Under the pieces are notes generated by a model that had not been told where the DNA came from, did not search any database, and was given only the letters and a program-made list of their open reading frames with translations. A program made the translations under genes and the position numbers. Positions 1-64,000 of a stretch of DNA of 64,000 nt are shown here, piece after piece. Position 1 is the first letter of the stretch; every line of letters starts with the position of its first letter. The DNA is from Vicinamibacterales bacterium. Its GTDB lineage: Bacteria; Acidobacteriota; Vicinamibacteria; Vicinamibacterales; CAVVIG01. The stretch spans positions 331,739-395,738 of the forward strand of contig JBFWPN010000005.1 in NCBI GenBank assembly GCA_050249955.1, in the 5' to 3' direction.

Positions 1-306
1 GCTGTAGAGCAGGGAGGCCAGCACGAGCCCCTCGAATGTGAAGGCGAGCCCGTGGCCGGTCAGGGCGAGCCATGCGCGCCCGAGCGGGCTGTCAGCCCCC
101 ATCGCCACCAGCATGTAGAAGCCGAGCACGGTCGGCGGCAGCACCAGCGGCAGCGCCACCACCGCCTCGAGCAGGAAGGTCCAGCGCCGGCGCCGGAAGG
201 TCATCCACCAGGCGAGCGGGATCCCGACGATGAGCAGGATCACCACCACGACGGCGGCGAGCCGGATGCTGAGGGCGATCGCCTGCCAGTCGATGCCGGG
301 CGTCAC
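1..306 (-). CDS. modB: Molybdate ABC transporter permease ModB, N-terminal part (gene continues beyond window start)
   Basis: Reverse translation from GTG at 306 reads VTPGIDWQAIALSIRLAAVVVVILLIVGIPLAWWMTFRRRRWTFLLEAVVALPLVLPPTVLGFYMLVAMG..., a ModB/CysTW-type permease N-terminus. GTGA start/stop overlap with modA. Absent from the ORF track because it is open at the window edge. Confidence 0.8.
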   Translation of the reverse strand, partial: MTPGIDWQAIALSIRLAAVVVVILLIVGIPLAWWMTFRRRRWTFLLEAVVALPLVLPPTVLGFYMLVAMGADSPLGRAWLALTGHGLAFTFEGLVLASLLYS

Positions 307-1070
307 GGCCGGGACCCGAAGCCTGCCGTACGCAGCAGGAGCAGGATGTCGGGTTGACCCAGGAAGGCGAGAAAACGGGCGGCCATCCCGGCCTGGCGTG
401 AGCGCGTGAGGACGACAGCCGTCTGCGCAATGCGCGGATACGCGTCGTCGGGCAGTTCGACGGCCGAGCCGGCCTGCTTCATACCGGGCGCCTGCGTGAG
501 GGAGAGCGCGACGATGGCCACATCCGCATTGCCGGTCTGCGCGAACTGCGCCGCCTGCGCCACGTTCTCGCCCAGCACAAGGCGGCTCCGGAGTCGGTCG
601 TACTGGCCCGCACGTCGGAGCGCCTCGACCGCCGCCCGGCCGTAGGGCGCGTGCTCCGGGTTGGCAATGGCGATGGTCCGGATGCGAGGGTCGGCCAGTG
701 CCGACAGGCCGGACGCGAGGGAAAGCCCGCGATCGGTCCGGCTCCAGAGCGCAAGCCGTCCGGTGGCGTAGCCGGTGACCGAACGCGCGTCGGCGTGGCG
801 CGACGCAACGAGACGGTTCACGTACTCGGCGTCAGCGGAGAGGAAGACGTCGAAAGGGGCGCCCTGCTGAATCTGGCTCACGAAGTTGCCGGACGAGCCG
901 AACGAGACGCGAACGACCTGTCCGGTGGCCCGCTGGAATCGCGCGGCGATCTCCGGCAGCACGGGCTGCAGATCCGAGGCGGCCGCCACGGCCAGCTGGG
1001 CCGATGCCTGGGCGGCCACGAGAGCGACGAGGGCGGCACCAGCCAGGACGTGCCTGAGGCGGATGAGCAT
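303..1070 (-). CDS. modA: Molybdate ABC transporter periplasmic substrate-binding protein ModA
   Basis: 255 aa with a signal peptide (MLIRLRHVLAGAALVALVAAQASA) and ModA-like blocks (VSFGSSGNFVSQIQQGAPFDVFLSAD, ANPEHAPYGRAA). Sits immediately upstream of the modB permease. Confidence 0.85.
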   Translation of the reverse strand: MLIRLRHVLAGAALVALVAAQASAQLAVAAASDLQPVLPEIAARFQRATGQVVRVSFGSSGNFVSQIQQGAPFDVFLSADAEYVNRLVASRHADARSVTGYATGRLALWSRTDRGLSLASGLSALADPRIRTIAIANPEHAPYGRAAVEALRRAGQYDRLRSRLVLGENVAQAAQFAQTGNADVAIVALSLTQAPGMKQAGSAVELPDDAYPRIAQTAVVLTRSRQAGMAARFLAFLGQPDILLLLRTAGFGSRP

Positions 1071-1078
1071 CGAAGCGG

Positions 1079-1100
1079 ATTATATCGAAACCCATTTCGA
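1079..1100 (-). promoter_or_regulatory. Candidate modA promoter -10 (TATAAT on minus strand, 1079-1084) abutting a perfect inverted repeat TCGAAA-N4-TTTCGA (1085-1100)
   Basis: Read directly: minus strand ...TCGAAATGGGTTTCGATATAATCCGCTTCG-ATG. The -10-like hexamer ends 8 nt before the modA ATG. No convincing -35. Confidence 0.3.
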
Positions 1101-1216
1101 GACGCTTTGGACCGGTTCTGTGGGCCACTCGGGACACTTCATGTCGATGGCGGCTGGCGCGGCGAGGTCATGCGCCCGGCGAGCCGGCGGGACCGGCGCG
1201 CACGCGTGGGGGACGG

Positions 1217-3268
1217 TCAGGGGGCGGTGGACGATGCGGGCACCGGAGCTGGCGACGCATGTTCGACCATCGAGAAGGCCACGAGCACCGACGCGGTGGC
1301 CAGTTGGTCGGGTCGGCCGATGACGGCCACGCGGTCTCCGGCGCGGAGCATGGTGTCCGGCCCCGGGTTGCCGATGAGTGCGCCGTCGCGTTCGGTGGCG
1401 ATGACCGTGGCACCCGAGAGACCGCGCAGGTTCGCCTCGGCAATGGTCAGGCCGGCCGCCGGGCTGTCCGGGGCCACGAGGAGCCAGTCGAGCTCCAGGT
1501 CCCCGGCCGTCAACTTGCGCACCAGCGCCATCTCATCGTCCGCGTGCCCGCCCGTCACCTCGCGGCCGCGAATCTCGTCGGCAAAGGCCTGGATACGCCG
1601 GGCCGGGAAGCCAAGGGTCAGCAGCGCCGCGCGCATGGTCTGGAGACCGGCCTCGAACTCCGGGCGCACCAGTGAGGTGGCTCCCAGCTTCAGCAGGTGG
1701 CGTGCACCGGGCTCGGTGCTCGTTCGCGCGATGATTGGCAACGGCTTCTCGCGGTGCCCCTCGATGTCGCGTGCCGTGGCCACCACGATCGCCGCCACCG
1801 CTTCGTCCGGCACGGTCACCACGAGTGCGCGGGCGCGGTCGAGCGCCGCGTGATGCAGGATTGTGGAATTGGCGGCGTCGCCGTACAGCGTGGGCACGCC
1901 GTCGCGCGCCAGTGCCTCGACCCTCGTGGAGTCGGAGTCGATCACGAGGCGGGGCACGCCAAGGGTGCCGAGAATCTCGGCGAGGTGATGACCGACACGT
2001 CCGGACCCCACGATCACCACGTGATTCCGCATCGTCTCGTCGACGGCCGCCGGAGCCCGGCGCCCCTCGCGGTTGATGATGCGCCAGATCGACGGGTAGT
2101 ACTGGAGCCGCCGCTCGATGGGACCAATCAGCCGGAACAGGAAGGGATTGAGCGTGATCGAGACGATCGCCCCTCCCAGGATGAGCGCGTACTGGGACTG
2201 GTCGAGCATGCCCAGTCCCACGCCGGTCTGACCCACGATGAACGAGAACTCACCGATCTGGCCCAGGCCCGCGCCCACGATAAGACCCGTCCGCGCGGGG
2301 TAGGGGAACAGGAACGACAGCCCGGCTCCCAGCGCGCTGTTGCCGAGCACGATGAAGGCGGAGAGCGCCAGTTCTTCGTGCCAACGCGCGGCGAGCTCGA
2401 GCGGGTTGACGAGCATGCCGACCGAGACGAAGAAGAGGACGGCGAAGGTGTCGCGGAAGGGGAGGAGCTCGGCGTGCAGCTGGTGGCTGTAGGGTGAGTC
2501 CGAGACGATCACGCCGGCAATGAAGGCACCCAGGGCGAGCGACACGCCGAACCACCGCGCGGACGCGAGCGCCGTGCCCAACGCGATTGTCAGGGCCACG
2601 AGCATGAAGAGCTCGTGCGACTTCAGGTGCACGACCCGCCGCAACAGCCAGGGGACGGCGCGCGTGCCCACCACGAGCATCAGACCCACGAACACCCCGG
2701 CCCGAAGCACCGCCATCAGGGCGCCCGTTCCGCCGGTGTCGGCCCCGGGGCGGCTCGCCGCCAGCGGCAACAACACCAGCAGTGCGACGGTGGCCAGGTC
2801 CTGGAACACGAGCCAGCCGATCGCCACCCGGCCGTGCAGCGTCTCGAGCACACCGAAGTCCATGAGTGCCCGCAGCAGGACGACCGTGCTGGCCACCGAC
2901 ACCGCCAGGCCGAGGACCAGGCTCGCCTGCGGCGTCCAGCCCCACGTTCGGCCCAGTGCGAAACCGAAGCCGGCGGCGATGGCCATCTGGAGCGCCGCGC
3001 CAGGCAGCGCGATCGACCGCACGTTCCACAGATCCTTGAAGGAGAAGTGCAGGCCGACGCCGAACATCACGAAGACCACGCCGAGCTCTGCCAGCTCGGC
3101 GATGGTGCTCTGGTCACCGACGAAGCCTGGGGAGTACGGGCCGATGGCCACTCCCGCCATGAGGTAGCCGACGATTGTGGGGAGGCCCAGGCGCGCCGCC
3201 ACGACGCCCCCGACGAGGGCGAAGCCGAGGGCCACGGCGATGTTGAGCAGCAGCGGGAGTTCGTGCAT
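1217..3268 (-). CDS. CPA2-family cation:proton antiporter with C-terminal RCK (TrkA-N / TrkA-C) domains (KefB/YbaL-like)
   Basis: 683 aa. Multi-TM N-terminal half (MHELPLLLNIAVALGFALVGG...), then a Rossmann GxGxxG (VVIVGSGRVGHHLAEIL) and a TrkA-C-like end (LRAGDRVAVIG). Confidence 0.85.
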   Translation of the reverse strand: MHELPLLLNIAVALGFALVGGVVAARLGLPTIVGYLMAGVAIGPYSPGFVGDQSTIAELAELGVVFVMFGVGLHFSFKDLWNVRSIALPGAALQMAIAAGFGFALGRTWGWTPQASLVLGLAVSVASTVVLLRALMDFGVLETLHGRVAIGWLVFQDLATVALLVLLPLAASRPGADTGGTGALMAVLRAGVFVGLMLVVGTRAVPWLLRRVVHLKSHELFMLVALTIALGTALASARWFGVSLALGAFIAGVIVSDSPYSHQLHAELLPFRDTFAVLFFVSVGMLVNPLELAARWHEELALSAFIVLGNSALGAGLSFLFPYPARTGLIVGAGLGQIGEFSFIVGQTGVGLGMLDQSQYALILGGAIVSITLNPFLFRLIGPIERRLQYYPSIWRIINREGRRAPAAVDETMRNHVVIVGSGRVGHHLAEILGTLGVPRLVIDSDSTRVEALARDGVPTLYGDAANSTILHHAALDRARALVVTVPDEAVAAIVVATARDIEGHREKPLPIIARTSTEPGARHLLKLGATSLVRPEFEAGLQTMRAALLTLGFPARRIQAFADEIRGREVTGGHADDEMALVRKLTAGDLELDWLLVAPDSPAAGLTIAEANLRGLSGATVIATERDGALIGNPGPDTMLRAGDRVAVIGRPDQLATASVLVAFSMVEHASPAPVPASSTAP

Positions 3269-3306
3269 CCGTCTGCTGAGCGTACAACGATTCCCTTACG
3301 GCCGGG

Positions 3307-3696
3307 CTACTCTTCAGATTCGAGGTCGTTGCTCGCGCCGTCGTCGATCCGGTCCGGTTCCTCGTCTGCACCGGCAGGCGGGGCACCGGTTGTCCACTCC
3401 ACCGGGCGGCTCAGTTGCCACAGCAGGCGGCTGGCGGCGACGATCGCGAGGCCGGCTGCCCCTCGCCTGGCCCAGCGCCGACCCGGGCGTGATGTCTCCG
3501 CCGGTCCTGCCGGCGTGCTGGGGGAACCCGACGGACCGGTGGAGCGACCGGCCCGCGGGCGGGCGACACTTCGGCGTTCACCGGGCGGCACCCACCGCGA
3601 AACGTAGGTGAAGCTCTCGGAGGTGCAGACCGGACAGTGCGCGGCGTTGTGGATCTCCTCGCAGTTGAGGCAGAGGCGGGCATGACGAAGCTGCAT
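3307..3696 (-). CDS. Hypothetical zinc-ribbon protein with a disordered middle, a weak hydrophobic segment and an acidic tail
   Basis: Internal ATG at 3696 of ORF 3307..4062 gives MQLRHARLCLNCEEIHNAAHCPVCTSESF... (CxxC...CxxC). The upstream part of the track ORF is only antisense to the repeat gene. Confidence 0.45.
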   Translation of the reverse strand: MQLRHARLCLNCEEIHNAAHCPVCTSESFTYVSRWVPPGERRSVARPRAGRSTGPSGSPSTPAGPAETSRPGRRWARRGAAGLAIVAASRLLWQLSRPVEWTTGAPPAGADEEPDRIDDGASNDLESEE

Positions 3697-3823
3697 GCTC
3701 CTGCCGCATGCCACCGCTGTGCCGACTAAACCTTTCACCGACAGGGCCGGTCCAACTCGACAGCCAGCGCAGACGTAGACAACGGTCGATGTGGGGCCCG
3801 CACGGTCGGGTCGGGAGGGGACG

Positions 3824-4129
3824 ATGCGAGCAGTGATGAAGATGGCGGCAGTCGGGATGGTGATGCTGTTCGGTGTGGCCAGTGCCGTGGAGGCCGCGCC
3901 GCGCGGCCGTCGGGCGGACGGAGAAATCCGGCAGGACCGCCGCGAGATCCGTCGGGACCGTCGTGAGATCAACAGGGACCAGCGGGAACTGCGCCGCGAC
4001 CGGCGCAACGGCGTTCCGCAGGGTGAGATCCGGGAGGACCGGCGCGAACTTCGGGAGGACACGCGCGAGCTCCGGGAGGACCGGCGGGAACTCCGTGAGG
4101 ATCGGCGCGAGCGGCGTCCGCGTCGCTGA
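3824..4129 (+). CDS. Small secreted, highly charged heptad-repeat protein (hypothetical)
   Basis: GGAGG lies 5 nt upstream of ATG 3824. Signal peptide MRAVMKMAAVGMVMLFGVASAVEA, then about 9 heptads of the type (I/L)R(E/R/Q)DRRE. Confidence 0.6.
   Translation: MRAVMKMAAVGMVMLFGVASAVEAAPRGRRADGEIRQDRREIRRDRREINRDQRELRRDRRNGVPQGEIREDRRELREDTRELREDRRELREDRRERRPRR
3923..4111 (+). repeat. About 9 imperfect tandem 21-nt repeats encoding the heptad xRxDRRE
   Basis: EIRQDRR EIRRDRR EINRDQR ELRRDRR ... EIREDRR ELREDTR ELREDRR ELREDRR are visible in the translation and as repeated gag-ctc-cgg-gag-gac-cgg-cgc units in the DNA. Confidence 0.7.
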
Positions 4130-4177
4130 CGGGCGGCGTGATTTCGCCAGGCGCCCCGGCGGGGTTATCCTGCCGTC

Positions 4178-4999
4178 GTGATTCGCGGGACGAAGGCTGG
4201 CTGGGGCTCGAGGCGCGCGTGGCGTGTGGTGATTGCCGTGGCGCTCGCGATTGCGGTCGCGAGCGTCGCGGCCGCCCAGCGTCGTCGATTCTTCTACGGG
4301 TGGGACGAGTCCGTCAGGAATGCGCCGTACGACGGGCGGTTCATCTTCGCGCGCGTCCGCTACACACCCGCGCCTGGCGGCAACTGGGCCGGCGGACGGC
4401 CCTCCTGGGTGCACGGCTATCCGCTGGCCGAGATGAACCTCATGCAGATCATGCGTGAGGTCTCGATGCTGGATGCCCACACGGAAGAGATGAACGTCGT
4501 CACGCTCGACGACCCGGCACTCTTCACCTACCCGATTGCCTACATCATCGAGGTGGGGTGGTGGACCATGACCGACCGCGAGGTGTCGGGGTTGCGCGCC
4601 TACCTGCAGAAGGGCGGCTTCCTGATCGTGGACGACTTCAAGGTGGCCGGCTGGCGGGGCCTCCCGGGCGGCGGATGGCAGCCGTTCGAGGACAACGTGC
4701 GTCGGGTGCTGCCCGGCGCACGGTTCTACGACATGAGCCCGAGCGATCCGATCTTCCACTCGTTCTTCGACATCGCCACGCTGGACGACTTTCCGCAGGC
4801 CTACACCTACGGGAAGCCGGTCTTCCGGGGCGTGTACGAGGACAACGATCCCCGGAAGCGCCTGCTGATGATCGTGAACTACAACACCGACGTGTCGCAG
4901 TACTGGGAGTGGTCCGGGCGCGGCTTCCGGCCGTTCGACGACACCAACGAAGCCTACAAGCTCGGCGTGAACTACCTGATCTACGGGCTGACGCACTGA
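4178..4999 (+). CDS. DUF4159-like domain protein with an N-terminal membrane anchor
   Basis: 273 aa. TM segment (WRVVIAVALAIAVASVAAA), then YDGRFIFARVRY...W.HGYPLAEMNLMQIM...PIAYIIEVGWW...GGFLIVDDF, which I recall as the DUF4159 pattern. Confidence 0.7.
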   Translation: MIRGTKAGWGSRRAWRVVIAVALAIAVASVAAAQRRRFFYGWDESVRNAPYDGRFIFARVRYTPAPGGNWAGGRPSWVHGYPLAEMNLMQIMREVSMLDAHTEEMNVVTLDDPALFTYPIAYIIEVGWWTMTDREVSGLRAYLQKGGFLIVDDFKVAGWRGLPGGGWQPFEDNVRRVLPGARFYDMSPSDPIFHSFFDIATLDDFPQAYTYGKPVFRGVYEDNDPRKRLLMIVNYNTDVSQYWEWSGRGFRPFDDTNEAYKLGVNYLIYGLTH

Positions 5000-5048
5000 G
5001 CGATCAGGGGCCCTGCGCCGACCGCGCGCCCGATGTCCGGCAGCGGCG

Positions 5049-7166
5049 TCAGCCGGTCTCCGTACCGCGTTCCGCGGGCACGAAGGAGACACCGGCCGTC
5101 TCCCTGGCCACCCGTGCAGCCCGCTGGGCTTCATCCGCCAGCACCTGCTGCACCCGGAACGGCTCCTCGCCCGGACCGGCGACCACGCGTTCGTACGTGC
5201 CATCGGCCCGTAGCCGTCTGGCCTTCACGTTGTCGCGGAACATGGCCCGCAGGGCATGCAGGACCCGCAGCTTGTGCTCGCCGCGCTCCACCGGGACCAT
5301 CAGTTCGATGCGCTTGTCGAAGTTCCGGGTCATCCAGTCGGCGCTGGCGAGGAACAGTTCCTCCTCGCCGCCGTTCAGGAACCAGTAGACCCGCGAGTGT
5401 TCCAGGAAGCGGTCGACGACCGAGACGACCTCGATCGTCTCGCTGTGCCCGGGCACGCCAGGCCGGAGCGCACAGATGCCGCGCACGTTCAGCCGGATGA
5501 CGACACCGGCACGTGAGGCGGCGTAGAGCGCCTCGATGATCTCGGCGTCGATGAGCGAGTTCATCTTCGCCATGATCTCGGCCGGGTGCCCGGCCTCGGC
5601 GCGCCGCCGCTCGCGGTTGATCAGGCGCAGGAATCGCTCGCGCAGGCCGGTGGGCGCCATCGTGAGCTTCTTCAGCCGTGGGGGATCGGAGTAGCCGGTC
5701 AGTGCACTGAAGAAGGCGCTGGCATCCTCGGCGATGGCGGCGTTCGTGGTGAGCAGGCCGAAGTCGGTGTAGATGCGGGCGGTCCGTTCGTTGTAGTTGC
5801 CCGTGGCCAGGTGGACGTAGCGGCGGAGCCCCTCGCGGGTCCGCTTCACGATCTGGCAGATCTTCGCGTGCACCTTGTAGCCGCGGATGCCGTAGATGAC
5901 GTGCGCGCCGGCCTCCTCGAGTGCGCGTGCCCAGCGGATGTTCCGCTCCTCGTCGAAGCGGGCCGTCAGTTCCACGACCACCGTGACCTGCTTGTTGCGT
6001 TCGGCCGCCCGCCGCAGGCTGGCGATGATCGCGGAACTCGGGCTCGCACGGTAGAGCGTCTGCTTGATGGCGAGTACCTCGGGGTCCGACGCTGCCTGTG
6101 CGAGAAGGGCGACCACCGGATCGTACGAGTCGTACGGGTGATGCAGCAGGATGTCCTTCGCCTCGATGAGGGAGAACATGTCGGTAGGCGCACCGTCGAG
6201 CAGGGGCACGGGCTGGAGCGGCCTGTCGCGCAGCTCCGCGTGCCCAGGTACGTCGACCAACTGCATCAGCACGCGCAGGTCGAGCGGGCCGTGCACGGCA
6301 TAGACGTCGGCATCGGAGATCTCCACCTGCTCGCAGAGGAGCGCCACGAGTTCCTGGGAGGCGCCGGCCTCGATCTCGAGCCGCACCACGTCGCTGATGC
6401 GGCGCCGACGCAGCTCGCGTTCGACCCGCTCGAGCTGGGTGACGCCGCCTTCGTCATCGAGCTCGAGCTCGGCATCGCGGGAGAGCCGGATGGCAGAGGC
6501 CTCGGCCACACGCTGGCCCGGGAAGAGGTGAGCCAGGTGGAGCCGGATCAGGTCCTCGAGCAGGATGTAGCGGTCGCCCTCACCGCCCGCCACATGGACC
6601 AGGCGCTGCAGTCCGGGCGGCACCTGCACCACCGCCAGCCTCCGCTGCGACTCGTCGCCGGCCGGTTCGAGCAGGACGGCGATGTTGAGCGAGAGCGATG
6701 ACAGGCGGGGGAAGGGCCGCAGCACATCGATCGCGAGCGGCGTGAGCACCGGAAGCACGCTGTCGCGGAAGTAGGCCGACAGGGCCGCCCGTCCCGCCTC
6801 CGGAAGGTCGCCGACACTCGCGACGTGGATCCCGTGGGGCTGGAGCGCGGGGAGCAGCGTGGCGGTGACCAGGCGATACAGCCGCTCGACGAAGCCATGC
6901 GCCCGGGCGCCCACGGCGGCGAGCTGCTCCTGTGGTGTCATGCCGCAGAGGTCGGGCGCGGCCTGGTGCTCGGCGATGGCGCCCTTCAGGCCGGCCACGC
7001 GCACCATGAAGAACTCGTCGAGGTTCGACGCCACGATCGCGGCGAACTTCAGGCGCTCGAGCAGCGGGGTGGTGGGGTCTTCGGCCTCCTCGAGCACGCG
7101 TTCGTTGAACGCCAGCCAGGAGAGTTCCCTGTTGAAGTACAGCGCGCGGGCGCGCGGGCCGGCCAT
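5049..7166 (-). CDS. ppk1: Polyphosphate kinase 1
   Basis: Internal ATG at 7166 of the 1084-aa track ORF gives MAGPRARALYFNRELSWLAFNERVLEEAEDPTTPLLERLKFAAIVASNLDEFFMVRVAGLK..., a classic PPK1 N-terminus. About 705 aa. One-nt TGATG overlap with the ppx stop. Confidence 0.9.
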   Translation of the reverse strand: MAGPRARALYFNRELSWLAFNERVLEEAEDPTTPLLERLKFAAIVASNLDEFFMVRVAGLKGAIAEHQAAPDLCGMTPQEQLAAVGARAHGFVERLYRLVTATLLPALQPHGIHVASVGDLPEAGRAALSAYFRDSVLPVLTPLAIDVLRPFPRLSSLSLNIAVLLEPAGDESQRRLAVVQVPPGLQRLVHVAGGEGDRYILLEDLIRLHLAHLFPGQRVAEASAIRLSRDAELELDDEGGVTQLERVERELRRRRISDVVRLEIEAGASQELVALLCEQVEISDADVYAVHGPLDLRVLMQLVDVPGHAELRDRPLQPVPLLDGAPTDMFSLIEAKDILLHHPYDSYDPVVALLAQAASDPEVLAIKQTLYRASPSSAIIASLRRAAERNKQVTVVVELTARFDEERNIRWARALEEAGAHVIYGIRGYKVHAKICQIVKRTREGLRRYVHLATGNYNERTARIYTDFGLLTTNAAIAEDASAFFSALTGYSDPPRLKKLTMAPTGLRERFLRLINRERRRAEAGHPAEIMAKMNSLIDAEIIEALYAASRAGVVIRLNVRGICALRPGVPGHSETIEVVSVVDRFLEHSRVYWFLNGGEEELFLASADWMTRNFDKRIELMVPVERGEHKLRVLHALRAMFRDNVKARRLRADGTYERVVAGPGEEPFRVQQVLADEAQRAARVARETAGVSFVPAERGTETG

Positions 7167-8731
7167 CAGCCTGCCACCCCGGCCGATCGCACGATCAGCT
7201 CGCGGCCGAAGACCTCGACGAAGAGGTCGGTGCGTGCCGTGCCAGCCAGTTGCTCCATGGTGATGTCGCCGCTGCCGAGCAGCTCGAGCACCCACGGCCG
7301 ATCGTCGCGCAGCAGGCGCAGGTCGCGTACCTTCTGCAGGTGCTCGGCGTCGAGGGCGTTGGCCAGCCGGAGGATGGCCGCCAGCTTGTTCACCAGCATC
7401 CGCTCGGTCTGGTCCAGTTCCATGTAGGGCAGGTGGCTGCGCTGCGGGAGGTTGCCGCGATGGTAGCGCGCCACGTTGGCGACCACCGCGGTCTCGTCGC
7501 TCGACAGCCCGAAGATCTGCGACGCCGCGAGCAGGTACTGGGAGTGCTTGTGGTGCGACCGGAGGCTCACATGAATCCCGACGTCGTGGAGCAGGCTGGC
7601 AGTCTGCAGCAGGAGCCGTTCGCGCCCCGAGAGCTTGTGCTCGTCCTGCAGCAGGTCGAAGATCCGCGTGGCCAGCATGGCGACGTGCCGCCCGTGCGCG
7701 CGGTCGAACCGGAACCGGCTGCCGAGCGCCTCGGCGCTGGCCAGTACCTGGTGCTCGAAGTCGCGCGCCGCCGCCTGCGCCTCCGGCGCCGCGAGGTCGA
7801 TCAGCAGTCCGGACCGGAGCGAGGCATCGGAGACGATGACCCGGCGGGCGGCCGTGTCCGACAGCAGCGTCGCGTAGATCATCATCGACGGGATGAGCGT
7901 GTCGGCCTCCACGCCGGGCAGCCGGAACTTCGCCGCCAGCTGATCGTCGTCCAGCGTCTCGATGTCGGCGGCGAAGGCGAGGAGCGCCTCGCGCGGGATC
8001 TCCCGCACCTGCTCGGCGCCGTCCTGGGCGTGGATGTGCGACGAGGCCAGGCGGATGTCGCCACCCACGGCAATCACCTGCGTCACCTTGTGCAGCGGAA
8101 TCTCGGCCCTGATCTCGTCGACGATGTTCGCGATGATCCGCTTGAGCAGCGCCACCTGCAGTTCGGGGTTGTACCGGCGCAGTTCGAGCCGCTGGCGGAA
8201 ACGCACGGCACCAAGCGCGTAGACCCCGGAGCGCACCGGCTGGCCGTAGCGGAGGAGGGTGAGGCTCGTGCTGCCGCCGCCCACCTCGGCGATGAGCGTC
8301 CATGCGCCCTTCAGCGCCGGGTGGCGGCCGAGCGACTCCCGGACGGCGAGGTAGAGGAGGCGGGCCTCCTCGGCCTCGTTGATGATCTCGAAGGAGAGGC
8401 CGGTTCGGGCGCGGACGCGGTCGAGGAACAGGTCGCCGTTGCGGGCCTCACGCACGGCGCTGGTGGCCACGGCGCGCACCTCGGTGACGCCGTAGCCGTC
8501 CATGATGTGGCGGAATCCGTCGAGCGCGGTGAAGGCGCTGTCGGCCGTTCGTGGCTTGATCACACTCTGGCCGGAAAAGGCGTCACGACCGAGCAGCACG
8601 CCACGCGAGGCCTGCTCGAGGACCTTCACGCGGCGATCGGCTGCGATCTCGGCGATGACCAGCCGGATCGCGGTCGCGCCCATGTCGAGCACGGCCACGA
8701 CGCCGGCGGTCTGATGCATTGGCTCCGTCAT
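7166..8731 (-). CDS. ppx: Exopolyphosphatase / pppGpp phosphohydrolase (Ppx/GppA family) with a C-terminal HD domain
   Basis: 521 aa. AVLDMGATAIRLVIAE, AVATSAVREARNG and EVGGGSTS (ASKHA fold), then LLHDVGIHVSLRSHHKHSQYL (HD). Operon with ppk1. Confidence 0.85.
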   Translation of the reverse strand: MTEPMHQTAGVVAVLDMGATAIRLVIAEIAADRRVKVLEQASRGVLLGRDAFSGQSVIKPRTADSAFTALDGFRHIMDGYGVTEVRAVATSAVREARNGDLFLDRVRARTGLSFEIINEAEEARLLYLAVRESLGRHPALKGAWTLIAEVGGGSTSLTLLRYGQPVRSGVYALGAVRFRQRLELRRYNPELQVALLKRIIANIVDEIRAEIPLHKVTQVIAVGGDIRLASSHIHAQDGAEQVREIPREALLAFAADIETLDDDQLAAKFRLPGVEADTLIPSMMIYATLLSDTAARRVIVSDASLRSGLLIDLAAPEAQAAARDFEHQVLASAEALGSRFRFDRAHGRHVAMLATRIFDLLQDEHKLSGRERLLLQTASLLHDVGIHVSLRSHHKHSQYLLAASQIFGLSSDETAVVANVARYHRGNLPQRSHLPYMELDQTERMLVNKLAAILRLANALDAEHLQKVRDLRLLRDDRPWVLELLGSGDITMEQLAGTARTDLFVEVFGRELIVRSAGVAG

Positions 8732-8820
8732 GCGTGCCGGTCGGCCGGCAGTTCATGCTACCCGAAAGGCCGGGACGGATGAGGTCCGTGTAACGCCCGG
8801 GTAACGTGTGGGCGCCTGAC

Positions 8821-9837
8821 TCAGAGCCCCTCTTTGAGGAACGCGACCAGCGGAGGCAGCGTCTTCTCGGGCGCCTCCAGGTGCGGGACGTGCCCGAGCC
8901 CGGGCAGGAGATGCAGGCGGGCCTTGCCGCCGGGAATCGTGTCGGCGATGTACTTCATGCGCGCCTGGAAGTTCGCCGGCGTGCCCGCCAGGAAGTCGTC
9001 GGCGCCGCCGAAGACCAGCGTCGGGGCCTTGATGTGCGGCCAGTCGTAGACGACCGGATCGGCGTAGTTCACGCTGCCGATGAGCGTCTGCACCATGGCC
9101 AGCCGCGGCCAGTCGGCGCTCAGCGTCCAGCCGTAGCGAATCTTGGCGTAGGTCTCGAACGTGTCGTTCCAGGCCGAGGGATTGTGCGCCACGTAGCGCA
9201 TCAGGCTGGCGCGGATGGACTGGTAGGTGGCGCCGAGCGTCTGCTTGTACCCGTCGTCGACACTCGGGGCCGGCCGGTCGAAGCGGCTGTCGCTCACGCC
9301 GATGGGGTTGTAGATGACCAGGCGCTCGGTCATGGCCGGGAACTGGGTGGCGAAGCGGGCCGCGAGCATGCCGCCCATGGAGTGGCCGACGATCATCGCC
9401 CGCTGGATGTTCAGGCTCTTGAGCACCGCCGCCGTGTTCCGGGCGAAGTCGTTGAAGCTGTACGGAATGATCGGCTTCGACGAACGGCCGTAGCCCATCT
9501 GGTCCGGGATGATGACCCGGAAGCCTTCCTTGCGCAGGGCCTCGGCGATGTTGCCGAAGTAGAAGCCGGCGAAGTTGTTGCCGTGCAGCAGCACCACGGT
9601 GTGCCCGTTGGGCGTGCCCTGGGCGGATACGTCCATGTAGGCCATCCGCACGTCCTGGCCGTAGGTGGTCAGGTTCAGGTACTTGCTGGGATAGGGATAC
9701 GGGCACTCGTCGCAGGTGATGCTGATCGGCTTGACGTCGGTCGGCGTCGGCACGGCCGGCGCCTGCTGTGCACCGGCGAGCGCCGGGACGAGAGCGGCAG
9801 CGGTAAGTGTAAGAGAGAGGACCAGGTGCTTCATCAT
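8821..9837 (-). CDS. Secreted alpha/beta-fold hydrolase
   Basis: Start at MMKHLVLSLTLTAAALVPALAGA (signal peptide). HGNNFAG oxyanion region and nucleophile elbow GHSMGG. C-terminal GLGHVPHLE. Confidence 0.8.
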   Translation of the reverse strand: MMKHLVLSLTLTAAALVPALAGAQQAPAVPTPTDVKPISITCDECPYPYPSKYLNLTTYGQDVRMAYMDVSAQGTPNGHTVVLLHGNNFAGFYFGNIAEALRKEGFRVIIPDQMGYGRSSKPIIPYSFNDFARNTAAVLKSLNIQRAMIVGHSMGGMLAARFATQFPAMTERLVIYNPIGVSDSRFDRPAPSVDDGYKQTLGATYQSIRASLMRYVAHNPSAWNDTFETYAKIRYGWTLSADWPRLAMVQTLIGSVNYADPVVYDWPHIKAPTLVFGGADDFLAGTPANFQARMKYIADTIPGGKARLHLLPGLGHVPHLEAPEKTLPPLVAFLKEGL

Positions 9838-9973
9838 GGTGCCGAAGTTTACCGCAGGGGGCTCCCGGACCGCAGGAGTGCGGGCGTGATGGTCCGGAAC
9901 ATCACGGCCCTGCGGCGGATTCATCACACGGACATCACGACGGCGGCGGGCTGCGGAGGCCAGAGTCGGGGGC

Positions 9974-10831
9974 ATGCGATCCCCCTCGTTCCTGCGCGTG
10001 GTCAGATCGGTCGCGGTCGTGCTCCTGGGTGTGTTCGTGGGCCCGCCGTTCGCCGATGGACAGCCCTGGGACCTGCCGTTGACCGGAACACCTGGCACTC
10101 CCGTCGTGCTGGTGCGCGTGAATGGCATCGGCCCACTCCCGTTCCTGGTCGACACAGGGTCGAGTCACACGACCGTGACGTCGGCACTGGCCCGGGAGAT
10201 CGAAGCGCCACGCGTCGCGAAGACCCTGGTGTCGACCTCCGCCGGGAGCGACTGGGCCGCCGTGGTTCGGATCGGTCAGATGGAGGTCGGGCCGGTCCGC
10301 GTGACCGGACTCCTGGCGACCGAACTCCCAAGCGATCGCCTCGCTTCGGAGCTCGGGATTGCGGGCGTCCTCGGCCTCGACCTGCTCGGACAACACCCGT
10401 TCACGATTGATTTCCGGGCGCGACGGCTGAGGTGGGGAGCGGCCTCGCCGGACACCTTCGATGCCACGCTGTCGCTCGATGTCGACGGCACCGTCTGGAG
10501 GGTCCTCGCCACACATCAGGGCCGCACCGTCTGGCTGGTTCCGGACTCCGCGGCCGAAGGGCTGGTGCTGTTCAATCGGGGGCAGTGGAAGGACCTCGTC
10601 TACACAGGTGGGACCAGTGGCGTCCAGAGCGTGACGGCCGTACTGCCAGGCCGTGCCGCCACCCTTCCCAGCCTGAACCTCGGAGCGCTCCGGTTCGTCG
10701 ATCAGGACGTGGTGGTGGTGAATGGCTCCGGTGTGGACCCTGCGCACGGAGACGCCCTGTTGCCCCTGCATCTGTTCAGTCGTGTGGCGTTCGACCCCGT
10801 GGCCGGGCTCGTGCGCCTGAGCCTGCACTAG
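9974..10831 (+). CDS. Retropepsin-like (clan AA) aspartyl protease, secreted or membrane-anchored, with a possible degenerate second lobe
   Basis: N-terminal hydrophobic segment. LPFLVDTGSSHTTVTSALAREI and GVLGLDLLGQHPFTIDFRARRL match bacterial retropepsin-like domains. The second half carries LVPDSAAEG. Confidence 0.65.
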   Translation: MRSPSFLRVVRSVAVVLLGVFVGPPFADGQPWDLPLTGTPGTPVVLVRVNGIGPLPFLVDTGSSHTTVTSALAREIEAPRVAKTLVSTSAGSDWAAVVRIGQMEVGPVRVTGLLATELPSDRLASELGIAGVLGLDLLGQHPFTIDFRARRLRWGAASPDTFDATLSLDVDGTVWRVLATHQGRTVWLVPDSAAEGLVLFNRGQWKDLVYTGGTSGVQSVTAVLPGRAATLPSLNLGALRFVDQDVVVVNGSGVDPAHGDALLPLHLFSRVAFDPVAGLVRLSLH

Positions 10832-10833
10832 GC

Positions 10834-13087
10834 ATGCCGCACACGTCCCGGACCTTCGGTCCATTTGCATTCAACGCAGCCGCCTTCCGCGTCGAGCGTG
10901 ACGGCGAGGTGATCGCGCTCGAGCCCAAGGCGCTGGATGTCCTCCTGCTGCTCATCGAGCGCGCCCCGGTCGTCGTCGAGAAGGGTGAGATCTTCGGGGT
11001 CGTCTGGAAAGACGTGGCGGTTACCGACAACGCCCTCACCCGCGTCATCGCGCAGTTGCGGCGCGCGCTGGACGATGATGCGAGGAGTCCGCGGTACATC
11101 GAAACCGTGGCCACGCGCGGCTACCGCCTCATTGCTCCGGTGGGTGAGTGGACACCGCCGATGGACCGCTCCTCATCCTCGCCGGCACCTGCCCCTGACG
11201 ACTCAACCCTTCGCGCGGTGTGGCGTCGTCCCTGGCCTCGGGTCGCAGCAGCAGGGCTCGGTTTCATCGCCGCACTCGTCCTGCTTCGGCCAGCGGCATG
11301 GCCCGGAACGGCCGGTCTCCTGGGGGCGACCGATGGCGCGGTGCGCGGAGCCGATCTTGCGCGGCACGCCACCTTGCGGCCCGCGCAGTTCACGACCGGT
11401 ACCGGCCTCGACGCCGGCCTCGCGTTCGCGCGGGATGCCAGCGCCGTCGCCTTCGCGTCGGATCGAACCGGTGTGTTCGAGGTCTACGTCCAGAACCTGG
11501 CGCCAGGCGCCGCACCGACCCGGCTGACCACGAGCGGACGCCAGAACGTACAGCCGGCCTGGTCACCCGACGGGCAGTTCGTGGCATACCACGAGGGTGC
11601 CGGCGGGGGCATCTGGGTCGTGCCGTCGCGAGGCGGGACCGCACGTCGCGTGGTGCCGGCCGGGTCACGACCTGCCTGGTCCCCGGACGGTCGATGGATC
11701 GCATTCCAGACACGGGATGGCCTCGACCTGAGCCTGATCACGACGCCAAACCAGCGGTCGTTCATCGGCCTGCTGGAGGTCCGCACCGGGAACGTCCGCA
11801 TCCTCACCAGCCCTGGGGCGCCACCTGGGTCCCACGTGGCCCCGAGCTGGTCCCCTGACGGCCGGAGCCTGCTGTTCGTGCAAACGCCATTGCCCCTCGC
11901 CCGCAGCGCCACTCCGTGGACCACCACGCTGTGGCGAATGGCTGCCGATGGTACCGGGCTGCAGCGCGTGGCGCTGGGAGAGCAGTTCACCACCGACTAC
12001 GCCGCGACGCCCGATGGCCGCGGCGCGTGGGTGCGTGCGCGCGCGCGCGGTGCCGGCCCTGTGGTGGCTGCCGTTCGCGCGCTCGGGGGCTGCCGATGCG
12101 CACCCAACCGGGTTGCCACTGGTGGGTACGCCCGCCCAACCGGTGGTGTCTCCCGACGGACGGACGCTCGCGTGGACGGCCGTCAGCGCGCGGTCCGGGC
12201 TCTGGGCCGTGCCGCTCGGCGCACGCGGCGACCCTGCAGGGAGCGCATCCCCGGTCGCGCTCGGCGCAGGTGTCCGTGCCACGGGCGCCGCGGCGGCTCC
12301 CGATGGCCGACTCGCGTACTCGGGCACTGTGCAGGGGCAGGGAGCGCACATCTGGGTGCGCGAGCCTTCAGGCGCGGACCGGCAGGTGACGCTCGACGAG
12401 GGTGATCATTACACACCATTCTGGCTGAGCCCGCTCGAGGTGGCCGCCTTCACCAGGCATCGCGACACCCGCGCGTTCAGCGCCATCGATGTGACGACCG
12501 GCACCGAGCGCGAGCTGTTCCAGGTCGACGCGTTGCCTGCCCCGGCGGGGACCAGCCTGCACCCGGTGGAAGGTCTCAACGTGGAGGTGAACCCGTCCCT
12601 CACGCAGGTGCTCACGTCGCGGGTCCGTGACGGCGTGGCGAATCTCTGGAGCGTGCCGCTGCGTGAAGGGAGACCGGCTGGTCCGGCCACCCAGCTCACC
12701 GCGGAAACGGACGGTGGCTCGTTTCCGCACTGGTCGCCCGACGGCGGGTGGGTGGCCTACCAGTGTGAGGCTGGCGACGAGACGCACGTGTGCGTGGTCG
12801 ATGCGGGCGGCGGTCACCGCGCGCAGCTCACCCATGGCAGGGGCCTGCACTTCATTGGGGGATGGATCGGCGACCGGACGATCCTCATCGCCGCGCGGCG
12901 AGACGCAGTGTGGAACGTGGTGGCGCTCGACCGGCTGACCGGCGTCGAGCGCGCCCTGACGACATTCACCGACGCCCGCAGCTACGTCCGCTATCCGCGG
13001 TGGGATGCCGCCGGCCAGCGAGTGCTGTTCGAGCGCGCGGAGTCGACCGGGAACATCTGGCGTGTGGGGCTCCCGGCCGAGCGCTGA
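10834..13087 (+). pseudogene. CadC/OmpR-type winged-helix membrane regulator with a TolB-like beta-propeller periplasmic domain, split by a 1-nt frameshift near 12037-12049
   Basis: ATG 10834 gives MPHTSRTFGPFAFNAAAFRVERDGEVIALEPKALDVLLLLIER...TVATRGYRLI (trans_reg_C), a TM segment, and SPDG-type repeats (WSPDGQFVAY, WSPDGRWIAF, WSPDGRSLLF). Frame 1 stays protein-like to ...AATPDGRGAWV. Frame 2 (track ORF 11948..13087) takes over at ...ALWWLPF...VSPDGRTLAW...WSPDGGWVAY. Total span is 2254 nt, not a multiple of 3. Confidence 0.6.
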
Positions 13088-13110
13088 GCACAGACCAATC
13101 CGGACGTACC

Positions 13111-14412
13111 TCAGGCTTCCGCCGGCGGTGCGGGTGACACCAGCAGGCGGTCCACGCGCGTGCCGTCCATGTCCAGCACTTCGAACCGGTGACCGGCCCG
13201 TGTGAACACGTCACCGGTCCGCGGCAGCCGTCGCAGGTCGAGCATGGCGAGCCCTCCCAGCGTGTGGCACCGGCCCCGCTCGTCCTCGGGCAGCAGTTCG
13301 ACCTCGCCCAGGGCTGCCTCGAGGGCGTCGATCGCCAGGCCGCCATCCACGAGCAGCGAGCCGTCCTCGCGCATCACGATGAGCGGTTCGTCGTTCACCC
13401 GGTCCGGCCGTGCCCCGGTGATCGCCGCCGTCACGTCGCTCAGGCTCACGAGCCCCTCGATGCCGCCGAATTCGTCCACCACCAGCGCAATCGGCAGGTG
13501 CGTCCGCTTGAACTGGTCGAGCAGGGTCATCAGGCTCGTGGTCTCGGGAACGATGGGCGCGGGCTCGGCGAGGCTCCGCAGGTCTGGCAGTGAACCATCC
13601 AGCATCGAGTCGAGCACCCGGGCCGTGCGGACGATGCCCAGCACCTGGTCGAGCCCGCCGTCGCAGAGCGGTACCGCCGTGTGCGGAGCCTCACGCAGCT
13701 TCCGGCGCACTTCGTCGCGTTCGTCGCCAAGGTCGAGGAACACGACGTCCGCCCGGTGGGTGATCACCGAGGCCGCCATGCGGTCGTCGAGGTCGAGCAC
13801 GTTCCGGACGAGCGCGTGCTCCGACGCATCCACCACGCCCTCATCCGCGCCCTGCTGCAGCATCAGGCGAATCTCGTCGACCGTGACGCCGGCGCGCGCG
13901 CCGATACGCACGCGAAACAGGCGGAGGATGGCGTCGGTCGTGGCGCTCAGCGCATGCACTACCGGCCGGCCCACAGCCCCGACAATGCGCATGGGCGGCG
14001 CCACGATGGCGGCCAGCGCCTCGGGATGGGCCATTGCCAGCCGCTTCGGAACCAGCTCGCCCACGATGAGCGAGACGAAGGTCAGGCTGAAGACCATGAC
14101 CACCAGTGACAGGGTCTCGGCGTGCGGTTCAAGGACCGGGAACTGCGACAGGGCCAGACGGATGGGCTCGGCGATGGAGGCCTCGCCAACCGCACCGCTC
14201 AGGATGCCGATGCAGGTGATGCCTACCTGGACGCTCGACAGGAAGCGCGTCGGCTCGGCGGCCAGTTCGAGTGCACGCCGGGCACCGGCCGATCCTTCTT
14301 CCGCCATCTGCTGAAGCCGGGCGCGGCGAGCAGAGACGATGGCGATCTCCGACATCGCGAAGAGACCGTTGAGGACGAACAGGCCCACCAGCAGGCCGAT
14401 TTCTGCGAGCAT
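13111..14412 (-). CDS. Hemolysin-family / CNNM-type transporter-associated protein (DUF21 + CBS pair + CorC_HlyC)
   Basis: 433 aa. MLAEIGLLVGLFVLNGLFAMSEIAIVSARRARL (DUF21), a central CBS region, and a C-terminal HRFEVLDMDGTRVDRLLV (CorC_HlyC). Confidence 0.85.
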   Translation of the reverse strand: MLAEIGLLVGLFVLNGLFAMSEIAIVSARRARLQQMAEEGSAGARRALELAAEPTRFLSSVQVGITCIGILSGAVGEASIAEPIRLALSQFPVLEPHAETLSLVVMVFSLTFVSLIVGELVPKRLAMAHPEALAAIVAPPMRIVGAVGRPVVHALSATTDAILRLFRVRIGARAGVTVDEIRLMLQQGADEGVVDASEHALVRNVLDLDDRMAASVITHRADVVFLDLGDERDEVRRKLREAPHTAVPLCDGGLDQVLGIVRTARVLDSMLDGSLPDLRSLAEPAPIVPETTSLMTLLDQFKRTHLPIALVVDEFGGIEGLVSLSDVTAAITGARPDRVNDEPLIVMREDGSLLVDGGLAIDALEAALGEVELLPEDERGRCHTLGGLAMLDLRRLPRTGDVFTRAGHRFEVLDMDGTRVDRLLVSPAPPAEA

Positions 14413-14448
14413 CGACAGCGATCATCATAGCCGGGCTCGCGTCGTGGG

Positions 14449-16011
14449 TCAGGACGCCTCGACCGGGACTGTCGAGGACCAGGCCGTCGCGGGGGGCGCT
14501 TCGGGTCGCTCCGCCACCGCCCGCACCACATCGTCCAGGAGCGTCCTGGCCCAGCGCTCGCTGTCGGCCGACAGGACCACCTGGCGCATGCGCCGCATGC
14601 GCCAGGCCTGCTCCCCGATCGGCATCTGGATGGCCCGCTCCAGGGTGCGTGCGGTGCGCTCGATCGCACTGGGATGGACCGGAAGTGCGTCGGTCAGCTG
14701 CTGGCTCGCCCCCGCGCGCTCGCTGAGCAGCAGGACACCCCGGTTGTCGTCCCGGGCCGCGACGAACTCCTTGGCCACCAGGTTCATGCCATCGTCGAGG
14801 CTGTTCACCCAGCACACGTCGGCGGCTCGATAGAGTCGGTAGACCTCGCTCGCATCGTGGTGCCGTTCCAGCAGGAGGACGGGCGGCTGCGAGCCGTTCC
14901 CGAAGCGGACACGGAGCCGATCGCACACCTCCGCTGCCGCCGTGCGTGCGGCCCGATAGGCGGGCAGCGTGGCCCGGCTCGGTTCGGCCACCTGCAGGAG
15001 CGTGATGCGACCGCGCAGGTCGGCGCGCCGCTCGAGCAGCCGTTCAAGGGCCAGGAACTTCTCAGGGATCCCCTTCGAGTAGTCCATGCGGTCCACGCCG
15101 ACGATGAGGTGGGTGTCGGGGGCAAGGCCGTGCGCCGCAAGCACGGACCGTCGGCATTCGGTCGTGGCTGGCAGACCGTCGAGCGCCGGGTTCTCCCGCG
15201 ACACGCCGACCGGGTTGGCCGCGACGCGGATGACGTGACCCCGATGATGGATGAGGCCGCGGGCGAGGTCGACCGATGCGTCCGTCAGCATGACCACGGC
15301 ATCGAGCAGGTGTCGGCAGTCCCGGTCGGTCTGGAGGGCGATGACATCGCTCTGCATCAGGCCCGTGAGGAGTTCGCCCGCCCAGGGGCACGTGCGGAAG
15401 ACATGGGCGCTTGGCCAGGGAATATGCCAGAACGTGGAGATGGCCGCAGCCGGCCGATGCCGGCGGATGAAGGCCGGTGCCAGCGCGAAGTGATAGTCCT
15501 GGACCAGAACGATCGGGGAGAGGCCGGTCGACGACTCCGCCACGGCCCGCGCGAACCGGCGGTTCGCAGAACGGTAGTGGATGAAGTCGGCGCGTCGGAA
15601 CACCGGCGCGACGGGCGTGTCATGACACAGGGGCCAGAGGCCTTCGTTGGCGAAGCCATTGTAGAAGCCGGCGTACTCGCGTGTCGGGCACGGGACGTAC
15701 TGGAGCAGATAGCTGCCCTCGGCAGTGGAGACACGGAGGTCGCGGGCGGGCGACGTGGCAGCCAGGTCGGCCGGTTCGCCATGGGCAATCCATGCGCCCT
15801 GCGCCGACGCGACCAGCGGCTCCACCGCGGTGACGAGCCCGCTGGCCGTTCGTCCAATCGTGTACCCACCCGCGCCATCCTCCTTGTGGCTGAGGGGGGC
15901 TCGGTTGGCGAGCACGATCAGGGGCGATTCGGTCATCGGCGGCCGCCGCCCCTGCGGGGCATGGCGCGTGGCGGCTGGGGGAGTCGGTCGTGGGTCGATC
16001 GCCCGGTGCAT
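14449..16011 (-). CDS. otsA: Alpha,alpha-trehalose-phosphate synthase (GT20, OtsA-like)
   Basis: LIVLANRAPLSH, FYNGFANEGLWPLCH, VLVQDYHFALAP and GVDRMDYSKGIPEKF are GT20 hallmarks. GGAGG lies 7 nt upstream of ATG 16011. An alternative ATG is at 15936. Confidence 0.85.
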   Translation of the reverse strand: MHRAIDPRPTPPAATRHAPQGRRPPMTESPLIVLANRAPLSHKEDGAGGYTIGRTASGLVTAVEPLVASAQGAWIAHGEPADLAATSPARDLRVSTAEGSYLLQYVPCPTREYAGFYNGFANEGLWPLCHDTPVAPVFRRADFIHYRSANRRFARAVAESSTGLSPIVLVQDYHFALAPAFIRRHRPAAAISTFWHIPWPSAHVFRTCPWAGELLTGLMQSDVIALQTDRDCRHLLDAVVMLTDASVDLARGLIHHRGHVIRVAANPVGVSRENPALDGLPATTECRRSVLAAHGLAPDTHLIVGVDRMDYSKGIPEKFLALERLLERRADLRGRITLLQVAEPSRATLPAYRAARTAAAEVCDRLRVRFGNGSQPPVLLLERHHDASEVYRLYRAADVCWVNSLDDGMNLVAKEFVAARDDNRGVLLLSERAGASQQLTDALPVHPSAIERTARTLERAIQMPIGEQAWRMRRMRQVVLSADSERWARTLLDDVVRAVAERPEAPPATAWSSTVPVEAS

Positions 16012-16115
16012 CTTTCGGCCTCCGTTCTATGCGAGCCAGTTAATGACGGGGCGGCCCCGGCGGGACATCCGCCAAACGGGGGACACGACCTCCTTTTGCA
16101 GGGGAGGCAACGGCT

Positions 16116-16167
16116 CAGTTGCAACTGACGAGATGGTCAATCCCATGTTTGCAGGATGGGATTGACC
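16116..16167. promoter_or_regulatory. 12-bp palindrome CAGTTGCAACTG (16116-16127) followed by a perfect 12-bp inverted repeat GGTCAATCCCAT-N9-ATGGGATTGACC (16135-16167)
   Basis: Read directly in the divergent otsA / histidine-kinase intergenic region. Each arm contains TTGACC in the outward orientation. Confidence 0.4.
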
Positions 16168-16216
16168 GGGGAGACCGGATAGTCTGACTGGACATGCTGG
16201 CGAGGACGGAGGGACC

Positions 16217-17557
16217 ATGCGACTGAAGACCTGGATCGTGGCTGCGCTTGGGCTTGGCAGCCTCGTCGCACTGATCGCGTTCTCCACCGACGCCTCGTCC
16301 CGGCGCGCGCAGGACATCTACCGCCAGCTCGACGAGCTGAACACGCATCACCGCAATGTCGAGGTGAAGCTGCGGGCGCTGCGGTCAGACGTGAACCTGT
16401 CGGGTATCTTCGTGCGCGACTACCTCCTCGACGTCGCGCGCGAGCGCGCCCCGGAGTACCGCGAGCAGCTGGCGGCCTTCCGGCAGAGCAACATGGCCAC
16501 GCTCGACGAGCTCCGGCCGCTCATCGGGCAGGAGGAAGAGATTGCGGGGCTCCGCACCAAGCTCGAGGAGTACTGGCAGGCGCTCGACCCCCTCTTCGAC
16601 TGGACCCCGGCCGAGAAAATCGTGCACAGTGCAGGCTTCCTCCGGCGCGACGTCGTGCCCAGGCGCGAAGCCGTGCTGCGGATTGCCCAGCAGATCGAGG
16701 AGCTCAACAATGCGAACCTTGCCGCGCAGCGGGCCGAGGTGGCCCAGCGCTATTCCTCACTCGCCGCCGCGCTCTATCGCCTCCGCTGGCAGACCGTCCT
16801 CCTCGGTCTCGGTGTCGCACTGGTCGTGGTCCTGCGGCTGCGCTTCCTCGAGCGGCGGTCCGACGCGGCGGAGCGCGAGATGCGCCGGCTGTCGCAGCAG
16901 GTGGTGAACGCACAGGAAGAGGAGCGGAAGCACCTGTCGCGTGAGCTGCACGATCACGTGGCGCAGGTGCTGACCGGCCTGCGCATGGAACTCGGCCGGC
17001 TCGAGCGGGCGGCCGGCTCGGGCAGTGCCGTCTCGACGACGGCGGGCAGCTGCAAGCAACTGGTCGATGAACTCTTCTCGACCGTGCGGAACCTGGCGCT
17101 GGGGCTGCGGCCGAGCATGCTGGATGACTTCGGCCTGCAGGCGGCAATCGAGTGGCTCGTCCGCGACTTCATGCGCCGTTACGCCATCGACGTAGACCTG
17201 TCCGTCTCCGGCGAGGTGGACGCGCTACCCGAGAAGCACCGGACCTGCGTCTATCGCGTCATCCAGGAGGCGCTCACCAACTGCGCCAGGCATGCGAAGG
17301 CGCAGCACATCACCATCACCATGGCGGCCGATGCACGGGCGCTTCAGGTACAGGTGGTCGACGACGGCGTGGGCGTGGACCCAGCCGCGAAGCCGGCAGG
17401 GTTTGGGCTGCGCGGCATCGAGGAGCGGGTCCGGGAGCTCGGCGGAGGTGTGGTAGTGGCGCGGAAGGCCGCGGCTGGAGGTACTGTGTTGACCGTGCAC
17501 CTGCCGATTCCGGCGGGACAGATCCCGGAGGTGGCCCTTGCGCGCCTTGCTGGCTGA
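16217..17557 (+). CDS. Sensor histidine kinase, HisKA_3 (NarX/LiaS-type) with a periplasmic four-helix-bundle-like sensor
   Basis: 446 aa. Two TM segments flank a helical sensor domain. EERKHLSRELHDHVAQVLTGL (H-box, HisKA_3). HATPase_c blocks (QEALTNCARHA, DDGVG, GFGLRGIEERV). Confidence 0.85.
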   Translation: MRLKTWIVAALGLGSLVALIAFSTDASSRRAQDIYRQLDELNTHHRNVEVKLRALRSDVNLSGIFVRDYLLDVARERAPEYREQLAAFRQSNMATLDELRPLIGQEEEIAGLRTKLEEYWQALDPLFDWTPAEKIVHSAGFLRRDVVPRREAVLRIAQQIEELNNANLAAQRAEVAQRYSSLAAALYRLRWQTVLLGLGVALVVVLRLRFLERRSDAAEREMRRLSQQVVNAQEEERKHLSRELHDHVAQVLTGLRMELGRLERAAGSGSAVSTTAGSCKQLVDELFSTVRNLALGLRPSMLDDFGLQAAIEWLVRDFMRRYAIDVDLSVSGEVDALPEKHRTCVYRVIQEALTNCARHAKAQHITITMAADARALQVQVVDDGVGVDPAAKPAGFGLRGIEERVRELGGGVVVARKAAAGGTVLTVHLPIPAGQIPEVALARLAG

Positions 17558-18176
17558 CGACCACAGCATCGTGCGCCGCGGACTGCGGGGGTTGCTCGAA
17601 GCGGCCGGCGTGTCAGTGGTGGCGGAGGCTGGTGACGGGCTCGAGGCCATGCGGCTCTGTGAGCAGCACAGGCCCGAACTGCTGATCCTCGATATCTCGA
17701 TGCCGAAGCTCAGCGGAATCGAGGTGGCGGCTCGTGCCCAGAAGATGGACCGTCCGCCCGGCGTGATCATCCTGAGCGTGCACGGCGACGAGTCGTACAT
17801 CATGCGGGCCCTGGCCGCGGGGGCGCGGGCCTACCTGCTGAAGAGCGCGACCGATGAAGACCTGATTCCTGCCGTGAAGGCGGTGGCGGCCGGCAAGCCG
17901 TTCTTCAGCCCGGCCGTATCCGAAGTGCTGGTCGAGGACTATGTGCGGCGGCTGCAGCAGCGAGGCCTCACAGATACGTATCACCTGCTGACCGACCGCG
18001 AGAAGGAGGTCCTGCAACTGCTGGCCGAGGGGCGCTCCAACAAGGAAGTGGCGGGCCTGCTCGACCTGGGGCTGTCGACGGTCGAAACCCACCGTGCGAA
18101 CCTTATGCAGAAGCTGAACCTGCACAACACGGCCGAGATAGTGCTCTACGCAGTCCGCAAGGGCCTGATTGTCTGA
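17538..18176 (+). CDS. NarL/FixJ-family response regulator (receiver + LuxR-type HTH)
   Basis: LLADDHSIVRRGL...LLILDISMPKLSG (receiver) and LTDREKEVLQLLAEGRSNKEVAGLLDLGLSTVETHRANLMQKL (LuxR HTH). TTG start overlaps the kinase end. Confidence 0.9.
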   Translation: MRALLADDHSIVRRGLRGLLEAAGVSVVAEAGDGLEAMRLCEQHRPELLILDISMPKLSGIEVAARAQKMDRPPGVIILSVHGDESYIMRALAAGARAYLLKSATDEDLIPAVKAVAAGKPFFSPAVSEVLVEDYVRRLQQRGLTDTYHLLTDREKEVLQLLAEGRSNKEVAGLLDLGLSTVETHRANLMQKLNLHNTAEIVLYAVRKGLIV

Positions 18177-18231
18177 CCTCTCCCCGATCAACCGGATGGC
18201 ACGCCGGCCGGGGAGATTGTCTACTGGGGGC

Positions 18232-18588
18232 ATGCCACAGACACTCCCCATTGCCGGAAGCGTCCGGACGTCGGTGCTGCCCGGCAGCGTCGTCGAGCCG
18301 GGACCGATGCTCGTTGTCGTGCAGCGCGACTGGAACGGATGGCGCAAGGCGCTCGTGCCGGTGCCGGCCCTGGAGGATGTGCACTGGCGGCAGCCCGCAG
18401 GCGCGCCCCGCCCGCTGGTGCATGCCTACGTGTCCTGCGACTCGCTCCTCTCGGGAGAGGTGCCGCACGAATGTGCCGGTGGCGGCTCGCACCGCCTGCT
18501 CGTCTGCGTCCTGCGGCAGCACACCGTGCCGGTCGTGTTCGACCAGCTCGTCCAGCAGGCGGATGAGGCGGCGCGCCTGCGTACCTGA
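18232..18588 (+). CDS. Hypothetical Cys-containing protein downstream of the two-component pair
   Basis: Internal ATG of track ORF 18169..18588. Strong third-position GC bias. MPQTLPIAGSVRTSVLPGS...SCDS...HECAGGGSHRLLVCV. No family recognised. Confidence 0.45.
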   Translation: MPQTLPIAGSVRTSVLPGSVVEPGPMLVVVQRDWNGWRKALVPVPALEDVHWRQPAGAPRPLVHAYVSCDSLLSGEVPHECAGGGSHRLLVCVLRQHTVPVVFDQLVQQADEAARLRT

Positions 18589-18604
18589 ACGCCGCGTCAG
18601 TGGC

Positions 18605-20170
18605 TCAGGCTGGACGGATCCGGAAATTCCGCATCATCCCCATGTCCTCGTGTTCGAGGATGTGGCAGTGATACAGGTACAGTCCCGGGAACTGGGAGAA
18701 TGTCACCTGTACCCTGACGGTCTCGCCTGGCAGCACCAGTACGGTGTCGGTCCAGCCGCGGTCGTGAATGCCCTCGCGCAGGGGGTTCGCGTCGGCGCCG
18801 TTCCGTGAGAGCACGCGGAACTGCCGGCCGTGGAGGTGAATGGGGTGGGCCATCGCCATCCCCATTGGGTTGGGCTGGTTCACGAACTCCCATATCTGCG
18901 TCGAGCCCGCCACGACCGTTTCGGCAGGGGTGACGGACTCCATGTCGAACGTGCGACCATCGATCAGCCAGTTCATCTGCATGAAGGTCAGCGGCACCCG
19001 ACGCACCGGTGCGTTCGGCGCTGGCTGGAAACGGTCCACGGTGAGCCGTGCCGGCGTGGTGTGGCGTGGCCCCTGGCGATTTGACACGCGCAGGGTGGCG
19101 AGCACGAGGGCGGCGCCCTGCGGAACCGGTGACGTTTCTCCCATCATGCCGGCCCGGCCGACCGCATCGGACGGGAAGGGCACGCTCTGCAACTGGAGGC
19201 TGGTGCCGGCGGCGACTCCGGACAGGTCGAGCAGGACGTCGGCGCGCTGCCCTGGAGCCAGCGTCATGAAGCGCTGGGAGACCGGCTCGCCGAGCAGCCC
19301 GCCGTCGGTGCCGATCACCGTGAATGGCGCCTGGTGACTCCAGGCCAGCTTGTAGATGCGCGCGTTCGAGCCGTTGAGGAACCGGACGCGATACGTGCGT
19401 CGGTCGACATCGACGGTGGGCTGCACCCGGCCGCTGACGAGCATGCGGTCACCAAGCCAGCCGTTCACCACCTCCATCATGCCCATCATGCCGCCGCGGC
19501 CCATCCCGCCACGACCCATGCCACGTCCCTGTCCGCCCTCGGCGGCGCCGCCCGCGTAGACGAACTGGTTGCCCGCATCGAACCGGCGGTCCTGCAGTAC
19601 GAAGAGCAGTTCCCCGTCGTCTGCAGGCAGGCTCAGCGCGCGTTCTTCCTCGTCTTCGACGACGAAGAGTCCGGCCAATCCGTGGTAGGCCTGATAGGCC
19701 GTGCGCATGTGGGGGTGCGGGTGATACCAGTTGGTGCCGGCCCGATTCACCACCTCGAAGTCGTATACGTACTCGGCGCCACTGCCGACGGCGAGGCGCG
19801 GATGTCCGTCGGCCCTCTCCGGCACGTCGAGCCCGTGCCAGTGCACGATGGATGGCTCGGGCAGTGCATTGCGGAATCGCACGCGCACGCGCTGCCCGCG
19901 TCGCACGCGGATCACCGGTCCGAGGTAGGAACCGGGAATGGCCTGCAGGGCGGTCGCCGGCCCTCGCACGACACGACCGGTGTAGGACCACAGGTTGGTC
20001 TGGGCGCCCGGCAGGATCGAGACAGCCCTCGGTGCGGCGGTCAGCTCCAGTTCCACGTCCGGCTGCGTGGCCGCCTGCGAGAGCGCAGGGAGCGGCTCGA
20101 GACCCGCCGCCCGCGCGGCGGAGAGGAACGGCGAGAGGGCAAGCAGACGGAGAATGTCGCGGCGCTGCAT
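18605..20170 (-). CDS. Tat-exported multicopper oxidase (CopA/CueO-like) with a Met/Gly-rich insert
   Basis: MQRRDILRLLAL (twin-arginine). Copper ligand motifs HWHGL, WYHPHPH, HPIHLHG and LYHCHILEHEDMGMM. Insert GGQGRGMGRGGMGRGGMMGMM. Confidence 0.85.
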   Translation of the reverse strand: MQRRDILRLLALSPFLSAARAAGLEPLPALSQAATQPDVELELTAAPRAVSILPGAQTNLWSYTGRVVRGPATALQAIPGSYLGPVIRVRRGQRVRVRFRNALPEPSIVHWHGLDVPERADGHPRLAVGSGAEYVYDFEVVNRAGTNWYHPHPHMRTAYQAYHGLAGLFVVEDEEERALSLPADDGELLFVLQDRRFDAGNQFVYAGGAAEGGQGRGMGRGGMGRGGMMGMMEVVNGWLGDRMLVSGRVQPTVDVDRRTYRVRFLNGSNARIYKLAWSHQAPFTVIGTDGGLLGEPVSQRFMTLAPGQRADVLLDLSGVAAGTSLQLQSVPFPSDAVGRAGMMGETSPVPQGAALVLATLRVSNRQGPRHTTPARLTVDRFQPAPNAPVRRVPLTFMQMNWLIDGRTFDMESVTPAETVVAGSTQIWEFVNQPNPMGMAMAHPIHLHGRQFRVLSRNGADANPLREGIHDRGWTDTVLVLPGETVRVQVTFSQFPGLYLYHCHILEHEDMGMMRNFRIRPA

Positions 20171-20241
20171 ACCGTCATTATGCGCCTGCGGCCGAGCTGC
20201 GGGCCGCTCATTCACGACTGCAGAGTGAGCCATAATTCGCC

Positions 20242-21675
20242 ATGCTCTGTCCGATTCGGCCCTCTCGGCTTTCTGCAGCCGCCATCCTCGCCACCTGCAT
20301 CGCCGCCCCGCTGCCCGCCCAGACCCGTCGCGAGCCGGACTGGCCCCGGTTGCGGGCCGAGACCCTGCAGCACTATCAAGCGGTGCTTCGCGTCGACAGC
20401 AGCGACCCGCCCGGCAACGAGAAGGGTGTCGTGGACTACCTGGAGCAGGTGCTCTCGCGAGAGGGCATCCCGGTGCAGCGCTTCGAGGCCGAGCCGAATC
20501 GCGTGAACCTGGTGGCGAGGCTCACGGGGACCGGGAAGAAGAAGCCGCTGCTGCTCATGGCCCACACGGACGTCGTCACCGTCGACCCGAGGAAGTGGAC
20601 GTTCCCGCCCTTTGGTGCCACGCAGGACGGCGGCTATGTCTACGGTCGCGGCGCCATCGACGACAAGTCGCACGTGGCAGCGTTCCTGATGACCATGCTC
20701 GAGTTGAAGCGCCTGGACGTGCCACTCGACCGCGACGTGATCTTCCTCGCGGAGGCGGGCGAGGAAGGGACGACCCGAGTGGGCATCGAGTACATGGTGA
20801 AGCAGCACTTCGCCGAGATCGACGCCGAGTTCTGTTTCGCCGAGGGCGGGACCGTGGCACGGTCCGGCGGCCGTGTCCAGTACGCATCCATCCAGCCGGC
20901 CGAGAAGATTCCGCATGCGCTGGAGCTGACCGCGTCGGGCGTGTCGGGCCACGGGTCCGTGCCGCTCGAGGGCAACGCCATCGGTCATCTGTCGGCTGCG
21001 GTGGCTGCACTGGTGAACTGGAAGCCGCCGATCCGTCTGAACGACACGACGCGCGCGTACTTCACGCGCATGGCGCAGATGACGGCGGGGGCGGAGGCCG
21101 CCCGCTACCGCGCCGTGCTCGAGCCGTCCTCGGCAGCCGCGCAGGAGGCCGTCGACCACTTCGCGAAGAACCAGCCGCGGTTCGCGTCGATGCTGAGAAG
21201 CTCGCTGTCGCCAACGATGATCCAGGGGGGCTACCGGGTGAACGTGATCCCGTCCGAGGCGAAGGCGACCATCGACGTCCGGTTGCTGCCGGGCGAGAGC
21301 GAGAGTGCGTTCCTCGCCGAGGTGCGCACGGTGGTCAACGACCCGTCGGTCAGGGTGGAGTGGGTGGCGCGGGACGTTCGTCCGCCCGCGCCCGCGACCC
21401 GGCTCGACACCGAGGCGTTCTCGTCGCTGCAGACGGCGGTGGCGCAGAACTACGACACGGTGCTGCTGCCGACGATGAGCACGGGAGCGACCGACATGGC
21501 GTACCTGCGGGACAAGGGGATTCAGTGCTACGGCACCGGTCCTGCGGTGGATGTGGAAGATGCGGCGAAGGGATTTGGTGCGCACAGCGACCAGGAACGG
21601 CTGCTCGAGGAGGAGCTGCACCGGTTCGTCAGGTTCTCCTGGGACGCGGTCGTGAATCTCGTGCGAGCACGTTGA
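20242..21675 (+). CDS. Secreted M20/M25/M40-family metallopeptidase
   Basis: Signal peptide, then LLLMAHTDVV, GRGAIDDKSHVAA and FLAEAGEEG, which are typical M20 metal-binding blocks. Confidence 0.8.
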   Translation: MLCPIRPSRLSAAAILATCIAAPLPAQTRREPDWPRLRAETLQHYQAVLRVDSSDPPGNEKGVVDYLEQVLSREGIPVQRFEAEPNRVNLVARLTGTGKKKPLLLMAHTDVVTVDPRKWTFPPFGATQDGGYVYGRGAIDDKSHVAAFLMTMLELKRLDVPLDRDVIFLAEAGEEGTTRVGIEYMVKQHFAEIDAEFCFAEGGTVARSGGRVQYASIQPAEKIPHALELTASGVSGHGSVPLEGNAIGHLSAAVAALVNWKPPIRLNDTTRAYFTRMAQMTAGAEAARYRAVLEPSSAAAQEAVDHFAKNQPRFASMLRSSLSPTMIQGGYRVNVIPSEAKATIDVRLLPGESESAFLAEVRTVVNDPSVRVEWVARDVRPPAPATRLDTEAFSSLQTAVAQNYDTVLLPTMSTGATDMAYLRDKGIQCYGTGPAVDVEDAAKGFGAHSDQERLLEEELHRFVRFSWDAVVNLVRAR

Positions 21676-21684
21676 GCCGGGCGC

Positions 21685-22596
21685 GTGCACGAACCGAGGG
21701 TCGCGTTCCTGTTCGTCGATGGGCTCGGGCTGAGCGATGCCCCGGAGAGCCCGCTGCACGCCGAACCGCTGCCGACCCTGCGGGCGCTGACCGGCGACTT
21801 CGGGCGCGCGGCGTTCGACCGCGAGGGGCTCGCGTATCGCGCGCTCGACGCCACGCTCGACGTGGAGGGGTTGCCACAGTCCGCGACGGGGCAGACCACG
21901 CTGCTCACAGGTGTCAATGCGGCGCGTGAACTGGGGCGCCACCAGGGCCCGCATCCGGGGCCACGGTTGCGGGCGCTGCTGGCTGAACAGAGCCTGCACG
22001 TGTGGGCGGCTGCGTGCGGCCTGTCGGTGCACCATGCGAACGGCTATCGGGCCGAGTACCTCTTGCGGGTGGGCGCCTCACGGCGGAACATGCTCTCCGC
22101 CTTTGCGATCGCCGCGCGTGCAGCCGGGTGTCCGCTGCTGGATCTCGCACACCCGGAAGCGCACTGGCCCGCGTACTGGTCCGACGCGCGTGCCGCGGGA
22201 CAGGCGCTGGCGGTCACCTCCGAGGCGCACCACCTCACCGTGCTGGAACACTGGGCGCTGGACTACGCCGGCCATCGCGAGCGCGAGACGATTGCGCTGC
22301 GCCTGCGTGAGTTGGACGCGTTCGTGTCCGGGTTCCTCGCTGCCGGCACCACCACCACGCTGGTGCTGACCTCCGATCACGGCAACGCGGAGGAGCCCTG
22401 GCATCACCAGCACTCGCGCAATCCGGTGCCGCTCATCGTGTGTGGGCCGGCGGCCGCGAGTGTGCCCGCGACGCTCGACTCGCTGACAGGCGTGACCCCG
22501 TGGTTGCGGGGGCTGTGGTCTGCCGAGTCCGTCGTCGGCGCCGAGCCCTCAGCGCTCGGCGGTGAAGGGCAGGTATCGGAGCCCGAACTGGAATGA
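21685..22596 (+). CDS. Alkaline-phosphatase-superfamily metalloenzyme (phosphomutase/phosphatase-like)
   Basis: VAFLFVDGLGLSD...QSATGQTTLLTG...LEHWALDYAGH...LVLTSDHGN fits the metalloenzyme (iPGM/phosphopentomutase-like) core. Specific function unknown. Confidence 0.55.
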   Translation: MHEPRVAFLFVDGLGLSDAPESPLHAEPLPTLRALTGDFGRAAFDREGLAYRALDATLDVEGLPQSATGQTTLLTGVNAARELGRHQGPHPGPRLRALLAEQSLHVWAAACGLSVHHANGYRAEYLLRVGASRRNMLSAFAIAARAAGCPLLDLAHPEAHWPAYWSDARAAGQALAVTSEAHHLTVLEHWALDYAGHRERETIALRLRELDAFVSGFLAAGTTTTLVLTSDHGNAEEPWHHQHSRNPVPLIVCGPAAASVPATLDSLTGVTPWLRGLWSAESVVGAEPSALGGEGQVSEPELE

Positions 22597-25500
22597 CGAT
22601 TCGCGGTATGTCTCGGACGTGACGACATCCGCGGTCGCGGTGAACGACAGCTGCCTGGTGAGCGGCAGGTCGGCGCTGAGCCGAGGGTGGTGGTAGAGCG
22701 TGCCGCGGTCGTCCAGACCCTGCAGGAAGCCGAACCGGATGGTCTTCTGGCGGTCTCCGGCAAACCGCTGCGGTCGGAGCATCCATGTGTATTCGATGCC
22801 CGCGTCCAGCCGCACGAAGCGCTCCGGGCTGAAGTACGCGGGTGACCGCTGCCCTGTGCGCGTGACCTGCGCCCAGAACAGGCCTCGCAGGGTACGGAAT
22901 CGTTCCGTGAGCACCGCGGTGGCCGATGCCTCGATGCTGTCGCGTCGGTTGCCATCCGACAGGCGGGTGTGTCCGAGGCGCAGCTCGGCGTCGCCACGCG
23001 GTGTGGCCCGGCGCAGGCCTGCGAAGGCCCCGGCCGTCGTCATGCCCATGCGGACGGTCTCGGCATTCTCCAGCCACGGCACGGTCTCCACGCCGCCGTA
23101 CGTGGTCAGGCGATCGGACAGGCGCAGGCGCGCGGAGACCCGCGAGTCCGGGCTCGTCTGGTCCGCAATTGTCCAGGCACCGGCCTGTGCGTCGATGGTC
23201 ACCGTGGATCCGACGTTGATGGACGCGGTTGCCGCAAGCCGATAGCCCGCGAGAGACAGACCGGGTGCCAGGGCCCGCGTCCGCTCGGCGCTGGCACCGA
23301 GGCGTGCCGAGTGTCGACCGCCGTGTGTGGACTCGTACCCCACGCCCTCACGATGCACATCGAGCAGGCGGGCGCCCTCGAAGCCCGAGGCCGACCGGCT
23401 GTCACCCACGAAGAAGACCTGGGGCCGGCGCGCGTCGAACTCCTGGCGGAGCGCCTCGGCCGCCAGCCGGTGACCCGCGCGCAGGCTCAGGTCGCGCAGC
23501 GATTCACGCCATGCCGCGGGCTGGCCCGCCGCGAGCATCGCCGCCGCACGCTCGAAGCGGGCTTCGCTGCTGTCGGGGTCTGCGGCGATCCAGTCGGTAT
23601 AGGCGGTGACCGCGTCGTGCCAGCGGCCTTCGAAGAAGGCCCGCTTCGCGCCGGCTTCGGCGACGATGGCCGCGTCCTGGGGATGGGCGCGCGCGAGGCG
23701 ATCGTAGTCGCGGATCGCGCGCGTGTGCAGTCCGGCCCACCCTTCGACGCGGGCGCGCTGCCGGTCGGCCTCGATATCGCTCGGTGCGTGAGCCAGGTAG
23801 GTATCGTACGCCTCGATGGCAGCGGAATGGCGGCCGGACCAGCCCAGCACGTCGGCACGCAACCGCAGCAGGGGGAGCGCGTTCGGTGCGGCCGAGAGGG
23901 CGGCATCGAGAGTGGCAAGGGCCCCGTCCCAGTCTTCGAGCGCCGCGTCGAGCCTGGCACGTGTCATCGCGAGCGCCTGCGTGCTGCCCGTGAACGGCCG
24001 GCTGCCGAGCGCCTCGAGCATGGCCGAGAAGGGTCGCACCGTATCCGCGCCAGCGGTGCGGACGAGGCCGGCCACGTGGTCGGCGACCGCCAGGATGACC
24101 GACGGGTGCCTGGACGCGAGCCGTGCGAGGCGCGCACACAGATCCGGCGCATCTGTGGGAGTGGTGGCGAACGTGGCCTCGACCAGGACGATCCACGCGT
24201 CGTGGTTCGATTCGTCGAAGGCGACCAGATGGGCCGACTCCCGAATCGCCTCGGCAGGCCTGCCGGCACGAAGCAGCGCGCTGGCGTACGCGGTGGCGAG
24301 CGGCTGGTGGTCAGGCAGACGTTGCCGTCCGCGGGCGAGTACGTCGGCGCGGGCCGCGGGCTCCTGCTCCAGGCTGGCCCAGGCGAGATAGAGGGCCGGG
24401 TCGTCGTGTTCGTCCGCAGCGGTGCGCAGCGTGTGCCGCGCGTCCTCGGTCATCCCGAGGTCTGACTGCAGGGACGCCTTCAGCAGGAGCGCGGTGCTGT
24501 CGGGGAGCCGCACGTCGGCCAGCGCCTCGAGGGCGCCCCGGCGATCGCCCGTGCGCTGGAGCGCCTGCGCCTGCAGGATTCGCATCTCCAGCGTCGGTGC
24601 CGGGAGCACCGGACTACGGAGCACGCGCACGGCGTCGGCGGCATGCCCACGACCGAGCAGTGCCCGGGCCACGATGACGTGTGCCGCCGTGTTGGCGCCG
24701 TACCCGGGGGTGCGAGCGGAAAGCACGGCGCCGCCCGGGTCTGGTCCAGTGAGCCACTCGAGCACGTCGAGGCGGGCCCGCAGGTCGATACGGCGAGGTG
24801 CGGCCGCGCTGAGCCGGCGCACGAGGGCGAGCGCCAGCGCCTGTTCGCCAAGCGCCTCATGTGCGGATGCCCGGAGTTCGTCGACACGGGCCTGCTGGAA
24901 CGGCGCCGGACCGGAGACGCCGCGCAGCGTTCCGAGGGCCGTACCGGGTTGTCCCAGTGCCATCGCGGCCTCGGCCTCGGCAACGCGGCACCACCAGGTG
25001 TCGATCGCACAGATGGCGGGCAGCAGCCGCGATGCGTCGGCTGCGTCGCCCTCCGCGCGCGCGAGTACGTAGCGGCGCACCATGACGTCGACCCACGCCC
25101 TTCCAGTGTGTTGGACGGTGCGGGCGAGCTGCCATGCAGCCCGGCGGCCTGCCATGGCCTGCGTGGCGTCGAGGCGGGCCAGGGCGGCCTCGGGGGTCAT
25201 GCGTGCGGGCTCCAGCCGATCGAGCGCGTCGAGTGCGCCGGCCGCATCACCGCGGAGCAGGAGCGCCCGTCCCCGGATCTCCTGGGCCACCGCTGGGCTG
25301 GCGAGACGATGAGCGCTGAAGGCCAGTGCCAGGTCGGTGCGCTCGGTGTCGAGCGCGACCGATGCGAAGTCGCGGATACGAGCGGCTGGCAGGTCAGGGC
25401 TGTCGAGCAGTACGGCGAGGAGGTCGGCCGCCCGATCGAGCTGGCCGGTGGTCCGCAGGGCGTCCACGAGTGCCACTCGCACCTCGAGGTCTCCGGGTAC

Positions 25501-26769
25501 CTGCTGGATGGCGGTGGTCAGGAGATCGATGGCTGGTGCCGACGCACCGGTCCAGTGCAGCAGCAGGCCGCGCTGCCGGTCGAGCGCGAGCGTCCGGCGC
25601 TGCATCCGCGCGAGTACCTCGAGTGCTGGGATGAAGCGGCTCTCGGCGACGGTCCGTTCGACCGCCCGCACCCCCCAGCCAGAGTCGGCGCAGGTGCGGC
25701 GCAGGGCGGCCCGGACGATCCGGTCGGTGCCTGGCGTGCCGGGGATCCGGTCGGCCAGCCCGAGCAGGTCGTCGCCGCATCCTGCCGTGGTGTCGATGAG
25801 TTCGTCGAGCAGCGTGAGTGCCGACCCCTCGCGCGCGGTTCCGAGGGCGTTACCGACGAACGCCAACTGCTCGCTGCGCGTGGCGCTGCCCGTTGCCAGG
25901 AGCGCCTCGTAGAGCGGCAGCACCTGGCGCGTGAGCGCGCCGCGCGACGCGAAGCCGAGCGCACGACGGAGCCACGGCGCCGCATCGGGACCGGCCAGCA
26001 GCGGGTCGATCGCGTCGAGCGCCAGGCCCGGCTGGCCCGTGCGGTCGTATAGGTCGACGAGCCAGCTGCGGACCAGCGTATCCTCCGGGTGTTCCCGCAG
26101 CCATTCGCCGAGCCGCGCCGCCGCGGCCTGGGGTTGACCTCCGAGGGCCAGCGCCTGTAGTTCGAGACGGCGCAGGTCGATGCGGTCGGCTACGGCCTCG
26201 CGGGGGACGCGCGTCCAGGCCTCGACCGCTTCGGCGTTCCGGCCCGACGCCGTGAGGGCAACGGCAAGATTCAGCCGGTCGTCCGCAACCGCATCGCGTT
26301 CGCGAGCCGCTGCGGCGAACGCGTCTGCCGCCTCGCTGAAGCGCCGCTGCCGAATGCGGCCCTCGCCGAGGTAACGGTACCAGCGTGCAGTGCCGGCGCG
26401 AAGCATCCGGCCCTCTTCGGCGAATGCTGCCGCCGACTGCTCGTCACCCTGGTCCAGTGCCGTGCCGATGGCTCCCTCGCGCACGCTGTCGGTGTCGGGG
26501 GCGCGGCGGAGGATGTCGTGCGCCAGGGCGAGCGCGCGCGCGGGTTCAACGGTCCGCAGCACCCAGAAATATTCGGCAAGCTCGGCGACCGTGAACTCGC
26601 GTCGGGCACGCGCCGCCTCGAAGTACCGGGTCGCCTGTGCCGGATCGCCGGCGTCGCGACGAACGCGCGCCAGGCCCAGGAGGGCCTCCGTGCGGACGTC
26701 GTCCTGGGCACGCACCGTTGTGGCGAGCGCCAGGACGAGGAGCACAAGAAGGACGACGCGGCGGGTCAT
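22549..26769 (-). CDS. Giant secreted TPR-repeat protein with a probable C-terminal outer-membrane beta-barrel (BcsC/PgaA/PelB-like architecture)
   Basis: 1406 aa. Signal peptide MTRRVVLLVLLVLALATTVRA. About 1000 aa of Ala/Leu/Arg-rich TPR-like helices. The last ~400 aa switch to alternating beta-strand-like sequence (e.g. LSLAGYRLAATASINVGSTVTIDAQAGAWTI ... SFQFGLRYLPF). ATGA overlap with the upstream gene. Confidence 0.7.
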   Translation of the reverse strand: MTRRVVLLVLLVLALATTVRAQDDVRTEALLGLARVRRDAGDPAQATRYFEAARARREFTVAELAEYFWVLRTVEPARALALAHDILRRAPDTDSVREGAIGTALDQGDEQSAAAFAEEGRMLRAGTARWYRYLGEGRIRQRRFSEAADAFAAAARERDAVADDRLNLAVALTASGRNAEAVEAWTRVPREAVADRIDLRRLELQALALGGQPQAAAARLGEWLREHPEDTLVRSWLVDLYDRTGQPGLALDAIDPLLAGPDAAPWLRRALGFASRGALTRQVLPLYEALLATGSATRSEQLAFVGNALGTAREGSALTLLDELIDTTAGCGDDLLGLADRIPGTPGTDRIVRAALRRTCADSGWGVRAVERTVAESRFIPALEVLARMQRRTLALDRQRGLLLHWTGASAPAIDLLTTAIQQVPGDLEVRVALVDALRTTGQLDRAADLLAVLLDSPDLPAARIRDFASVALDTERTDLALAFSAHRLASPAVAQEIRGRALLLRGDAAGALDALDRLEPARMTPEAALARLDATQAMAGRRAAWQLARTVQHTGRAWVDVMVRRYVLARAEGDAADASRLLPAICAIDTWWCRVAEAEAAMALGQPGTALGTLRGVSGPAPFQQARVDELRASAHEALGEQALALALVRRLSAAAPRRIDLRARLDVLEWLTGPDPGGAVLSARTPGYGANTAAHVIVARALLGRGHAADAVRVLRSPVLPAPTLEMRILQAQALQRTGDRRGALEALADVRLPDSTALLLKASLQSDLGMTEDARHTLRTAADEHDDPALYLAWASLEQEPAARADVLARGRQRLPDHQPLATAYASALLRAGRPAEAIRESAHLVAFDESNHDAWIVLVEATFATTPTDAPDLCARLARLASRHPSVILAVADHVAGLVRTAGADTVRPFSAMLEALGSRPFTGSTQALAMTRARLDAALEDWDGALATLDAALSAAPNALPLLRLRADVLGWSGRHSAAIEAYDTYLAHAPSDIEADRQRARVEGWAGLHTRAIRDYDRLARAHPQDAAIVAEAGAKRAFFEGRWHDAVTAYTDWIAADPDSSEARFERAAAMLAAGQPAAWRESLRDLSLRAGHRLAAEALRQEFDARRPQVFFVGDSRSASGFEGARLLDVHREGVGYESTHGGRHSARLGASAERTRALAPGLSLAGYRLAATASINVGSTVTIDAQAGAWTIADQTSPDSRVSARLRLSDRLTTYGGVETVPWLENAETVRMGMTTAGAFAGLRRATPRGDAELRLGHTRLSDGNRRDSIEASATAVLTERFRTLRGLFWAQVTRTGQRSPAYFSPERFVRLDAGIEYTWMLRPQRFAGDRQKTIRFGFLQGLDDRGTLYHHPRLSADLPLTRQLSFTATADVVTSETYRESSFQFGLRYLPFTAER

Positions 26770-27161
26770 GGTGCACCCCCGTCCGTGGATTGCAGCACGG
26801 CCTGGTAGCGCTCGTCTGCACGCCGCAGGTCGCCGGCGCGCCGGAAGGCATCGGCAGAACGGAGTGCGAGCGTGGCGTCGCCCGGGTCCAGCCGGACGGC
26901 GGCATCGAGGGCACGCGCTTCGAGGTCGAACTCCCCGAGCGCCTGGGCCTGCCGCGCCAGCAGTTCGAGGGTGTCGCGCGTGAGCTTGGGCCGGCGCAGC
27001 ACCTCGTGCGCGGCAAGGACGAACTCGTCCCGCGTGGCCGGGGAGGCCGACGAGGCATAGACGCGGTGGCGCACCGTCAGGAGGTCGCGGTACCTGACGG
27101 CGAAGATGGCCCCTTCGACGACGAGCCCGATCACGATGAGGGTGACGAATCGGCGCAGCAC
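26766..27161 (-). CDS. Small single-pass membrane protein with a TPR-like soluble domain
   Basis: GTG 27161 preceded by GAGGAGG (5-nt spacer). TM segment FVTLIVIGLVVEGAIFAV, then a helical repeat region (ARALDAAVRLDPGDATLALRSADAFRRAGDLRRADERYQAVL). High GC3. Confidence 0.6.
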   Translation of the reverse strand: MLRRFVTLIVIGLVVEGAIFAVRYRDLLTVRHRVYASSASPATRDEFVLAAHEVLRRPKLTRDTLELLARQAQALGEFDLEARALDAAVRLDPGDATLALRSADAFRRAGDLRRADERYQAVLQSTDGGAP

Positions 27162-27171
27162 GCGATCCTCC

Positions 27172-29439
27172 TCAGGCCGCCTCTTGCGCCTGGAATTGCG
27201 CCACGGTCGTCTCCGGCAGGGCGTGTTCGAACCGTACGCCGGTCACCCAGCTGTCGAACCCGTGTCGTGACGCGCGCAGTTCTGTGCGGACGACCGACAC
27301 CGCGCCGTTCCAGCCATGGCCCGGTACCGTCATCGACACCCGCATCTCGTCGCCGACGCCGACCGGCCATGGCATGAGCAGGCTCATGCCGCTCGCGCTG
27401 ATGTCGAGGGCCGTGGCAACCGCGCGTCGCCCGGCATGCTGCAGGCGGACGGGAATCTGGACGATCTGGCGGGGGGCGCGCGTGCGTGCCGCATGGCTGA
27501 AGCGCATCCGCAGCGCCCTGACGAGCCGGAGCAGCGCTGGCGGCTGCGAGAGGGTGGCAAAGAGGTGCGGCACCACGAGGGTGTAGATGCTGTCGTTCAG
27601 CAGGTCGCGCTCGGGCTGCGACAGACCGTCGAACGACACGCCGTAGCGGTACCAGCCGTCGCCCGCCTCGCGGTAGGCTGTGCGTACGGTGCCGGTCCAG
27701 TCGGCGACATGCGGGCCGAGATGCAGCCGCAGCGGGACCATCGCTCCGGTGGGCAGCGGTCCTGGCCAGAGCAGGGAACAGCCGCCATCGGAGATGTCCT
27801 CGGTGACGCCGAGGGGTGGTTCGCCCGAGTGTCCCCGGCCCTCGACCGGGAAGTGGGCTCGGAAGCGCTGGTCGGCGCGCTTCTCGCCGGGGCGCGTGCC
27901 GATCCGGAGGATGACCAGCATCATCCCCATGTTGAACAGGGTCCAGAAGATGGCGGTGCCGACGCCGAAGTAGTCGTCGGTGATACCGAAGCCGAGCCCC
28001 ATGAGGCTCCACCCGATGGCCAGCGTGCTGAACGCGAGCAGCAGCAGGTGCGGCATCACGGGGCGCAGGTCCTGTTCGGCCGCTCCCTTCTTGCTGGTGA
28101 CCGCGAAGACGACCGGCGCGCCGCGGCCGAAGATGACGCGCTTCACGGCCCGGACGAGCGTGAAGAACGACACCATGTTGTACAGCTCGTCGAGGAGCAG
28201 CCGCCCCTTGCCGCGGCTGGCCACCTCGTAGGACACGATGAGCGCGGTCAGGAACGCCAGGTAGATGCCGAGGAACGTGGCGTCGTAGTTGGCGATCGGG
28301 AAGGTGCCCGTGAACAGCATCCACGGCGGCGCCATGTAGTACACGAACTTCGGCACACCGACCGTCCAGTGGTAGAGCGACGCCGTGTACGAGATGCGCT
28401 GGTGCAGTGTCAGGTTCGGGGCGGTCAGCGGGTTGATGAAGCCGGCCACCTTCATGTTGCCTTCCGCCCAGCGCAGCCGCTGGATTTCGTAGGCGCGCAG
28501 GTCGGACGGGGCCAGGCCGGTGACGAGCAGTTCGTTCAGGTAGACCGACTTCCACCCCTGCGAGTGCAGCACGAGCGAGGTGTGCAGGTCCTCGGTGATC
28601 GTGTCGGTCATGATGCCGCCGAGCGGCTCGAGGGCGCTGCGCCGCAGCACCGCGCCGGTGCCGCAGAAGAAGGACGCATTCCAGTGATCCTTCCCGGGCA
28701 TGACCAGCTTGAAGAACGCATCCTGCTCGCTGTACATCTGCCGCCGATGCCAGCTCACCCGGTGCTGGACCGAGTCCAGGTTGTGATACTGCTGGGGCAC
28801 CTGGACGAGCGCCACCCTGGGATCGCGGAAGAAGCCGAGCGTGCGGTCGAGGAACTCGGGACGTGGCACGTGGTCGGCATCGAAGGTGGCGATGAAGTCG
28901 GCGTCGGTGACGCGGAACGCGTTGTTCCAGTTGCCGGCCTTCGCATGGGCGTTGTCGCGGCGCGTGAGGTATTCGGCGCCGAGTTCGAGCGCCATCGCCT
29001 GCACCGCCGGCCTTCGCCCATCGTCGAGTACGAAAGTGCGGTGGGGATAGCGGATGCCGACGGCCGCGCGCACCGTCCGACGCAGCAGGGCGATGTCCTC
29101 GTTGTAGGTCGTGATGAAGATGTCCACCTTCATCCCGGGCGGCGGCGCCACCACCCGGCGGCCCCGGACCGCCCAGACCGCGTGAAAGAAGAAGAAGAGC
29201 GACAGGAAGCCGTGCACTTCCGCGAAGTACATCAGGCCGGAGAAGACCGGCGCCTCCGGGTTGAGCGTGTAGAGCAGGCGGTACGCCAGGTAGGCGGTGT
29301 AGATGCCGAGTGCGCAGACCGCGACCACGCGGATGGCCCAGCGCTGGGCCGGCGAATCCAGGTAGGTGAGGGTGTCGTCAGCGTTGAAGGCGACGGCGGT
29401 CGGGTTCGTCGTGTCTGCGTGCGGGAAGGTGTCGGACAT
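27172..29439 (-). CDS. Cellulose-synthase (BcsA)-like processive GT2 glycosyltransferase with two C-terminal PilZ-like modules
   Basis: DIFITTYNED, FVLDDGRR, HAKAGNWNNAF, FDADH, FFCGTGAVLRR, ITEDLHTS and QRLRWAEG align with my recollection of BcsA signature blocks. The C-terminus has RADQR...DISDGG (canonical PilZ RxxxR / DxSxxG) and a second module with DISASG. Confidence 0.8.
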   Translation of the reverse strand: MSDTFPHADTTNPTAVAFNADDTLTYLDSPAQRWAIRVVAVCALGIYTAYLAYRLLYTLNPEAPVFSGLMYFAEVHGFLSLFFFFHAVWAVRGRRVVAPPPGMKVDIFITTYNEDIALLRRTVRAAVGIRYPHRTFVLDDGRRPAVQAMALELGAEYLTRRDNAHAKAGNWNNAFRVTDADFIATFDADHVPRPEFLDRTLGFFRDPRVALVQVPQQYHNLDSVQHRVSWHRRQMYSEQDAFFKLVMPGKDHWNASFFCGTGAVLRRSALEPLGGIMTDTITEDLHTSLVLHSQGWKSVYLNELLVTGLAPSDLRAYEIQRLRWAEGNMKVAGFINPLTAPNLTLHQRISYTASLYHWTVGVPKFVYYMAPPWMLFTGTFPIANYDATFLGIYLAFLTALIVSYEVASRGKGRLLLDELYNMVSFFTLVRAVKRVIFGRGAPVVFAVTSKKGAAEQDLRPVMPHLLLLAFSTLAIGWSLMGLGFGITDDYFGVGTAIFWTLFNMGMMLVILRIGTRPGEKRADQRFRAHFPVEGRGHSGEPPLGVTEDISDGGCSLLWPGPLPTGAMVPLRLHLGPHVADWTGTVRTAYREAGDGWYRYGVSFDGLSQPERDLLNDSIYTLVVPHLFATLSQPPALLRLVRALRMRFSHAARTRAPRQIVQIPVRLQHAGRRAVATALDISASGMSLLMPWPVGVGDEMRVSMTVPGHGWNGAVSVVRTELRASRHGFDSWVTGVRFEHALPETTVAQFQAQEAA

Positions 29440-29714
29440 CGGCCGGCTGTTCGATCTCGTAATCGGCTGACCGAAACCGCCCTTGAAGTCCTGTTGCGCT
29501 CCGGAGTTTCAGATCCTGGCGCAGAACGGCACTATGCGCAGGCGACGGTTGGCAGTCCCTGCGCAGGGCTCCGGCTGTGTTGGCCGCGTGGCGGCCGACG
29601 AGGCGGCCCCCAGCCCGGCCGGAAGCGGCTGGCCGCCATCGTGCAGAACTGCGACAGGCGAAGGCAGGAGAATAGCGTCGGACACAGAGCCGACGGGTCG
29701 GCGGATCGGAGGTC

Positions 29715-30644
29715 ATGGCATCGAGCACGCGGGCGATCAGATTCGCCATCGCCGGCAACCTGCTGATTGCGGTCACCAAGTTCGTGGCCGCGGTCATTGG
29801 CGGCAGCTCCGCGATGATGTCCGAAGGCGTGCATTCGCTCGTGGACACGGGCAACGGGGTTCTGCTGCTGGTGGGCGTCCGGAAGAGCAGGGAACCGGCC
29901 GATCGCGAGCACCCATTCGGTCATGGGAAGGATGTGTACTTCTACTCGCTGATGGTGGCGGTGCTCATCTTTGGCGTGGGTGGCGGCGTCTCGGCTTACG
30001 AGGGGATTCTCCACGTCCTGCACCCCAACCCGATCGACGACCCCACGCTTTCGTACATCACGCTCGGGATCGCTGCTGTGTTCGAGGGGATCTCCTGGTC
30101 TGTCGCGGTGCAGGAGTTCCGCAAGAGCATGGGCACGCGCTCGGCCTGGGCGACCGTGCGCGGGACGAAGGACCCGACCCACTTCGCGGTGCTGTTCGAG
30201 GACTCCGCCGCCCTCATTGGCATCCTGGTCGCCGCCGGGGGTGTGTTCCTCTCGCACAGCTACGGCATGCTTCGGTTCGACGGCATCGCGTCGATCCTCA
30301 TCGGCACCACGCTCTGCCTCGTCGCCTCGGTCATGCTGCGCGAATCGAAGGGCCTCCTGATCGGCGAATCGGCCGCCCCCGAGGTCCAGTCCAGCATCGA
30401 GACGCTGCTCGCGGGCGATCAGGACGTCGATGAAGTGCACCGGGTGCTCACCATGCAGCTCGGACCAGGCACAGTGCTGGTGAACGCCGAACTGCGATTC
30501 GTCCAGCGGTTGTCCGGGGAGCAGATTGTCGCGGCCGTGCAGCGCCTCGAACGGCGACTTCGGCAGGCGCATCCGCAAGTGCGGCAGGTGTTCGTCGAGG
30601 CGACGGCGTTGCGGCCGGAGGTGCAGTCTCGGGACCGGTCCTGA
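29715..30644 (+). CDS. Cation diffusion facilitator (CDF) family metal efflux transporter
   Basis: GGAGG-tc-ATG. NLLIAVTKFVAAVIGGSSAMMSEGVHSLVDTGN...HPFGHGK...FEDSAALIG is a typical CDF TM core, followed by a cytoplasmic C-terminal domain. Confidence 0.85.
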   Translation: MASSTRAIRFAIAGNLLIAVTKFVAAVIGGSSAMMSEGVHSLVDTGNGVLLLVGVRKSREPADREHPFGHGKDVYFYSLMVAVLIFGVGGGVSAYEGILHVLHPNPIDDPTLSYITLGIAAVFEGISWSVAVQEFRKSMGTRSAWATVRGTKDPTHFAVLFEDSAALIGILVAAGGVFLSHSYGMLRFDGIASILIGTTLCLVASVMLRESKGLLIGESAAPEVQSSIETLLAGDQDVDEVHRVLTMQLGPGTVLVNAELRFVQRLSGEQIVAAVQRLERRLRQAHPQVRQVFVEATALRPEVQSRDRS

Positions 30645-30700
30645 ACGGCCAGGCCCGGTCGGACGACGCGGACCGGTGGACGTGGGGAACGATGTCGAAG

Positions 30701-30772
30701 TGACCCGGGCGGGGATCGAACCCGCGACCCTCTGATTAAAAGTCAGATGCTCTACCACTGAGCTACCAGGTC
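30701..30772 (-). tRNA. tRNA-Lys (anticodon UUU)
   Basis: Minus strand GACCTGGTAGCTCAGTGGTAGAGCATCTGACTTTTAATCAGAGGGTCGCGGGTTCGATCCCCGCCCGGGTCA folds as a cloverleaf. It has a 7-bp acceptor stem with one G-U pair, anticodon loop CTTTTAA and T-loop TTCGATC. CCA is not encoded. Confidence 0.9.
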
Positions 30773-30846
30773 AGGAGGGAGCCCCATTTTACTACGCGGC
30801 TCCCGTCGGGCGGACACTCGGCCGCCTCAGGCGGGTGGCGTGCCCG

Positions 30847-31770
30847 CTAGAGGATCTTCTGGCCCAGTGCCGAGAGCGCCAGTTCGACGCCCAGTTCCGC
30901 CGTCGTGTTGCGGATGTCCAGCGTCGGATTCACTTCGACCAGGTCGAGCGACGTCAGCAGGCCCGAGTCGGCGATGATCTCCATCGCCAGGTGCGCCTCG
31001 CGGTAGTCGAGGCCCCCCTTCACCGGCGTGCCGACGCCGGGGGCGATGCTCGGGTCGCACACGTCCATGTCGAATGACACGTGCAGCCCCGCCGTGCCGC
31101 TCGACGCCAGCGCCACGGCATGCTCCATCACGGCCGCCATGCCCCGGCGGTCGATGTCCTTCATCGTGAAGACGTGGACGCCCGACGCGCGGACGATCTC
31201 CTTCTCGCGATCGTCGAGGTTGCGGATGCCGATGAGCACGGTGTGCTCGGGACGGACGGTCGGGAAGAAGCCGCCGATGGTGGACAGCTCCTTCGGCTCG
31301 GTGCCGAGCAAGGCGGCCAGCGGCATTCCGTGCACGTTGCCGCTCGGCGACGACGCTGGCGTGTTCATGTCGCCGTGCGCATCCACCCAGAGCAGGCCGA
31401 TGGGCAGCCGCTTCGTGCGCGTGGCCCAGGCCGCGGCCGCGGCCACCGAGCCTGCCCCGAGGCTGTGATCGCCGCCAAGCACGATGGGCAGGGCGCCAGC
31501 CTCGAGCGAGGCCAGGGAGGCCTCGTACAGGTCGGTGCAGACCCGCGCGATCTCGTCGATGTACTTCTTGGTCGGATCCGGCGCCTTCAACGTCTCCCGC
31601 ACTGCGACCGGGACGTTCCCCTTGTCCGTGACGGGGAATCCCAGCGTGGCCAGGCGGTCGCCCAGGCCAGCAATGCGGAACGCCGACGGCCCCATGTCCA
31701 CGCCACGCCGGCCGCCGCCAAGGTCGAGCGGAACACCGACGATGTCGACCGCGCGAGCCATTCGGGTCAC
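30847..31770 (-). CDS. rocF: Arginase (ureohydrolase family)
   Basis: IVLGGDHSLG, LLWVDAHGDMNTP, GNVHGMPLA, HVSFDMDVCDP and SLDLVEVNP are arginase Mn-binding blocks. GTGA overlap with the upstream gene. Confidence 0.85.
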   Translation of the reverse strand: MTRMARAVDIVGVPLDLGGGRRGVDMGPSAFRIAGLGDRLATLGFPVTDKGNVPVAVRETLKAPDPTKKYIDEIARVCTDLYEASLASLEAGALPIVLGGDHSLGAGSVAAAAAWATRTKRLPIGLLWVDAHGDMNTPASSPSGNVHGMPLAALLGTEPKELSTIGGFFPTVRPEHTVLIGIRNLDDREKEIVRASGVHVFTMKDIDRRGMAAVMEHAVALASSGTAGLHVSFDMDVCDPSIAPGVGTPVKGGLDYREAHLAMEIIADSGLLTSLDLVEVNPTLDIRNTTAELGVELALSALGQKIL

Positions 31771-32417
31771 CGTGCCTTCACGGTAATCGAGACGCCCTCG
31801 CCCGAGGGGGTCACGATCGAGGTGAACATCCGCGGGTCGGTCCTGATCGCCTGCAGGAAGTCGGTCATCTCGCTCTGCTTGTTCACCACGTTGTGCGCCA
31901 GGAACAGGCCGCGCGGCTTCAGGCGTGGGAACACCATGTCGAGGAACCGCTTGTAGTCCCGCTTCCAGGCGTCGAGGAACACGAAGTCGAACTCACCCTG
32001 CAGCTTCGGGATTTCCCTGAACGCATCGCCCGACACCACGGTGACAACGTCGGAGAGGCCGGCCCTCCGGATGTTCTCCGCGGCCACCTTCGCACGCGCC
32101 GGATCGTACTCGATGGTCGTGAGTCGACCGCCGGTCTGTCGCAGGCCGAGCCCGATCCAGATGGCGGAGTAGCCGTTCGCGCCGCCAATCTCGAGGGCGC
32201 GGGTCGCGCCGCTCGACGCCACCATCACGCGCAGGAAGCGGCCATCTTCTTCAGACACCGCGAGCAGGTCGGTGTCGGCCGCCTTGATCTGCTGCATCAG
32301 CTTCTGCAGGTCGGCCGGAATGGTGGACGTGGCGCCCTGCTGCGCGCGAAGCGGGGCGACGAGCAGCGCGCAACTCAGTACCAGCGCTAGGAAACGGGCG
32401 ATGCGAGCCATTCGCAT
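31767..32417 (-). CDS. Class I SAM-dependent O-methyltransferase (family 3, caffeoyl-CoA OMT-like) with a signal peptide
   Basis: MRMARIARFLALVLSCALLVAPLRAQ, then ALEIGGANGYSAIWIG, TIEYDPARAKVAAENI and FDFVFLDAWKRDY. Confidence 0.8.
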   Translation of the reverse strand: MRMARIARFLALVLSCALLVAPLRAQQGATSTIPADLQKLMQQIKAADTDLLAVSEEDGRFLRVMVASSGATRALEIGGANGYSAIWIGLGLRQTGGRLTTIEYDPARAKVAAENIRRAGLSDVVTVVSGDAFREIPKLQGEFDFVFLDAWKRDYKRFLDMVFPRLKPRGLFLAHNVVNKQSEMTDFLQAIRTDPRMFTSIVTPSGEGVSITVKAR

Positions 32418-33775
32418 ACCTTCCGGGCAGTGGCGCGGGCATCCGCGACGCAGTCGGGCACACCCACGCCGCGGAAACCACTGCCGGTGACATACAGGCC
32501 GGGGTGATGGCCAAGTTCGCGATCGATGGCGGCCACCCGATCCAGGTGGCCGACCTCGTGCTGGGCGTTGGCGTTCTCCCAGCGATACACCCGGGTGAAG
32601 ATCGGCGCGCCGCTGATGCCGATGAGCGGTCCCATCGCGTTCAGCGCCGTCTGCACCAGCTCGGCGTCGGTCTTCTCCAGTGCCCGCGGGTCGCGTGCGC
32701 CGCCGAAGAACGCCCGCAGCAGCACTTTGCCCTCAGGCGCACGCCCCGGCCATTTGGACGAGAGCCAGGTGCCGGCCATGATGCCGGTCGCCTCGACCCG
32801 TGGCACCACCCACCCCGAGCCGTTCAGCGGGTCGGCGATTTGCGCGCGGTCGAAGGCGAGCGCAACGGTGGCCGCCGAGGCATACGGCACGTCGCCGCAC
32901 GTGCGGGCAATCGCCGGAGCCACCGTCTGGAGCGTGCGTGCCGCCACGAAGGCCGGGGTGGCCGACACCACCGCACTGGCGCGTATCCGCTCGCCTGTAC
33001 TGGTCTCCACCACGTAGCCTTCCGCGTCGCGCCCCACAGACGTGACGGGGGTGCGCAGCCTGACGGCCGCGGCGGGCAGCAGCCGTTCAAGCGCGGCGAC
33101 CATCTCGCCCAGCCCGCCGGGCAGCGACTTGAACGCGCCGTCCTTCGACGGGGGCATCGGGTGCGTGCGGAAGTGGCGGAGCAGGCTGCCCGACTGTTGT
33201 TCGTAGGTGACGAAGCGCGGGAACAGCGCGCGGACCGAGAGGCGCTCGACATCGCCCGCATGGATCCCCGCAAGTAGCGGTTCCGCGAGGTACTCGACCG
33301 CCTCGCTCCCGAACCGCCGCCGCATGAAGCTGCCGATCGACTCGTCCGAGTCGTCGGTCCGCTTCGGCACGAACAGTTCCATGCCCATGCGCAGCTTCCC
33401 GGGCCAGGAGAAGAGCCCGGTCCTGATGAACGGCCCCCACTCCGTAGGGATGCCCATCACCGACCCGGCTGGCAGGGGATGCAGCCGTCCACCTCGCTGA
33501 ATGTAGGCGAGCCGGGGCAGGCGCGTGGTTACCAGTCGATCGCCGAGCCCCAGTTCGGTGCACAGCTTGATCGCGTCCGGCTTCTGGATCAGCAGCGCGT
33601 CAGGCCCGCCGTCGACATGGAATCCGTCGACTTCCTCACTGAAGACAACCCCGCCGACCCGCGAGGATGCCTCCAGCAGCGTGAATGGAACCGTCCGTTG
33701 TTGCAGTTCGTATGCGGTCGCCAGGCCGGCGATGCCGCCGCCGAGGATGACGACGTGGGGAGCGGGAAGACTCAC
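32387..33775 (-). CDS. hemY: Protoporphyrinogen/coproporphyrinogen III oxidase (HemY-type, FAD-dependent)
   Basis: GTG 33775 gives VSLPAPHVVILGGGIAGLATAYEL (FAD GxGxxG). About 462 aa. C-terminal GLYVTGSGFRGVGVPDCV. The longer track ORF start overlaps hemH. Confidence 0.85.
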   Translation of the reverse strand: MSLPAPHVVILGGGIAGLATAYELQQRTVPFTLLEASSRVGGVVFSEEVDGFHVDGGPDALLIQKPDAIKLCTELGLGDRLVTTRLPRLAYIQRGGRLHPLPAGSVMGIPTEWGPFIRTGLFSWPGKLRMGMELFVPKRTDDSDESIGSFMRRRFGSEAVEYLAEPLLAGIHAGDVERLSVRALFPRFVTYEQQSGSLLRHFRTHPMPPSKDGAFKSLPGGLGEMVAALERLLPAAAVRLRTPVTSVGRDAEGYVVETSTGERIRASAVVSATPAFVAARTLQTVAPAIARTCGDVPYASAATVALAFDRAQIADPLNGSGWVVPRVEATGIMAGTWLSSKWPGRAPEGKVLLRAFFGGARDPRALEKTDAELVQTALNAMGPLIGISGAPIFTRVYRWENANAQHEVGHLDRVAAIDRELGHHPGLYVTGSGFRGVGVPDCVADARATARKVCEWLASPVS

Positions 33776-33782
33776 CCCGCGA

Positions 33783-34655
33783 TCATAGCCGTTCGCGGAC
33801 CAGCGATTCGAGCAGGTCGATGAAGGCGGGCGAGTCGTTGAGCGACACGGTCCGTCGCAGCGGCACCCCAAGCTCGCGCGCCACGCCAGCCGCCTGCAGG
33901 TCGATGTCGAACAGGATCTCGGTGTGGTCGCACACGAAGCCGATCGGTACGACGAGGAAGGCGCGGATTCCCATGCGGACGCGGTGACGCAGGAACTCGC
34001 CGAGGTCGAGCCCCATCCAGGGCTCGGCCGTGCGGCCGGCGCTCTGGAACGCGCGGTGATAGCGGGCGACCCCCGCCCGGGCGGCCACGGCCCGCGCCGT
34101 GGCGGCTACCTCGGCGGCGTATCGATCGCCTTCGCGAATCACGCGGGTGGGCAGGCTGTGCGCGGTGAACACGACGTCTTCGTCAGGCTGTGGCGCCGCC
34201 TCGCGAATCCGAGCGGCAAAGGCCTCCGCCAGGAGCGGATGCTCGTGGAATGAAGCCACGCGCACCAGCTCGACGCCGTCGGGCAAGCCAGCCTCTGCCG
34301 CCTGGAAGTACTTGGCCACGCTCAAGGTGGAGAACTGCGGCGCCAGCGGGATGGCGATGATGCGGGTGACGCCGGTCTGGACGAGGTGAGCGACGGCGTC
34401 GCCGAGGTAGGGCTTCCAGTTCCGCATGCCCACCACCACCGGGATCCGGGGGCCGAGACGGGCGTGGAGGGCGGCCCCCTGGGCGAAGGTCAGCTCGGTC
34501 AGCGGTGAGCGACCGCCGATGGCCTCGTAGTTGTGCCGCATCTCCGCGATGAGCTCGGGGGACGGCGCTCGTCCCCCGCGGACCCGCGTCAGGTACTCCG
34601 GCATCTCGTCCAGCGAGGACGGGGTGCCGTGTGCCATCAGCAGGACGCCCGTCAT
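33783..34655 (-). CDS. hemH: Ferrochelatase
   Basis: ATG 34655 gives MTGVLLMAHGTPSSLDEMPEYL...; FTAHSLP; VVPIGFVCDHTEILFDID. ATGA overlap with the hemE stop. Confidence 0.85.
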   Translation of the reverse strand: MTGVLLMAHGTPSSLDEMPEYLTRVRGGRAPSPELIAEMRHNYEAIGGRSPLTELTFAQGAALHARLGPRIPVVVGMRNWKPYLGDAVAHLVQTGVTRIIAIPLAPQFSTLSVAKYFQAAEAGLPDGVELVRVASFHEHPLLAEAFAARIREAAPQPDEDVVFTAHSLPTRVIREGDRYAAEVAATARAVAARAGVARYHRAFQSAGRTAEPWMGLDLGEFLRHRVRMGIRAFLVVPIGFVCDHTEILFDIDLQAAGVARELGVPLRRTVSLNDSPAFIDLLESLVRERL

Positions 34656-35692
34656 CGCGCCGTGCGTTCGTGGACGTACTCGGCGACCGCCTGGACGTGC
34701 TCGAGCGGCGTCGGCGGCAGGATGCCGTGCCCCAGGTTGAAGATGTGGCCCGGACGTCCGCCCGCCCTGGCCAGCACATCGTCTACGCCGGCCAGGAGCC
34801 GGTGGAGCGGACCGAGCAGCAGCGTCGGGTCGAGGTTGCCCTGGATGGCGCGGTCGTGACCGATGCGGTCCCACGCCTCGTCCAGCGGCGTGCGCCAGTC
34901 GGCGCCGATGACGTCGCCTCCGGCCTCCCGCATCTCGGCCAGGATCGACCAGGTGCCAACCCCGAAGTGGATGGTGGGGACGTCGGTCGCTGCCGTCACG
35001 ATCTCGAAGATGCGCTTCGTGTGGGGCAGGATGAACTCACGGTAGTCGGCGGCGTTCAGGGCGCCCACCCACGAGTCGAAGACCTGGACGCAGTCCACAC
35101 CGGCTTCCACCTGGGCCACGAGGTACTGCCCGATCTGTTCGGCGAAGTGCGCACAGAGCTTGTGCCACGACTCGGGATGGCCGTACATGATCGCCTTCGT
35201 CTTGGCGAAGTTGTTGGAGTGGCCGCCCTCGATGGCGTAGGAGGCGAGGGTGAACGGCGCGCCGGCAAAGCCGATCAAGGGAATGCGCCCTCCCAGCTCG
35301 ACCTGAATCTGCTTGATGGCCTGAAGGACGTGGCCGAGCGACTCGCGCGATTCGAAGGGGCGGAGCCGGTCGATATCGGCATCCCCCTCGATGGGGTTCT
35401 CGATCTGCGGTCCCTCGCCTTTCACGAAGTCGAACCGGATACCCATCGGCTCGAGCGGCAGGAGGAGGTCCGAGAAGAGGATGGCTGCGTCGACGTCGAT
35501 GGCCTGAACCGGTTGCATGGTCACTTCGGTGGCCAGGTCCGGGATCCGGCAGAGGTCCAGCAGGCTATAGCGCTGCCGCAGTTCCCGATAGACCGCCATA
35601 TATCGGCCGGCCTGACGCATGAACCAGATGGGAGTGGCGTCGACCGGCTGTCGCCGGCAGGCGCGGATGAAGCGGAAGTCTTCGCGTGTCAG
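34652..35692 (-). CDS. hemE: Uroporphyrinogen decarboxylase; the 5' end is probably a CTG start at 35692 rather than the ATG at 35620
   Basis: MRQAGRYM..., ILFSDLLLP, IGFAGAPFTLASY and FNLGHGI are HemE blocks. In-frame upstream codons read LTREDFRFIRACRRQPVDATPIWF, the conserved HemE N-terminus. There is no ATG/GTG/TTG before the in-frame stop at 35783-35785. Confidence 0.85.
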   Translation of the reverse strand: MTREDFRFIRACRRQPVDATPIWFMRQAGRYMAVYRELRQRYSLLDLCRIPDLATEVTMQPVQAIDVDAAILFSDLLLPLEPMGIRFDFVKGEGPQIENPIEGDADIDRLRPFESRESLGHVLQAIKQIQVELGGRIPLIGFAGAPFTLASYAIEGGHSNNFAKTKAIMYGHPESWHKLCAHFAEQIGQYLVAQVEAGVDCVQVFDSWVGALNAADYREFILPHTKRIFEIVTAATDVPTIHFGVGTWSILAEMREAGGDVIGADWRTPLDEAWDRIGHDRAIQGNLDPTLLLGPLHRLLAGVDDVLARAGGRPGHIFNLGHGILPPTPLEHVQAVAEYVHERTAR

Positions 35693-36084
35693 GGTGTCAC
35701 CTTGAGAAGGGTCCGGGCCAGCGAGACGAGGTCGTCCAGCCAGAGCGGCTTGAACTTGAGTTCGGCACCGAGGGCCTGCAGTTCACCTGAGACCTGCTCG
35801 TCCAGAAAGTAGTCGCCGGTGACGATGGCCACCGGTGTGTGGTCGAGCCCCCTGGTGGCGCGGAGCTGCCGGAGGAAACCAAGACCGTCGACCAGGGGCA
35901 TCCGGAGGTCCAGGATGATGGCGTCCGGACGGTGTTCCAGGGCCTCTGCCAACCCGGCCCGTGCGTCCACGGCCGTCCTGACGGTAAACCCTTCCATCCT
36001 CAGCATCCGGGCAAAGGTCTGAGTAACCGCCTCGTCATCGTCCACAATCAGGATGGACGCGGGGGCGTTCCCGGGGAGCGACAT
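35689..36084 (-). CDS. Single-domain CheY-like response regulator receiver
   Basis: 131 aa. ILIVDDDEAV...DAIILDLRMPLVDG...PVAIVTGD...KP, receiver domain only. Confidence 0.85.
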   Translation of the reverse strand: MSLPGNAPASILIVDDDEAVTQTFARMLRMEGFTVRTAVDARAGLAEALEHRPDAIILDLRMPLVDGLGFLRQLRATRGLDHTPVAIVTGDYFLDEQVSGELQALGAELKFKPLWLDDLVSLARTLLKVTP

Positions 36085-36137
36085 TGGCGGTCATTGTAAC
36101 CGACGACATGGCGGACATTGCGAAGCCAGCCCAAGAG

Positions 36138-36166
36138 CTTGACAACTCCGTGTTACACTTCGGAGT
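36138..36166 (+). promoter_or_regulatory. TTGACA hexamer (36138-36143) overlapping a 7-bp inverted repeat AACTCCG-N10-CGGAGTT (36143-36166) upstream of gene 36204
   Basis: Read directly. I found no clean -10 at canonical spacing, so promoter status is uncertain. Confidence 0.25.
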
Positions 36167-36203
36167 TTCCTACCGTCAGTATCCAAATCCTTGGAGGCGC
36201 TAG

Positions 36204-36881
36204 GTGAGCCCGATTCTGGTGCGGCCTGTCCGCGAACAACTCGAGCACGACCGCATTATCCGAATGCTGCACGGCAAGAGCCGGCGCAAGTACGACGCCG
36301 GCATGAACCCTGGTGCCGAGCAGAATGCTCCAGTTGGTTCCGGTCCAGCGACGCTGTACCCCGACGTTGTCCTCCATTCAGCCGAGCGGGGGCGACGGCT
36401 GGAGGTGGTCATCGAGGTCGAGACCGGGGAGTCGGTCAACCACCTGGAGGCGCTGGCGCAGTGGACCCACCTGTCGAAGCTGCGGGCGGCATTTCACCTT
36501 TACGTGCCGTCGCACATGGTCGACGTGGCGCGCCGCCTCTGCGAGGACAACCACATCGTCGTCCACGAGGTCTGGGCCTATCACGGCATCGGCGATGACA
36601 TCCGCTTTGCCCTGATCCACAAGTCCAAGGAAGTGCCGGTGCTGGGGCCGCCTACGCGGCGGGCCGATGAGCCTCCGGCGAAGGTGGCGAAGAAGAAGGT
36701 GGCTGCGACCGCACCCGCACGCCGCCCTGCGGCGGTGAAAAAGAAGGCGGCGCCCGCGCCGAAGCGGGCGGTGGCCAAGAAGCGTCCGACCGCCCCTGCC
36801 AAGAAGAAGACGGCTCCGCCCCGGCGCAAGGCCGCACCGGTGAAGAAGAAGGCTGCCGCCAGGCCCACGAAGCGTAAGTAG
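36204..36881 (+). CDS. Hypothetical protein: PD-(D/E)xK (Uma2/restriction-endonuclease-like) core with a histone-H1/AlgP-like Lys/Ala/Pro-rich C-terminal tail
   Basis: GGAGG lies 6 nt upstream of GTG 36204. LYPDVVLHS...RLEVVIEVETGES resembles the PD...EVxS/T nuclease-fold motif. The last ~68 aa are AKKK/KKKAAP/PAKKK repeats. Confidence 0.6.
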   Translation: MSPILVRPVREQLEHDRIIRMLHGKSRRKYDAGMNPGAEQNAPVGSGPATLYPDVVLHSAERGRRLEVVIEVETGESVNHLEALAQWTHLSKLRAAFHLYVPSHMVDVARRLCEDNHIVVHEVWAYHGIGDDIRFALIHKSKEVPVLGPPTRRADEPPAKVAKKKVAATAPARRPAAVKKKAAPAPKRAVAKKRPTAPAKKKTAPPRRKAAPVKKKAAARPTKRK

Positions 36882-36883
36882 GC

Positions 36884-37525
36884 GTGCCAGCGGTCCGCTT
36901 TTCCCGCGACAAGCGGGGTTACGAATACGTCTACCTGGTGCACACGCCCATGCGGCGGGGCAAGCCCGGCCGCACGCGGGTGCTGTACTGGTATCGCACT
37001 CCTCCAGGGATCCGCATCGGACGGTCGCCGTTCGATGCAGATGTTCAGAAGCTCCTCGAACAGCAGCACCCCGGCGTCACCTTCGACTGGGACACCATCA
37101 TCAACACGCCGATGCCACCTCCGGACATGACGGAGTACTGGCGCGAGCGGCGGCGGGCGGAGAAGGCGGCCAAGCAGGAACGGCGGGCGATGGAGGCCGA
37201 AGAGGCAGCCGAAGCCGCCCGGGCCGCGGTCGCTGCGGCGTCGGGGCCCACGCCCGTGTCGGAGCCGGTCGGGCTGGACGACCCGGCCGATCCCGGCGAG
37301 GCGGCCGAAGCGGAACCGGCGGATCTCGAGGCTGGGGAGGCAGGGGAGGGCGAGACCGCCTCCGCCGCCGGGGAGGGAGACCAGCAGGCCGGCGCCGGCC
37401 CCAGGAAGCGCCGGCGCCGACGGGGTGGCCGACGTCGGCGGACCGCAGAGAGCGGGCAGTCGAAGGAGTCCGGGGAAGACGCGAACCCATCCGAACCGCC
37501 CGATCCGGCGTCTGAAGGGGAGTAA
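36884..37525 (+). CDS. Hypothetical protein: ~85-aa globular N-domain, acidic Ala/Glu-rich disordered region and an Arg-run (RKRRRRRGGRRRR)
   Basis: GTG 36884 lies 2 nt after the previous stop. VPAVRFSRDKRGYEYVYLVHTPMRRGKPGRTRVLYWYRTPPGIRIGRSPF... No family recognised. GC3 is consistent with coding. Confidence 0.55.
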   Translation: MPAVRFSRDKRGYEYVYLVHTPMRRGKPGRTRVLYWYRTPPGIRIGRSPFDADVQKLLEQQHPGVTFDWDTIINTPMPPPDMTEYWRERRRAEKAAKQERRAMEAEEAAEAARAAVAAASGPTPVSEPVGLDDPADPGEAAEAEPADLEAGEAGEGETASAAGEGDQQAGAGPRKRRRRRGGRRRRTAESGQSKESGEDANPSEPPDPASEGE

Positions 37526-37559
37526 CCCCGCCATCAAGGCGTGGCATAATCCAACACCT

Positions 37560-38879
37560 ATGGCTCTGAAAAAGAATGGGTTCTGGCCCTCGGCCTTCGT
37601 GGTGCTCCTGGCCGCCGGCCTGTCCGCGCAGGCGCCATCCCGCCCGGCGTCGAATCAGGAACAGACACCGACCTTCAGAGTGCAGATTGATGCCGTCACG
37701 ATGGACGTCATCGTGAAGGACTCGCAGGGCCGCTTCGTGCCCGACCTGAAGAAGGACGAGTTCGAGATCTACGAAGATGGCGTGAAGCAGGACATCACGT
37801 CGATGACGCTCAGCCACGGCGGACGCGTCTCGAACCTGCTCGAGGCACCGCCACCGCCGCCGCCCGAGGGCATCATCCTGCCGCCCGTCCGCAAGGTGCA
37901 GGACACGTCTGGGCGCATCTTCCTCTTCTTCGTCGACGACCTCCACATGCAGTTCCAGAACACCGGGCGCGTGCGCGAGCTGTTCAAGAAGATCGGCCGG
38001 AACCTCATTCACGACGGCGACCTCTTCGGGATCGTCTCGAGCGGCCCCTCGTCAATCTCGATCGACATGACCTACGACCGGCGCCGGCTGGACGAGGCCA
38101 TCAACAAGATGACCGGCGGCGGGCTGAAGCCGAGCGAGATCATCAACCAGGGCAATGGCAGCAGCGGTCCGACCGAGCTGCGGTACCAGGCGCACGTGGC
38201 CTTCTCGACCATGTCGGAGGCGCTCGACAACCTCGAGAAGGTGACCAACCGCCGGAAGGCGCTGATCTGGGTGAGTGAAGGGTACGACTTCAACCCGTTC
38301 CAGGATTCGCGCCTGGGCCTTCGCTCCGCAGACTCGCCGTTCCTCCAGAACCAGTCGAACGTGATGATGAACAACGTCGACAACGGCGATGGCACCAGCA
38401 CCAACCGGCCGGATTCGATGGTGCGCCAGCAGCAGCAGAACGAGACGTTCAGCGACGCGGAACTGGCGTTCGAGCTGGGCGAGATCACCCGGTCGGCGAA
38501 CCGGGCGAATACCACCATCTACACCATCGACCCTCGCGGGCTGGTGGCCGGCTCGGACATCGACGAGCAGGTCGATCCGTCGGAGTGGGGTGCCTACGTG
38601 CGCAAGTCGCAGGACAGCCTGCGCGTGCTGGCCGAGGAGACGGGCGGCCTTGCCGTCGTCAACATGAACGACTTCGACAAGGCGCTGAAGAACATCGACG
38701 CCGCGAGCAGCGATTACTACGTCCTCGGCTACTACTCGAACAACCCGGATCCGACGCGTCGCCGTCGAAAGCTCGAGGTGAAGCTGACCCGCAAGGGGCT
38801 GGATGTGTACTCGCGCAAGGAGTACGTGCTGCGCGCGCCTAAGCCCTCCGCGCCGAGCGCGGCACCGAAACAGCCCTAG
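37560..38879 (+). CDS. Secreted VWA-domain protein (resembles the Acidobacterial VWFA-related family)
   Basis: ATG 37560. Signal peptide MALKKNGFWPSAFVVLLAAGLSAQA. FRVQIDAVTMDVIVKDSQGRFVPDLKKDEFEIYEDGVKQ, IFLFFVDDLH, TIYTIDPRGL and SDYYVLGYY match my recollection of that family. Confidence 0.75.
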   Translation: MALKKNGFWPSAFVVLLAAGLSAQAPSRPASNQEQTPTFRVQIDAVTMDVIVKDSQGRFVPDLKKDEFEIYEDGVKQDITSMTLSHGGRVSNLLEAPPPPPPEGIILPPVRKVQDTSGRIFLFFVDDLHMQFQNTGRVRELFKKIGRNLIHDGDLFGIVSSGPSSISIDMTYDRRRLDEAINKMTGGGLKPSEIINQGNGSSGPTELRYQAHVAFSTMSEALDNLEKVTNRRKALIWVSEGYDFNPFQDSRLGLRSADSPFLQNQSNVMMNNVDNGDGTSTNRPDSMVRQQQQNETFSDAELAFELGEITRSANRANTTIYTIDPRGLVAGSDIDEQVDPSEWGAYVRKSQDSLRVLAEETGGLAVVNMNDFDKALKNIDAASSDYYVLGYYSNNPDPTRRRRKLEVKLTRKGLDVYSRKEYVLRAPKPSAPSAAPKQP

Positions 38880-39810
38880 GCCGCGTCCGTTCGGCCTTCG
38901 CCATCCGCGCCACACCCCGGCCGGGCAGGGTGAGGGGAGCCGCTGCAGCTGCGGCGGCCGCCTCCATCCGTCCGGCTGCCTCGCTCAGGTAGAACTCATC
39001 GATGTCCGAGCCGATGAAGTTCACCCCCAGCCTCGCGCACGCCACCGCCGTGCTGCCCAGCCCCGTGAACGGATCCATCACCGTCTCGACGTTCGTGAGC
39101 CCGTGCAGGCGGATGCACTGTTCGGGCAGGCGGGCCGGGAACGTCGCCGGGTGCGGCCGGTCCTTGTCGCGCCGCTGGATCGTCTCGTAGGGAATGAACC
39201 ACGTGTTGCCGCGGCAGCGCACGCCCTCTGCACCCGCGCGCCAGCGGGCAATGTTCGACTGGTCCTGGTACGGCACGCCGAGGGCGAGCCGGTCGAGCCG
39301 CGTGGCGCCCTGGTGCGTGAAGTGGAAGATGAACTCGTGGCAATCGTTCAGGTAGCGCTCGCTGTTGATCGGCTTGTAATGGCCGACGGCGATGTCGCGG
39401 TCGATCCCTGAGGCCGCGCTGGTCAGCTCTCGGTCGATGGCGACCGACTTCACCCAGTGGATGATGTTCTGCAGCCGCAGGTGCGGGCGGGCGGCCTGCG
39501 CCACATCCAGGGCTGTCCACGGATCGGACGGCCGCGTGCCCACGTTGAGGAAGAGCGAACCTTCCGGCTTCAGGACGCGCGCCGCGCCTGCCACCCACGC
39601 CGACGTCCACTGCAGGTACTCGTCCTGATTGAGCGTGTCCTGGTAGGTGTTGTAGCGGATCCCCATGTTGTAGGGCGGCGACGTGACGATGACGTCGACG
39701 CTCGACGCGTCCATGGTGCTGAAGACGTCCAGGCAGTCTGCCAGGAAGAAGCGTCCCTCGGTGTTGCCCTTCGTACGTACGACTTTGTGTGGGTTCACGG
39801 TGATGCCCAT
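38839..39810 (-). CDS. Beta-class N4-cytosine/N6-adenine DNA methyltransferase (PF01555-like), apparently orphan
   Basis: Motif IV SPPY (VDVIVTSPPYN) is N-terminal and motif I (MDPFTGLGSTAVACARLG) C-terminal, which is the beta-class order. HPATFPARLPEQCIRL. The poly-Ala tail overlaps the convergent VWA gene end by 41 nt. Confidence 0.85.
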   Translation of the reverse strand: MGITVNPHKVVRTKGNTEGRFFLADCLDVFSTMDASSVDVIVTSPPYNMGIRYNTYQDTLNQDEYLQWTSAWVAGAARVLKPEGSLFLNVGTRPSDPWTALDVAQAARPHLRLQNIIHWVKSVAIDRELTSAASGIDRDIAVGHYKPINSERYLNDCHEFIFHFTHQGATRLDRLALGVPYQDQSNIARWRAGAEGVRCRGNTWFIPYETIQRRDKDRPHPATFPARLPEQCIRLHGLTNVETVMDPFTGLGSTAVACARLGVNFIGSDIDEFYLSEAAGRMEAAAAAAAAPLTLPGRGVARMAKAERTRPRAVSVPRSARRA

Positions 39811-39913
39811 CAGTTCGCTGAGGTTGTCCGGGTGTACGGCGGGATTGTACGTGAGGGGACGGGAAAGTACAAGAGGGCAGGCGGGCAGCCGGGCCGGGGG
39901 GAGCCCTGGACGG

Positions 39914-40114
39914 CTACGAGGCCTTGTTCAGGGCGACAGCGGCAGCCATGCGGTCGGTCGGGACGGTGTGGTTCCGCCGGTGACCGTGGCTCGCGCAACC
40001 CTTGCCCTTCTCTTCGACGTAGGTGACCTCGCGGCTGGTGGCCACCTCGCGGTAGCGGCCAACGACGCACCCGCAGGTCAGGGTGGTGAATCCGAGCAGT
40101 CGGACCAGGCTCAT
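39914..40114 (-). CDS. Small Cys/His-rich hypothetical protein (66 aa), putative zinc-binding
   Basis: MSLVRLLGFTTLTCGCVVGRYREVATSREVTYVEEKGKGCASHGHRRNHTV... Very strong third-position GC bias supports coding. CxC...C..H.H...H pattern. Confidence 0.6.
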   Translation of the reverse strand: MSLVRLLGFTTLTCGCVVGRYREVATSREVTYVEEKGKGCASHGHRRNHTVPTDRMAAAVALNKAS

Positions 40115-40352
40115 GACGACCTCGTGGAACTCGCGGGCTCCGTGCCCGCCCAGGGTGACCCGACGATGCGCCGGGCTCCTACCCGTGATCGGAGCAAGCC
40201 GCGTACCGCTGGGCTCGCCCGTGTCCTCCGCGTCGTCAGCGAGATTATCGACCGCGGACCGCTGTGTTTGAGTGTCAACACTTGGGAAAATCTTGGGAGG
40301 AGTCGCGAGCGATCCGACACCTTGGATTGATCACGCGCAATAATTTCGTGAC

Positions 40353-42086
40353 GTGCGTGCATCGTTCACAGCCACGCTGCAGGTGGCGCCGCTGGAGTGG
40401 CTGACGTTCCGTAATCCTGTGCTCGTCCTCCGCGCCGATGAGCCCCGCGCGGTGGGGCCGACCCTGGCGGATGTCGAGTCGCTGACCCGCGATCGGGGGC
40501 TTCATGCCGTCGGCTACGTCGCCTACGAAGCGGGGGCCGCGTTCGGCCTTCCGGTGGTGAGGCTGCCGGAGCGGCTGCCGCTCGTCTGTTTTGGGCTGTT
40601 CGCCGATGCGGACGTGGCCAGAACTGGACAACCGCCGGCCGACGGGGCCTATGAGATCGGAGCGCTGCAGCCCTCGGTCGATCGTGAGAGGTTCGGGCAG
40701 GCGTTCGAGCGGATCAAGGCTGCTCTGGCGGCAGGAGACAGCTACCAGGCGAACTACACCTTCAGGCTGCGCGGGGCATTCTCAGGCGATCCGGCGACGC
40801 TGTTCGCGGACCTGGTTGCGGCACAGCGTGGGGGCTACTCGGCCTACCTGGCATTCGACGACCTGGCGATCTGCTCGGCTTCGCCTGAACTCTTCTTCGA
40901 GTTGACCGGCCGCACCATCGTGACCCGCCCGATGAAGGGGACGGCCCGGCGCGGGCGGACCTTGGCCGAGGACCGGGCGAGCGCGGCGGCCCTGGCCGGC
41001 TCGCCGAAGGAGCGTGCCGAGAACGTGATGATCGTCGACATGATGCGGAACGACCTCGGTCGGGTGGCCGACACGGGGAGTGTCGACGTACCGGAATTGT
41101 TCTCGGTCGAACGCTTTCCGAACGTGTGGCAGATGACGTCGCTGGTGCGCGCCCGCACCGATGCTGCGCTCCGGGACATCTTTGCGGCGCTGCATCCCTC
41201 CGCCTCGGTCACCGGGGCGCCGAAGGTGCGGACGATGGCCTTGCTGGCCGACCTCGAAGATGAACCCCGAGGGGTGTACACGGGCGCAATCGGGTATGTG
41301 CCACCGAGTGGCCTCGCCCGGTTCAACGTGGCCATCCGGACGGCCGTGGTCGATCGCGGGCGAGGTTCGCTCACTTTCGGCGTCGGCAGCGGTGTCGTGT
41401 GGGACTCGAACGCGGACGATGAGTACGACGAGTGCCTACTCAAGGGGACGATTCTGACCCGCCCGACACCGCACTTCCAACTGCTCGAGACCATGCGGTG
41501 GACCGAGGGTGAGGGGTTCTGGCTCCTGGCACGTCACCTTCGGCGGCTGAGTGGATCCGCGGACTACTTCGATGTGCCCGTATCGATGGCCGCCATCGAT
41601 ACGGCGCTGGCCCAGGCGGTTGCCGGTGCGACGGGCACAATGCGCGTGCGTCTACTGGTGAGCCTGGCAGGCGAGGTCCGGGTGGAGACCTACCCGTACG
41701 CACCCTGGCGCGAACCGGTGCGTGTGCGGCTGTCACCGCGACCCGTGGACCCATCCGACCGGTTCCTCTGCCACAAGACGACGAACCGTCGCGTGTACGA
41801 CGAGGCGCGGGCGTCGGTGGCTGATGGCGATGATGTCCTGCTCTGGAACACGCGGGGCGAGGTGACGGAAGCGAGCCTTGCAAACGTGGTGATTGAAATC
41901 GACGGTGAGCGAGTGACTCCGCCCGTGTCCTGCGGGCTGCTGCCGGGTACGCACCGTGAGGCGTGGCTCGAGGAGGGCCGTGTCGTCGAGCGCGTGGTCC
42001 GGGTGGCCGACCTCGCGCGCGCCACAGGCGTGTGGCTGCTGAACGCCGTGCAGGGTGAGCGAGTGGCGGAGATATGTCCCGAGTGA
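40353..42086 (+). CDS. pabB: Bifunctional aminodeoxychorismate synthase component I (PabB) fused to an aminodeoxychorismate-lyase/class IV aminotransferase-like (PabC) domain
   Basis: SYQANYTFR, SPELFF, TRPMKGT, KERAENVMIVDMMRNDLGRV, SVTGAPK and GVYTGAIGY form the chorismate-binding core. The C-terminal ~190 aa carry HKTTNRRVYD...LLWNTRGEVTEASLANVV...LPGTHR, which is PabC/fold-type IV-like. Confidence 0.8.
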   Translation: MRASFTATLQVAPLEWLTFRNPVLVLRADEPRAVGPTLADVESLTRDRGLHAVGYVAYEAGAAFGLPVVRLPERLPLVCFGLFADADVARTGQPPADGAYEIGALQPSVDRERFGQAFERIKAALAAGDSYQANYTFRLRGAFSGDPATLFADLVAAQRGGYSAYLAFDDLAICSASPELFFELTGRTIVTRPMKGTARRGRTLAEDRASAAALAGSPKERAENVMIVDMMRNDLGRVADTGSVDVPELFSVERFPNVWQMTSLVRARTDAALRDIFAALHPSASVTGAPKVRTMALLADLEDEPRGVYTGAIGYVPPSGLARFNVAIRTAVVDRGRGSLTFGVGSGVVWDSNADDEYDECLLKGTILTRPTPHFQLLETMRWTEGEGFWLLARHLRRLSGSADYFDVPVSMAAIDTALAQAVAGATGTMRVRLLVSLAGEVRVETYPYAPWREPVRVRLSPRPVDPSDRFLCHKTTNRRVYDEARASVADGDDVLLWNTRGEVTEASLANVVIEIDGERVTPPVSCGLLPGTHREAWLEEGRVVERVVRVADLARATGVWLLNAVQGERVAEICPE

Positions 42087-43357
42087 TCGGCCGAGGTCCA
42101 GCGTCCGTGGTGGTGCCGGCCCTCGTGGCGGCCCTTCTCGTGTCCACCATCGCGCCCGTCCGGGCGCAGCGGGCCGAGGGGGTCGCGGCGCTGTTGCGGA
42201 CGGCTCCGGTGAGCCGGGCGGTGGAGGTGGCCAGGAGCATCGAACCGCAGACCCTGGATGATCAGGTGCGCTTTTGCGAAATCCCTGCGCCCCCCTTTGG
42301 CGAAGCCCAGCGGGGGGAGGCGCTCCGGCGGACGTTCGTGGCGCTCGGGCTACGCAACGTGCGGGTGGACCGGGTGGGGAACGTGCTGGGAGAGCGTCCC
42401 GGGCGCGCTCCGCGCCCGCGCCTCGTGGTCGCTGCGCACCTTGACACCGTGTTTCCGCGCGAGACGTCCGTGAAGGTGGTGCGCGAGGGGACCATGCTCA
42501 GGGGGGCGGGCATTGGCGACAACTGCCGCGGCCTCGCGGTGCTCGTGGCCATCGTGCGATCACTCAACACGGCGCAGGTGCGCACCGGCGGGCCGGTGAC
42601 CTTCGTGGCCAACGTGGGCGAGGAAGGGCTGGGCGACCTGCGCGGCGTGAAGGCGCTGTTCAGCGAGACGCTCAAGGGCCAGGTTGACCGGTTCGTCACC
42701 ATCGACAACGCCGGCATCCAGCTCAGTGCCGTGGGCGTGGGCAGCCGGCGATACCGCGTCAGCTTCCGCGGCGCCGGCGGGCACAGCTTCGCCGACTTCG
42801 GCCGGCCGAATCCCGCGAACGCCCTCGGGCGTGCCGTGGCCCGGATCGCGGAGTTCCGCGTACCGGCAAACCCGTTCACCACCTTCAACGTGGGGCGCAT
42901 CGGGGGAGGCACGTCGGTCAATGCGATCCCCGAAGAGGCCTGGATGGAGGTGGACCTGCGCTCCTCTGACCCGGCCACTCTCAAGGACCTCGACAGCCGG
43001 TTACTGCGCACCGTGGATGCGGCCATGGCCGAGGAGAACGCGCGCTGGGCCGCGGGGTCACGCATCACGGTGGAGAAGAAGCTCGTAGGTGACCGACCCG
43101 CCGGCAGCACACCGGCCTCGTCCCCGTTGGTGAGGACAGCCGAGGCAGTGGCGCGGGTGCTCGGGTTGTCGTCAATCCCGAGCGAGGCGTCGAGCGACGC
43201 CAACCTGCCCATGAGCCTGGGCGTTCCCGCGATTGCCATTGGTGGCGGGGGGCAGTCGTTCGGATCCCATTCCGAGCAGGAACGGTTCGAGACGACGAAC
43301 GCCTGGCAGGGCACCCAGAATGCGGTCCTGTTGACCGTTGCTCTCAGCCAGGACTGA
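42074..43357 (+). CDS. Secreted M20-family peptidase (peptidase T / tripeptidase-like)
   Basis: Signal peptide. LVVAAHLDTVFP, GAGIGDNCRGLA, VANVGEEGLGDLRG and a C-terminal HSEQERFE. Confidence 0.8.
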   Translation: MSRVIGRGPASVVVPALVAALLVSTIAPVRAQRAEGVAALLRTAPVSRAVEVARSIEPQTLDDQVRFCEIPAPPFGEAQRGEALRRTFVALGLRNVRVDRVGNVLGERPGRAPRPRLVVAAHLDTVFPRETSVKVVREGTMLRGAGIGDNCRGLAVLVAIVRSLNTAQVRTGGPVTFVANVGEEGLGDLRGVKALFSETLKGQVDRFVTIDNAGIQLSAVGVGSRRYRVSFRGAGGHSFADFGRPNPANALGRAVARIAEFRVPANPFTTFNVGRIGGGTSVNAIPEEAWMEVDLRSSDPATLKDLDSRLLRTVDAAMAEENARWAAGSRITVEKKLVGDRPAGSTPASSPLVRTAEAVARVLGLSSIPSEASSDANLPMSLGVPAIAIGGGGQSFGSHSEQERFETTNAWQGTQNAVLLTVALSQD

Positions 43358-43374
43358 CCCGGGGGCCGCCCTGA

Positions 43375-43914
43375 CTATGCGGGCGGTCGCTCGGCCTTGA
43401 GACGCGAGAAACGTTCGAGGTCGAGCGCACGCTGGCCGGCGGCTTGGCGGCGCGCACTCCAGACCCGCCCCGCAAAGAGGGCATGCACCACCGCAAGGAT
43501 GGCCCATTCGGTGGGCAGGGGCGCCGTGAAGACTGCGGGGATGAGGTTGAAGAGCGTCGCGAGCCAGAACACTGGCGAAAAGAGCGCGTCGATGCCGCCT
43601 CCGCCGTAGGTGCCACCGAATCGCATGGCGACCTCCTCCCAGCAGGCCGCCTCCGACTCGGACTCGTGGAAAACCTGAAGGTAGCGACCGACCCGCTCCA
43701 CACCCGTGTGGAGCGCGACGATCACCTCGAATGTGGCCACGAGCACGAGGAGCGACACGAAGATCTCCTCCGGGACCGCGCTGAGCGCACCAACTGCGGT
43801 GGCGACGGCGGCCCAGGCGGCGAAGCCGGCCACGGCGATCCAGTGCCTGGCGGTGCCGCGCTCCCGGATGGTGGCGCGCAGCGCACGATATTCTTCGAGT
43901 TCACGCGATGTCAT
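43375..43914 (-). CDS. Hypothetical integral membrane protein (about 4 TM segments)
   Basis: 179 aa with hydrophobic segments (HWIAVAGFAAWAAVATAVGAL, IFVSLLVLVATFEVIVAL, FSPVFWLATLFNLIPAVF, WAILAVVHALFAG). No family recognised. Confidence 0.55.
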   Translation of the reverse strand: MTSRELEEYRALRATIRERGTARHWIAVAGFAAWAAVATAVGALSAVPEEIFVSLLVLVATFEVIVALHTGVERVGRYLQVFHESESEAACWEEVAMRFGGTYGGGGIDALFSPVFWLATLFNLIPAVFTAPLPTEWAILAVVHALFAGRVWSARRQAAGQRALDLERFSRLKAERPPA

Positions 43915-44124
43915 ATGCGGGCATTCGGGCAGCAGGCCGATAACGCGAGAGACGAAGGATACGCCAATTTGGAGGACAGACGGTCAGGCAGGCGCCAGAT
44001 GAGGTGCGCGGGGACCACCCCGAGCCGTAAGTGTTTTTCGCCCGACGACGATAAACGTCTTGCGCTCTAGTAATTCCCTGCTATCATTGCCCTGCGTTTC
44101 CAGTCACTTACAGCCGCGGGTCGC

Positions 44125-45186
44125 ATGAACAGAAAATCAAGTTTCTGGATCGGTAGCCTTGTCATTGCCGGACTCGTCGGTGTCGGCACCGCATCAGCGG
44201 ACGCCCAGACCACGACGCGCCGCACGACCACGAAGCGCGCGGCCGCCCCGGCCACGGCCCGCAAGAAGCCGGCAGCCGCGAAGCCTGTGCCGGCTCGACA
44301 GCGGGCGCTCATCGCGCGTGCGGCCGCGACGGCGCGCGAGATGGCCGACACGGTCACGCCCCGCTACAAGGTCGATGCGAGCGGCGACCTCGTGCCGGAC
44401 CTCCGCGCAGCGGCGGCCATCATCTACAACCCGGTCACCAACGAGGTGCTCTGGGAGGAGAACTCCCAGGATCAGCGCTCGATTGCCAGCATCACCAAGG
44501 TGATGACGGCAACGGTGTTCCTCGAGAACAGCCCCGACCTGACCGAGCGGGTCCAGATCGTCCGCAGCGACGTCTATCAGGCCTCGACGACCAAGCTTCG
44601 CCTGAACGACAAGGTCACGACCGACGACCTGTTGCACCTGCTGCTCATCGCGTCGGACAACGCGGCGGCGCGCGCGCTGGCTCGGGTCTCACCGCATGGT
44701 TCGATCGGTTTCATCCGCCGGATGAACGAGAAGGCGGCTGAACTGGGCCTCGAGAACACGCACTACGCCGACCCGTCGGGCCTGCTGTCCGACAACGTCT
44801 CGTCGGCGTTCGACATGGCGCGGCTCATCACCAACGCCTCGAACGACGAGCGGATCTCGTCGATCATGCGCATGTCGGAGTACACCATCAAGACGCCGCG
44901 CCGCCAGATCCTGGCGCGGAACACGAACCACCTGCTCGGCAGGCAGGACTTCGAGGTGCGCGCGGGCAAGACCGGGTTCATCTCGAAGGCGGGCTACTGC
45001 CTGGCCACGCTGCTGCGCCTGCCGCAGGGCGGACAGGAAGTGGCGGTGGTCGTGCTCGGCGCGCGCTCGAACGCCGCGCGGTTCATGGAAACCCGGAACC
45101 TCTTCAACTGGCTGTCGGCGAAGGCCACCACGGTCTTTGCCACCACCCGGCCGACCATCGGGCTCACCAACCAACAGCAGCAGTAG
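44125..45186 (+). CDS. Serine-type D-Ala-D-Ala carboxypeptidase/endopeptidase (peptidase S11, PBP5/PbpG-like)
   Basis: Signal peptide. SxxK (SIASITKVMTA), SxN (IASDNAAA) and KTG (AGKTGFISKAGYC). Confidence 0.8.
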   Translation: MNRKSSFWIGSLVIAGLVGVGTASADAQTTTRRTTTKRAAAPATARKKPAAAKPVPARQRALIARAAATAREMADTVTPRYKVDASGDLVPDLRAAAAIIYNPVTNEVLWEENSQDQRSIASITKVMTATVFLENSPDLTERVQIVRSDVYQASTTKLRLNDKVTTDDLLHLLLIASDNAAARALARVSPHGSIGFIRRMNEKAAELGLENTHYADPSGLLSDNVSSAFDMARLITNASNDERISSIMRMSEYTIKTPRRQILARNTNHLLGRQDFEVRAGKTGFISKAGYCLATLLRLPQGGQEVAVVVLGARSNAARFMETRNLFNWLSAKATTVFATTRPTIGLTNQQQQ

Positions 45187-45276
45187 TCACATCGCCATCG
45201 CCACGCAGGGCACGGGCCGCTCCCATTGCTGAGCCGCTCGTGCCCTTCGTGCGTACGGTCGCTCGCGCAGCGAGTG

Positions 45277-46143
45277 CTACCCGGCGTAGCCGCGCTGCTG
45301 CGCCGCGGCATCCAGTGGCAGCGTCGCAATCGAGTCCACCGACACCATCACCGGGCGGGTCTGGTTCCGGGCGTCGAACGCCTTCAGGTACCGCTTGCAG
45401 ACGTCGCAGGCGTAGACGCGGTACCGGCCGTCGCGAGTGGCGAACGACGTGACGAGCGACCGTTCGTCATTCGAGCAGTAGGGGCAGGTGTGCGCCCCGA
45501 AGCTCCACTGCGCGGTGCAGCGCCCGCAGATCAGCCGGCGGTCGCCAGCAGGAGTGACCACGGCGAAGTCGGGTTCCCAGCCGCACACGGGGCAGTGGCC
45601 GTGGTTCCATCGCGAGAAGTCGGGCCGCTGCACCAGGGCTTCCGCGCAGCGGGCGAGGAACGGCCGCAGGGCGAGCAGCAGCACGTGCTCGATCATCTCC
45701 GGTGCCCCGGCCGGCAGCCGCGGCGGTGGCGAGCCGCCTTCGACGCCGGAGGTGGCGACGAACCAGTTGGTGACGAGCGGCTCGAGGGCGTTGCCCTCGC
45801 GCGACAGGGCCAGCACGTATTCGTGGTCGGCCCGGTCGAGTGTCTGGAAGCGGTAGAGCACGTCGGCCGTCTGTCGCAGCGTCAGCCGGAAATCGCTCCA
45901 GTCGAGCGGGATGTCAGTGAAGTGGACCGCAGGCCGTCCGGCCTGCTGCTGCGTGGCGAGCCAAGCGGGATCCGGCTGGATGCGGGGCAGCGGGACGCGC
46001 GACTGGACGCGTCGCTGCACCTCGACGAGGGCCACCTGCATGTCGACCGCCTCGGCCAGTTCCGGGTGGCTGGCCTTCAGCTGCTTGAGTTCGACGATCT
46101 CACGGGGTTCGGCACGGGCGGGACGGGGCGGACGCTCGGACAC
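45277..46143 (-). CDS. FdhE-like protein (four CxxC rubredoxin-type pairs)
   Basis: GTG 46143 gives VSERPPRPARAEPREIVELKQLK... The C-terminus has HCPVCG...LICGRC...CPYC...YACDVCKRYLK, the FdhE cysteine pattern. The longer track ORF overlaps the glgA start on the other strand. Confidence 0.6.
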   Translation of the reverse strand: MSERPPRPARAEPREIVELKQLKASHPELAEAVDMQVALVEVQRRVQSRVPLPRIQPDPAWLATQQQAGRPAVHFTDIPLDWSDFRLTLRQTADVLYRFQTLDRADHEYVLALSREGNALEPLVTNWFVATSGVEGGSPPPRLPAGAPEMIEHVLLLALRPFLARCAEALVQRPDFSRWNHGHCPVCGWEPDFAVVTPAGDRRLICGRCTAQWSFGAHTCPYCSNDERSLVTSFATRDGRYRVYACDVCKRYLKAFDARNQTRPVMVSVDSIATLPLDAAAQQRGYAG

Positions 46144-46204
46144 GTCGCGATTGTAGCCTGTCGCGCCGGGTCGACGTGGGGCATTGCTACAATGGCAGGT
46201 CCCG

Positions 46205-47695
46205 ATGGCGCGCCAGACCTCCCCCTCCCGTTCCCCGCGTCGCTCCGTCCTGATGATCGGCTCAGAGGCGTTGCCGTTCTCGAAGACCGGCGGGTTGGCC
46301 GATGTGCTCGGCGCGTTGCCGCCGGCGCTCGCCCGACTGGGATGGGACGTCACGCTGTTCACGCCACGCTACCGCGGCATCGAGGCCGGGGAGTTCAGGG
46401 AAGAGTTCAGCCTCTCGGTCGGCGGGCAGGCGAGCACGGTGCGCCTGTTCGAGGCGTCGCTCGGCGACGGTGCGCGTGCGCTGCTCGTGGATGAACCGTC
46501 GCTCTACCATCGCGAGTTCTTCTACGGCGAGGGGAGTGCGGACTACGCCGACAACCCCCGGCGATTCGCCGTGCTCGCACGCGCGGCACTCGACTGGGCG
46601 TCGCGACAGGCCGAACCCACGTCGATCGTGCATGCGCACGACTGGCAGGCGGGGCTCGCCCCACTGTATCTCTGGACCCTGTACCGGGGCGGGCACGCGC
46701 TGGCGGACACCCGCACGGTCTTCACCATCCACAATCTGGCGTACCAGGGGCGCTATGCCGCGTCCTGGATGCCACTGCTGGACCTGCCCTGGTCGCTGTA
46801 CACCCACCAGCAGCTCGAGTTCTGGAACTCGCTCAGCTTCCTCAAGGCGGGCGTGGTGAACGCGGACTTCGTGTCGACGGTCAGCCCGACCTACGCGCGC
46901 GAGATCCAGACAGCTGAAGGGGGCGTCGGCTTCGACGGCATCCTGCGCGCACGCGCGGACAGCCTGGTCGGCATCCTCAACGGCATCGACGCAGGGCAGT
47001 GGAATCCCGAGACGGACCCGTTCCTGCCGCAGCCCTTCGGCGTGAACGACCTCTCCGGCAAGCGCGCCGCGAAGGCCGCCGTACTCGCACGCTACGGCCT
47101 GCCCACCGACGATGCGGCGATGCATCGTCCGCTCATCGGGATGATCTCGCGCATGGTGGACCAGAAGGGGCTCGATCTCATCGCGCGCATCACCCACGAA
47201 CTGCCGCACCTGGGAGCCACGTTCGTCATCCTCGGCACGGGTGAGCACCGCTACCAGGACATGTGGCGGTGGCTGGCCTCGCAGCACCCGCACACGATCG
47301 GTGCGCGCATCGGGTTCGACGAGGGGCTGGCGCACCTGATCGAGGGGGGCGCTGACATGTTCATGATGCCTTCGCTCTTCGAACCGTGCGGGCTGAACCA
47401 GATGTACAGCCTCCGCTACGGCACCGTGCCCGTGGTCCGCCGCACCGGCGGACTCGCCGACACGGTGCAGGACTACTGGCCCGGCCGGTTCGACGCCACC
47501 GGCTTCGTCTTCGACGACTACACCGAGTGGACCCTGCTGAACACGCTGAAGCGCGCCATCTGGGTGTATTGGGACAATAAAGACGCCTGGCGCGCGCTGC
47601 AGGTCAACGGCATGCAGCAGGACCTTTCGTGGGACCGTTCCGCACGTGAGTACGTCAAAATGTACGAACACGCGATTTCGAGGGGGAGAGCTTAA
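46205..47695 (+). CDS. glgA: Glycogen (starch) synthase, ADP-glucose type
   Basis: VLMIGSEALPFSKTGGLADVLGALPPALARLGWDV, HAHDWQAGL, MMPSLFEPCGLNQMYSLRYGTVPVVRRTGGLADTV. Confidence 0.9.
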   Translation: MARQTSPSRSPRRSVLMIGSEALPFSKTGGLADVLGALPPALARLGWDVTLFTPRYRGIEAGEFREEFSLSVGGQASTVRLFEASLGDGARALLVDEPSLYHREFFYGEGSADYADNPRRFAVLARAALDWASRQAEPTSIVHAHDWQAGLAPLYLWTLYRGGHALADTRTVFTIHNLAYQGRYAASWMPLLDLPWSLYTHQQLEFWNSLSFLKAGVVNADFVSTVSPTYAREIQTAEGGVGFDGILRARADSLVGILNGIDAGQWNPETDPFLPQPFGVNDLSGKRAAKAAVLARYGLPTDDAAMHRPLIGMISRMVDQKGLDLIARITHELPHLGATFVILGTGEHRYQDMWRWLASQHPHTIGARIGFDEGLAHLIEGGADMFMMPSLFEPCGLNQMYSLRYGTVPVVRRTGGLADTVQDYWPGRFDATGFVFDDYTEWTLLNTLKRAIWVYWDNKDAWRALQVNGMQQDLSWDRSAREYVKMYEHAISRGRA

Positions 47696-48024
47696 TGGCA
47701 GCCGAGAACGTGCAGACTTTTACGGACAGCAACTTCGACCAGTCGGTGCTCCAGAGCGGACAGCCGGTCCTGGTGGACTTCTGGGCGGAGTGGTGCGGCC
47801 CCTGCAAGCGCCTCGGTCCCACAATCGATCAGCTCGCCGCGGAGTACGCCGGCAAGGTCACGATCGGCAAGCTCAATGTCGACGAGAACCCCAACACGGC
47901 CATCAAGTTCCAGATCCGCGGCATCCCTGCCGTGATGCTCTTCAAGGGCGGGCAGATCGTCGAGTCGGTCATCGGTCTGGCCCCGAAGGAAGAGTTCAAG
48001 AAAGCCATCGACAAGCACATCTGA
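47695..48024 (+). CDS. trxA: Thioredoxin
   Basis: 109 aa. VLVDFWAEWCGPCK active site. TAATG overlap with the glgA stop. Confidence 0.95.
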   Translation: MAAENVQTFTDSNFDQSVLQSGQPVLVDFWAEWCGPCKRLGPTIDQLAAEYAGKVTIGKLNVDENPNTAIKFQIRGIPAVMLFKGGQIVESVIGLAPKEEFKKAIDKHI

Positions 48025-48968
48025 TGAGCACCCGTAACGTCATCATCATCGGGTCCGGTCCTGCCGGGCTCACGGCCGCGTTGTACACCGCCCGCGCGAA
48101 CCTCCAGCCGCTCGTCATCGAGGGGCTCGAGGCGGGCGGTCAGCTCATGATGACCACGCTGGTCGAGAACTGGCCTGGTCACCGCGACGGCATCATGGGG
48201 CCCGACCTGATGGGCGAAATGCGGGCGCAGGCGGAGAAGTTCGGCGCCGAGATCATCCAGAACTACGTGACGGCGGTGGACTGCACGCCAGGCGCGCCGT
48301 TCACCGTGACGACCGCTGACGCCACCTACAAGACGCGCGCACTCATCATTGCCACCGGTGCGTCGGCACGGCTCCTCGGGCTGCCTTCCGAGCGGTCGCT
48401 CATGGGCAAGGGTGTCTCCACTTGCGCCACCTGCGACGGCTACTTCTTCCGTGGCCTCGAGATCGCGGTGGTCGGCGGCGGTGACTCGGCGATGGAGGAG
48501 GCGAACTTCCTCACCAAGTTCGCCAGCAAGGTCACGCTGATCCATCGTCGTGACACGTTCCGCGCCTCGAAGATCATGATCGACAAGGTGAAGGCCAACC
48601 CGAAGATCGAGATCCTCACCAACCACGTGGTCGACGAGATCAAGGACACCGGCAAGGGCGAGGTCACCGGCATCGTCGTGCGCGACGTGAATGGCGGAGC
48701 GACACGGGAGATCCCGCTGGCGGGGGTGTTCGTGGCGATCGGCCACACGCCGAACACGTCGCTCTTCAAGGGCACCCTGGAACTCGACGCGAACGGCTAC
48801 ATCGTGACGCGCGACGGTTCGAAGACCAACATCCCCGGCGTCTTCGCCTGTGGTGATGTGCAGGACCACACCTATCGGCAGGCGATTACCGCCGCCGGTT
48901 CGGGCTGCATGGCTGCCCTCGACGCCGAGCACTACCTCGAAGGTGTCCCGGAGCATCTCCACACGTAA
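48024..48968 (+). CDS. trxB: Thioredoxin-disulfide reductase
   Basis: ATG 48024 (TGATG overlap with the trxA stop). MSTRNVIIIGSGPAGLTAALY, redox-active CATCDG, VVGGGDSAMEEA, FACGDV. Confidence 0.9.
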   Translation: MSTRNVIIIGSGPAGLTAALYTARANLQPLVIEGLEAGGQLMMTTLVENWPGHRDGIMGPDLMGEMRAQAEKFGAEIIQNYVTAVDCTPGAPFTVTTADATYKTRALIIATGASARLLGLPSERSLMGKGVSTCATCDGYFFRGLEIAVVGGGDSAMEEANFLTKFASKVTLIHRRDTFRASKIMIDKVKANPKIEILTNHVVDEIKDTGKGEVTGIVVRDVNGGATREIPLAGVFVAIGHTPNTSLFKGTLELDANGYIVTRDGSKTNIPGVFACGDVQDHTYRQAITAAGSGCMAALDAEHYLEGVPEHLHT

Positions 48969-49040
48969 GAGAGCGGAATGGCCGGGAGGGCCTGGACTGG
49001 CGGGAGCCATTCTCCTGACGCTCCAGGCCGTCCGTGCCGC

Positions 49041-49634
49041 CTAGCGCTCCCGCCCGAGTTCCCACTCCAGGTGCGCACGCACCGTGGGCCACTCACCCTC
49101 GATGATGCTGTAGACGACCGTGTCCCGCAGCGTCCCGTTCGGCATCCGCATGTGGTTGCGGAGGATGCCGTCCTGCTTCGCCCCCAGTCGTTCGATGGCG
49201 CGACGGCTTCGCGTGTTCAGGATGTGCGTGCGGAACTCGACCGCCACGCAGCCGAGTGTCTCGAAGGCATGCTGCAGCAGGAGCAGCTTGCACTGGGTGT
49301 TCAGGCCGGTCCGCTGGACGCGGCTCGCGTACCAGGTGGAGCCGATCTCGACGCGATGGGTGACCGCGTCGACGTTCATGTACGTGGTCATGCCCACCGG
49401 AGCGCCCGAGGCATCGAGCACGGTGAACGGCAGCATGGAACCAGCAGCCTGCAGTCCCAGGCGCCGCTCGATCTCCGCAGCCATGTGCCCGGGAGCCGGG
49501 ACGGTGGTGTACCAGAGTCGCCACAACTCGCCGTCGCGGGCTGCGTCGGCGAGGGCCGGGGCATGATCGCGGGAGAGCGGAATCAGGGTGGCGTGCGTGC
49601 CAGGAAGCGTGACGGGTGTGAGCGAGAGGGCCAT
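49041..49634 (-). CDS. GNAT-family N-acetyltransferase (RimJ/RimL-like)
   Basis: 197 aa. IGSTWYASRVQRTGLNTQCKLLLLQHAFETLGCVAVEFRTHILNTRSRRAIERLGAKQDGILRNH is a typical Acetyltransf_3 core. Confidence 0.75.
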   Translation of the reverse strand: MALSLTPVTLPGTHATLIPLSRDHAPALADAARDGELWRLWYTTVPAPGHMAAEIERRLGLQAAGSMLPFTVLDASGAPVGMTTYMNVDAVTHRVEIGSTWYASRVQRTGLNTQCKLLLLQHAFETLGCVAVEFRTHILNTRSRRAIERLGAKQDGILRNHMRMPNGTLRDTVVYSIIEGEWPTVRAHLEWELGRER

Positions 49635-49655
49635 CGCCCGTAGCTTACAGCGGCC

Positions 49656-50723
49656 CTACCCGATCCACCCACCACCGAGCACGACGTCGTCGTCGTAGAA
49701 GACCACGGCCTGCCCGGGCGTGATGGCCACCTGCGGCGCATCGAACACGACCTCCGCGCGATCGTCGGCCAGTGGGGTGACCGTGGCGGCCGCCGCCTGA
49801 TGGCGATGACGGATCTGTGCGGTTGCGCGAACCGGGGCGTCTGGCGCGCCGAGAATCCAGTTCACGCCAGACGCCGTAAGTGCGGTCCGTTCGAGCGCCG
49901 TTCGCGGACCGACCACAACCTGGTTGTCCACGGGGCGGAGCGCCACCACATAGCTCGGGCTGCCGTCGGGCGAGGCGATGCCGAGCCCCTTGCGCTGGCC
50001 CACCGTGAACCGGTGGATGCCGTCGTGCGTGCCAAGGGCGCGCCCCTGCTGGTCCACGATGGTCCCGTGGGCGACGACGCCAGGTGCCTGCCGGCCGACG
50101 AAGGCCGCATAGTCATCGTCGGGCACGAAGCAGATCTCCTGGCTGTCGGGCTTGTCGGCAACCGGCAGGTTGAACCGACGGGCGTACTCGCGAACGATCT
50201 CCTTCGAGACGTCGCCAACCGGGAAGCGCGCCTGCGCGAGCTGCTCCTGCGTCAGGGAGAAGAGGAAGTAGGCCTGGTCCTTGGCCCGATCGACACCACG
50301 CAGAAGGCGCACCTGTCCCGTCCGGGGATCGCGATCGAGCCGTGCGTAATGGCCGGTGGCGATGGCGTCGGCTCCGAAGCCGGCCGCGCGCTCCGCGAGC
50401 GTGGCGAACTTCAGGTCGCTGTTGCAGCGGGCACAGGGGATTGGCGTGCGGCCCGCCGCGTACTCCTGCACGAAGTTCGAGACGACCTGCTCGTGGAACT
50501 CGCGCTCGAAGTTCAGGATGTAGTGCGGGATGCCGATCGCGTGGGCGACGCGTCGGGCATCATGGAGGTCGTCGAGCGAGCAGCAGCTCCCGAACGTGGC
50601 CTGCCCCTCACTCTGGTCGTAGAGCTGCATCGACAGCCCGACCACCTCGTGCCCCTGCTCGGCGAGCAGGGCGGCCGCCACCGAGGAGTCGACGCCGCCC
50701 GACATCGCCACGACGATCTTCAT
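49656..50723 (-). CDS. mnmA: tRNA 2-thiouridine(34) synthase MnmA
   Basis: MKIVVAMSGGVDSSVAAALL (PP-loop), GRTPIPCARCNSDLKF, ATGHYAR. Confidence 0.9.
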   Translation of the reverse strand: MKIVVAMSGGVDSSVAAALLAEQGHEVVGLSMQLYDQSEGQATFGSCCSLDDLHDARRVAHAIGIPHYILNFEREFHEQVVSNFVQEYAAGRTPIPCARCNSDLKFATLAERAAGFGADAIATGHYARLDRDPRTGQVRLLRGVDRAKDQAYFLFSLTQEQLAQARFPVGDVSKEIVREYARRFNLPVADKPDSQEICFVPDDDYAAFVGRQAPGVVAHGTIVDQQGRALGTHDGIHRFTVGQRKGLGIASPDGSPSYVVALRPVDNQVVVGPRTALERTALTASGVNWILGAPDAPVRATAQIRHRHQAAAATVTPLADDRAEVVFDAPQVAITPGQAVVFYDDDVVLGGGWIG

Positions 50724-50727
50724 GGCG

Positions 50728-51894
50728 TTAGCGTCCGGCCCCGGCCCGCGCGGTGAGGCCGCGAAGCTTGGTGACGAGCCGCGGGAGGGTCGCGATGACG
50801 CGGTCCACCTCTTCGTCAGTCGAATAGAGCCCGAGGCTGAAGCGGAGCGAGTTCTGGGTGCGGTGGACGGGGAGGCCCATGGCCTTCAGCACGTGCGAAG
50901 GCTCGAGGGTGCCAGACGAGCAGGCGGACCCGGTCGACACCGCAATCCCCTCGAGGTCCAGTGCGATCAGGAGGCTCTCGGCTTCGATCCGGTCGAAGCT
51001 GATGTTGGTGGTGTTCGGCACCCGGGCCGCCAGTGCCCCATTGACCGCCGTGCCCGGGACCGCGGCCAGGATGCCGGCCTCGAGCCGGTCCCGAAGGGCA
51101 GCGAGCCGGACCGCCTCGGGACCGATCTTCTGAGCTGCCTGCCGCGCAGCCACGCCCATGCCGGCAATGGCGGGCGTATTCTCGGTACCCGCCCGCCGGT
51201 TCCGCTCGTGCTTGCCGCCCGTCAGGATCGGCTGAAGGCGCGTGCCGCGCTTGACGTAGAGGATCCCGGCCCCCTTCGGGCCGTTGAACTTGTGCGCGGA
51301 GAGCGAGAGAAGGTCGACGCCCAGCGCCTTCACGTCGATCGGGATCTTGCCGGCCGACTGCACGGCATCGGTGTGCACGAGGGCGCCGCGCGCATGGGCC
51401 AGTGCCGCAATTTCGGCGACCGGCTGGATGGTGCCAATCTCGTTGTTCGCATGCATGACCGAGACGAGTGCCGTGTCGTCGGCCAGCGCTTCGGCCACGC
51501 GGTCCGGGGACACGATGCCGCTCTGGTCGACCGGCACCAGCGTCGTCCGCCACCCACGCCGCGCGAGCGCCTTGAAGGTGTTGAGCACTGCTTCGTGCTC
51601 GATGGCCGTGGCAACGAGGTGCTTGCGGCCGGTGGCCTCGAGGGCGTCGGCCACCCCTCGGATGGCGAAGTTGTCCGACTCGGTCCCGCCCGCCGTGAAG
51701 ACGATCTCCGAGGGATCGGCGGCCACGAGCGCCGCCAGCGCGGAGCGCGCCTCATCGAGCGATGCCTTCGCCTGTTGGCCGAAATGATGCACGCTGGACG
51801 GGTTGCCAAAGAGGTCCCGTGTGGCGGACGCTACGCGTTCAACGACTTCCGGTGACGGCGGCGTTGTGGCGTTGTAGTCGAAGTAGACACGCAT
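50728..51894 (-). CDS. Cysteine desulfurase (NifS/IscS class I)
   Basis: YFDYNATTP, SLSAHKFNGPKGAG (PLP lysine) and STGSACSSGTLEPSHVL (active-site Cys loop). Directly upstream of mnmA. Confidence 0.9.
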   Translation of the reverse strand: MRVYFDYNATTPPSPEVVERVASATRDLFGNPSSVHHFGQQAKASLDEARSALAALVAADPSEIVFTAGGTESDNFAIRGVADALEATGRKHLVATAIEHEAVLNTFKALARRGWRTTLVPVDQSGIVSPDRVAEALADDTALVSVMHANNEIGTIQPVAEIAALAHARGALVHTDAVQSAGKIPIDVKALGVDLLSLSAHKFNGPKGAGILYVKRGTRLQPILTGGKHERNRRAGTENTPAIAGMGVAARQAAQKIGPEAVRLAALRDRLEAGILAAVPGTAVNGALAARVPNTTNISFDRIEAESLLIALDLEGIAVSTGSACSSGTLEPSHVLKAMGLPVHRTQNSLRFSLGLYSTDEEVDRVIATLPRLVTKLRGLTARAGAGR

Positions 51895-51944
51895 CGTGAA
51901 TCCTTCATTCTAGCATTCACGCTAAATGTAGGCAGCAAAAGGAC

Positions 51945-51974
51945 TAGACAGCCGTTTTTCGAGGGTCCTATACT
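51945..51974 (+). promoter_or_regulatory. Candidate sigma70-type promoter for the bactofilin gene: TAGACA-N18-TATACT
   Basis: Read directly in the relatively AT-rich divergent intergenic region. An inverted repeat GTGAAT...ATTCAC lies just upstream (about 51896-51920). Confidence 0.3.
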
Positions 51975-52043
51975 GGCCGCTCCGCTGACGATCCTCGCGG
52001 CTGAGGCAGAGCCCTGGCCCCCGGTCAGGTGGAGGTTTGAACC

Positions 52044-52550
52044 ATGTGGAAACGCGATGAAGCGGTCCGCCCCCCGAGCGGACAACCTGCGGCGCAGCCG
52101 CAACCGGCCACGGCCGGCACACCCAACAGGCCCGAAACGAGCCCAAACTTCGAGAGGGACATCGTGAACATCGGCAAGTCGGTCATCATCAAGGGCGAGC
52201 TCAGCGGCAGCGAGGATCTCACCATCGAGGGGCAGGTCGAGGGCACGATTCAGTTGAAGGACAACGTGCTCACGATCGGGCCGAACGGCAAGATCAAGGC
52301 CCAGGTCTTTGCGAAAGCCGTGATCGTACTCGGTGAGGTCACCGGCAACGTCAGCGCCTCCGAGAAGGTGGACATCCGCGACAACGGCTCGGTCGACGGC
52401 GACATCGTCTCGCCGCGCGTGGCCATCGCGGAAGGCGCACACTTCCGCGGCAGCGTCGACATGCAGCGCAAGGCGGCGCCGGCGGCTCCGCCCAAGCCTG
52501 CGACCACCGCCGCGAGCCCGACCACGGTCGGCGCCGGCGCCAAGGCCTGA
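52044..52550 (+). CDS. Bactofilin (polymer-forming cytoskeletal protein, DUF583)
   Basis: GGAGG lies 8 nt upstream. The core IGKSVIIKGELSGSEDLTIEGQVEGTIQLKDNVLTIGPNGKIKAQVFAKAVIVLGEVTGNVSASEKVDIRDNGSVDGDIVSPRVAIAEGAHFRGSV is the beta-helical bactofilin repeat, flanked by Pro/Ala-rich tails. Confidence 0.85.
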   Translation: MWKRDEAVRPPSGQPAAQPQPATAGTPNRPETSPNFERDIVNIGKSVIIKGELSGSEDLTIEGQVEGTIQLKDNVLTIGPNGKIKAQVFAKAVIVLGEVTGNVSASEKVDIRDNGSVDGDIVSPRVAIAEGAHFRGSVDMQRKAAPAAPPKPATTAASPTTVGAGAKA

Positions 52551-52560
52551 GGTCCCGTGG

Positions 52561-52600
52561 GGGAAAAGGCGGCGGACTCCACGTTTCGTCGCCTTTTCCC
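52561..52600 (+). terminator. Stem-loop after the bactofilin gene (GGGAAAAGGCGGCG ... CGTCGCCTTTTCCC)
   Basis: 11 perfect bp plus 3 further pairs (one G-U) and a 12-nt loop. It starts 11 nt after the stop. The following T-tract is weak. Confidence 0.45.
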
Positions 52601-52693
52601 TTCCGCTCGTATCCGTTCCGCCGTATCGTCAGGTCAGCGTTCCCGCATCCACCCAGGTTCTGACTTCTGAGTTCTGACTTCCAAGTTTCTCCA

Positions 52694-53356
52694 GTGGGTT
52701 TCCTCGATCGCCTGACGCCACGCCGGCCGGTTTCCGAGCAGGCAGACCCGCAGCCCGGGTCGCGCGTGGATGAGCCCGTCTTCTCGACGAAGGCGCTCCG
52801 CAAATTCCTCGGCGCCCTCTCCGCCAAGGAGGAGTCGCCCACGCTGATGGACCTGGCCCCGGTCGTGGGCAGCAACCTGAACTTCTTCGGCGAGCATCTC
52901 GGCTGCAAGGTGGTCATCGAGGATGTGTATGCCGACCTCGAACGGTTCGCACGGGATCAGAAGCTGGCCGACCTGCCAGCGTTTCTCAGCACACGATTCA
53001 GACAGCCCGATGCGTCGGTCGACGGCATCATCTGCTGGGACCTGATGGACTACCTGGATCGTCCGGCGGCCCAGGCGCTGGCCGACCAGCTCACGCGCGT
53101 ACTCAAGCCCGAGGGGTCGCTCCTGGCGTTCTTCGGCACAGCCGCCCCGCGCGACACGCACTACACGCGCTACATCATCGTGGACGACGTGAACCTGAAA
53201 CACCGGCCGTACCCGGCGTCGCGCGGGCGCCAGGCGACGCTCGCGAACCGCGACATCATCCGCCTGTTCGATGGGTTGCGGGTCTCCGACTCGTTCCTGC
53301 TGCAGAACAACCTGCGCGAGATCCTGTTCCGCAAGCCAGCCTACGAAACCCGCTGA
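52694..53356 (+). CDS. Class I methyltransferase-fold protein with an atypical glycine-loop motif
   Basis: GTG 52694. DGIICWDLMDYLDRPAAQALADQLTRVLKPEGSLLAFF is a typical MTase post-II/III region. Motif I reads LMDLAPVVGSN instead of the DxGxGxG pattern. Confidence 0.6.
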   Translation: MGFLDRLTPRRPVSEQADPQPGSRVDEPVFSTKALRKFLGALSAKEESPTLMDLAPVVGSNLNFFGEHLGCKVVIEDVYADLERFARDQKLADLPAFLSTRFRQPDASVDGIICWDLMDYLDRPAAQALADQLTRVLKPEGSLLAFFGTAAPRDTHYTRYIIVDDVNLKHRPYPASRGRQATLANRDIIRLFDGLRVSDSFLLQNNLREILFRKPAYETR

Positions 53357-53367
53357 CTCCCGCCGCG

Positions 53368-54159
53368 GTGCCGCCTCCACTCATCGCCCTGCTCACCGAC
53401 TTCGGCCTTCGCGATCACTACGTCGCCTCGATGAAAGCGGTGATCCTCGGCATCTGCCCGGACGCCACCCTCCTGGACATCACGCACGAGGTGCCGCCAC
53501 AGGACATCACCGCAGGGGCGCTCGAACTCGAGGCCGTGTGCCCGTACCTGCCGGACGGGGCGATCGTCGTCGCCGTCGTCGATCCGGGCGTGGGGTCGGC
53601 GCGCCGACCGGTCGCCGTCGACACGGGTCGGATCCGGCTGGTCGGACCGGACAACGGGATCTTCTCGCTGGTCATCGGTGCCGCACCCTCGTGGCGTGCC
53701 GTGGACCTTCGCGAGACGGCCTACCAGCGCCAGGTCGTGAGCCGCACCTTCGAAGGGCGCGACCGTTTCGGCCCTGTGGCCGCCTGGCTGGCCACGGGCG
53801 CCGAGTTCGGAGCGCTCGGCCCGGCCGTGGACCACCTCGTGCCACTCGACCTGGCGGCCCCGCGGGTCACGCCCGACGGCGTCGATGGTCAGGTGCTGCG
53901 CGTCGACCGGTTCGGCAACCTTGTGACGAGCCTCACCGACGCCTCGGTGGCGGAAGTGGCCCCCGCCGTCGTCACCGTCGGCCATGTGCGCATCGAGGGC
54001 ATCGTCTCGACCTATGCCGACGTGCCCGAGGGAGCATTGTGCGCCCTGATAGGCAGTACCGGACGGCTCGAGATTGCCGTCGCCGGCGGCAGCGCTGCAG
54101 ACCGGCTGCGGCTTGCCCGCGGCGCGCCGGTGCAGGTGCGTCGGTCCGCGGCTGCGTGA
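53368..54159 (+). CDS. SAM hydroxide adenosyltransferase / SAM hydrolase family protein (DUF62, fluorinase/chlorinase-like fold)
   Basis: IALLTDFGLRDHYVASMKAVI, VVDPGVGSARRP, VGPDNGIF, SRTFEGRDRFGPVAAWL and VDRFGNLVT are family hallmarks. Confidence 0.8.
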   Translation: MPPPLIALLTDFGLRDHYVASMKAVILGICPDATLLDITHEVPPQDITAGALELEAVCPYLPDGAIVVAVVDPGVGSARRPVAVDTGRIRLVGPDNGIFSLVIGAAPSWRAVDLRETAYQRQVVSRTFEGRDRFGPVAAWLATGAEFGALGPAVDHLVPLDLAAPRVTPDGVDGQVLRVDRFGNLVTSLTDASVAEVAPAVVTVGHVRIEGIVSTYADVPEGALCALIGSTGRLEIAVAGGSAADRLRLARGAPVQVRRSAAA

Positions 54160-54177
54160 TACGATCCCCACACCTCC

Positions 54178-55383
54178 ATGATCGGATTCGACCTGACCAG
54201 CGAGCAGCGCCTCCTGGAGCAGTCGGTGCGCGAGTGGGCCGCGCGCGATGTCGCGCCGACCATTGCAGAGGCGGATCGCCAGCACCGGTTCGACCGTGAC
54301 CGCATCCTCGGAGGCATGGCCCGCCTGGGCCTGCTCGGCATCTCGGTTCCGGAGGCGTACGGCGGCGCAGGCATGGACTACATCTGCCTCGGCCTGGCCA
54401 GCGAGGAACTCGAGTACGTCGACACGTCGCTGCGCGTCATCATGTCGGTTCACGCGGGGCTGAACTGCCTGACGCTGCTGTCCTGGGGAACCGAGGACCA
54501 GAAGCAGCAGTACCTGGTGCCGCAGGCGCAGGGCACCAGGATCGCCGGGTACGGGCTGACCGAGCCGGGCGCCGGATCCGACGCGCGCGCCATCCAGACC
54601 ACCGCTGTCCGCCGTGGCGACCGCTACGTCCTGAACGGCGAGAAGTCGTGGATCTCGCTCGCCGACGTGGCCGACAACTTCCTGGTCATCGCCTGGACCG
54701 ACCTCCAGAAGAAGCAGCAGCGGGATCCCAGCGGCCTGAGCGCCTTCATCATCGAGCGCTCATACCCGGGATTCTCGAGCGGCCCCATGAAGGAGAAGTG
54801 GGGCATCCTGGCCGGCAACACCGGCTGGTTCAAGATGGACGACATGGAGGTCCCGGCCGAGAACCTGCTGGGGCACGAGGGCGAGGGCTTCAAGATTGCG
54901 ATGTTCGCGCTGGACCAGGGGCGCTACACCGTGGCGGCCGGAGCCACGGGCCTGATCCGGGCCTGCCGCGACGCGAGCATCAAGTACGCGAAGGAACGCC
55001 AGACCTTCGGGGTCGAGATCGGCCAGCACCAGCTCGTGAAGGAGATGATCGCGCAGATGGAGTCCGACTATCAGGCCTCCCGTCTCCTCTGGATGCGTTC
55101 GGGCTGGATGAAGAATGAAGGACGCCGGAACACGCGCGAGACCGGCCTCGCGAAGTGGTTTGCCACTGTCGCCAGCGAGCGTGCCGCGGGTGACGCCGTG
55201 CAGATTCACGGAGCCAACGGGTACTCGGACGAGTATCCGGTCGGCCGCTACTACCGGAACTGCAAGGGCGCGGTGATCTACGAAGGCACGCGCGAAATTC
55301 ACAAGCTGATGCAGGCAGACTACCTGCTCGGATATCGCGTCGATCGTCCGACCCGGTGCGAGCTGCCGCCCGTGAGCCAATAG
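54178..55383 (+). CDS. Acyl-CoA dehydrogenase
   Basis: [31 protein letters not shown] and a C-terminal YEGTREIH (catalytic Glu region). Confidence 0.85.
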
Positions 55384-55385
55384 CC

Positions 55386-56381
55386 ATGGAACCAGACCTC
55401 TCCCTCGAATTCCTCCGCGTCGTCGAACAGGCCGCCATCGCCTGCGCCCACACCATGGGCCAGGGCGAACGTCACAAGTCGGATCAGGTGGCCGTGGAGG
55501 CCATGCGGCGCGTCATGGACACGGTGCCGATCGACGGACGCATCGTGATCGGTGAAGGCGAGCGGGACGAGGCGCCGATGCTCTACATCGGCGAGAAAGT
55601 GGGCATGCCGCACGCGATGCGAGGCACGGCGTCGGCCGCCGGCTTCCCGCAGGTGGACATCGCCGTCGATCCGCTCGAGGGCACGAACCTGTGCGCGACC
55701 GGCGCGCCGAACGCGATCGCCGTCCTCGCCGCGTCGAACCGCGATGGCCTGCTGCACGCGCCAGACCTTTACATGGAGAAGCTCGTCGTGGGCCCGAGCT
55801 CGAAGGACCACGTGAGCCTCGATGCACCGGTGCACGAGAACCTGAAGGCGATTGCCCGGTGCCTGGGGCGAAGCGTGGAAGACCTGGTGGTGGTCGTCCT
55901 CGAGCGCGAGCGCCACAACCAGCTCATTGCCGACATCCGCGCCACCGGCGCGCGCATCCGTCTCATCGGCGATGGCGATCTCTCGGCCGGCATCGCGGCA
56001 GCAGTGGTGGGCTCTGGCGTCCATGCGGTGATGGGGACGGGCGGTGCTCCTGAAGGCGTGCTCACGGCGGCCGCCATGCGCTGCCTGAACGGCGAGATCT
56101 TCGCCCGCCTGGTCATCAGGAAACCGGAGGACGAGGAGCGGTGCCGGGTCATGGGTATCACCGACCTGAAGAAGATCTATCGCTCGAAGGATCTCGCGCC
56201 GGGGTCACGGGTCATCTTCGCAGCGACCGGTGTGACCGACGGGACGTTGATGAAGGGCGTCCGCTTCTTCGGCGACGGCGTGCGCACCAGCTCGGTGATC
56301 ATGCAGAACGACCCGCACTACATCCGCTTCATCGACAGCATTCACGTCAACCCCGGTCGAGACGTCCGGATTCACTTCTAG
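55386..56381 (+). CDS. glpX: Class II fructose-1,6-bisphosphatase
   Basis: ATG 55386. [73 protein letters not shown]. Confidence 0.9.
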
Positions 56382-56392
56382 TCACTCGTCGT

Positions 56393-56424
56393 CCAGGGCC
56401 GGACTCCGGTGCACCCGGCCCTGG
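56393..56424 (+). terminator. Perfect 10-bp GC-rich hairpin CCAGGGCCGG-N12-CCGGCCCTGG after glpX
   Basis: Read directly. It starts 12 nt after the glpX stop. There is no U-tract, so it may be a Rho-dependent, processing or regulatory structure. Confidence 0.4.
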
Positions 56425-56524
56425 GCGCGCGATCTCTCCCGCACAACTGGCGCGCACGACCGGCCTGCGTCTTGAACGTGGCCGGGTCGGCGTGGACGGA
56501 TGCAGGCGGACAAGGGGTTGAGGC

Positions 56525-57814
56525 ATGGCGCGTCGCAAGGCTGAAGAGACGACGGCGTCGACCGGGCCAGAGCGGGCCGCGCTCGTCGGGCTGGTATCCG
56601 GGAGGGCTCGCAGGCTCGACGCCGAGCGTTCGCTGGATGAACTGGCCGGGCTCGCGGAAGCTGCCGGAGCGGTGGTGGCGCTGCGTGTGCTCCAGGAACG
56701 TCCGCGGCCCGACCCGGCCACCTTCCTGGGCTCCGGGAAGATCGAGGCGCTCGGCGCCTCCTGTGCCGCCGGCGACATCGACCTGGTGATCTTCGACAAC
56801 GAGCTGACCCCATCGCAGCTCAGGCAGATTACGGAAGCGGTCGGCCGGAAGGTGCTGGATCGCACGCAGCTCATCCTCGACATCTTTGCCGCGCGTGCAC
56901 GCACGCGGGAAGGCAAGCTGCAGGTGGAACTCGCCCAGCTGGAGTACCTGCTTCCGCGGCTCGTCGGTGCCGGCGCTGCACTCTCGCGCCTTGGCGGTGG
57001 GATCGGCACCAGGGGCCCTGGCGAAACGAAGCTCGAGACCGACCGTCGGCGGATCCGCGCACGCATCCACGCGATCAGCGAGGCGATCGAACAGGTGCGC
57101 CAGCGTCGGTCACAGCTGCGTGAGCGACGCCAGAAGGCAGCGGTCCCGACGGTGGCCCTGGTCGGCTACACGAACGCCGGAAAGACGACGTTGTTCAACC
57201 GGCTGACGCGGGCAGAGGCCACGGCCTCCGACGCACTGTTCGTGACGCTGGACCCGCTGGTGCGGCAGGTGCGGCTGCCGGACAGCCGTGAACTGCTGGT
57301 GTCGGACACCGTCGGGTTCATCGACCGCCTTCCCCATGCGCTCGTGGCAGCATTTCGCGCCACCCTGGAGGAAGTGGTGGAGGCCGACCTGGCGCTCCAT
57401 GTCATCGACGCCTCCGCGCCGGATCGGGAGCGGCGCATGCGCGCGGTGCGTGACGTGCTCGAAGAGGTGGGCGCGCTCGACGTGCCGTTGATCGACGTCT
57501 ACAACAAGGTGGACCAGCTGTCACCGGATGAGAAACGGCGCGTCCGCGAACTGGACCCGTCCGCCCTGTGCATCTCGGCGACCACCGGCGAAGGGATCGA
57601 GGATCTCATCTCCGCCGTCGCCTCGCGCGTCGAGCTCGACACCCGCCGGGTGACGCTCAGCTTCGATGCGGACGATCCGGCAGAACGCGAGCGGATGGCC
57701 CGGGTCTACCGGCATGGCACCGTGGTCGAGCACGAGGTGCGCGACGGCCGCGTGACGCTCGTGGCCGACGTGCCACGCCGGCTGCTGGGCTGGTTCGACG
57801 CGTCGACGCGGTAG
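56525..57814 (+). CDS. hflX: GTPase HflX
   Basis: RTQLILDIFAARARTREGKLQVELAQLEYLLPRL, GPGETKLETDRR, G1 motif VALVGYTNAGKTTLFN, DTVGF, NKVD. Confidence 0.9.
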   Translation: MARRKAEETTASTGPERAALVGLVSGRARRLDAERSLDELAGLAEAAGAVVALRVLQERPRPDPATFLGSGKIEALGASCAAGDIDLVIFDNELTPSQLRQITEAVGRKVLDRTQLILDIFAARARTREGKLQVELAQLEYLLPRLVGAGAALSRLGGGIGTRGPGETKLETDRRRIRARIHAISEAIEQVRQRRSQLRERRQKAAVPTVALVGYTNAGKTTLFNRLTRAEATASDALFVTLDPLVRQVRLPDSRELLVSDTVGFIDRLPHALVAAFRATLEEVVEADLALHVIDASAPDRERRMRAVRDVLEEVGALDVPLIDVYNKVDQLSPDEKRRVRELDPSALCISATTGEGIEDLISAVASRVELDTRRVTLSFDADDPAERERMARVYRHGTVVEHEVRDGRVTLVADVPRRLLGWFDASTR

Positions 57815-57823
57815 AATCCGGGC

Positions 57824-59200
57824 ATGCGCGCGGGTGCGGTGGCGGTGATCGTGGTGGCGACCGGGCTCTCGTCCGCCTGCGCGCCGCGCACCATGCCGCT
57901 GCCCGTGGTGGCGGCGCCGCTCTATCCCGACTTCGTGCAGCCGACCGTGCCGGCCGACCAGGCGGAGACACCGGCGGCGAGACAGAGCGTCCGTGCGTGG
58001 GTCTTCCTCCAGTCCGGTGACCTGCGGAGCGCCAGGCGCGAGGTGGCAGCCGCCCTGAAGGCGCGGCCTGGGTTCCATCCGGCACAGGCTACGTCCGCGT
58101 ATGTCGCCCTGGCCGACAAGGACGTGCGCCAGGCCCAGAGTCTCTTCACGACGGTCACCGAGCAGCACCCCGACTATGTGCCTGCGCTGGTGGGGCGGGG
58201 GCTCGCTTACGAAGCGTCCGGCGATACCGCCGACGCGCTCCAGGCCTATCGCGCGGCGCTCGCGGTCGATCCGGCACGGGTCGAGCTGACGCGTCGCGTC
58301 GACGTGCTGACGCTGCGCGGCCTTCAGGACGAACTGGCAGCCGCCCGGAGAGCGGCGTCGGAGGGGAACGCGGCTGCAGCGTTGCGTGCCTACAGGAATG
58401 CCATCGCGGCCTCGCCGGACAGTGCGTTCCTGTACCGCGAGGTGGCGGCCGTCGAGCGACGGCAGGGCGACCTGGCCGGTGCGGTCGAACACCTGCGTCG
58501 TGCGCACGACCTCGACCCATCAGACCCGTCCGCCCTCACGACGCTGGCCGAGGTGCTGGACCAGCAAGGCGATCTCGAGGGGGCCCTGAAGGCCTACGAT
58601 GCGGCGCTCGCCATCGATGAGGATCCGGCCGTGGTCGCGAAGCGGGCCGACGTGAGGGGCCGCATGGAACTGGCGGCCCTGCCCGCCGAGTACCGGGCCA
58701 TTACTGGACTCCCGCAGGTGACCCGGGCAGACCTGGCGGCGCTCCTGGGTGTGCGGCTGGCTGATCTCCTGAGGACGGCGCCGACCCGGGACGTGGGCGT
58801 GCTCACCGATGTTCGCGGTCAGTGGGCGGAACCGTGGATCAGCGCCGTGGTGCGCGCCGGCATCATCGAGGCCCTGCCGAACCATACGTTCCAGCCCGGC
58901 GGGCTGGTCCGGAGGATCGACCTGGCGCAGGCCGTCTCCCGCGTGCTCAACCTCCTCGGCGCCAGACAGCCGGCTCGGCTGACCGCCTGGACCGGCGCAC
59001 GTGGCCAGTTCCCCGACCTCCCGGCCACCCACCTGGCGTATCCTGCTGCGTCGATGGCCGTTGCGGCCGGGGTGATGGAGACGCGGGAGGGCGGAGCCTT
59101 CCAGCCCACGCGCCCCGTTCCCGGGAGCGACGCGATCGAAACCGTCGAACGCCTTCGCCGGCTGGCGTCCTCAGGGCTGTCCGGCGCGTCCAACCGCTAG
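57824..59200 (+). CDS. TPR-repeat lipoprotein with two C-terminal SLH (S-layer homology)-like domains
   Basis: Lipobox-like LSSAC. TPR units (e.g. ALVGRGLAYEASGDTADALQAYRAALAVDP). The C-terminus has WAEPWISAVVRAGIIEALPNHTFQPGGLVRRIDLAQAV and FPDLPATHLAYPAASMAVAAGVMETREGGAFQPTRPV. Confidence 0.65.
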   Translation: MRAGAVAVIVVATGLSSACAPRTMPLPVVAAPLYPDFVQPTVPADQAETPAARQSVRAWVFLQSGDLRSARREVAAALKARPGFHPAQATSAYVALADKDVRQAQSLFTTVTEQHPDYVPALVGRGLAYEASGDTADALQAYRAALAVDPARVELTRRVDVLTLRGLQDELAAARRAASEGNAAAALRAYRNAIAASPDSAFLYREVAAVERRQGDLAGAVEHLRRAHDLDPSDPSALTTLAEVLDQQGDLEGALKAYDAALAIDEDPAVVAKRADVRGRMELAALPAEYRAITGLPQVTRADLAALLGVRLADLLRTAPTRDVGVLTDVRGQWAEPWISAVVRAGIIEALPNHTFQPGGLVRRIDLAQAVSRVLNLLGARQPARLTAWTGARGQFPDLPATHLAYPAASMAVAAGVMETREGGAFQPTRPVPGSDAIETVERLRRLASSGLSGASNR

Positions 59201-59761
59201 ATGACCGCGATTACCGCTGCCAACCAGGTCACGCTGCTGCGGATGCTGCTCGTCCCGGCATTCGTCAGCCTGGTCGTGTACGGCTATCTCGGGTGGGCCC
59301 TCATCGTCTTCATCGTCGCGGGGATCACGGACCTCCTCGACGGTGTCATCGCCCGGCGGTCCGGGCAGCAGAGCAGCCTCGGCGCCTGGCTCGACCCGAT
59401 GGCCGACAAGCTGCTGGCGGTCAGCACGTTCATCGTGCTGACGGTGCCGGGGCTCGGCCTGGCGAATCCGCTGCCGATCTGGCTCACGGTGATGATCATC
59501 ACGCGGGACCTCGTGATCGTCGCGACGGTGGCCATCGTGAACCTGGCGATTGGCCGGCGCACCTTCAAGCCATCGATCTTCGGGAAGATTGCGACGGCCA
59601 CCTACATGCTGACCGTCGTGGTCGCGATGTTCTTCAACTTCCTGGGGCAGCGATCCATGGTCGTCGACGCCTTCGTCTGGGCGTCCCTGGCCATTACGCT
59701 GATCTCCAGCCTCCACTACATCAGGCACGCGTCCCGTATCATCGACACGCCACAGTCCTAG
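59201..59761 (+). CDS. pgsA: CDP-diacylglycerol--glycerol-3-phosphate 3-phosphatidyltransferase
   Basis: ITDLLDGVIARRSGQQSSLGAWLDPMADKLL is the CDP-alcohol phosphatidyltransferase motif D-x2-DG-x2-AR...G-x3-D-x3-D. 186 aa, multi-TM. Confidence 0.85.
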   Translation: MTAITAANQVTLLRMLLVPAFVSLVVYGYLGWALIVFIVAGITDLLDGVIARRSGQQSSLGAWLDPMADKLLAVSTFIVLTVPGLGLANPLPIWLTVMIITRDLVIVATVAIVNLAIGRRTFKPSIFGKIATATYMLTVVVAMFFNFLGQRSMVVDAFVWASLAITLISSLHYIRHASRIIDTPQS

Positions 59762-59777
59762 CCTTCGAGGATCCGTC

Positions 59778-60866
59778 ATGCGTCGACTCCTGCCGTGCAT
59801 CGTGCTGTTGATGGTCTCAGTCCTCTGGAGCGGCACGCAGCATGCGGCGCTCGCCCAGGCTCCGCCGAAGCAGGCGGTGGTCGACACCAGCCTCGGCACG
59901 TTCGTGCTGGACCTCATGTCCGATGCGGCGCCGAACACCGTCGGCTTCTTCGTGAAGACGGCCGAGTCCGGCGGGTACGACGGCACGGCGTTCCACCGGG
60001 CGATCCGGAACGGCATGGTGCAGGGCGGCGACCCGCTGTCGAAAGACCCCTCGAAGAAGGCGCAGTACGGCCAGGGAGGGCTGAACCAGCTGAAGGCGGA
60101 GCCGAGGGCGGCCAAGATGTTCGCCGGCGCGGTGGCCGCGGTGCTCGTGCCGGGCAAGCCCGACAGCGCCGGCTCCCAGTTCTTCATCGTGCTGGCCGAC
60201 CAGCCGGCGCTCGACAACCAGTACACCGTATTCGCCAAAGTGGCGGACGGGATGGACGTGCTGCAGAAGATCTCGGCGCTGCCGCCGGATGCGAGCGGCA
60301 TGATCGCGGACCGTGTCGAAATCAGGAAGGTGACGATCCGCGACACGCCTCCCGAGCCGTTCGTGAACGACACGAAGGAGCAGCTGGGCGCCTACAGGGC
60401 CGTGCTGGACACCAGCCAGGGCCCCATCACGATCGAGTTCTTCGCCGACAAGGCGCCGGAGACCGTGCGGCAGTTCCTGCGGCTTGCCGAGTCGGGCGTC
60501 TACAACGACATGGCGTTCCACCGCGTGGCGCCTGGCTTCGTCATCCAGACCGGCGCCCTGTCGTCGCGCACGGTCCCGCTCAGTCCGAAGCAGCAGGCGC
60601 TCGTGCACGACCTCGATCCCGAGTTCAACGACACGAAGCATGTGAAGGGCATCGTATCGATGGCTCGCGGCGAGGCGCCCAACTCGGCGCAGACCTCGTT
60701 CTTCATCTGCGTGGGGACGTCGACCGCCCTGGACGGGGTCTACACGGCGTTCGGGCGCGTGGTGGACGGGATGAGCGTCGTCGACGCCATCGAGCAGACG
60801 CCTCGGACGGGAGAAGCGCCCAATACGCGCATCGACCTCAGGACCGTGCGCGTGGTCCGGCCGTAG
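59778..60866 (+). CDS. Secreted peptidyl-prolyl cis-trans isomerase with two tandem cyclophilin domains
   Basis: Signal peptide plus two copies of the cyclophilin core (FHRAIRNGMVQGGDP...SQFFIVL...VFAKVADGMDVL and FHRVAPGFVIQTG...SFFICVG...AFGRVVDGMSVV). Confidence 0.85.
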   Translation: MRRLLPCIVLLMVSVLWSGTQHAALAQAPPKQAVVDTSLGTFVLDLMSDAAPNTVGFFVKTAESGGYDGTAFHRAIRNGMVQGGDPLSKDPSKKAQYGQGGLNQLKAEPRAAKMFAGAVAAVLVPGKPDSAGSQFFIVLADQPALDNQYTVFAKVADGMDVLQKISALPPDASGMIADRVEIRKVTIRDTPPEPFVNDTKEQLGAYRAVLDTSQGPITIEFFADKAPETVRQFLRLAESGVYNDMAFHRVAPGFVIQTGALSSRTVPLSPKQQALVHDLDPEFNDTKHVKGIVSMARGEAPNSAQTSFFICVGTSTALDGVYTAFGRVVDGMSVVDAIEQTPRTGEAPNTRIDLRTVRVVRP

Positions 60867-60875
60867 GCGCGGGCG

Positions 60876-61109
60876 TCAGGCCTGGGGGATGACCCGGGTC
60901 ACCTTCACCGCCGTCCCGACGAGGTACTCCACGCGGATCCGATCGCCCGGCTCGATGTTGTCGGCTACCGCCTCGGGGCCCAGGCGGGCCACATGCACCT
61001 GGCCGTCCGGGTCCTCCAGGCTGGTGAAGAAGACGTCGCAGCTGATCTGGCCGTGGATGCTGACCGGCTGGAGCCGCTTGAGGATGCCGTCGCGAGTGCC
61101 TTTGAGCAT
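60876..61109 (-). CDS. Small hypothetical protein (77 aa) downstream of dinB
   Basis: C-terminal part of the spurious 494-aa track ORF. From ATG 61109: MLKGTRDGILKRLQPVSIHGQISCDVFFTSLEDPDGQVHVARLGPEAVADNIEPGDRIRVEYLVGTAVKVTRVIPQA with strong GC3 bias. An alternative TTG start is at 61139. Confidence 0.55.
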   Translation of the reverse strand: MLKGTRDGILKRLQPVSIHGQISCDVFFTSLEDPDGQVHVARLGPEAVADNIEPGDRIRVEYLVGTAVKVTRVIPQA

Positions 61110-61183
61110 GTGTTCTGATTCGCTGAACGCCAGTTGCAATTCGTCAGTTGCTGAAGGCGCGGGCGCACGCCCGCCCTGGCCGG

Positions 61184-62266
61184 TTACTCCGCGGTGTCGA
61201 AGGGCAGGAGGTCTGTCCTGGCCCGGACCTGGCGCTCGCCGTTGCCGAAGTTGTGCGTGCTGACGCCAAGCAGGCGCACAGGCCTCGAGACGGCTTCCGT
61301 CTTCGCCAGCAATTCTAGCGCGCGGGCGGTAATGGCGGCGCGATCGGCGGTGGCAGGTGCGGAGTGGCTCCGCGTGACGGTCGAGAAGTCGCTGTAGCGG
61401 ACCTTCAGCGTGACGGTCCGCGCCACCATCTGCCGCTCGGACAGCCAGTCTGCCGCGGCAACGGCCATGCGGGTCACCTCTTCCCGAATGCGCTCCGTAT
61501 CGGCGAGATCCTCGGCATACGTGCGTTCGGATCCCGATGACTTGCGCACCCGGTTCGGCGTGACCGGCCGCGGGTCGATGCCGCGCGACAACTGCTGCAG
61601 CCAGTCGGCCAGGCTGCCGACGGCCACCCGCAGCGCGTCGGGCTCGACTGTCCGCACGTCGACCAGGCGCTCGATGCCGTGCTCCCGCAGCTTCCGCGCC
61701 GTCACCGGGCCAACACCCCAGAGTGCGTCGACCGGCAGTTTCTGCAGGAACGGCTCGATGCGGTCCGGGCTGATGACCGTCAGGCCGTCGGGCTTCTTCC
61801 AGCCGGAGGCGATTTTCGCCAGGAACTTGTTCGGCGCGACGCCTGCCGACGCGGTGAGGCGTGTTTCCTCGAGGATGCGGGCCTTCAACCGGCGCGCGAC
61901 ATTCGTGGCCAGGACTTCGCCCCAGCTGTTCTCCGTGACGTCCAGGTACGCCTCGTCGAGCGACAGCGGCTCCACCAGGGGCGTCACCTCGCGGAAGATC
62001 GTGAAGACGGCATTCGAAGCGGCCTTGTAGCGCGCGAAGTCCGGTCGCACGATCACCAGATCGGGGCAGAGGCGGACCGCCCGGGCCATCGACATTGCCG
62101 ACCGCACGCCGAACGTCCGGGCTTCGTAGCTGGCTGCCGCCACCACGCCCCGCCTGTCCGGCTGACCACCAACGGCCACCGGCCGGCCAATGAGGCTCGG
62201 GTCGTCGCGCTGTTCGACCGACGCAAAGAACGCGTCCATGTCCACGTGGATGATTCGGCGGATCAC
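61184..62266 (-). CDS. dinB: DNA polymerase IV (Y-family)
   Basis: GTG 62266. IIHVDMDAFFASVEQRDDP, VAVGG, ASYEARTFGVRSAM and SLDEAYLDVT are canonical DinB motifs. Confidence 0.9.
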   Translation of the reverse strand: MIRRIIHVDMDAFFASVEQRDDPSLIGRPVAVGGQPDRRGVVAAASYEARTFGVRSAMSMARAVRLCPDLVIVRPDFARYKAASNAVFTIFREVTPLVEPLSLDEAYLDVTENSWGEVLATNVARRLKARILEETRLTASAGVAPNKFLAKIASGWKKPDGLTVISPDRIEPFLQKLPVDALWGVGPVTARKLREHGIERLVDVRTVEPDALRVAVGSLADWLQQLSRGIDPRPVTPNRVRKSSGSERTYAEDLADTERIREEVTRMAVAAADWLSERQMVARTVTLKVRYSDFSTVTRSHSAPATADRAAITARALELLAKTEAVSRPVRLLGVSTHNFGNGERQVRARTDLLPFDTAE

Positions 62267-62280
62267 GGAAGTGGCCAGTC

Positions 62281-62325
62281 CCGGATTTCGGATTGCGGAT
62301 CGCAGATTGGATTGCGGATTTCCGG
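62281..62325. repeat. Array of GGATT-containing heptamers (minus strand G[A/C]AATCC), including an 11-nt direct repeat ATCCGCAATCC x2
   Basis: Plus strand CCGGATTTCGGATTGCGGATCGCAGATTGGATTGCGGATTTCCGG, in the dinB/ettA divergent intergenic region. GCAGATTG also recurs at 62302 and 62327. Confidence 0.6.
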
Positions 62326-62415
62326 GGCAGATTGTACGCTCTTACGCGCTGGCCCGGCACTCCCGCCGACGTCGTTTCCTGTAGCGACCAGCCCTTTCGC
62401 GATTAGCAATTCTCC

Positions 62416-64000
<1,585 letters not shown>

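Follow-up and report, generated by a model that had tools for sequence, protein, structure and literature searches.

A vicinamibacterial gene pair encoding a protein with a histone H1-like tail and its tightly linked downstream partner

What might be the role of a protein that combines a conserved alpha/beta head with a long, histone H1-like tail, and why is it followed so closely by a second protein with opposite-charge blocks of its own? This question is raised by two genes, here called P1 and P2, in the 64-kb stretch of DNA that was analyzed (the window). A first-pass annotation had described them as tandem open reading frames of 225 and 213 aa, 2 nt apart, and both positions and sequences agree with the window (Table 1): the two frames lie on the plus strand, start with GTG and meet at the junction AAG CGT AAG TAG gc GTG. 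Both are genuine genes with many homologs. The GC content at codon position 3 is 0.82 for P1 and 0.81 for P2 (0.82 to 0.90 for neighboring genes), homologs at the protein level number hundreds to thousands, and a GTG/TTG start codon of P1 is kept across species in an alignment of 22 species. The motifs quoted at the outset, LYPDVVLHS...LEVVIEVETGES for P1 and RFSRDKRGYEYVYLVH...VLYWYRTPPGIRIGR for P2, are present and belong to the most conserved positions of the two families.

Table 1. Features of the P1-P2 locus and its surroundings (window coordinates)
Feature	Positions	Strand	Basis or remarks
CheY-like single-domain response regulator	35689..36084	-	Divergent; PF00072, E 8e-19
Promoter-like element	36139..36159	+	TTGACA, 36139-36144; TG-n-TACACT (extended -10-like), 36151-36159; conserved upstream of P1
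Shine-Dalgarno sequence GGAGG	36193..36197	+	6 nt before the GTG start of P1
P1	36204..36881	+	
P1 head, aa 1-145	36204..36638	+	Conserved alpha/beta domain, putative PD-(D/E)xK-like arrangement; invariant columns, AF2
P1 H1-like tail, aa 146-225 plus stop	36639..36881	+	Composition, AF2 disorder; ends with KRK
P2	36884..37525	+	
P2 basic N-domain, aa 1-95	36884..37168	+	AF2: three beta strands, two short helices, start of the long helix
P2 long E/R/K-rich helix, aa 82-119, WRERRRAEKAAKQERRAMEAEE...	37127..37240	+	AF2, pLDDT 81-92
P2 acidic disordered linker, about aa 120-173	37241..37402	+	Low pLDDT, negative net charge
P2 poly-Arg run RKRRRRRGGRRRR, aa 174-186	37403..37441	+	Sequence
P2 acidic C-terminal end, aa 187-213 plus stop	37442..37525	+	Variable
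acidobact_VWFA gene	37560..38879	+	TIGR03436, E 8e-52; probable start ATG 37560 (MALKKNGFW...)
N6/N4 DNA methyltransferase	38839..39810	-	PF01555; beyond the VWFA gene

The promoter-like element upstream of P1, in which columns T82 and T90 and their flanks are invariant or nearly so in the 22-species alignment, was missed by a consensus scanner because its hexamers are spaced by 9 nt; it is a putative promoter of P1. The sequence around the Shine-Dalgarno site, TGGAGGCG, is kept in at least 20 of the 22 species. On the other side of the pair, the VWFA gene probably starts 34 nt after the P2 stop codon, and since no plus-strand terminator-like site was found from P1 to the end of this gene, it is probably part of the same operon. 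Of the 80 species loci, 72 have this gene downstream of P1/P2, and it comes directly after P1 where P2 is absent. The divergent response regulator gene precedes P1 in 68 of the 80 loci (it is absent in the L108 lineage) and is a syntenic neighbor whose membership in the module is putative.

The tight linkage of the two genes extends far beyond the window. P2 directly follows P1 in 78 of 80 GTDB species loci, both misses being cut by contig ends, and in 39 of the 41 metagenome loci that extend far enough downstream; the median gap between the P1 stop and the P2 start is 3 nt, and the same locus is recovered when the search is started from P2. Co-occurrence is therefore near-exceptionless, with one lineage keeping P1 and the VWFA gene without an adjacent P2. 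Altogether, at least 472 species-level genomes carry the pair, which is also present in a Luteitalea metagenome-assembled genome (MAG). Clustered at 50% identity, the P1 family forms at least 626 groups, whose named members, among the matches listed, all belong to Vicinamibacteria or Acidobacteriota; no plasmid homolog was found. The best explanation is a module that is confined to the acidobacterial class Vicinamibacteria and present in nearly all of it. P1-P2 occupies a fixed, syntenic chromosomal position in >100 loci, and since the whole 8-kb neighborhood is syntenic throughout the class, adjacency is weaker evidence of a functional link here than it would be across phyla.

Both families are unannotated in every library searched. 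As the first-pass annotation had surmised, neither protein could be assigned to a characterized family: no above-threshold match was obtained for P1 or P2 in Pfam, NCBIfam or PADLOC, single-sequence and family-profile searches against PDB sequences gave no match for either, Foldseek returned nothing significant, and diverse P2 members yielded weak, sub-threshold Pfam matches that amounted to no family match. A literature search found no paper on the P1/P2 family. Among the domains that accompany basic tails elsewhere, the winged-helix domain of linker histones H1/H5 (PF00538) has no Pfam match in P1, the head of which is predicted to be alpha/beta; the HU/IHF core (Bac_DNA_binding, PF00216) is matched neither by the window P1 nor by family members, and CarD_CdnL_TRCF (PF02559) has no match in P1. 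Likewise, the P2 sequence has no His/Cys cluster as in a CarG-like zinc-binding partner.

The P1 head, which is nearly neutral (net charge -1, pI 6.8), is conserved over its approximately 145 aa on par with core enzymes such as hemE: its median identity over 80 species is 71%, next to 76% for hemE, 67% for hemH and 63% for hemY. Twelve of its residues are invariant in 91 diverse family representatives (identity down to about 40%), and these include all four candidate active-site acids, E11, D54, E71 and E73. The candidate motif consists of E11, Q12 and H15 in helix 1, P53-D54 and E71-V-E73; of these, E11, P53-D54 and E71 vary little or not at all among the 91 representatives and would supply the acidic triad of a PD-(D/E)xK site, while the position of the motif Lys is taken by the invariant Glu (E73), followed by T74. 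Glu or Gln at this position has precedents in BamHI and BglII. Outside the classical motif, Q12, H15, E82 and W87 are invariant, and E76, S77 and N79 are found in ≥90% of representatives.

In the AF2 model of P1, helices are predicted at residues 10 to 29, 78 to 91 and 103 to 115 and strands at 69 to 73, 96 to 102, 120 to 129 and 132 to 140, with short bridges (57-58 and 65-66) before strand 69-73, which is compatible with a PD-(D/E)xK core. This secondary structure plausibly places D54 and E71/E73 as in such a core, in a model that is too weak for assigning a fold: pLDDT is 40 to 59 for residues 1 to 62, a stretch that includes D54, probably because the input alignment was ≥62% identical. Similar to Hjc, YraN and N-domains of the TnsA/HsdR type, the predicted order is helix(E)...strand(PD)...strand(E-x-[K/E])...helix...strand, and both the D54-E71 spacing of 17 residues and the size of about 145 aa are those of minimal PD-(D/E)xK nucleases, from which P1 differs by its invariant Glu in place of Lys and by the additional invariant residues outside the motif.

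Homology searches with the head gave sub-threshold signals. Pfam was scanned with 22, 91 and 10 diverse P1 members plus one consensus sequence. Three PDDEXK-clan families were matched below threshold, each in 1 or 2 of the 91 members, namely, HSDR_N (E 0.019, the best E-value among P1 members), HSDR_N_2 (E 0.041) and Tn7_TnsA-like_N (E 0.054; 14.5 bits versus a cut-off of 26.5, spanning residues 25 to 117 of one member). No PD-(D/E)xK member-family profile was matched significantly by any of the 91 members, and the consensus sequence had no Pfam match at all. Aligning the P1 profile with E. coli YraN, a minimal PD-(D/E)xK protein, by hhalign gave a probability of 0.3%, a weak test with a single sequence as template, and Foldseek, queried with the weak AF2 model, found nothing significant in PDB (best E 0.075) or BFVD (best E 0.028). 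No significant sequence or structure match in Pfam, PDB or BFVD ties the head to a nuclease or DNA-binding fold. Uma2, the other family named at first sight, has the pattern PD...E-V-x-[ST], without the Lys, as P1 does. Nevertheless, PF05685 was matched neither by the window P1 or the 91 members (E ≤ 1) nor by the 22 members at E ≤ 5, a search limited by the HMMER filters, which discard most matches above about E 0.1. In summary, the proposed Uma2/PD-(D/E)xK fold agrees with the predicted secondary structure and with the invariance of E11, D54, E71 and E73, whereas the Lys is replaced by Glu and Uma2 is unmatched; a PD-(D/E)xK-like nuclease fold is, for the P1 head, plausible but unproven.

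The second part of P1 is its tail, 80 aa with 22 Ala, 19 Lys, 14 Pro and 10 Arg (81% A/K/P/R; net charge +27, pI 12). It is the sole stop-free stretch of 80 aa with ≥10 Lys in the six frames of the window, in which Lys averages 1%, and no tandem repeat was found in its coding DNA. The AF2 model shows it as disordered. Lys/Ala/Pro-rich in the manner of histone H1, as first noted for the window P1, such a tail proved to be a family-wide property: every full-length member examined has a basic tail (37 to 280 aa, net +11 to +41), and the tails share their composition and a K/R-rich C terminus. In 2 of 91 P1 relatives, the tail even matches Pfam HC2, the chlamydial H1-like nucleoprotein (E 4e-10), while the window P1 matches neither the HC2 (PF07382) nor the Hc1 profile in Pfam; these matches are a compositional likeness and not a sign of common descent. 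Similar Lys-rich tails bind DNA in HupB (PMC5676037), and so do the H1-like tails of DdbA (PMC3643593) and of the CarD analog of Anaeromyxobacter (PMC2919716). By its composition, the P1 tail is likely to bind DNA as well. However, K/A/P-rich tails also bind polyphosphate and could bind RNA, which counts against a DNA-only reading.

The polyphosphate case is the H1-like protein AlgP of Pseudomonas, the K/A/P-rich tail of which binds this polymer and which localizes to polyphosphate granules (PMC9239181). By analogy, the P1 tail and the mixed-charge regions of P2 might target such granules or drive phase separation, as P1 and P2 are each about 35 to 55% disordered with blocks of opposite charge, and since no specific DNA-binding fold was detected by Pfam or Foldseek. 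We consider this very unlikely: the conserved neighborhood holds no ppk, ppx or CHAD genes, and granule tethering alone would leave a conserved head with invariant acids unexplained.

P2 is laid out as originally described, with residue and charge analysis bearing out an N-domain, an acidic stretch and RKRRRRRGGRRRR. The N-domain is basic (net +7, pI 10.1) and confidently modeled by AF2, with pLDDT of about 91 to 95 over most of residues 1 to 70 and 75 to 84 in three 10-residue blocks; strands are predicted at 3 to 8, 14 to 20 and 32 to 39 and helices at 52 to 61 and 69 to 73. The family has 22 invariant columns, including R8, D9, G12, E14, R38, P40, P41, G46, R47, F67, D68, W69, W86, R87, E88, R89 and R90, and the WRERRR sequence of the long helix is invariant. 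Foldseek against PDB found nothing significant for this domain, with many OB-folds of SSB/PriB at E ≥ 1, so that the modeled beta/alpha domain stands without a known structural relative. The linker that follows is modeled with pLDDT mostly of 43 to 57 (<50 from about residue 146) and varies between species in sequence and length (34 to 159 aa between the WRERR motif and the Arg run). Within P2, conservation is lowest in the acidic stretch as a whole (aa 96 to 175, net -13), runs of four or more R/K occur in 61 of 68 loci, and the C-terminal end has a net charge of -6.

Arg-rich runs such as RKRRRRRGGRRRR typically serve to bind RNA, and PD-(D/E)xK folds include RNA nucleases. The head, conserved at the level of housekeeping proteins, might therefore be an RNA endonuclease or RNA-binding domain, with the P1 tail and the Arg-rich motif of P2 binding RNA as well, instead of the chromosome, in a ribosomal, degradosome-like or RNA-chaperone function. 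Weak Pfam matches of P2 members to RNA-related, low-complexity families (RhlB, REV, U1snRNP70_N and Nop53) and the mostly OB-fold, nonsignificant Foldseek neighbors point in the same direction, but all of these matches are sub-threshold and driven by composition. Moreover, no RNA-metabolism genes occur in the conserved neighborhood, an Rfam search found no element near P1-P2, and for H1-like K/A/P tails, DNA binding is the best-documented property. We thus regard an RNA-directed pair as distinctly unlikely.

The idea that P2 is a charge-complementary partner of P1, put forward in the first-pass annotation, found no support. P2 is about neutral (median net charge +0.5 in 68 loci), its acidic linker, at about -9, falls far short of the P1 tail, at about +20, and one lineage lacks an adjacent P2. 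Simple charge matching was rejected, since neither the charges of tail and linker (Spearman rho -0.12, p 0.32) nor their lengths correlate.

A related possibility is that P1 is a DNase held in check by P2 as an acidic DNA mimic, in the manner of a toxin-antitoxin or restriction system, with the PF01555 methyltransferase, which in 57 of the 80 species loci lies 1.3 kb downstream, protecting the host genome. While the invariance of the candidate catalytic acids and the immediately downstream position of P2, with its acidic region, would suit such an arrangement, we judge it highly improbable. Neither protein matches PADLOC, and instead of the patchy distribution of mobile defense or toxin-antitoxin genes, the locus shows vertical inheritance at one position in >100 loci, with heads 60 to 83% identical; furthermore, the stretch that would act as the mimic is the least conserved in P2, and P1 occurs without adjacent P2 in one lineage. 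Restriction-modification by means of the nearby methyltransferase was likewise judged unlikely, on account of vertical inheritance and because this gene is distant, lies on the opposite strand past the VWFA gene and does not occur in many loci that retain P1-P2.

Finally, since the motif Lys is missing, the head might be a catalytically dead scaffold, a dimerization or protein-docking domain, in a pair that serves the exported VWFA protein, perhaps by regulating or assembling some structure of the envelope, with incidental nucleic acid binding. The P1-VWFA linkage does survive the loss of both P2 and the upstream synteny, and the gap of 34 nt between P2 and the VWFA gene contains no terminator-like site. 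Yet, read from their sequences, P1 and P2 lack a hydrophobic, signal-like start, whereas the VWFA protein has one, and a tail of +20 to +40 would have no obvious role. As TIGR03436 proteins form a large paralogous family in Acidobacteria, the adjacency may also be historical. Again, we think that there is little chance of this being correct.

Building on the established architecture, conservation, co-occurrence and lack of known relatives, we read P1-P2 as an uncharacterized, lineage-specific DNA-binding module. Probably cotranscribed and translationally coupled, it would consist of a polyanion- or DNA-binding P1 and a modulator, P2, an explanation that we favor tentatively and to which we give not quite even weight. 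The ligand of P1/P2 is, judging from their sequences, most likely DNA or another polyanion. P1 would be a cytoplasmic polyanion-binding protein, most likely a DNA-binding one, in which the disordered tail (net about +20) would supply nonspecific, H1-like affinity for DNA and the conserved alpha/beta head a specific activity. Since its invariant acids are apparently arranged as in the metal site of minimal PD-(D/E)xK nucleases, except that Glu takes the place of Lys, it is most likely that the head coordinates a divalent metal and either cuts nucleic acid or recognizes it specifically. P2 would be made in step with P1 and act as its cofactor or modulator; its basic beta-sheet domain and poly-Arg patch could also bind nucleic acid, and its acidic linker could either autoinhibit P2 by folding back onto these basic regions or touch the tail of P1. 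We speculate, too, about a bacterial chromatin system in which P1, a class-wide housekeeping nucleoid protein with an H1 tail and an active Glu-variant metal site, would carry a chromosome-bound nuclease or structure-specific recognition head, and in which P2, with its novel fold, would gate the access of P1 to DNA by means of the acidic linker and the poly-Arg patch; this we hold to be unlikely.

Among known systems, CarD-CarG of Myxococcus and related myxobacteria (PMC2919716, PMC4374960) resembles P1-P2 in being a lineage-restricted pair, one partner of which joins a globular N-domain to a basic, HMGA- or H1-like tail, and in that the tailed protein always coexists with a dedicated partner, the two acting as one unit. 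In the C-terminal domain of CarD, as in P2, an acidic stretch precedes a basic one. In contrast to P1-P2, however, CarD-CarG belongs to another phylum, and both segments are in CarD itself; P1-P2 has no known link to RNA polymerase, P1 has no PF02559 signal and P2 no similarity to CarG. Mycobacterial HupB and Streptomyces HupS (PMC5676037) share with P1 a small globular head and a long PAKK/KAAK-type tail, which varies in length between species and which, in HupB, is needed for nucleoid binding, but they have the HU/IHF fold, whereas P1 has invariant enzyme-like acids and an obligate downstream partner. Similarly, Hc1/Hc2 of Chlamydia, AlgP of Pseudomonas and DdbA of Streptomyces (PMC9239181, PMC3643593) have a K/A/P-rich, low-complexity basic region like that of P1 without its head or a P2 partner, and AlgP acts at polyphosphate granules.

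Since cultured relatives, such as Luteitalea pratensis and Vicinamibacter silvestris, exist and a Luteitalea MAG carries the locus, the predictions made here are testable. To our knowledge, the cell biology of Vicinamibacteria (Acidobacteria subdivision 6), which rank with the most abundant bacteria in soil, is almost entirely unexplored. A role of P1 as a nucleoid protein, if true, would add a new, possibly enzymatic head to the few bacterial proteins with eukaryote-like H1 tails, together with a dedicated partner for whose fold no known relative was found. In that case, the pair would provide two new protein families for domain databases and an entry point into chromosome organization in Acidobacteriota.

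The first-pass annotation had described a tandem gene pair, a 225-aa protein with a histone-H1-like tail (P1) followed after 2 nucleotides by a 213-aa protein with an acidic stretch and an Arg run (P2). The ORF list, the junction sequence (...AAG CGT AAG TAG gc GTG CCA...) and the protein compositions bear out this arrangement, including the tail and the charge blocks; coordinates are collected in the table. At the G+C content of the window (~68%), long ORFs turn up in any frame. We regard the plus-strand frames as coding on the basis of their GC3 (0.82 for P1 and 0.81 for P2, with 0.82 to 0.90 in neighboring genes), a Shine-Dalgarno GGAGG 6 nucleotides before the P1 start that is kept, like the GTG/TTG start, in an alignment of 22 species, and the many homologues of both proteins, conserved at the protein level. 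The antisense ORF is a shadow ORF such as high-G+C DNA produces; the lower GC3 found for it and the P1 and P2 homologues back the plus-strand frames. P1 and P2 are, in short, real, co-located and strongly conserved genes. One database protein of 442 aa (P0390) is a chimera: a frameshift joins the two adjacent genes, so that its sequence opens as P1 and includes P2's VLYWFRTPPGVKVGREPFDEEV. In two long-read assemblies (L161 and L162), P1, the downstream VWFA gene and the methyltransferase gene were called in fragments; assembly errors swell and distort both families in public protein sets.

Features of the P1-P2 locus and segments of P2 (nucleotide positions in the window; aa positions in the protein)
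Feature	Position	Strand	Details
Heme biosynthesis block (hemY-like, hemH, hemE)	32387..35620	-	Conserved beside the module in most species
Conserved TATTGTAACCGAC	36085..36100		Aligned in 22 species; just upstream of divergent response regulator
P1 5' region	36139..36206	+	TTGACA, 9 nt on TG-n-TA(C/G)ACT, GGGGTTTGAT, Shine-Dalgarno TGGAGGCG
P1	36204..36881	+	ORF list; GTG start; 225 aa
P2	36884..37525	+	ORF list; GTG start; 213 aa
Antisense ORF	36581..37537	-	318 aa; spans P1 tail and all of P2; GC3 0.78, below sense frames
VWFA gene, mechanical ORF	37425..38879	+	GTG at 37425; overlaps P2 by 101 nt
VWFA gene, probable true start	37560	+	ATG; MALKKNGFWPSAFVVLLAAGLSAQ, signal-peptide-like; 34 nt after P2 stop
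N6/N4 DNA methyltransferase	38839..39810	-	PF01555, E 1e-40; no adjacent restriction gene
P2 N-domain	aa 1-95		Net +7
P2 acidic stretch	aa 96-175		Net -13
P2 RKRRRRRGGRRRR poly-Arg run	aa 174-186		Strongly positive
P2 C-terminal end	from aa 191		Net -6

In 80 GTDB species loci, the gene order is hemY-hemH-hemE-response regulator on the minus strand, P1-P2-VWFA on the plus strand and the methyltransferase gene on the minus strand. The expected co-occurrence of the pair across genomes was found: P2 follows P1 in 78 of these 80 loci (the two misses are cut by contig ends), an adjacency less telling than one across phyla because synteny in the class covers all 8 kb of the region. A profile of distant P1 heads recruited 80 metagenome contigs, with heads 50 to 73% identical to that of the window; of the 41 loci there with more than 900 nucleotides of downstream sequence, 39 have P2 after P1. 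Taking P2 matches on long contigs as the starting point recovered the same locus. The distance from P1 stop to P2 start has a median of 3 nucleotides (interquartile range, 2 to 10), and the VWFA product matches TIGR03436 (acidobact_VWFA; E 8e-52). Given these short gaps, the linkage and the lack of any plus-strand terminator-like site from P1 through the VWFA gene, we infer that P1, P2 and the VWFA gene form one operon, in which P1 and P2 are translationally coupled. In a sediment lineage (L108 and L123), the upstream genes differ, P2 is absent next to P1 and the VWFA gene follows P1 directly; P2 has there been either lost or moved elsewhere. These loci (L108, 2530..4634) encode a full P1 of 221 aa, the basic tail of which ends in KKR. 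Upstream are a gene that, judging by its translation, may encode a SAM-dependent O-methyltransferase and an arginase-like gene, whose counterpart by position in L162 has a PF00491 match; both are unrelated to the usual upstream genes.

In the P1 5' region the DNA itself is conserved between species, with a non-ATG start (GTG or TTG) in 22 of 22 aligned species; the consensus promoter scanner makes no call there because of the short hexamer spacing. Farther upstream, the conserved TATTGTAACCGAC reads GGTTACAATA on the minus strand, with a -10-like TACAAT ~8 nucleotides before the ATG of the CheY-like response regulator gene, a sequence that suggests a transcript with a very short leader or none. 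The heme block encodes a protoporphyrinogen/coproporphyrinogen oxidase (hemY-like), a ferrochelatase (hemH; roughly one locus in four has the block without it) and a uroporphyrinogen decarboxylase (hemE). On the other side, the methyltransferase gene is kept in synteny in 57 of 80 Vicinamibacterales species (57 to 88% identity) and looks like a vertically inherited orphan of this lineage, of the same Pfam family as CcrM.

The P1 head (residues 1 to 145) has a median identity to the window protein of 71% over 80 species, near that of hemE (76%), hemH (67%), hemY (63%) and the methyltransferase (70%), and is therefore under housekeeping-level constraint. In 91 representatives, with pairwise identities down to ~40%, I4, R7, E11, Q12, H15, D54, E71, E73, E82, W87, L99 and P102 are invariant, while P8, R10, E14, D16, R17, N35, G37, P53, V72, T74, E76, S77, N79, L81, A83, F97, R111, E122 and W124 are kept in at least 90%. 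The AlphaFold2 model, built on an alignment of sequences at least 62% identical, has a mean pLDDT of 58.9, with a disordered tail, residues 70 to 145 at 73 to 90 and residues 1 to 62 poor. Its secondary structure (helix 10-29, bridges 57-58 and 65-66, strand 69-73, helix 78-91, strand 96-102, helix 103-115, strands 120-129 and 132-140) would put E11, Q12 and H15 on helix 1 and have P53-D54 open a strand, both in the poorly modeled part; the strand after that would close with E71-V-E73, and a helix and then a further strand come next.

In this model, the order and spacing of elements resemble those of the minimal PD-(D/E)xK core, and the acidic residues of the motif are present, but its Lys is replaced by an invariant Glu. 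Sub-threshold Pfam matches to HSDR_N (E 0.019), HSDR_N_2 (E 0.041) and Tn7_TnsA-like_N (E 0.054; residues 25 to 117) were each seen in 1 or 2 of the 91 members. Three of the few weak matches belong to the same clan, and the four candidate acidic ligands are all invariant, which gives a lead to a nuclease fold rather than a test passed. None of the heads matched a Pfam family above threshold, the family profile matched no PDB sequence, Foldseek returned nothing significant from PDB or BFVD, and hhalign against Escherichia coli YraN was negative. The nuclease-like fold claimed earlier is a reasonable candidate, which the predicted element order and the invariant acids fit, while the missing motif Lys and the want of any significant profile or structure match speak against firm membership; Uma2, to which it was likened, was never matched in the Pfam scans. 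The acids and the linked P2 could be read as a nuclease with its inhibitor, or as a restriction-like system, beside a methyltransferase gene that stands without an adjacent restriction gene; we consider this very unlikely. We think it equally improbable that the head, with its invariant acids, is a dead scaffold serving the VWFA gene, although that gene persists directly after P1 in the sediment lineage.

The H1-like Lys/Ala/Pro tail was recognized correctly. Residues 146 to 225 comprise 22 Ala, 19 Lys, 14 Pro and 10 Arg of 80 (net +27; pI 12), and no other stop-free stretch of 80 aa in the six frames of the window, where Lys averages 1%, contains as many as 10 Lys; the tail is compositionally biased, and no DNA tandem repeat was found in it. 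The basic tail is a trait of the whole family: among representatives with a full head, tails of 37 to 280 aa are rich in K, R, A and P, typically contain less than 7% acidic residues and usually end in KRK, KRR or KKK, and net charge over 68 loci ranges from +11 to +41 (median, +19). Two members' tails match Pfam HC2 (E 4e-10), the Chlamydia H1-like nucleoprotein family. Tails of the K/A/P type give non-specific DNA binding in HupB (PMC5676037), in DdbA (PMC3643593) and in the Anaeromyxobacter CarD analogue, the H1-like domain of which can stand in for an HMGA domain (PMC2919716).

P2 begins with a basic domain of a novel kind and continues with a charged helix, a disordered linker of acidic character and a poly-Arg patch. 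Its N-domain is modeled confidently by AlphaFold2, at pLDDT ~91 to 95 over most of residues 1 to 70, with strands 3-8, 14-20 and 32-39, helices 52-61 and 69-73 and a long E/R/K-rich helix 82-119, the remainder being disordered. The alignment has 22 invariant columns, including R8, D9, G12, E14, R38, P40, P41, G46, R47, F67, D68, W69 and W86-R-E-R-R90. The linker varies between species in sequence and length (34 to 159 aa), a run of at least four R/K follows it in 61 of 68 loci, and the C-terminal end also varies. No match to P2 came from Pfam, NCBIfam, PADLOC or PDB sequences, nor from Foldseek against PDB below E 0.46, where many non-significant neighbors were SSB/PriB OB-folds. Since, in addition, the 120 listed of 581 relatives are small proteins without Pfam domains, P2 is a second orphan family, in keeping with the initial impression that neither protein belongs to a characterized one.

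The simple version of a charge-complementary partner found no support. Across 68 loci, the net charge of P2 is close to zero (median, +0.5), that of its linker is about -9 against about +20 on the P1 tail, and linker and tail co-vary neither in charge (Spearman rho -0.12, p 0.32) nor in length (0.10, p 0.40); the linker may contact the P1 tail all the same. P1, whose head has invariant acidic residues in an enzyme-like set and whose tail is polycationic and disordered, would be tethered to the chromosome by the tail, while the head would bind a divalent metal and cut or specifically recognize nucleic acid; P2, presumably made stoichiometrically with P1, would modulate it, its linker perhaps shielding P2's own basic parts or the P1 tail. 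We hold this reading tentatively, at somewhat under an even chance. The pair could instead be directed at RNA, which we judge unlikely, and association with polyphosphate or condensates, for which AlgP, close to P1 in composition, is a precedent (PMC9239181), seems less likely still.

The closest homologues of both proteins are in Vicinamibacterales MAGs. Clustered at 90% identity, matches to the P1 head (residues 1 to 156) number at least 7,953, the best 120 of which are 73 to 99% identical and all "hypothetical"; an exhaustive HMMER search of 1.84 billion representatives gave 626 clusters at 50% identity (137 at E ≤1e-30), and at least 472 stretches of GTDB species genomes encode a confirmed relative. 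Ten of the most distant representatives listed (45 to 50% identity) belong, wherever named, to Vicinamibacteraceae, Vicinamibacterales or Acidobacteriota. On these grounds the family is class-wide in Vicinamibacteria and, as far as seen among the matches listed, restricted to it. The full hemE-response regulator-P1-P2-VWFA locus also occurs in GTDB or GenBank MAG records titled "Bifidobacterium..." (L002, L006, L025 and L038), "Betaproteobacteria" (L022), "Actinomycetes" (L073), "Terriglobia" (L061) and "Acidobacteriaceae" (L062), with P1 heads 66 to 79% identical; almost certainly, either these eight records are mislabeled or their contigs are mis-binned.

By working principle, the closest analogue of the pair is CarD-CarG, whose lineage-restricted tailed protein is always accompanied by a dedicated partner, the two acting as a unit (PMC2919716, PMC4374960). 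In architecture, P1 is closest to HupB, with its small conserved head and PAKK-type tail, and by composition to Hc1/Hc2 and AlgP. We do not place P1 in any named family, because the defining domains (PF02559, PF00216, PF00538 and PF07382) have no match in the window protein and, for PD-(D/E)xK, the motif is half there (acidic residues, no Lys) and no profile matches above threshold. While the fusion of H1-like tails with globular domains is already known in bacteria, the P1 head, the P2 partner and their obligate pairing are undescribed in the literature searched for this family. P1 and P2 make up a solid, widespread and unannotated module of an important soil lineage, the function of which we infer.
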